In this document: positions 1-24,955 of the stretch, in pieces
Layout of the letters: the number at the start of each line of letters is the position of its first letter
How positions within the stretch are numbered: position 1 is the stretch's first letter
Assembly (NCBI GenBank): GCA_034667685.1
Contig: JAXDQU010000010.1
Coordinates: 1 to 24,955, forward strand
Direction: 5' to 3'
DNA length: 24,955 nucleotides
DNA from: Thermoplasmata archaeon
GTDB taxonomy: Archaea > Thermoplasmatota > SW-10-69-26 > JACQPN01 > JAJPHT01
Notes under the pieces: model-generated
Seen by the model: only the letters and a program-made list of their open reading frames with translations
Told to the model about the DNA's origin: nothing
Databases searched by the model: none
Program-made: the position numbers and the translations under genes

Positions 1-1
1 C

Positions 2-472
2 GTGCCGCTCTCCGAAGGCGCGGGCTCCGTCCTGCTCGTCCACGACATCACGGAGCGCCGCGAGGCCGAGGAGGCGAAGCGCGCGCAGAGCGTCACGCGC
101 CCGCTGGTGCGCCGCATCATCCTCAACCTGGTGGGCAACTTCAACGCGACGCGCCACGCCATCGCCGACATGGGACGCAGCCTCGCCAAGGAGGTCGAGG
201 GCGATCGCCTGGACGCCTTCACGGACGCGTTCCGCCAGATGGGCCTGGGCAGCCTCGTCTTCGAGCGCAACGAGGGCGCGGGCTATCGTTTCGTGGGCGA
301 CGACCTGCTCGAACGCCGCCCGGCCTCGCTCCAGCCCACGTGCCACCTGGCAGTGGGCTACCTGGAGGGCACGGTCGCGAAGCTCCACGGCTCCTCCGCG
401 CTCGGAAGCGAAGTGCGCTGCCAGAGCCAAGGCTACGCGCGCTGCGAGTTCGTGGTGATGCCGAAGCGCTAG
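2..472 (+). CDS. PAS/PAC-V4R domain signalling protein, C-terminal part (5' truncated by window edge)
   Basis: PAC-terminal motif VHDITERREAEE, then a V4R-like domain with MGLG, CHLAVGYLEG and EVRCQSQGYARCEF (Cys/Glu metal-site pattern). Confidence 0.75.
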   Translation: MPLSEGAGSVLLVHDITERREAEEAKRAQSVTRPLVRRIILNLVGNFNATRHAIADMGRSLAKEVEGDRLDAFTDAFRQMGLGSLVFERNEGAGYRFVGDDLLERRPASLQPTCHLAVGYLEGTVAKLHGSSALGSEVRCQSQGYARCEFVVMPKR

Positions 473-503
473 GTATTTCCAGGGTGCCCAGTGTCGCCGC
501 CAT

Positions 504-1748
504 ATGCAGCAGCGCACCCTCGCGATGCTCGTGGGCGGCGGCCCGGCCCCGGGTCTCAATGGCGTCATCAACGCGGTCACGCTCGCGGCCCGCGCCCGCG
601 GCTGGAATGTCCTGGGCGTCCCGAAGGGCTTCAGCCAGCTCATGAAGGGTGATATCAGCAACGTCCGCGAGCTGACCGAGAAGGACGTCGCCGGCATCGA
701 GACGCGCGGCGGCTCGATCCTCTTCACCAGCCGCGCGAACCCGACCAAGAAGCCCGAGGACATGCAGAAGGTCGTCGAGAGCCTCAAGGCGCTGGGCGTC
801 ACGGACCTCGTCACGCTGGGCGGCGACGACACGGCCACGAGCGCGACGAAGGTCGCCGCGGCCTCGGGGGCCGGCATGCGCGCGGTCCACGTCCCGAAGA
901 CGATCGACAACGACCTCCCGCTGCCGGGCCAGGCGCCCACCTTCGGCTTCGAGACCGCGAAATACTGGGGCAGCGAGCTGTGCAAGAACCTCCGCGTCGA
1001 CGCGCAGACCACCGGGCGCTGGTACCTCATCACCGCGATGGGCCGCAGCGCGGGGCACCTCGCCCTGAGCATGGCCGTGGGCTCCGGCTCGCAGCTCGTC
1101 GTCATCCCGGAGGAGTTCCCCGCCGGCACGATCCGCCTCTCCGACATCGCGGACCTCGTGGAGGCCGCGATCGCGAAGCGCAGGGTCGATGGCTCCGACT
1201 GGGGCGTCGTCGTGCTCGCGGAAGGCCTCCTCGACCGCATGGACGCGCAGGAGCTTGCCTCGTTCGTCACGCTCGAATACGACGAGCACAACAACGCGCG
1301 CCTCAGCGAGATCGACCTCGGGCGCGTCGTGCGCGACGTCCTGCTATCACGGTTCAAGGAGCGGAAGCTCGACGTCGGCTTCATCACGAAGATCATCGGC
1401 TACGAGCTGCGCTGCGCCGACCCCGTGGCGTTCGACGTGCAGTACACGCGCACGCTGGGCGTGGGCGCCGTCGACTTCCTGGCGAACGGCCAGGGGCACG
1501 GGCTGATCTCGGTGCAGGACGGCAAGCTCGTCCCGATCCGGTTCGAGGACCTGCGCGACCCCGCGACGGGCAAGGTGCGCATCCGCCGCGTCGATCCGCA
1601 GGGCGCCGCGTGGCTCGCCTCGCTGCCGCTCCAGGCGCGCCTCCGCCCGGATGACCTCCAGGGCGCGCGCCTCGAAGCCTTCGCCAAGGCCGCGAAGCTC
1701 ACGCCCCAGCAGGCACAGGAGCGCTTCGGCGCGCTCGCGAAGGCGTGA
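504..1748 (+). CDS. pfp: Pyrophosphate-dependent phosphofructokinase (PfkA family)
   Basis: GGGPAPGLN, GGSILFTSR, GGDDT, PKTIDND, MGRSAG, GYELRC; GGDD together with PKTIDND is the PPi-specificity signature. Confidence 0.88.
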   Translation: MQQRTLAMLVGGGPAPGLNGVINAVTLAARARGWNVLGVPKGFSQLMKGDISNVRELTEKDVAGIETRGGSILFTSRANPTKKPEDMQKVVESLKALGVTDLVTLGGDDTATSATKVAAASGAGMRAVHVPKTIDNDLPLPGQAPTFGFETAKYWGSELCKNLRVDAQTTGRWYLITAMGRSAGHLALSMAVGSGSQLVVIPEEFPAGTIRLSDIADLVEAAIAKRRVDGSDWGVVVLAEGLLDRMDAQELASFVTLEYDEHNNARLSEIDLGRVVRDVLLSRFKERKLDVGFITKIIGYELRCADPVAFDVQYTRTLGVGAVDFLANGQGHGLISVQDGKLVPIRFEDLRDPATGKVRIRRVDPQGAAWLASLPLQARLRPDDLQGARLEAFAKAAKLTPQQAQERFGALAKA

Positions 1749-2192
1749 TCAGCGCCGCGCCTTCTTGCCCGCCTTCTTCGCTTTCTTCGCGGGCTTCTTC
1801 GCCTTCTTCGCGGCCTTCTTGGCCGCCTTCTTCCTGGGCTTGCGAAGCTCCGGGTCCTCCGAGAGCTGGAACGTGTTGCCGTCCGGGTCCGCGAAGTGCG
1901 CGACCACCGTGCCCCACTGCGTGTCCGTCGGGGGCGTGGGGAACGCGACGCCCTTCGCGCGCCACGTCTCGTAGAGCGCCCGCACGTCGGGCACCTCGAA
2001 GCCGATGCCCGTGTTGCCCTCCTCGCGCGTCCCGTTCTGGCAGAGGTGGATCACCGTCGAGGCGCCCTTCGGCGCCACCGTCACCCAGTGGCCCATGTCA
2101 TCGCGCAGCTCGAAGCCCAGCTTCTCCGTCCAGAACCGCTTGGCCGCGCCCGTGTCCGACACGACGATGGCCACGTCTCCGAAGACGATCAT
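1749..2192 (-). CDS. VOC/glyoxalase family protein with Lys/Ala-rich C-terminal tail
   Basis: VSD...AKRFWTEKLGF, FEVPDV, WG...FADPDGNTFQL; tail KPRKKAAKKAAKKAKKPAKKAKKAGKKARR. Confidence 0.88.
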   Translation of the reverse strand: MIVFGDVAIVVSDTGAAKRFWTEKLGFELRDDMGHWVTVAPKGASTVIHLCQNGTREEGNTGIGFEVPDVRALYETWRAKGVAFPTPPTDTQWGTVVAHFADPDGNTFQLSEDPELRKPRKKAAKKAAKKAKKPAKKAKKAGKKARR

Positions 2193-2324
2193 GCAGCGTC
2201 GTCATCGGAGGCGGAAGGTTTCAGTTTGATGCCGCTCAGCAAAGTCCAATCCAGTCATCGCGAATTTGGGGGTGCTCCTTCCGAAGCCAAGCATCACGGC
2301 GGCAAGCCGAGGGACCCTCTTCCT

Positions 2325-2771
2325 TCACTTGAGCGTTTCCCGCGCGTCCGCCACGTGGCCGTTGAAGTCGGCCTGCATGTCGCGGAGCATGCGCTTGCCG
2401 AAGAGCTTCGCGAAGAGCCCGGCGATCCCGCGCGCCTCGATGGCGCCCTCGACGACGAGCCGCGTGCCCGCGCCGTCCGGGATCGCGCGCCACGTCGCGC
2501 GGTAGCCATAGGCGCCGGTCAGGCGGACCTCGCGCGCCTTGGCGTCGAGCCGCGCCTCCATCTCGAAGACGCGCTTGCCCCAGACGTCGCGCAGCTTGAC
2601 GACGTCGCCGTCGCGCGAGACGACCTCGCGCCGGGAGCGCGCGCCCTCCGGCCCCCGGCCCGCGCCGCGCAGGAACGCCTCGCGCGCGTGGTCGTCCTCG
2701 CGGTGGTCGCTCATCCAGGCGTAGACCGCGTCGGCCGGCGCGTCGATGCGCGCTTCGTGGCGCCACTGCAT
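2325..2771 (-). CDS. SRPBCC/START-like (polyketide cyclase-type) protein
   Basis: N-terminal IDAPADAVYAW motif, GTRLVVE strand and C-terminal amphipathic helix; 148 aa. Confidence 0.7.
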   Translation of the reverse strand: MQWRHEARIDAPADAVYAWMSDHREDDHAREAFLRGAGRGPEGARSRREVVSRDGDVVKLRDVWGKRVFEMEARLDAKAREVRLTGAYGYRATWRAIPDGAGTRLVVEGAIEARGIAGLFAKLFGKRMLRDMQADFNGHVADARETLK

Positions 2772-2790
2772 GAGGCGGCCAACGGCGGCA

Positions 2791-2802
2791 GGCCTTATAG
2801 GC
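2791..2802. promoter_or_regulatory. Putative bidirectional TATA box between divergent leaderless genes
   Basis: GGCCTTATAGGC lies in a 55-bp GC-rich spacer, about 25-30 nt from both ATG 2771(-) and ATG 2827(+). Confidence 0.5.
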
Positions 2803-2826
2803 GTCTATGCGACTTCGGCTATTCGC

Positions 2827-3651
2827 ATGGTTGCGACGAGCGGCTCCGACCTGCGCATCCTCCGCCTGCTGCGCGCCCAGCCGATGCACGCCTACGCGGT
2901 CGCGGCGCGCCTGGCGCAGGAGGGCGAGACGGCCGACCGCGCGACGGTCTACCGGCGCCTCGACCGCCTGGAGCGCGCGGGCCTGCTGGCCTCCTCCGAC
3001 GCGCCCGGCCAGGGCCCGCGCCGGCGCGTCTACCGCGTGGCGCCCGCCGGCACGCGCGCGCTGCACGACGAGCTTCGCGGCGCGCTGGATCGGCTGATGG
3101 CGGCATACCACGACGCGACCCGGCGCAGGTCGGGCGGAGGCTCGCGCATGCCCGAGGGTCCCGTCGCGATGGTCAGCGGCTCGCGCGTGGGCTCGCTGGA
3201 GCTGCGCATCCTCGGCCACTACGCCGCCGCGCGCCCGCGACAGACGTTCCTCGTCGTCCCGCCCGGCACCGCGCTGCCCGGCCGCGCCCCGCCCGGCCTC
3301 GTCGTGATGGAGGGCGCGTGGAGCGCGCTGCCGCTGCGGGACGCCCACGCGCGCCTGCTCTTCGTCAACGAGCTTCCGCCGACCCGCGCGCTCCCCCGCG
3401 CGGCGCGCGAGTGGGCGCGCGTGCTCGCGCCGGGCGGCACGCTCCACGCCATCGCGCCCGCGCCGCTGCCGCGCGGCCTCGACCCGTTCGTGGACTTCCT
3501 GGCCGACGCGCAGGCGCAGCTCTTCCCCGACGTCGCGGAGGCGCCCGCCTCGGAGACCGTCACGAAGGCGTTGCGCGCCGCGTTCCGCGACGTGGCGGAG
3601 AAGCGCGAAGGCCCTCAGAGAGTCTGGACGGCCCGCGCCAAGGTCACTTGA
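2827..3651 (+). CDS. PadR-family wHTH regulator fused to a degenerate class I SAM-methyltransferase-like domain
   Basis: ILRLLRAQPMHAYAV, TVYRRLDRLERAGLL, RRRVYRV (PadR); LPLRD and REWARVLAPGG (methyltransferase post-II/III-like); start placed at ATG 2827. Confidence 0.75.
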   Translation: MVATSGSDLRILRLLRAQPMHAYAVAARLAQEGETADRATVYRRLDRLERAGLLASSDAPGQGPRRRVYRVAPAGTRALHDELRGALDRLMAAYHDATRRRSGGGSRMPEGPVAMVSGSRVGSLELRILGHYAAARPRQTFLVVPPGTALPGRAPPGLVVMEGAWSALPLRDAHARLLFVNELPPTRALPRAAREWARVLAPGGTLHAIAPAPLPRGLDPFVDFLADAQAQLFPDVAEAPASETVTKALRAAFRDVAEKREGPQRVWTARAKVT

Positions 3652-4057
3652 TCGGCCGCCCCTCGACGTACGCCTTCAGGGCCTTCAGAAAGCTCTCCCA
3701 GCCCCAGGTGAACCGGTCGAGCCACTCCTCGCGGCCCTCGAACCCTTCGTGGGTGAGCGTGACGCGCGCGCCCTTGGGCGTGGGGGCGATCTCCCAGGTG
3801 ACGGTGCCCCACCAGGGGGCGTGGTAATCCATGACGATGCGCTCGTTCTCCTGAAGCTCGGCGAAGGTCGCCCGCACGCTTCCTTCGGGGCCGTCGAAGG
3901 ACATCGAGCCGCCCACGGCGAACTCGGCGGTGGTGCCGTCCATGTACCAGGTCGAGAGCGCCTCGCCGGTGCGGAACGCGTCGTAGACCTTCTGGGGCGT
4001 GGCGCCCACCTGGATCGAACGACGGATCGACGCTGCCTTGTTCTGCGCGCGCGGCAT
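3644..4057 (-). CDS. SRPBCC/AHSA1 (activator of Hsp90 ATPase homolog) domain protein
   Basis: ATPQKVYDAF...LSTWY, ARVTLTHEGF, GWESFLKALKAYVEG; start at ATG 4057 with TTAAGA upstream. Confidence 0.85.
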   Translation of the reverse strand: MPRAQNKAASIRRSIQVGATPQKVYDAFRTGEALSTWYMDGTTAEFAVGGSMSFDGPEGSVRATFAELQENERIVMDYHAPWWGTVTWEIAPTPKGARVTLTHEGFEGREEWLDRFTWGWESFLKALKAYVEGRPIK

Positions 4058-4125
4058 GGAGGACGCGGGATGACTCCCTGCGGGCTTTCTTAACCCTTTC
4101 TTCTGCGCAGCACTCCGCGCGTGAG

Positions 4126-4320
4126 CTAGCGCGTCCGGCTCTCGCGGTCGCGCTTGACCTGCCAGGCGGTCAGGACGAGGCCCAACGGGCAGAGCACGCC
4201 GGCGACGAAGGGGATCCAGGCGTAGCGGCCGTAGCCCCACACGGAGAGGGCGAGCACGAGCGCGAACGGGGCCAGGGCGACGGCCCAATGCAGGGCGTCC
4301 CGCCACGCGGTGCGTGCCAT
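4126..4320 (-). CDS. Small two-TM membrane protein, hypothetical
   Basis: 64-aa ORF with two hydrophobic stretches; fills the gap between glpK and the SRPBCC gene on the same strand. Confidence 0.6.
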   Translation of the reverse strand: MARTAWRDALHWAVALAPFALVLALSVWGYGRYAWIPFVAGVLCPLGLVLTAWQVKRDRESRTR

Positions 4321-4356
4321 GATCCTGCCGGAGCCCGTCCCCCTACTTGAGCGCTT

Positions 4357-5829
4357 TCACGACACGGTGCCCGCGAGGTCCGCGTATGCACGTCTTGCGG
4401 CATCGACGAAGCGCGCCCAGTCCGCGTTGCGCCGGTCGCGCTCGCCGGCCGGCATCCGCGGCGTGAAGCGCTTGTCGAGGCGCCAGGCCTTGGCGAGCGC
4501 GTCGCGCGAGGCGATGGCGCCGCTCCCGAGGGCGGCCAGCGCGGCGGCGCCGAGGCTCGTCGTCTCCGCGATCCGCGGGCGCTCGACGGGCACGCCCACG
4601 AGGTCCGCCTGCGTCTGCATCAGGAACCCGTTGGCGCTGCCGCCGCCGTCGACGCGCAGCGTGCGGATCTCGACGCCCGAGTCCTCCTGCATGGCGCGCA
4701 GCACCTCGGCGGTGCGGTACGCGGTGGCTTCGAGCACGGCGCGGACGAGGTGCGCCTTGGTCGTGCCGCGCGTGAGGCCCAGGAACGCGCCGCGCGCCTC
4801 GGCGTCCCAGTGCGGCGCCGCGAGGCCCGCCAGCGCGGGGAGGAACCGGACGCCGCCCGTATCCTTCACGCTGCGCGCCATCCGCTCGGTCTCCGCCGCG
4901 GTCTTCACGAAGCCGAGCTGGTCGCGCAGCCACTGCACGCTGGCGCCCGTCGTGAAGATGGAGCCCTCGAGCGCGTACTCGACCTTGCCCTCCAGGTCCC
5001 ACGCGACGGTCGCGAGCAGGCGCTTCGAGGTCGGGCGCTTGCCGCCGGTGTTCATCAGCATGAACGAGCCCGTGCCGTACGTGTTCTTGGCGTCGCCCGG
5101 CGCGAAGCACGCCTGCCCGAAGAGCGCGGCCTGCTGGTCGCCCGCGATCCCGGCGATGGGCACGCCCTCCGGCGTCTGCGCCAGGTGGCCGCTGCTGGGC
5201 ACGACGCGGGGCAGGCTTTCGCTGGGCACGCCGAACAGCGATCGCAATTCGTCGGACCACGCGCGCCGGTCGAGGTCGTAGAGCATCGTGCGGCTCGCGT
5301 TGCTCGCGTCGGTGACGTGCGACTCGCCGGCTGACAGCTTCCAGACGAGCCACGAGTCGATGGTGCCGAAGCGGAGCCGTCCTTCGCGCGCGGCCTTCTG
5401 CACGCGCGGCGCGTGGCGCAGCAACCACTCCATCTTGGTCGCGGAGAAGTACGGGTCCGTCACGAGCCCGGTGCGGTCGCGGATCCACGCCTCGCGCCCC
5501 TCGCGCCGAAGCTCGTCGCAGCGCGCCGCGGTGCGCCGGTCCTGCCAGACGATGGCGCGGTGGAGCGGCTTGCCCGTCTTGGCGTCCCACGCGACGACCG
5601 TCTCGCGCTGGTTCGTGATGCCGATCGCCGTGGGCTTCGCGCGCCCGAGCGCCTTGCGCATCACGGCCGCGGTCGTCTCCCAGATGTCCTGGGCGTCGTG
5701 CTCCACCCAGCCGGGCTTGGGGAAGTGCTGCGCGAACTCGCGGTCGGCCGTCGCCTGCGGCCGGAGCTTCGCGTCGTACACCGTGGCCTGGGAGCCCGTC
5801 GTGCCCTGGTCGAGGGCGAGGATGCGCAT
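4357..5829 (-). CDS. glpK: Glycerol kinase
   Basis: ALDQGTT, PGWVEHD, GITNQRET, AIVWQDRRT, DPYFSATK, GTIDSWL, GDQQAALFG, KNTYGTG, LRVDGG. Confidence 0.97.
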   Translation of the reverse strand: MRILALDQGTTGSQATVYDAKLRPQATADREFAQHFPKPGWVEHDAQDIWETTAAVMRKALGRAKPTAIGITNQRETVVAWDAKTGKPLHRAIVWQDRRTAARCDELRREGREAWIRDRTGLVTDPYFSATKMEWLLRHAPRVQKAAREGRLRFGTIDSWLVWKLSAGESHVTDASNASRTMLYDLDRRAWSDELRSLFGVPSESLPRVVPSSGHLAQTPEGVPIAGIAGDQQAALFGQACFAPGDAKNTYGTGSFMLMNTGGKRPTSKRLLATVAWDLEGKVEYALEGSIFTTGASVQWLRDQLGFVKTAAETERMARSVKDTGGVRFLPALAGLAAPHWDAEARGAFLGLTRGTTKAHLVRAVLEATAYRTAEVLRAMQEDSGVEIRTLRVDGGGSANGFLMQTQADLVGVPVERPRIAETTSLGAAALAALGSGAIASRDALAKAWRLDKRFTPRMPAGERDRRNADWARFVDAARRAYADLAGTVS

Positions 5830-5927
5830 GCGCGAAGAAGCCCGCGGCGCGGGATGAGCGCTTCGCCAGGAGCGGCGGCGCGAAAGGACTATGATGCGAC
5901 GGGGCCGCTGCCTCGTGAGGGACGGCG

Positions 5928-6479
5928 TTGGACTGGATCGCGTCGGCCGTGCGGGCGGCAGTCGATTCCACGGTGGTGGCGCCCCTGATGGGACGCGGCC
6001 CGCTCACGGCCCGGGAGATCGTCGGGTCGCCCGTCCGGCGCGAGATCCTTCGGCTCGTCAGGACGCAGCCCGGCATCGCGGTCTCGGAGCTGCGCTCGCG
6101 GCTCGACGCCGGGTGGGGCTCGGTGCATTACCACCTCACGAAGCTGAGGATGGCGGGCCGCATCGAGGTCCGCTCGGTGGGGCGCGTCAGCCTCGTCTAC
6201 CTCCCTGGCGCCGGCCAGGCGCGGCACGCGAAGGCCGTCTCGCTGCTGCGCGGGCCCACGGCGCGCCGCATCGCGGAGGCCGTCCTGGCTTCGCCGGGCT
6301 GCTCGATCCCGGATCTCGTCGTGACGACCGGCGAGTCGCCCCGCGTCGTCTATTACCACGTGAAGCGGCTTGCGGAGGTCGGCGTCATCACGTCGGCGTC
6401 GCGGTTCCGCCACGTGGACCTCCGGCCATCGCGGGGCCTCGAGAAGCTGCTGCGCAAGAGCCGGCCCGGCGCGGCCTGA
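5928..6479 (+). CDS. Tandem winged-HTH transcriptional regulator (archaeal double-wHTH type); alternative start ATG 5988
   Basis: Two wHTH repeats: RREILRLVRTQPGI...SVHYHLTKL and RRIAEAVLASPG...VVYYHVKRLAEVGVI. Confidence 0.8.
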   Translation: MDWIASAVRAAVDSTVVAPLMGRGPLTAREIVGSPVRREILRLVRTQPGIAVSELRSRLDAGWGSVHYHLTKLRMAGRIEVRSVGRVSLVYLPGAGQARHAKAVSLLRGPTARRIAEAVLASPGCSIPDLVVTTGESPRVVYYHVKRLAEVGVITSASRFRHVDLRPSRGLEKLLRKSRPGAA

Positions 6480-6480
6480 C

Positions 6481-6666
6481 TCAGTGTTTCTTGCCTGGCG
6501 ACTTGACGCGCAGGTCGCCGATGAAGCCCACGATCTGGCCGCGGGCTCGCAGGCGGTTGAGCAGGGGATGCACGTGCGTGCGGGGGATGCGCGCGAGGCG
6601 TGCGATCGTCTTGGAATCCTGCGCGCCGCGCCGGACCGAGCTCAAGACGCGGTCCGTTTGGGTCAT
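6481..6666 (-). CDS. Small basic wHTH protein (TrmB/ArsR-like N-terminal fold)
   Basis: 61 aa, TIARLARIPRTHVHPLLNRLRARGQI; TATGAA about 27 nt upstream of ATG 6666. Confidence 0.6.
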   Translation of the reverse strand: MTQTDRVLSSVRRGAQDSKTIARLARIPRTHVHPLLNRLRARGQIVGFIGDLRVKSPGKKH

Positions 6667-6725
6667 GGGGGGTCGGCCTGGTCCTCGCTTCTTCATACAG
6701 CCACTGGGTTTCACATAAAACCTCG

Positions 6726-6735
6726 AATAAAAAAA
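6726..6735 (-). terminator. Putative oligo-T terminator downstream of the protease-RR-HK operon
   Basis: TTTTTTTATT on the minus strand about 95 nt after the kinase stop; such T-runs are very rare in this GC-rich window. Confidence 0.4.
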
Positions 6736-6828
6736 CTCTTCTCCTCGGTTACGCCCCGCGCGGGGCCGAAAAACGAGGCGACCAGCACCAGCCGTGGGTG
6801 TTAGTGGCGGGGGGTCGCGCGACGGCGC

Positions 6829-8535
6829 CTAGGCCTGGGCCGGCAGCCGCAGCGTGAAGCGCGCGCCCTTGCCCGGCGCGCTCTCCAGGCGCATCTCGCC
6901 CCCGTGCGCCTCGACGATGCCCTTGGACACGGAGAGGCCCAGCCCCGTGCCCTGGCGCTTGGTGGTGAAGAAGGGCTCGAAGAGGCGGCGCTGCACGTCG
7001 GGCGGGATGCCGGGGCCGTCGTCCGCGACCTCGACGAACACGTCGCGCGCCTCCGCCCAGACCTTGAGCTTGACGCGGCCGCCCTGCTGGGCCAGCGCCT
7101 CGCTGGCGTTCTTGACGAGGTTGAGGACGACCTGGTGGAGCTCGGCCGCGTTGGCCTCGACGCGCGGCGCGGCGGGCGCGAGGTCCAGCTCCAGCGCGAC
7201 GTTGCGCGGGAGGCCCAGCTTCACGACCTCGGCCACGTCCTCCGCGATGGCGCGCACGTCCTCGGGCGCGCGCTCGCCGTTGCCCTGGCGCGCGACGGCC
7301 TTGAGCGCGTGCGTGATCTTGTCGACGCGGTCGATGCCCTCCTTGAGGCGCGCGAGCGAGGCGTTGGCGTGCGCGACGTCGCCCTCCTCGATGTCCATGC
7401 GGGTGAGCTCCAGCGCGCCGCGCATGTATGTGACCGGGTTGTTGATCTCGTGCGCGACGCCCGCGACGAGCGTGCCCAGCGCGCTGAGCTTCTCCTGCCT
7501 GGCGATCGTCGCCATCTGCTGGAGCGAGCGCGCCTGGCCGACGGTCGCCGCGAGCTGCTGCGCGACGATGCGCACGAGCCCCTTCTCCACGTCGGTGATG
7601 CCGCTCGCGGCGCGGCGCGGCACGAGGCGCAGCGTCCCGAGGCCCGGCACGGGCTCGTCGAGCGGCGCGGCGCGCGGGTCGCCGGGCGCGAACTCCTCGA
7701 CGATGGGCGCCTGGCCTTCGAGCAGCACCTCGGCGCGGCCCACGCTGGGGAACGCATCGCCGCACGCGCGCAGGACGCGGCGCGAGGCCTCGTCGACGTC
7801 GCTGACGCCCACGAGGTCCTTCGCGACCTGCGTGAGGCGCTTGTGGACCTCCAGCTCGCGGTCCGCGACCGAGGCGAGCACGCCGTAGCGGTACGTGAGG
7901 AACACGAAGGGCATCAGCGCCAGGAGCGTCGCGGGGTGGAGCGACCAGAGCGCCGCGACGGCCACGCCGCCGCCCACGCCGACCGCGCCCGCGAGCAGGC
8001 CGGGCGCCAGGAACCGTCGCGCGAAGATGGCGACGTGCCCCTCGCCGCTCAGGCGGTGGAAGATCCCCGCCACGAGGAAGTTCGAGACGAGCGGGTAGAG
8101 CAGCGCGGCCGGGAGCGCGGCGAGGATCGGCGGAGCGCCCAGGCGCAGGGCCAGCAGGAACGCGCCCGCGGCGGCGCCCGAGGCGAGGACGTTCTGCGCG
8201 AGGTTGAACGTGGCCTTCAGCGCATCGCGCCGCATGCGCGCCTGCTCCAGCAGGCCTGATAGCAGGACGAGAAGCGGGACCGCGGGGACCGGCAGCGCGA
8301 GGAGGCCCACGAAGAGCGCGACCTCGTCGAGCACCATGCGGTGGCGGTGCCCCTGCCAGGCGAACGTGAAGCTCGTCTGCCCCAGGAGGAAGAACGCGGC
8401 GACGAACGTGACGGCGCCAAGCGCGGCGGCCCACGCGGGGCCGGGCAGGCGCAGCGTCGCGGCGCAGAGGCCGAGGACGCCCAGCCCTCCGGCCGCCAGC
8501 GCGAGGACGTAGCGCTTCAGCGCCGCCTCGCTCAC
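6829..8535 (-). CDS. Membrane sensor histidine kinase (multi-TM MASE-like input, linker/GAF-like region, HisKA, HATPase)
   Basis: H-box GVAHEINNP, N-box QVVLNLVKNA, G1 DDGPGIP, F-box LFEPFFTTK, G2 GTGLGLS; several N-terminal TM helices; GTG 8535 overlaps the regulator stop (GTGA). Confidence 0.93.
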   Translation of the reverse strand: MSEAALKRYVLALAAGGLGVLGLCAATLRLPGPAWAAALGAVTFVAAFFLLGQTSFTFAWQGHRHRMVLDEVALFVGLLALPVPAVPLLVLLSGLLEQARMRRDALKATFNLAQNVLASGAAAGAFLLALRLGAPPILAALPAALLYPLVSNFLVAGIFHRLSGEGHVAIFARRFLAPGLLAGAVGVGGGVAVAALWSLHPATLLALMPFVFLTYRYGVLASVADRELEVHKRLTQVAKDLVGVSDVDEASRRVLRACGDAFPSVGRAEVLLEGQAPIVEEFAPGDPRAAPLDEPVPGLGTLRLVPRRAASGITDVEKGLVRIVAQQLAATVGQARSLQQMATIARQEKLSALGTLVAGVAHEINNPVTYMRGALELTRMDIEEGDVAHANASLARLKEGIDRVDKITHALKAVARQGNGERAPEDVRAIAEDVAEVVKLGLPRNVALELDLAPAAPRVEANAAELHQVVLNLVKNASEALAQQGGRVKLKVWAEARDVFVEVADDGPGIPPDVQRRLFEPFFTTKRQGTGLGLSVSKGIVEAHGGEMRLESAPGKGARFTLRLPAQA

Positions 8536-9245
8536 GGCCCGCTCCTGGGGCGCGCGACCATGGCGCGGAGCCGCGCCGCGACGCCCGGGTGGGCCTGGAG
8601 GTACGCGAGCAGCCGCAGCGCGTCCTCCTCGTCGGAGGCGGGCGCGCGCCGCAGCAGCGTGGCGAGGTCGCGCGGCTCGGCCGCCTGCGCGGGCGCGGGC
8701 GCGTGGCGAACGACGGGCACGCTCGTGGGCTGGGGGCGGGGCTGGGGCTCGGGCTGAGGCTGAGGCTGGGGGCGAGCCGCCTGGCGGCGGCTCGCGGCGA
8801 ACTCCGCGAACGCGCCCTCGGGGTAGGCGTAGGGGCCCTCGCGCTCGGCGCGCGCCTTCTCCTCGGGGGGCATCGCGAGGATCTCGAAGACCGCGCGGCC
8901 GAAGTCGTTCCACTCCCACGGCTTGCGCAGGAGCGCGTGGATGCCCCGCGCGCCCATCTGCGGGGGCGTGGCGACGATATCAAGGTAGGCCGTCATCAGC
9001 GCGCGGGGCGCGTGCGGCGCCAGGACGCGCGCCTGCTCCAGAAAGGCGAGGCCGTCCATCTCGGCCATGTGGTTGTCTGATAGCACGAGGTCCACGCGCG
9101 GCGCGGTGGCGAGCCAGGCGAGCGCCTCCTTGGGCTTGTTGAAGGCCTGGACGCGGACCCCTTCGAGCCTGCGCTGGAGGAAGTCGGCCGCGATGGCCGT
9201 CATCGGCTCCATGTCGTCGACGAGGAGGATCACGCGCTCGGCCAT
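8532..9245 (-). CDS. Response regulator receiver protein with PQ-rich linker and small uncharacterised C-terminal domain
   Basis: ILLVDD, LVLSDNHMAEMDG (phospho-acceptor Asp), LMTAY, LRKPW; SD GAGGTGA before ATG 9245. Confidence 0.92.
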   Translation of the reverse strand: MAERVILLVDDMEPMTAIAADFLQRRLEGVRVQAFNKPKEALAWLATAPRVDLVLSDNHMAEMDGLAFLEQARVLAPHAPRALMTAYLDIVATPPQMGARGIHALLRKPWEWNDFGRAVFEILAMPPEEKARAEREGPYAYPEGAFAEFAASRRQAARPQPQPQPEPQPRPQPTSVPVVRHAPAPAQAAEPRDLATLLRRAPASDEEDALRLLAYLQAHPGVAARLRAMVARPRSGP

Positions 9246-9252
9246 GCTCACC

Positions 9253-10566
9253 TCAGCCCAGCGCGCGGAGCAGCGCCGCCGCGTCGGGCTCCTTCTCGCC
9301 CCCGGGCGTCGTCTGCGCGGTGGCGAGGATCTTCGCCTGGAGCTGGTCCGCGGTGAGCGAGGGCGCGTGGTCCCAGCCCAGGAGCGCGACGCCCGCGACG
9401 AGCGCCGTGGCCTGGCTCGTGCCGGTGCCCAGCGCGTAGTCGTGGCCGAGGTACGGGCCCGCGATCAGCTCGCCGGGCGCCACGACGTCGGCCCACGAGC
9501 CCTGGCGCGAGAAGCCGGCGTGCTGCCGGGCCATGTCGATCGCCGCGACGCCCATCACGCCCGGGTAGGCGGCGGGGTACGCGGGGCAGCCGCACTTGCC
9601 GACGTTGCCGGCGCTGGCGATCAGGAGCGCGCCCTTGGCCTGCGCGTACTGGACGGCGCGCGCCACGGCCTGGCTCGACTGGTCGCCGCTCAAGCTCATG
9701 CTGATGACGTTGGCGCCGTGGTCCGCGCACCACTGGATGCCGCGCGCGAGGTTGCCCTCGCCGCCGACGCCCTTGCCATCAAGCACCTTGACGGCCATGA
9801 TCTTCGCGTTGGCGACGCCCGCGGTGCCCAGGCCGTTGCCCACGGCCGCGGCCGCGATGCCCGCGACGTTCGTGCCGTGGCCCGCGTCGTCCATCGGGTC
9901 CGCGTTGTTGCCCACGAAGCTCCAGCCGTGCGTGCCGTCCGCCGCGGTCCACATCTGGGGCGCGAGGTCCGGGTGCGTGTAGTCGACGCCCGAGTCCACG
10001 ACGCAGAGCGTGCGCGTCATGTGGCCCACGTCGATCGCCCACGCGTCGGGGACGTTCAGGTCGGCGAGGCCCCACTGATATCGAAGCAGCGGGTCGGCGA
10101 CGAGCGCGCTGCCGTCCCACCGGGAGCTGTCCCAGCGGCTCGAATCCCAGCGCGACGAGTCCCACCGGCTGGAGTCCCAGCGCGACGAGTCGAGCGTCAG
10201 CGCGTCCCAGCGCGAGGAGTCCCAGCGGGACGAGTCCCACCGGCTCGAATCCCAGCGCGAGGAGTCGGCGCCCACGGCCTGCGCGTGGACGGCGCCGTCG
10301 CGCTCCGCGAACTGCACCGCGGGATCGGCGGCCAGGCTCGCCAGCGCGGCGTCCGCGTCGGGCGCGCGCACGATGGCGAGGCCCAGCGCGGGATCCAGCG
10401 CGAGCACGTCGCCCGCGGCGGAGACGGAGGCCGGCGCGGGGGCGCCCGGCTCGTAGCCCACGAGGAGCACGCCGGGGTCGTGCGCGCCCGCCGCCGGCGC
10501 CAACCCGCCCGCGAGGAGCAGGAGGGCGGCGAGCGTCAGCGCGCGCATCGAGATGGGGGCGTTCAT
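9253..10566 (-). CDS. Secreted subtilisin/thermitase-like S8 serine peptidase with (DSSRW)9 repeat between prodomain and catalytic domain
   Basis: Signal peptide MRALTLAALLLLAGGLAPAAGA; triad motifs VVDSG, GHGTNVAG, GTSQA; oxyanion ASAGN; start ATG 10566 or 10548. Confidence 0.93.
   Translation of the reverse strand: MNAPISMRALTLAALLLLAGGLAPAAGAHDPGVLLVGYEPGAPAPASVSAAGDVLALDPALGLAIVRAPDADAALASLAADPAVQFAERDGAVHAQAVGADSSRWDSSRWDSSRWDSSRWDALTLDSSRWDSSRWDSSRWDSSRWDSSRWDGSALVADPLLRYQWGLADLNVPDAWAIDVGHMTRTLCVVDSGVDYTHPDLAPQMWTAADGTHGWSFVGNNADPMDDAGHGTNVAGIAAAAVGNGLGTAGVANAKIMAVKVLDGKGVGGEGNLARGIQWCADHGANVISMSLSGDQSSQAVARAVQYAQAKGALLIASAGNVGKCGCPAYPAAYPGVMGVAAIDMARQHAGFSRQGSWADVVAPGELIAGPYLGHDYALGTGTSQATALVAGVALLGWDHAPSLTADQLQAKILATAQTTPGGEKEPDAAALLRALG
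10117..10266 (-). repeat. Coding tandem 15-nt repeat: (DSSRW)4-DALTL-(DSSRW)5
   Basis: Read directly; amino acids are invariant while Ser, Arg and Asp codons vary synonymously. Confidence 0.97.
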
Positions 10567-10653
10567 GCGAGAGACTCCAAGAGCCTGCCAGGCAGGCCCA
10601 CAGCCAACCTCGTCTTCTCTCGCCACCCCTACTTAGGGTGTTTCCAGGTCGGT

Positions 10654-12798
10654 TCAAGAGGGGGGCTCAACGTTGCGCGCCATCCGGGCATAGACGTAGC
10701 CCACGCCCAGCAGGATCGCGCCCAAGAGCGCGAAGATGCCCGCGCGGACGGCGAGGTCCGTCTCGCTGAGGTCCACGGCGAAGACGCGCAGGATGACGAA
10801 GCCGAGCACGCCGAAGCCCGTGTAGCGGTACGTGGCCTGCGCGCGCATGGCGAAGCCGGCCGCGAGGTACGCGACGCCCAGCGCGCCCAGGGCGACGCTG
10901 ATCCACGCGCCCTGGAGGTAGGCGAACGCGAAGCTCGCGAGCACGGCCGCGCTGCCGCCCACGAGCGCGATGGCCGAGAGCCGGGCCGTGTCGCGCGAGA
11001 GGCCGCGCGAGCCCCCGTGGTGGACGGCCAGGAGCGCGGCGACGGCGAGCGCCGATTCGATCGCGGCGGCCCACGGGGGCATCGCGGGCGAGACGACGTG
11101 CGCGTCGAACGTGGCGGCCTTGGCGGCCGCGAGGATCGCCACGAGCATCGCCGCGCCGCTCGCCTCCACCGAGACGTCCAGCGACCGCGCCGCCGCGATG
11201 CCCGCGAAGACGCCCGCGAGCGCGAGCAGGAAGAGCGTCGCGAGGAAGGGCGAGGCGAAGAGCGCGAAGGCCCAGACGAGGGCGAAGAGCGCGGTCACCG
11301 TGAAGGCGACGACGCGCTGCGAGGTCCCCGGCGCGCGGGCCATGAGGAAGACCAGGACGGGCGCCAGGAGCGCGAGCGTGACCCACGCCTGCCAGCCGCC
11401 CAGGAGCGCGTCGTCGCCGCCCAGGAGCGCGGCCGGGCGGAGGCGGTCGTCGAGGAAGACGGCGTGCAGGAGCGCGGCCACCGCGAGGGCGGCCGACGCG
11501 ACCCACGCGCCCCGCGAGCGCGACGCGAGGGCGATCGCCAGCGCGGCGAGCGCGTACGTGCAGGTGGTGAGCAGGTCGGGCTCCGGCGCCCCGCTCCAGG
11601 CCAGCGGCACGCCCACGACGAAGAGCGCCATCGCGCACGTGGCGAAGACCGTGGCGCCGGGGCCCGGCGCGAAGCGGCGCGCGGCGAAGACGAGCCCGAG
11701 CGACACCGCGCACCACGCCAGGAGCGCGAGGCCGACCGGCGCCTGCTCGCGGGGGAGCGGCGCGAGCGAGACGGCCAGCGCCCACGCGAGGCTGACGGCG
11801 CCCACGAGCGGCGGCAGGATCGGATCGTCCCCCGGCGCGGGGCGCAGCGCGACGAGGAGGAACGCGGCCGCGGGGACGATCGACGCGACGGCGACGGCGA
11901 GCGCGGGGGCGCCATCCGGCGGCGGGAACCACGCGAGCCCCACGAGGAAGCCGCCCGTGACGAGCGTGCCCAACCCTGCCTCGGGCGTCCAGCGCTTCCA
12001 CGCGACGACGAGGGCGAGGCTCGCGCCCAGGAGCGCGACGTAGGCGAGCGTCACGGCGGGCAGCACGCCCCAGCCCAGGCCCGCGGTGGTGAAGGCGAGC
12101 ACGTAGCCCAGCCCGACGAGGACGCGCGCGTCGCGCCAGAGCGCCACGCCCACCGTGCCCAGCGCGACGAGCGCCATGAGCGCGCCGCTGCCCAGGTCCG
12201 AGAGCCCGGTCACGTCGGCATAGTAGGGAAGCGCGTGCGCGACGAACGCCTCGACGTAGAGGATGCACGCGCCGGTGGCGGCGAGGATCTGCGGGTAGGC
12301 GCCGTAGCGCCCCGCGCGGGCGAGCCACGCGGCCAGGCCGATCAGCGCGAGCGCCACGAGCGCCGCGAGGGCGAGCTGCGCGGGCGGGCCGATCCAGCCG
12401 CGCTCCACGCCCAGCCCCAGGAAGAAGAGCGCCGCGAGGAAGACCAGGACGGCGCCCACCCGCGGCGCGAGGCGCTGGCCCAGGGCGGTCTCCAGGCTCG
12501 GGCGCGGCTTGGGGTCCCACGACGCGGGCTCGTCCTCCACGGCCTCGAACGCGACGGGCTCCTGCGCGGGCAAGGGCCGGGACATGGGCGGCGGCGCGGG
12601 CGCCGGGGCGGGCGGGCGCACGCCGGGGCGGGGGGCGCCGCAGGCTCCGCAGAAGCGGTCCGCCGGGGCCATCCGCATGCCGCAGCTCATGCACGCGACC
12701 GCGGGGCCGCGGGCCGGGGCGAGCCGCGCCTCCAGCTCGCGCACGCGCGCCCGCAGCGCCTCGAACTCGTCCCGTCGGACCGGGGGCTCCTCGCTCAT
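10654..12798 (-). CDS. Large polytopic membrane protein (DUF2339-like) with N-terminal coiled coil and zinc ribbon
   Basis: Start MSEEPP at 12798 with TTTATC about 27 nt upstream; CMSC...FCGACG; LETALGQRLAPRVG, GWIGPP, C-terminal ILRVFAVDL...R...F.LLGAILL. Confidence 0.8.
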   Translation of the reverse strand: MSEEPPVRRDEFEALRARVRELEARLAPARGPAVACMSCGMRMAPADRFCGACGAPRPGVRPPAPAPAPPPMSRPLPAQEPVAFEAVEDEPASWDPKPRPSLETALGQRLAPRVGAVLVFLAALFFLGLGVERGWIGPPAQLALAALVALALIGLAAWLARAGRYGAYPQILAATGACILYVEAFVAHALPYYADVTGLSDLGSGALMALVALGTVGVALWRDARVLVGLGYVLAFTTAGLGWGVLPAVTLAYVALLGASLALVVAWKRWTPEAGLGTLVTGGFLVGLAWFPPPDGAPALAVAVASIVPAAAFLLVALRPAPGDDPILPPLVGAVSLAWALAVSLAPLPREQAPVGLALLAWCAVSLGLVFAARRFAPGPGATVFATCAMALFVVGVPLAWSGAPEPDLLTTCTYALAALAIALASRSRGAWVASAALAVAALLHAVFLDDRLRPAALLGGDDALLGGWQAWVTLALLAPVLVFLMARAPGTSQRVVAFTVTALFALVWAFALFASPFLATLFLLALAGVFAGIAAARSLDVSVEASGAAMLVAILAAAKAATFDAHVVSPAMPPWAAAIESALAVAALLAVHHGGSRGLSRDTARLSAIALVGGSAAVLASFAFAYLQGAWISVALGALGVAYLAAGFAMRAQATYRYTGFGVLGFVILRVFAVDLSETDLAVRAGIFALLGAILLGVGYVYARMARNVEPPS

Positions 12799-12981
12799 CG
12801 GCGGCGCAGGCCCGCGTCGCCGGATAAACCGAGGGACCGTTCCGCCGAGACGAAACGTGGCGTTTTCGGCGCTTGCCGTTCCCTGGCGCGGCGGAGCGGA
12901 AACGGTTATGAAAGGGTAGGGGCTCCCCGCCTCGTCGCTCGTCAGTTTCCTGACGGGTCCGGTTCCATCAGGTGACCTCTG

Positions 12982-14166
12982 ATGTCGCACGCTCGCGCCC
13001 AACTGAACAACTACATCACGGCCTCGCAGGGCCGCGGCCCCTCCAACAAGAACATCTCCGTCGCGGAGCTGGACGCCCTCCTCGCGAAGGTCAAGCCCCA
13101 CCTCGTGAAGGACAACACGTACGAGTGGGACGCGAACATCAACGGCATCATCGTCCGCCTCACCACCAACTCGCTGCACCAGTACGAGTTCTGGGCGCAG
13201 AACTGGTGGCCCGGCCCGAACAACGACAGCGTCCTGCCCCACGGCAAGATCCTCAGCGTCTTCGGCGTGCCCGGCGAGGAGCCCTACGCCTACTACTGCC
13301 CCGACCGCCACACGGCCGTCTTCGTGAACACCGAGTACTACGGCCAGTGCAAGAGCTGGGCGCTGGGCCTCGCGTGCCACATCCTGGAGCAGAAGTACAA
13401 CACGCACTCCATCCACGGCGCGTGCGCCGAGATCGACGGCAAGGGCGTCGTCATCATCGCGCCCACCGGCACCGGCAAGACCACGCAGGTCAACAAGCTG
13501 TTCAAGCACCCGCGCGGCCGCGTCGTGGGCGACGACTGGATCTACATCAAGCACCCCGATAACGTGGACCAGCTCAAGGAGCCGATCCTCGAGGTCACGC
13601 AGCCCGAGAAGTCGCTCTACGTGCGCACGGAGAACGCCAAGGAGGAGCAGTGGCTCCGCCCGATCTTCGACCGCTGCATGCTGGAGAACGTCGTCACCGA
13701 CGCGAAGAACTGCGAGCACCCGCCCGGCGAGAAGTGCGCCATCAAGGACGAGGGCGACTCGAAGTGCTACTGGGGCTTCGGCAACAGCCGCGCCATGATC
13801 CCGCGCGAGTGGATGGCCGGCAAGGAAAAGGTCGGCGACAAGGCGAACCTCCGGCTGATCGTCCTCCTGCGCCGCGACAAGGAGTCGCCCGCCGAGGTCT
13901 CGGTCAACGCCGACGAGGCGATCAAGATCCTCAAGGAGGGCAAGACGCTCATCCGCCCCGGCGCGGGTCCCCGCGAGAAGTGGGGCACCTACGGCTACGA
14001 GCCCTGGTACAACCCGTACCTGCTCTACGCCGACCACGCCCGCCAGGAGAAGTTCTTCCGCGACGAGATGCGCGCGGCCCGCGTCGTCATCATCAACACG
14101 GGCGCGCCCGGCGAGTCCATCGAGCGGACTTACCAGCGCATCCTCGCGAATCTGGAGAAGGCGTAA
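12982..14166 (+). CDS. Compact PEP carboxykinase (ATP)-like / HPr-kinase-superfamily P-loop protein
   Basis: GRGPSNK, YYGQCK, IHGAC, P-loop APTGTGKTT, GDDW, LENVV, NSRA and INTG appear in PckA order; SD AGGTGA; strongly C/G-ending codons. Confidence 0.7.
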   Translation: MSHARAQLNNYITASQGRGPSNKNISVAELDALLAKVKPHLVKDNTYEWDANINGIIVRLTTNSLHQYEFWAQNWWPGPNNDSVLPHGKILSVFGVPGEEPYAYYCPDRHTAVFVNTEYYGQCKSWALGLACHILEQKYNTHSIHGACAEIDGKGVVIIAPTGTGKTTQVNKLFKHPRGRVVGDDWIYIKHPDNVDQLKEPILEVTQPEKSLYVRTENAKEEQWLRPIFDRCMLENVVTDAKNCEHPPGEKCAIKDEGDSKCYWGFGNSRAMIPREWMAGKEKVGDKANLRLIVLLRRDKESPAEVSVNADEAIKILKEGKTLIRPGAGPREKWGTYGYEPWYNPYLLYADHARQEKFFRDEMRAARVVIINTGAPGESIERTYQRILANLEKA

Positions 14167-14227
14167 GCCTCCTGGCAACGCCACGCACCATCAGCCCAAG
14201 AGCGGGCGGGGGGCTCGCCCCCCTGCC

Positions 14228-14467
14228 ATGATCCGAACCACGCTCCTTTCGCTCGCGCTCGTCGGCGCGGCGCTCGGCTTCGTCGCCGGCGCCGCGCAGG
14301 CGACGCCCCCGGTCTGTGGCGACCCGAACGTCGTCCAGGGCGTCCAGGACTGCCCGGCCTACGCCCTCGGCCTCGCCCACGACGAGCTCCACCTCGTCGG
14401 CCACATCCTCTGCCTCGCGACCACCTTCGAGCCGCCGATCATCCAGCCCATCGGCTGCGACCTCTGA
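14228..14467 (+). CDS. Small secreted 4-Cys peptide 1
   Basis: Sec signal ending AQA|TPPVCG; 4 Cys in the 54-aa mature part. Confidence 0.85.
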   Translation: MIRTTLLSLALVGAALGFVAGAAQATPPVCGDPNVVQGVQDCPAYALGLAHDELHLVGHILCLATTFEPPIIQPIGCDL

Positions 14468-14476
14468 GGGACCGCC

Positions 14477-14716
14477 ATGCTCCGCATCTCTCTCCTTGGC
14501 CTCGCGCTCGTGGCGCCGCTCGTCCTCGTCGCGCTCCCCGCGCAGGCCACCCCGTCGCTCTGCGGCGGCAACAACGCCGTCGACGACGCGAAGGACTGCG
14601 CGCAGCCCGTGATCGACGCGCTCCGCCCGATCGTCGACTGCATCCATCCGACCATCAAGCAGGTGGGCGACGAGATCCAGATCCGGCTCTACAACTGCGA
14701 AGACGGCCCCCTCTGA
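14477..14716 (+). CDS. Small secreted 4-Cys peptide 2
   Basis: SD-like GAGGG; signal ending AQA|TPSLCG; 4 Cys. Confidence 0.85.
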   Translation: MLRISLLGLALVAPLVLVALPAQATPSLCGGNNAVDDAKDCAQPVIDALRPIVDCIHPTIKQVGDEIQIRLYNCEDGPL

Positions 14717-14726
14717 GGAACTGACC

Positions 14727-14927
14727 ATGAAGACCACCATCGTCCTGATCGCCCTGCTCGCGACCGCCGCCATCGCGGCGATCGTGCCCGCCGCCGACGC
14801 CTCGCCGCCCACGTGCGGCCCGTCGCCCTACCCCGACCACGCGCTGATCTCGTACGCGTACTGCGGCGTCCAATGCTACGAGACCGACCTGGAGACCCAA
14901 AGTATGGAATGCCAGGTGGGGGCCTAG
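14727..14927 (+). CDS. Small secreted 4-Cys peptide 3
   Basis: SD-like GAGGA; signal ending ADA|SPPTCG; 4 Cys. Confidence 0.85.
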   Translation: MKTTIVLIALLATAAIAAIVPAADASPPTCGPSPYPDHALISYAYCGVQCYETDLETQSMECQVGA

Positions 14928-14929
14928 GC

Positions 14930-15133
14930 ATGCGCGTGGCTCCGATCGTCCTCGCGATGGGCCTCGTGGCCCTGGCCATGATGGCGCTGCCGGCCGCGAG
15001 CGCGTCGCCCCCCTGCGGGCCCCTCGACGCCCACTCGCTGGTGGGCTGCGTGCGCGACGCGGCGTACTGCGCGACTCCCTCCGAGATCTACGAGGACGGC
15101 AACGGCAACATCGTGATCGTGTACCCGTGCTGA
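14930..15133 (+). CDS. Small secreted 4-Cys peptide 4
   Basis: ATG 14930, 2 nt after the previous stop; signal ending ASA|SPPCG; 4 Cys. Confidence 0.85.
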   Translation: MRVAPIVLAMGLVALAMMALPAASASPPCGPLDAHSLVGCVRDAAYCATPSEIYEDGNGNIVIVYPC

Positions 15134-15136
15134 GCG

Positions 15137-16456
<1,320 letters not shown>

Positions 16457-16460
16457 GCTA

Positions 16461-18014
16461 TCACTCGAGATGCTCGTAGGCGGGGAGAGTCAGGAACTCG
16501 GGGAAATCGTCGGCCAGGGCCACGCGCTCGAAGAGGGTGCGCGCCTCCGCCAGGCGGGGAAGCCCTTCGCGCTGGAGCTTGGCGACCTCCTCGTCGACGA
16601 CGCGGCGGACGTGCTCGGCGCTGAACTTGCCGTGCTTGACCCACTGCCAGACCTGGCTGCGGCTGATCTCGGCGGTGGCCGCGTCCTCCATGAGGTTGTG
16701 GATCGCGACCGCGCCGTTGCCGCGCAGCCACGCCTCCAGGTAACGGATGCCGACCTCCACGTTGTTGCGCAGCCCCGCCTCCGTGACCTGACCGCCCCCG
16801 ACGGTGAAGTCGAGGAGCTGCTTCGCGCTGACGTGGACCTCGGGGCGCTGGCGGTCGAGCTGGTTGGCCTTCGCGCCGAGCGCCGCGTCGAAGACCTCGG
16901 TCGCCACGGGCACCAGGTCCGGGTGCGCGACCCACGTCCCATCGAAGCCATCGCGGCTCTCGCGCAGCTTGTCCTCGCGCACCTTCGCGAGCGCGGCCTC
17001 CGTGACCGCCGCGTCCCTGCGGTTCGGGATGAACGCCGCCATCCCACCCATGGCGAACGCGCCGCGCCGGTGGCACGTCTTCACGAGAAGCTCGGTGTAG
17101 GCGCGCATGAACGGCGTCGTCATGGTGAGCTGCGCGCGGTCGGGCAGCAGCACCTCGGGCCGGTTGCGGAACTTCTTGATGACGCTGAAGAGGTAGTCCC
17201 ACCGGCCGGCGTTGAGCCCGGCCGCGTGGTCGCGCAGCTCGTGGAGGATCTCGTCCATCTCGAACGCCGCGAGGATCGTCTCGACGAGCACCGTCGCCTT
17301 GAACGAGCCGTGCGGCGCGCCCAGGCGCTGCTCGCTGAAGGTGAAGACATCGTTCCACAGCCGCGCCTCCAGGTGGCTCTCCATCTTGGGCAGGTAGAAC
17401 GCGGCCGTCATGCCCTTCTCGCGGAGGCGCCGCGCGTTGTGGAAGACGTAGAGGCCGAAGTCGAAGAGCGAGCCGCTCATGGGCTGCCCGTCCACGAGCA
17501 CGTGCTTCTCCACGAGGTGCCAGCCGCGCGGGCGGACCAGCAGGACCGCGACCTTCGGGTTCAGGTGATAGCTTTTCTCCGCGGTGTCGACGCGGATGGC
17601 GCCGTCGATCGCGTCGACGAGGTTCGCCTGGCCCACGACGAGGTTCTCCCACGTGGGCGCGTTGGCGTCCTCGAAGTCGGCCATGAACGTCCGCGCGCCG
17701 GAGTTGAGGGCGTTGATGACCATCTTGCGCTCGGTGGGCCCCGTGATCTCGACGCGGCGGTCCTGCAGGTCGGGCGGAATGGGCGCCACGCGCCACTCCG
17801 ACTCGCGCACGTGCCGCGTCTCGGCCAGGAAGTCGGGCCACTCGCCCGCGTCGAGCCTGCGCTGGCGCTCCACGCGCGCCGCGAGCAGCTTCTCCCGGGT
17901 GGGGCCGAAGCGCGCATGCAGCTCGCCCAGGAAGGCAAGCGCGTCGGGGGTCAGGATGCGGGAATCGGCGGGGGTCGGAGGTGCGCGGACCTCGACGCGC
18001 GGAGCGGGCGCCAT
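16461..18014 (-). CDS. aceB: Malate synthase A
   Basis: [70 protein letters not shown]; start ATG 18014. Confidence 0.97.
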
Positions 18015-18116
18015 CCTAGGCGCCTCCGTCGCTGGGCGCAAGAACGCAGCGGCATCCCATGGCGGGCCCCGGCTGGCCCACCGGTCCGGATAAGGTCAGC
18101 GGCCAGTTCGTCCCAC

Positions 18117-18137
18117 GACGTGACATGGAACATCACA
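18117..18137. promoter_or_regulatory. 21-bp motif copy 1 (GACGTGACAT-GGA-ACATCACA), putative operator or element end
   Basis: Its reverse complement matches 18351-18371 at 18/21 positions. Confidence 0.55.
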
Positions 18138-18178
18138 ATACCCAAATTGCACTGGAAAACAGGGGGTGGGATGACGGA

Positions 18179-18295
18179 TCAGACGAGGGTGACCTGCTGC
18201 TGGCAATCCGGGCAGTTCCGGAGGTGGAGCTTCAGGATGTCAAAGTCGCCCGGGGTGGGCTGGTACTGGATCCCGTAGACGCAGGTGCCGTCCAT
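18179..18295 (-). CDS. 38-aa putative zinc-binding microprotein (C...HxxxCxxC, zf-HC2/ZAS-like)
   Basis: Hand translation MDGTCVYGIQYQPTPGDFDILKLHLRNCPDCQQQVTLV*; nearly all codons end in G/C like neighbouring genes; AT-rich box about 25 nt upstream. Confidence 0.65.
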   Translation of the reverse strand: MDGTCVYGIQYQPTPGDFDILKLHLRNCPDCQQQVTLV

Positions 18296-18350
18296 GCGAC
18301 TCTTTGGCTCGCGAGGCGTATTTGGAGCTTCCCGCCCGGTCCGGGAACCG

Positions 18351-18371
18351 TGTGATGTCGGATGTCACGTC
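18351..18371. promoter_or_regulatory. 21-bp motif copy 2 (inverted relative to copy 1)
   Basis: TGTGATGT-CGG-ATGTCACGTC. Confidence 0.55.
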
Positions 18372-18384
18372 ATTTTGCCGGCTT

Positions 18385-18492
18385 CGCGGCTCCGCATGCG
18401 GAGCCGCGGCGAACGCGGGGATCGCGGGGTCTTGGGTCTCCGCGGCCTCCGCGCCGCCCCGCGCCTCCGCATGCGGAGCCAAAGGAGGCGCG
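18385..18492. repeat. Palindrome-rich REP-like intergenic element
   Basis: Perfect 24-bp palindrome at 18385-18408; 16-bp direct repeat CTCCGCATGCGGAGCC at 18390 and 18465 flanking an imperfect CGCGG-unit hairpin. Confidence 0.7.
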
Positions 18493-18527
18493 AAGCATCA
18501 AGCCGAAGCGGGCCGTAGGCCGCCGCG

Positions 18528-19547
18528 TTGGACGACGTCGCGATCCGCACGCGCGGGCTCACGAAGACCTTCCCGCCCAAGAAGCGCCGGCTCGTCGAGA
18601 TCGTCCGGCGCGAGCCGCGCAAGCCCGCCTTCACCGCGCTCGCGGGCGTCGACCTGGACGTGCGGCGGGGCGAGCTCTTCGGCCTGCTCGGGCCCAACGG
18701 CGCGGGGAAGACCACCCTGGTCAAGATCCTCAGCACGCTGCTCCTGCCCACCTCGGGCGAGGCGAGCATCCTGGGGCTCGACGTGCGCAAGGACGCGCAG
18801 CAAATCCGGCAGCGCGTGGGCGTCGTCCTGGGCGGCGACCGCGCGCTCTACTGGCGCCTGACCGCGCGCGAGAACCTGTGGTACTTCTCGCAGCTCTACG
18901 ACATGCCCTCGGCGAAGGCGCGCGCGAAGATCGAGGATGTCCTTTCGATCGTCGGGCTCGCGGAGCGAGCCGACGATCGGGTCGAAAATTATAGCAAGGG
19001 CATGAAGCAGCGGCTGCACATCGCGCGCGGCCTGCTCACCGACCCGGAGATCCTCCTCCTGGACGAGCCCACCATCGGCCTCGACCCGCACGCCGGGCGC
19101 AGCCTGCGCGCGCTCGTGCGCGACCTCGTGGACAAGCACGGCCGCACGGTCATCCTCACGACGCACTACATGTACGAGGCCGACGAGCTCTCCGACCGCA
19201 TCGGCGTGCTCCACAAGGGGCGCATCATCGCGCTTGACACCAGCGCGAGCCTCAAGGCGCGCTACGCCAAGGACCGCGCGCTCCTTGTGCGCGTCCAAGG
19301 AGACGCCGCGGAGGCCGAGCGCATCCTGCGCGCCCACGGCGAGGTGCGCCGCGCCGCGGCCGAGGGTGATGTCACCGCGCTGCGCCTGCGCGCCGTCCCC
19401 GACGCCTCGGAGCTGGCCGCGCGCTTGACCAAGGCCGGCGTGCATCTCGTCGGGCTTCAGGTGGAGGAGCCTTCGCTCGAAGACGTCTTCGTCGCGCTCA
19501 CGGGCGAAGGGCTCGTGGAGCAGAAGCACGAGGGGGACGACGAATGA
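18528..19547 (+). CDS. ABC-2/DrrA-type exporter ATP-binding subunit
   Basis: Walker A GPNGAGKTT, signature YSKGMKQRL, Walker B LLLDEPTIGLD, TTHYM, C-terminal PSLEDVF; TTG start. Confidence 0.95.
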   Translation: MDDVAIRTRGLTKTFPPKKRRLVEIVRREPRKPAFTALAGVDLDVRRGELFGLLGPNGAGKTTLVKILSTLLLPTSGEASILGLDVRKDAQQIRQRVGVVLGGDRALYWRLTARENLWYFSQLYDMPSAKARAKIEDVLSIVGLAERADDRVENYSKGMKQRLHIARGLLTDPEILLLDEPTIGLDPHAGRSLRALVRDLVDKHGRTVILTTHYMYEADELSDRIGVLHKGRIIALDTSASLKARYAKDRALLVRVQGDAAEAERILRAHGEVRRAAAEGDVTALRLRAVPDASELAARLTKAGVHLVGLQVEEPSLEDVFVALTGEGLVEQKHEGDDE

Positions 19548-19557
19548 TATTCCTCGG

Positions 19558-19652
19558 CCCGGCCCCACGCGAAGAGCACGAAGACACGAAGGCACGAAGG
19601 TTGCGAGAGCTTCGTGCTCTTCGTGTCTTCGTGCTCTTCGCGTGGGGTCGGG
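19558..19652. repeat. REP-like hairpin of tandem CACGAAG units (copy A)
   Basis: About 42-bp near-perfect inverted arms with a 10-nt loop, located between the ATPase and permease genes. Confidence 0.9.
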
Positions 19653-19665
19653 CGTGGCCAGGAGG

Positions 19666-20508
19666 ATGCCGAACGTGAGCGCGATGAGCTACGCCCGCGT
19701 GATCCGCGCCGGGCTCCGGAAGAACTGGATCCTGAGCTACACGTATCCGACGTACATGCTCAACCGCATCGTGGGCCCGATCGTGTGGATCAGCATCTCG
19801 CTGCTCTCCTACCTCGCGCTCACGGACCAGGCCAGCGTGCAGCAGGCGTTCCTGCGCAGCGGCAACACGGGGAACTTCGTCGCGTTCCTGATCCTGGGCC
19901 AGACGATCTTCTCGCTCTTCAGCACGCTCAACTTCCGCGGCGGGATGGCGATCCAGCGCGAGCGTTGGCAGGGCACGTTGGAGATCGTGATGCTGGCGCC
20001 CACGAGCCGCGTCGCGTTCATCCTGGGCGAGACGATCTATGGCCTGATCGACGGGGGCTGGACGATCCTGCTCGCGCTGGTCGTGACGGGCTTCGCCTAC
20101 TCGGCGGGGTTCAGCGTCGCGCATCCCGGCCTCGCGGTCGCGGTGATCGGCCTGACGCTCTCCAGCATGGTGGCGCTCTCGCTCTTCTTCGCGGCGTTCT
20201 ACGTGCTCACGCGCAGCGCGGGCCCGCTCTCGAACGCGATCCAGACGCCCGTGCGCTTTTTCACCGGCACGAGCTTCCCCATCAACGCGCTGCCCGGCTT
20301 CCTCCAGGCCGTGAGCTTCGCGCTCCCCATGACCTACGGCATGATCGCCACGCGGCAGGTGTTCACCGGGGAGGGGACGTGGACGAGCCTCGCGCCCACG
20401 CTGCTCGCGCTCGCGGCGTTCACCGTCGGCTTCTGGGTCGTGGGCGTGCTCCTCATCCGCCGCATGGAGAACCTGGCCAAGACGAGGGGGACGCTGCATA
20501 CTTACTAG
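19666..20508 (+). CDS. ABC-2 type permease 1
   Basis: About six TM segments, ERWQGTLEIVMLAP, FPINALPGFLQ...LPMTY; start ATG 19666, GTG 19675 or ATG 19684. Confidence 0.92.
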   Translation: MPNVSAMSYARVIRAGLRKNWILSYTYPTYMLNRIVGPIVWISISLLSYLALTDQASVQQAFLRSGNTGNFVAFLILGQTIFSLFSTLNFRGGMAIQRERWQGTLEIVMLAPTSRVAFILGETIYGLIDGGWTILLALVVTGFAYSAGFSVAHPGLAVAVIGLTLSSMVALSLFFAAFYVLTRSAGPLSNAIQTPVRFFTGTSFPINALPGFLQAVSFALPMTYGMIATRQVFTGEGTWTSLAPTLLALAAFTVGFWVVGVLLIRRMENLAKTRGTLHTY

Positions 20509-21334
20509 CTGGAGACGAACGTTCTCGTCCACCTTCAAGGCCAACCTGCTCGCCCAGTTCCGCGGCTACACGCTCTCGGGCTGGACGATCAGCGCGATCC
20601 TCAGCCCCGTGTTCCTCTTCGCCGGCGCGTACGTCGTGCTCGTCTTCCTGGGGCAGGGCGCCTCGCCGACGCGCTTCTTCGCGCTCACGGGCTATCCGAG
20701 CTACGTCGCGTTCGTGATCCTCGGCGTGGCGTTCAACGGCCTGGCCACCAGCGCGCTGGAGGACGGCGGCAACGCGGTCTATGACGAGGAGAGCAACGGC
20801 ACGTGGGAATTGCTATCGCTGGCGCCCTTCAACCGCTTCGTGTGGATGTTCGCCAAGACGCTCGCGGGCCTCGTCACGGGCTTCGTGGACTTCTTCGCGG
20901 TGCTCCTGCTGGGCAGCGTCGTCTTCGGCGTCACGCCGACGTGGCACGGCCTGCTCGTGGCGTTCGCCGGGATCGTGCTGACGCTCGTCGCGCTCCAGGG
21001 GCTCGGCTTCGCGATGGCGGCGCTGGGCCTGCGCTGGAAGCAGCCCTACGCGCTCGCGTTCATCCTCAGCCCGGTCGTCGTGCTGCTCTCGGGCATGATG
21101 TTCCCCATCGCCGCGCTGCCCGCGTGGGCGCAGCCGCTCTCCAACGTCGTGCCGCTCACGCACGGCTTGACCATCGTGCGCGACGGCATCCTGCTCGACC
21201 ACGGCTTCGCGCAGCTCGCGCCCGTCTTCCTGCGCCTCGCGCTCACCGGCGCGGCGCTCATGGCGATCGGCTTCCTCTCGTTCCGCCACATGGAGCGCGC
21301 GGCGAGGGAGCGCGGCACGCTCGGGCGCTACTGA
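20498..21334 (+). CDS. ABC-2 type permease 2 (probable non-canonical ATA start at 20498; first canonical start is GTG 20609)
   Basis: EESNGTWELLSLAP, FPIAALPAWAQ...PLTH; the frame is open and paralogous to the permease 1 N-terminus back to about 20498. Confidence 0.85.
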   Translation: MLTSWRRTFSSTFKANLLAQFRGYTLSGWTISAILSPVFLFAGAYVVLVFLGQGASPTRFFALTGYPSYVAFVILGVAFNGLATSALEDGGNAVYDEESNGTWELLSLAPFNRFVWMFAKTLAGLVTGFVDFFAVLLLGSVVFGVTPTWHGLLVAFAGIVLTLVALQGLGFAMAALGLRWKQPYALAFILSPVVVLLSGMMFPIAALPAWAQPLSNVVPLTHGLTIVRDGILLDHGFAQLAPVFLRLALTGAALMAIGFLSFRHMERAARERGTLGRY

Positions 21335-21387
21335 CCGTGCGAGCCCTGTTCCACGACTGAGAATCCCCGCGGCGCGAACCCTCGGGC

Positions 21388-21837
21388 GTGCGTCGCGCCT
21401 TGGCCCTGCTGCTCGCGCTGCTGCCGCTCGCCGGATGCCTCGCGCAGGCGCAGCCCGCGCGCGAGACGCTCATCGAGAACGTCGCCCCGCTGCCCGCCCA
21501 GCCGCCCGGCGTCGAGGTGCGCTGGGAGACGAGCGGCCCCGTGCTCGTGCAGCCGGGCACGTGCGTCGACCTGCCGTGGCTGCTGCGCGCGCACGCCGTC
21601 GCGCGCCCCGCGCCGCTGCGCCTCGACGTCCAGGGGAGCCGCGGCCTCGACGGACGCCTCGTGAGCAACGTCACGCCAGGCATCGCGCGCGTCGAGGGGA
21701 ACGCGCTGGCGAACGGCACCGCGACCATCTGCGCGCCCGACGCCGCGACCCAGGGCGAGGGCGAGCTGGCGCTCCTGGCGAACGCGGGCAACACGACCGT
21801 GGCGCTCAGCAGCGTCCGGGTTGTGGTTACTCGCTGA
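21388..21837 (+). CDS. Putative lipoprotein, hypothetical
   Basis: MRRALALLLALLPLAG|C lipobox; beta-rich body. Confidence 0.7.
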   Translation: MRRALALLLALLPLAGCLAQAQPARETLIENVAPLPAQPPGVEVRWETSGPVLVQPGTCVDLPWLLRAHAVARPAPLRLDVQGSRGLDGRLVSNVTPGIARVEGNALANGTATICAPDAATQGEGELALLANAGNTTVALSSVRVVVTR

Positions 21838-22924
21838 CCGCTTCGAGATAGAGCCCGGCGCTCATGCTGAAGCCGTGCTCCGTGGAGAGCCAGCGCGAGC
21901 GGTGCGGCTCGCCGCGCTCGTCCAACGTCTCGAGGAAGTTGCCGTGCGCGAGCACGCTCGCCTCGACCGCCTCCACGTGGTGGCGCCACGGCGCGCCCTC
22001 GCGCTTCAGCCCGTTGGCGAGCATGAGCCCGAGGTGCAGCCACGTCGTGGAATGATAGCTCGGCGCGAGGCGCGTCAGCGGCGGAAGCTCGTCGCGCGCG
22101 TAGGCGCCCTCGCGCGTGCGCATCGGCACGGGGCGCACCAGCGCGCTCGCCTCCAGCGCGCGGGCGATGGCGCGGCGCGCGTCGGCGCGCAGCAGGCCGT
22201 GGTAGAGCGCCGGCACGTTGGCGTCGGCGCTGAGGTAGTCGCCGCTGGCCGCGTGGTCGCGCAGGTGCGTGCCGGTCCAGCGCGAGGCGAGGAGGGCATC
22301 CACGTCAAGCGCCGCGTCGCCCAGGTCGAGCCGGCGCGCGGCCTGCGCGGCGCGCAGCGCCATGAGGTTGTTGTACGTGCTCGACGGGCGCGGCACGGTG
22401 TCCATCCAGTCGCCGGTGACGTCGCGCCGCACGAGCCCCGTCGCGGGGTCGATCGTCGCCGCAGCCCAATCGGCGTACGTCTTGCGCAGCGCGCCGTGGC
22501 GCTCCGCGAGGAACGCGGGGTCGTCGAGCGTCTCGACCATGTGCAGCAGCCAAGGTAGGCTGTCCGCGCGGGGCCAGGGGAGGTCGTGCCAGCCGCGCGG
22601 CGTGAAGCACGTGGGCACGCGGCCGACGCGCGCGCTCACCGAGACGATCCGGTCCAGCAGGCCCGCAAGATATTCGCGCGGCAGCTCGCGCGTCGCGCCC
22701 GCGAACGCCTTGCCCAGGTCCGCGACCCACATGTCGTGGAAGTGGCCCGAGCCGGAGCGGAGGACCTCGCGCGCGTTGGCCCGCAGCACCTCGCGCGCCA
22801 TCGCCTCCGGGTCGGGCGCCGCGAGGCGGGGCACGCCGGCCCGCCGGACGCGGCGGGCGTCGCGCACCATCCGCCACGTGGCGGAGACGGTGGGCCAGCC
22901 CACGGCGTATCGCCCGACGCGCAT
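21827..22924 (-). CDS. (alpha/alpha)6-barrel glycoside hydrolase-like protein
   Basis: HFHDMWVAD, ADSLPWL, DWMDT..R.SSTYNN, YHSTTWLHLG and FLE resemble six-hairpin glycosidase motifs; family not assignable. Confidence 0.6.
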   Translation of the reverse strand: MRVGRYAVGWPTVSATWRMVRDARRVRRAGVPRLAAPDPEAMAREVLRANAREVLRSGSGHFHDMWVADLGKAFAGATRELPREYLAGLLDRIVSVSARVGRVPTCFTPRGWHDLPWPRADSLPWLLHMVETLDDPAFLAERHGALRKTYADWAAATIDPATGLVRRDVTGDWMDTVPRPSSTYNNLMALRAAQAARRLDLGDAALDVDALLASRWTGTHLRDHAASGDYLSADANVPALYHGLLRADARRAIARALEASALVRPVPMRTREGAYARDELPPLTRLAPSYHSTTWLHLGLMLANGLKREGAPWRHHVEAVEASVLAHGNFLETLDERGEPHRSRWLSTEHGFSMSAGLYLEAVSE

Positions 22925-23006
22925 CGCCAAAGCGTGAGGCCCGGCCCAAGATGAAGCTGCCGCGACAAGCCAAAAGCCCTAAGCCGCGTCAGGCGAGAAG
23001 CCGTGC

Positions 23007-23573
23007 GTGCCTCGGATCCCGGTGTTCCCGCTGGACGTCGTCCTCTTCCCGGGCGAGTCCTTCGGGCTGCACGTCTTCGAGGAGCGCTACCTCCTGATGA
23101 CGGAGGAGTGCCTCGCCAGCGACCTGCCCATCGGCGTCGTCCTCGCGCGGCCCGACCAGCCGGAGGACCGCGTGGAGTTCGAGCCCGAGAAGGTGGGCAC
23201 CGCGGCGCGCATCGTGGACGCGCAGCGCGTCGGCGACCGCTACCTCCTGAGCACCGTGGGCACGCACCGCTTCCGCATCGTCAAGCTCTACAGCGAGAAG
23301 CCCTACCAGGAGGCCGACGTCGAGTGGCTCGCCGAGCCCGCGGGCGACGTCGCCGCGGCGGCCGCGCTCGCCGAGGAGGTGCTCGAGGCCATCGAGTCCG
23401 TCGGCGGCGAGGTCGACTGGGACCACGAGGGCGTGCACGACCCCGTCCGCGTCTCGCACGTCGTCGCCTCGCGCTTGCCCTTCGACCTGGCCACGAAGCA
23501 GCGTCTCTTGGAAGCGGCCGACGCGCAGGAGCGATTGGCGGCCGAGGCCGAGATCATCGAGGTCGTGTTCTAG
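23007..23573 (+). CDS. Stand-alone Lon peptidase N-terminal (substrate-binding) domain protein
   Basis: IPVFPLDVVLFPG...LHVFEERY, VGTAARI, RFRI, KQRLLE. Confidence 0.92.
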   Translation: MPRIPVFPLDVVLFPGESFGLHVFEERYLLMTEECLASDLPIGVVLARPDQPEDRVEFEPEKVGTAARIVDAQRVGDRYLLSTVGTHRFRIVKLYSEKPYQEADVEWLAEPAGDVAAAAALAEEVLEAIESVGGEVDWDHEGVHDPVRVSHVVASRLPFDLATKQRLLEAADAQERLAAEAEIIEVVF

Positions 23574-23582
23574 GCCGACTTC

Positions 23583-23660
23583 AACACGAAGGCACGAAGC
23601 CACGAAGAGCACGAAAGCCCTCGGAACTTCGTGCTCTTCGTGGCTTCGTGCCTTCGTGTT
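23583..23660. repeat. REP-like hairpin of tandem CACGAAG units (copy B)
   Basis: Perfect 33-bp inverted repeat (23583-23615 / 23628-23660) with a 12-nt loop, 9 nt after the Lon-N stop. Confidence 0.92.
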
Positions 23661-23724
23661 CCGACGGCCGACCGGGCTCAATCTGGGAATAGCCTCATAG
23701 GCCACCCGAAGGTCTGGAGAGCCT

Positions 23725-24900
23725 GTGGCCGGCCAGCCCAACGTCGGCAGGTTCGTCGAGACGGGCGCCATCCTGGGCGCCCTCACGCTGATCCTCGCCG
23801 TCACGGGGCTGCTCTTTTCTCCAACGGTCCTCGCTTCGCTCGGACTTTACGCGACGCCGTGGGCCGCCAACGCGCTCTACGTGGCGCACCTGGCCGCCGC
23901 CGTGCTGCTCATCGCGTTCACGGCCTGGCACCTCTGGCCGCCGCTCTATGCGTTCTTCGCCAAGAAGGCCGGCCAGACCTGGTTCCTGCGCCTCGCGTCG
24001 TACGTCCTGATCGCGCTGATCCTCGTGGAGATCGTGACGGGCTACGAGCTGTGGAGCCACAACTACGTCCTGCTCGCCAAGGAGAACGCGGTCGCCGTCC
24101 ACCTCGTGACGACGGGGCTCCTCCTGCCGCCGCTCGCGGTCCACACCTGGCGCGGCGTGCGCGTCGGGCTCCAGCGCGCGGCGGCCAAGCGCGCGGCCCT
24201 CGAAGCCGCGACGAAGGCCGGCCAGCGCGAGAAGGCCGTGGCGCAGCAGGCCAAGGTCACGCGGCGCCTCTTCCTGCGCATCGGGGGCTACGCGGTCGCG
24301 GGCGTCGCGCTCGCGCTATCATTCGGCAGCGCGGCGAAGGCCGAGGTCAAGTCGTGGCGCCTCAACAGCGTGGGCTACACGCCGCAGCTCACCAAGGAGA
24401 ATTGGCGCCTGCGCGTGACGGGCCTGGTCAAGCAGCCCATCGAGCTCTCGTGGGATGACCTCCTGGCGATGCGCGCGGTCGACCAGCACGTCGTCCACCA
24501 CTGCGTCGAAGGGTGGACCTACGAGGACGACTTCACCGGCGTCCGGCTCTCGGACGTCCTGGCCCGCGCGGGCGGCGTCAAGCCCGGCGCCGCGATGCTG
24601 ATCTTCAAGTCGCCCGAGGTCTCGCGCCAGTGGTTCGCGTACGGCCAGCAGTACACGAGCAGCTTCCCGCTGAAGTCCGGCGTCGCCGAGAGCGCCATCG
24701 TCGTCTACGCCGTCGCCGGCAAGGACCTGCCCCGGGAGCACGGCTTCCCCGTGCGCCTCATGACGCCGCGCAAGTGGGGCTACAAGGCCTGCAAGTGGCT
24801 CACCGAGATCGAGGTCTCCTCCGACACCGCGTACCGCGGCTACTGGGAGCGCGAGGGGTACAACGCCGACGGGGACTGGCCCGGTCCGATCTGGGAGTAA
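23725..24900 (+). CDS. Sulfite oxidase/MsrP(YedY)-family molybdopterin oxidoreductase with N-terminal His-containing TM domain
   Basis: WRLRVTGLV, HHCVEGW (Mo-ligand Cys), GVRLSDVL, HGFPVRL, WGYKACKWL, GYWE; four N-terminal TMs with His; internal TRRLFL. Confidence 0.9.
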   Translation: MAGQPNVGRFVETGAILGALTLILAVTGLLFSPTVLASLGLYATPWAANALYVAHLAAAVLLIAFTAWHLWPPLYAFFAKKAGQTWFLRLASYVLIALILVEIVTGYELWSHNYVLLAKENAVAVHLVTTGLLLPPLAVHTWRGVRVGLQRAAAKRAALEAATKAGQREKAVAQQAKVTRRLFLRIGGYAVAGVALALSFGSAAKAEVKSWRLNSVGYTPQLTKENWRLRVTGLVKQPIELSWDDLLAMRAVDQHVVHHCVEGWTYEDDFTGVRLSDVLARAGGVKPGAAMLIFKSPEVSRQWFAYGQQYTSSFPLKSGVAESAIVVYAVAGKDLPREHGFPVRLMTPRKWGYKACKWLTEIEVSSDTAYRGYWEREGYNADGDWPGPIWE

Positions 24901-24955
24901 CAACGAAGGGAAGACGGGAAGCGTGGGAAGAAGCGAACTGGGGAAGAAGGGTCCC
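24901..24955. repeat. Possible left arm of another REP-like element (GGGAAG units), truncated
   Basis: Purine-rich GGGAAG repeated right after a stop codon; any partner arm would be outside the window. Confidence 0.35.

Follow-up and report, generated by a model that had tools for sequence, protein, structure and literature searches.

A tandem array of four genes for predicted exported four-cysteine mini-proteins in a soil Thermoplasmata archaeon

To our knowledge, hardly anything has been learned about the dealings of uncultured soil archaea with the organisms around them. Mature halocin C8 is a small, Cys-rich peptide, while soil actinomycetes secrete small inhibitors with two disulfides, such as tendamistat (74 aa) and the Streptomyces subtilisin inhibitor (SSI). 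The haloarchaeal CPxCG zinc-finger micro-proteins are small and cytoplasmic, with four Cys and two C(P)xCG knuckles but no signal. The haloarchaeal halocins C8 and H4 are described as using the Tat pathway, and C8 as being cut from a 283-aa precursor with an immunity domain (excerpt of bioRxiv 10.64898/2026.07.27.741052). Proteins of the small secreted cysteine-rich type (SSCPs) are characterized by a signal, a length below about 140 aa, an even number of Cys and little sequence conservation, and occur in large lineage-specific repertoires that are often tandem (excerpts of PMC8596622 and PMC7170778). A literature search at the level of listings and abstracts found no paper on archaeal repertoires of such mini-proteins. 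The array described here lies in a window (the whole stretch of DNA that was analysed) of 24,955 nucleotides from a Thermoplasmata soil metagenome-assembled genome of 3.48 Mb with 70% GC.

Anatomy and coding evidence of the array

The array consists of four plus-strand ORFs in series at 14228-15133, separated by 9, 10 and 2 nt, and the coordinates confirm what a sequence-only reading of this DNA had claimed, namely four consecutive ORFs of 66-79 aa:

14228..14467, plus strand, ORF1, 79 aa; signal residues 1-25, ending AQA; mature part of 54 aa
14477..14716, plus strand, ORF2, 79 aa; signal residues 1-24, ending AQA; mature part of 55 aa
14727..14927, plus strand, ORF3, 66 aa; signal residues 1-25, ending ADA; mature part of 41 aa
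14930..15133, plus strand, ORF4, 67 aa; signal residues 1-25, ending ASA; mature part of 42 aa

The AxA signal, the motif [ST]P[PS]x(0-1)CG and the acidic 41-55-aa mature part with four Cys that the same reading described were seen in all four ORFs, the signal peptides being called with an in-house heuristic and inspection by eye. The mature parts begin with TPPVCG (ORF1), TPSLCG (ORF2), SPPTCG (ORF3) and SPPCG (ORF4), and a re-count on the translations returned the Cys spacings read earlier, i.e., 11/19/14, 11/13/18, 15/3/11 and 10/6/19, respectively, with Cys as the last residue of ORF4. Their net charges are -6, -5, -5 (41-aa form) and -4 in the same order, and their pI values fall within 4.05-4.27 (with ORF3 cut three residues early in the pI calculation). 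Lys and Arg are absent from the mature parts of ORF1 and ORF3, and ORF1 has three His. According to the GRAVY scores, the mature part of ORF1 is hydrophobic (0.45), and those of ORF2 (-0.17) and ORF3 (-0.30) are hydrophilic.

The N-termini of the four proteins have only one Arg or Lys each and lack an RR motif, and are thus of the Sec type and not of the Tat type. Lipoproteins were rejected, as the lipobox [LVI][ASTVI][GAS]C is absent from the signal ends; the three residues preceding the first Cys read PPV, PSL, PPT and SPP, and position -1 of that Cys is not Gly, Ala or Ser in any of the four peptides. Class II bacteriocins were likewise rejected, since the leaders are hydrophobic Sec signals ending in AxA and not double-glycine leaders, and the window holds no C39-peptidase ABC exporter. 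Reading of the sequences revealed no C-terminal hydrophobic tail in ORF1-4. With a signal, a length below about 140 aa, at least four Cys in even number and no anchor, the four proteins fit the small secreted cysteine-rich proteins, which are a descriptive class and not a homology family. Across the 3.48-Mb genome, a scan limited to the N-terminal 50 aa of signal-like coding ORFs found the [ST]P[PS]x(0-1)CG motif in 4 of 1098, which are exactly the adjacent ORF1-4.

ORF1-4 are real coding genes. Their GC3 is 0.94-0.96 (0.95 in ORF1), the high-GC3 frame changes exactly at the boundaries of ORF3 and ORF4, and their codon log-odds are 0.73-0.93 bit per codon (0.88 in ORF1), whereas the reference gives true frames 0.98 ± 0.25 and off frames -1.46 ± 1.05, with 0.9% of off-frame chunks above 0.3. 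The antisense and alternative ORFs overlapping the array score from -0.27 to -1.84. In addition, a G-rich motif resembling a Shine-Dalgarno sequence precedes each of the three internal starts:

14466..14470, plus strand, GAGGG, overlapping the ORF1 stop, 6 nt 5' of the ORF2 ATG
14715..14719, plus strand, GAGGA, overlapping the ORF2 stop, 7 nt 5' of the ORF3 ATG
14915..14922, plus strand, GGTGGGGG, within the end of ORF3, 7 nt 5' of the ORF4 ATG at 14930

For comparison, GGTGA lies 6 nt before the ATG of the gene upstream of the array. The ORF4 start at 14930 is favoured over the ATG at 14909 because GGTGGGGG lies 7 nt upstream of it, and public gene calls likewise give ORF4 67 aa. A GC-rich hairpin before ORF1 was dismissed, its stability being no greater than that of shuffles (z -0.63), and a scan with the sigma-70 promoter model, which does not apply to archaea, found nothing.

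In a genome of 70% GC, where many long chance ORFs arise, the four ORFs might also be non-functional, either chance or decaying frames at a rearrangement junction. This explanation would agree with the lack of homologues in 21 genomes of the class and with the position of the array between two blocks that are arranged differently in relatives. However, gene-like codon usage and GC3 in exactly four frames, four starts with signals, Shine-Dalgarno-like motifs at the three internal starts and the motif in all four members argue against it, as do the identical sequence in a second study, the intact ORFs of variant strains and the ORF3-like four-Cys proteins found elsewhere, and we regard it as extremely improbable.

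The same locus was recovered from other samples, the soils with this strain being those of runs X1-X4 and their studies. A second soil study contained an identical contig of 1490 nt, two further studies yielded variant pieces, and across the array the long pieces from runs X3 and X4 are gap-free. The strain differences listed in ORF2, ORF3 and ORF4 comprise four synonymous and four non-synonymous changes, too few to show selection, and none of the eight alters a Cys codon; the difference at 14772 sits beneath many foreign contigs. The only RNA-library contig near the array spans 14037-14242 at 96-97% identity, with just 15 nt inside ORF1, and may be DNA carry-over. Short RNA-library pieces at 14254-14807, with six differences per about 37-40 nt, were set aside as probably stemming from the signals of other organisms.

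Relationships among the four genes and their relatives elsewhere

ORF1 and ORF2 are clearly related (E 2.7e-5, 52% over residues 1-45). The comparison of their mature parts gave a z of 4.9, with none of 300 shuffles reaching the score and rank 1 against 103 other census peptides. At the DNA level, 14225..14356 (from the ORF1 start codon to the second Cys codon) is collinear with 14474-14602 of ORF2 at 72-79% identity, and this stretch of about 130 nt (133 nt) corresponds to repeat families D3 and D1 with a spacing of 246-249 nt, while the 3' halves have diverged beyond recognition. These alignments identify ORF2 as a tandem duplicate of ORF1.

The sequence-only reading had taken all four ORFs for a duplicated and diversified family, which holds for ORF1 and ORF2, is marginal for ORF3 and ORF4 (z 2.15, with 12 of 300 shuffles reaching the score) and fails for the remaining four pairs, whose mature parts are similar at chance level. 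In the mature-part comparison, homology of ORF3 and ORF4 to ORF1 and ORF2 is not demonstrable past the first six mature residues, and all four are linked only by their N-terminal motif, their number of Cys and their adjacency. As for the divergence of signal and mature parts, non-synonymous divergence between ORF1 and ORF2 is higher in the mature part (0.38) than in the signal (0.22), with pS being equal (0.28 and 0.27, respectively); this ratio is not readable as positive selection because GC3 is near 0.95. The pN/pS values of the other pairs are saturated (pS 0.42-0.63) and were not interpreted.

The peptides match no known family in the searches made, in line with the sequence-only reading. 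No Pfam family was found for any of ORF1-4 at E <= 0.01, and NCBIfam at E <= 0.1 gave no halocin model and only unrelated noise (E 0.056-0.074). AlphaFold2 models were of limited quality: the mature part of ORF2 was modelled at a pLDDT of 68 with a helix at 10-30 and a hairpin at 32-49, a second model reached 57, both had a pTM below 0.3, and Foldseek found nothing in the PDB at E <= 0.001. In the ESM Atlas, ORF2 scored at most 0.78, with structure rows from models of pLDDT 0.50-0.53, and the mature part of ORF3 had no usable feature match.

A scan of 1.84 billion proteins yielded two relatives, P0005 (E 2.9e-5, on a contig of 605 nt) and P0006 (E 4.2e-5, on a contig of 2749 nt), both ORF3-like and both retaining SPPTC, DHAL, Y and four Cys, so ORF3 is the sole array member with relatives elsewhere. 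Word-indexed searches of 5.8e9 proteins recovered only the window's own proteins with a four-row profile, and only these plus P0005 and P0006 with a six-row profile. A variant of ORF4 on another contig is 97% identical (65 of 67 residues) with every Cys kept, and thus all three homologous proteins conserve the four Cys, as the sequence-only reading would have it. When JGI metagenomes were scanned with this variant, the single locus recovered matched an unrelated binding protein in the signal peptide only. The array is absent from the 21 class genomes and 401 phylum genomes searched, where the matches were signal-level only, to other small Cys proteins (G003, G006 and G372). Gene callers had not overlooked these ORFs, since public collections already list ORF1-4 as unnamed proteins.

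Neighbouring genes

The genes of the window that bear on the array are as follows:

9253-10566, strand opposite to the array, S8 subtilase gene, 3.7 kb from the array and behind two unrelated genes
12982..14166, plus strand, distantly PEPCK/HPr-kinase-like P-loop gene, 394 aa (NF006821 at E 3.7e-8, far under the model's cut-off)
15137..16456, minus strand, isocitrate lyase, convergent, the downstream boundary of the array
16461-18014, minus strand, malate synthase, following isocitrate lyase
18528-21334, DrrA-like ATPase and ABC-2 permeases, 3.4 kb from the array, with no Peptidase_C39 domain

The ORF4 stop lies 3 nt from that of the convergent isocitrate lyase gene. As the sequence-only reading stated, the array is not directly flanked by a gene for a modifying enzyme, a dedicated exporter or immunity, its neighbours being the PEPCK/HPrK-like gene and isocitrate lyase; an array of RiPP precursors was rejected for the same lack of a maturation enzyme. 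The PEPCK/HPrK-like gene is conserved at 60-95% identity throughout the class (18 relatives' loci) and is, therefore, not dedicated to the peptides. A role for it as an HPr-kinase-like peptide kinase is unlikely, since this P-loop gene is conserved at relatives' loci that have no such array downstream. A PDB sequence search with the 394-aa protein gave no match. The spacer from this gene to ORF1 is 61 nt and has no AT-rich box, and a promoter is therefore probably supplied by the upstream gene. In relatives, the array was found neither downstream of the PEPCK-like gene in 18 loci (one with 47 nt and one with 418 nt of downstream sequence) nor downstream of isocitrate lyase in 8 loci, where the codon table was that of the present genome and may miss genes in lower-GC relatives. 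The blocks on either side of the array are arranged differently in these relatives.

ABC-2-type transporters can confer immunity in other systems, and the one at 18528-21334, 3.4 kb away, might be cited for the view that the peptides are archaeocin-type antimicrobials, i.e., candidate diffusible toxins against soil competitors for which Sec export and signal-peptidase cleavage would suffice without maturation genes. The peptides are, moreover, small, exported, Cys-rich, species-restricted and tandemly duplicated, with the mature part diverging fastest, and many such genes exist in the genome. However, isocitrate lyase and malate synthase, on the opposite strand, lie between the ABC genes and the array, no immunity gene is adjacent, and neither Pfam nor NCBIfam shows similarity to any halocin or bacteriocin model. 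The strongly anionic character of the peptides (pI 4.05-4.27) also speaks against this role, such a charge being unusual among membrane-active antimicrobial peptides. An antimicrobial function of this type is thus considered unlikely, and the narrower suggestion of microhalocin-like peptides was not supported, given no match to the halocin C8 model, Sec-type instead of Tat-type signals and no large precursor.

The S8 subtilase gene raises another possibility, that the peptides are candidate tight-binding inhibitors of foreign extracellular hydrolases (proteases or glycosidases) that shield the envelope or serve in the competition for polymers. The peptides would match the actinomycete inhibitors in size, acidity, soil habitat, Sec export and two putative disulfides, and inhibitor families typically combine a constant Cys frame with loops that vary. 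Nevertheless, Pfam gives no A_amylase_inhib, SSI or other inhibitor family, and the S8 gene is 3.7 kb off on the opposite strand with two unrelated genes in between, which makes this role quite improbable.

A genome-wide class of small exported Cys proteins and its possible role

The genome holds 107 small signal-bearing ORFs with at least four Cys, of which 35 sit in 12 tandem arrays and which form 75 sequence clusters; this stricter census supersedes a first one of 131 ORFs and amounts to about 3.3% of roughly 3250 heuristic gene calls. With 107 such genes and 12 arrays, the array at 14228-15133 is therefore one instance of a genome-wide class. Both the census and the signal calls rest on an in-house heuristic, and the 1098 signal-like ORFs are surely overcounted, as the heuristic also picks up N-terminal membrane helices. 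Of the 293 small signal-like ORFs, 129 have an even number of Cys (at least two) and 15 an odd number (at least three), and the even-number bias of the class extends to 14 Cys. The Cys content is 3.8% in the small mature parts and 0.93% in large secreted proteins. The median pI of the class is 4.3, with 82% below 5. A different small-Cys family is 57% identical between two species of the genus.

The even-Cys bias fits disulfides, as far as sequence can tell. Searches for an exported thiol oxidase found no match for VKOR or DsbB and three DSBA-family proteins without signals, which was not counted as evidence against disulfides. It was also considered whether the four Cys (with His, Asp and Glu) ligate Zn, Cu or Fe outside the cell, without any disulfides. 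Metal sites made of four Cys are common, the peptides are highly acidic and ORF1 has its three His, but ORF1-4 contain no CxxC pair and a single CxxxC, in ORF3 only, and the Cys spacings differ among members. Together with the even-number bias up to 14 Cys and the expectation that exported proteins in oxic soil would oxidise, this renders metal binding highly improbable.

A surface-active or structural role in the envelope, in which hydrophobin- or chaplin-like peptides would coat the cell or soil particles, draws on several observations. The class is a large family of small Cys-rich exported proteins, as are fungal hydrophobins and SSCPs (excerpt of PMC8596622), the mature part of ORF1 is hydrophobic, and 34% of the class C-termini have Pro and Leu/Ile/Val in the last four residues, compared with 11-15% in controls. 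Besides, the weak Atlas feature matches are actinobacterial small proteins with one chaplin-like cluster (0.78, below the lead threshold). On the other hand, the hydrophobin 8-Cys pattern, amyloid-type repeats and Pfam matches are missing, ORF2 and ORF3 are hydrophilic, and the Atlas score is at chance, so that such a role seems improbable.

The reading that we prefer, with moderate confidence, is that ORF1-4 encode Sec-exported, two-disulfide, unanchored mini-proteins belonging to a fast-evolving repertoire for extracellular binding. Translation would be serial, helped by the G-rich ribosome-binding motif 6-7 nt before each of the three internal starts, and co-transcription with the upstream PEPCK-like gene would be the most economical arrangement. 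The four separate pre-proteins would pass the Sec translocon and be cut after AxA by signal peptidase I, and outside the cell each would fold into an acidic mini-protein of 41-55 residues with two disulfides. The peptides would probably be released or only loosely surface-associated, because they have no membrane anchor or sorting tail. Tandem duplication enlarged the array, as ORF1 and ORF2 show, with their signal and first Cys loop kept and the C-terminal half diverged; an origin of ORF3 and ORF4 by duplication is suggested by the common N-terminal motif. The array would then be part of a lineage-restricted, rapidly turning-over repertoire of about 100 anionic, even-Cys exported mini-proteins, which may act as diffusible binding proteins whose disulfide-locked core shows variable loops to outside molecules, such as microbes, their enzymes or surfaces. 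Their partner is presumed not to be a housekeeping one.

A wider and rather doubtful proposal is that about 3% of the genes (107 of roughly 3250) are an archaeal counterpart of eukaryotic repertoires in the style of effectors, defensins or conotoxins, acting on neighbours or their enzymes, and that the array at 14228-15133 is a young, species-specific addition that may have arisen at a rearrangement junction and has begun to duplicate. If so, this archaeon would export a hyper-diverse, anionic, disulfide-locked set, partly encoded in fast-duplicating arrays and turning over between species. A large, fast-evolving set of exported mini-proteins would be a place to seek archaeal weapons, inhibitors, signals and adhesins, and such peptides are short enough for synthesis and testing. 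Taken alone, the array is one among many similar loci in the genome; as a compact test case, it offers four members, one demonstrable recent duplication and a family-marking motif.

Several described systems resemble ORF1-4 in part. The halocins and archaeocins (C8, TIGR04449; H4; S8) are likewise archaeal, exported and acting outside the cell, but come from haloarchaea, whereas the present host is a soil member of Thermoplasmatota. Compared with halocin C8, ORF1-4 are Sec-type, their whole pre-proteins span 66-79 aa and there is no sequence match, in contrast to the Tat export and 283-aa precursor described for halocins (excerpt of bioRxiv 10.64898/2026.07.27.741052). Tendamistat (PF01356) and SSI (PF00720) are similarly Sec-exported, acidic proteins of soil microbes with two disulfides (predicted in ORF1-4), although ORF1-4 are shorter (41-55 aa) and have no Pfam match at E <= 0.01. 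The CPxCG micro-proteins resemble ORF1-4 in small size, archaeal origin, the four Cys and the xCG element, while ORF1-4 possess one PxCG without the first Cys, right after the signal-peptidase site, and their other three Cys are irregular. Finally, ORF1-4 and their class are like the SSCPs in signal, size, even Cys and tandem arrays (excerpts of PMC8596622 and PMC7170778), yet they belong to a different domain of life with no link in sequence or fold, and the archaeal set is uniformly acidic.

Anatomy and coding status of the array

The window is the entire contig C10 of the source genome (G000; 3.48 Mb, 124 contigs, 99% complete), with a GC content of 66-78% per kb, and the gene order around the array is DUF2339, P-loop gene, array, isocitrate lyase and malate synthase.

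Features of the window (coordinates, strand, identity)
6829-9251, minus: histidine kinase and response regulator (Pfam)
9253-10566, minus: S8 subtilase (Pfam)
10654-12798, minus: DUF2339 membrane protein (Pfam)
12982-14166, plus: PEPCK/HPr-kinase-like P-loop protein, 394 aa (Pfam, sub-threshold likeness)
14228-14467, plus: ORF1, 79 aa; signal end AQA, then TPPVCG; remaining part 54 aa
14477-14716, plus: ORF2, 79 aa; signal end AQA, then TPSLCG; remaining part 55 aa
14727-14927, plus: ORF3, 66 aa; signal end ADA, then SPPTCG; remaining part 41 aa
14930-15133, plus: ORF4, 67 aa; signal end ASA, then SPPCG; remaining part 42 aa
15137-16456, minus: isocitrate lyase (Pfam)
16461-18014, minus: malate synthase (Pfam)
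18528-21334, plus: ABC ATPase and two ABC-2 permeases (Pfam)

The four ORFs lie head to tail with intergenic gaps of 9, 10 and 2 nt. Each N-terminus leads from a single Arg or Lys through a hydrophobic stretch to an AxA-type end, and each post-signal part contains exactly four Cys. The layout described in the sequence-only reading (four consecutive ORFs of 66-79 aa and their gaps) was re-read identically, and its Cys spacings gave the same values when re-counted from the translations. The products are acidic (net charge -6, -5, -5 and -4; pI 4.05-4.27), and a twin-arginine motif, a lipobox and a C-terminal hydrophobic tail are absent from all four sequences.

Long ORFs are cheap in this 70% GC genome, and the array DNA is also spanned by several overlapping ORFs of 96-239 aa. 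Despite this, composition settles that ORF1-4 are real genes. The GC3 of the four proposed frames is 0.94-0.96 (0.95-0.98 in the flanking enzyme genes), and the codon position with the highest GC switches frame exactly at the ORF3 and ORF4 boundaries. With a codon log-odds table trained on 616 long ORFs of the same genome, ORF1-4 score 0.88, 0.93, 0.73 and 0.77 bit/codon, and the alternative ORFs overlapping the array score -0.27 to -1.84; for reference, 70-codon chunks give 0.98 +/- 0.25 in true frames and -1.46 +/- 1.05 in off-frames, with 0.9% of the off-frame chunks above 0.3. Elsewhere in the window, two very long ORFs, at 9067-12975 (+, 1302 aa) and 10654-14184 (-, 1176 aa), largely reflect real genes in the other strand or frame (S8 subtilase, DUF2339 and PEPCK-like), which illustrates how ORF length misleads at 75% GC.

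G-rich motifs resembling ribosome-binding sites (GAGGG, GAGGA and GGTGGGGG) end 6-7 nt 5' of the ORF2, ORF3 and ORF4 ATGs, and the P-loop gene has GGTGA at an equal distance from its start; ahead of ORF1 there is just a G-run, at 14 nt. Because the 61-nt spacer 5' of ORF1 contains no AT-rich box, and the GC hairpin in it does not exceed shuffled sequence in stability (z -0.63), co-transcription of the array with the upstream P-loop gene is the most economical reading. A 207-nt contig from a soil RNA library covers 14037-14242 with seven differences and one inserted base, which would fit read-through in a close relative but is no proof of it. At the other end (15131-15139), only 3 nt separate the stop codon of ORF4 (+) from that of isocitrate lyase (-), and there is therefore no space for separate terminators.

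Relatedness, distribution and genomic setting

The motif [ST]P[PS]x(0-1)CG occurs within the first 50 residues of four of 1098 signal-like coding ORFs genome-wide, which are exactly ORF1-4, and among 21 matches of an all-frame regex only these four are preceded by a signal. Their mutual relatedness is uneven. With ORF1 as query, ORF2 is found at E 2.7e-5 and ORF3 only at E 0.17. The mature parts of ORF1 and ORF2 align with z 4.9, a score reached by none of 300 shuffles; ranked against the genome's 103 other small Cys-rich peptides, the pair comes first. Their DNA (14225-14356 and 14474-14602) is collinear at 72-79% identity between the start codon and the second Cys codon, and the 3' halves are unalignable. 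Mature ORF3 and ORF4 give z 2.15 (12 of 300 shuffles; ranks 7 and 9), and similarity in the four remaining mature-part pairs is at chance level. Therefore, of the duplicated family of four that had been proposed, one tandem duplication (ORF1/2) is demonstrable, and ORF3 and ORF4 are linked to it by the motif, the number of Cys and their location. A comparison of signal and mature divergence, also proposed earlier, indicated a conserved-signal, variable-mature pattern in ORF1/2 (non-synonymous divergence of 0.22 for the signal against 0.38 for the mature part, with equal pS of 0.27 and 0.28), although the numbers are small and, because of codon bias, the ratio is not readable as positive selection.

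Searches of Pfam and NCBIfam with ORF1-4 gave no match, and a profile of the four retrieved only themselves from 5.8e9 clustered proteins. An exhaustive scan of 1.84e9 representatives gave six matches at E <= 1e-3, namely ORF1-4 and two proteins from short ENA metagenome contigs, P0005 (69 aa, E 2.9e-5) and P0006 (66 aa, E 4.2e-5); a second profile including both retrieved nothing further. The expectation of no match to a characterised family thus held. Both proteins are ORF3-like, each with four Cys (spacings 15/3/15 and 14/9/10), SPPTC, the shared signal end and a stretch of the form DHAL-x-[SD]-Y, and an ORF4 variant on a 1094-nt contig is identical at 65 of 67 residues with every Cys kept, so the proposed Cys conservation extends to these homologues. 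In the class (21 species genomes) and the phylum (401 genomes), only signal-level matches to other small Cys proteins were found. The strain itself is present in soil metagenomes: a second soil study holds an identical 1490-nt contig over 13900-15245, and two further ones hold the array region in gap-free pieces with few differences. The eight strain differences listed inside ORF2, ORF3 and ORF4 (four synonymous, four non-synonymous) hit no Cys codon.

The P-loop gene, at 60-95% identity, is found in 22 of 40 relatives searched, and relatives located by way of a conserved neighbour gene are recorded as Thermoplasmatota/Thermoplasmata/Thermoplasmatales MAGs from soil, groundwater and sediment (a few records are obviously mislabelled). 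The P-loop protein resembles ATP-PEPCK (E 3.7e-8 over residues 19-378) and the HPr kinase C-terminal domain only below threshold, and has no relative in the PDB by sequence. The gene, which here adjoins glyoxylate-cycle genes and is conserved across the class, may encode an undescribed PEPCK-like enzyme. A small Cys-rich ORF 3' of it was found in none of the 18 relatives' loci examined (downstream sequence being just 47 nt in one and 418 nt in another).

The DNA directly 3' of the P-loop gene in these loci (L027-L044) differs in nearly every relative and looks like a variable spot; its contents include membrane proteins, a secreted 221-aa protein, and 168-aa and 182-aa ORFs that may be PIN/VapC-like.

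Isocitrate lyase is present in all eight other genomes of the family; in one relative (G001) it lies on the P-loop gene's strand at a distance of 15 kb, and in another (G003) it is 115 kb away. Since the two genes are arranged otherwise in relatives, the array sits at a junction particular to this species. No small secreted ORF was seen downstream of isocitrate lyase in relatives, where the scoring table may be too strict for lower GC.

A genome-wide repertoire of small exported Cys-rich ORFs

A signal heuristic (early Lys/Arg, a hydrophobic window of 12 uncharged residues, cleavage at a small-x-small site, codon score >= 0.4) yielded the 1098 signal-like ORFs, which certainly include N-terminal membrane helices; 293 are <= 140 aa.

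Cys number among the 293 ORFs (Cys: ORF count)
0: 111; 1: 38; 2: 30; 3: 7
4: 52; 5: 2; 6: 31; 7: 3
8: 10; 9: 2; 10: 2; 11: 1
12: 2; 14: 2

Even Cys numbers (>= 2) occur in 129 ORFs versus odd numbers (>= 3) in 15, and Cys makes up 3.8% of residues in the small mature parts versus 0.93% in larger signal-bearing ORFs. By this heuristic about 107 ORFs have at least four Cys, some 3.3% of roughly 3250 heuristic gene calls, and 82% of them have pI < 5 (median 4.3). BLASTP groups them into 75 clusters of up to 19 members, and 35 lie in 12 tandem arrays of 2-5 genes; example loci are C63:14177-15186, C89:8745-10007, C16:2397-3424, C40:1622-2412, C106:22277-23118 and C8:56417-57330. Pfam searches with 33 members of the 11 other arrays gave no family over its cut-off. 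The array is thus one among about a hundred similar genes in this genome, and the repertoire is the more interesting object. In a sister species, locus L007 (G003:C15:217365-220574) carries small exported ORFs with 6-7 Cys each, at least five of them in tandem on a single strand. One shares 57% identity over 60 aa with a member of the C63 array; one family is therefore kept, and turnover varies by family.

C-termini of these ORFs are enriched in Leu and Pro (typically VLP, PLA, LAP or PLP), with Pro plus Leu/Ile/Val in the last four residues in 34% versus 11-15% of other signal-bearing ORFs, a feature that may serve in C-terminal processing or recognition. ORF2 ends in GPL. At locus L003 (C101:11993-12241, minus strand), an 82-aa exported ORF with eight Cys has a C-terminal CPECGCGEPCPPPY-type tail and adjoins a 79-aa ORF that may be histone-fold-like.

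Proposed function and comparison with known systems

Judged from sequence, ORF1-4 would be exported by Sec and cut after AxA, oxidized to two disulfides (as suggested by conservation of four Cys and by the class's preference for even Cys numbers), and released as acidic mini-proteins, as no anchor is present. Searches of the genome found neither VKOR nor DsbB, and its three DSBA-family proteins (C45:12096-12692, C76:11715-12245 and C102:8537-9115) all carry no signal peptide, so these searches found no exported thiol oxidase despite the many exported even-Cys proteins. AF2 models of mature ORF2 (helix 10-30 and hairpin 32-49; pLDDT 68, pTM 0.29) and of ORF3 (pLDDT 57) are too weak for a fold or Cys pairing, and Foldseek gave no match.

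The N-terminal element and Cys number are fixed while the loops vary freely; this, together with the tandem duplication, one-species restriction and large, diverse repertoire, points to non-self, extracellular targets and not to housekeeping. An antimicrobial role is the classic guess for such peptides and fits poorly with their strong negative charge; they may equally act as enzyme inhibitors, surface-active agents or signals. By itself, the array gives no functional handle. No neighbouring gene, including the P-loop and isocitrate lyase genes, appears dedicated to it, in agreement with the earlier remark that no modifying enzyme, dedicated transporter or obvious immunity gene is adjacent.

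Identities as double-glycine bacteriocins, RiPP precursors (nothing dedicated adjoins the array), lipoproteins (no lipobox) and CPxCG zinc-finger proteins were rejected. The halocin-like reading suggested from sequence was also abandoned, with no model match: halocins are described with a Tat-type signal and a large precursor (bioRxiv 10.64898/2026.07.27.741052), whereas the array peptides have a Sec-type signal and no large precursor. At the level of listings and abstracts, the literature gave no description of archaeal repertoires of such peptides, and fungal small secreted cysteine-rich protein repertoires, as outlined there, show no more than a likeness of kind. The same holds for the small disulfide-bonded inhibitors of soil actinomycetes, for which the comparison used Pfam. 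We rate the array as a new, tiny sequence family, real and cleanly delimited, whose general kind is already known.
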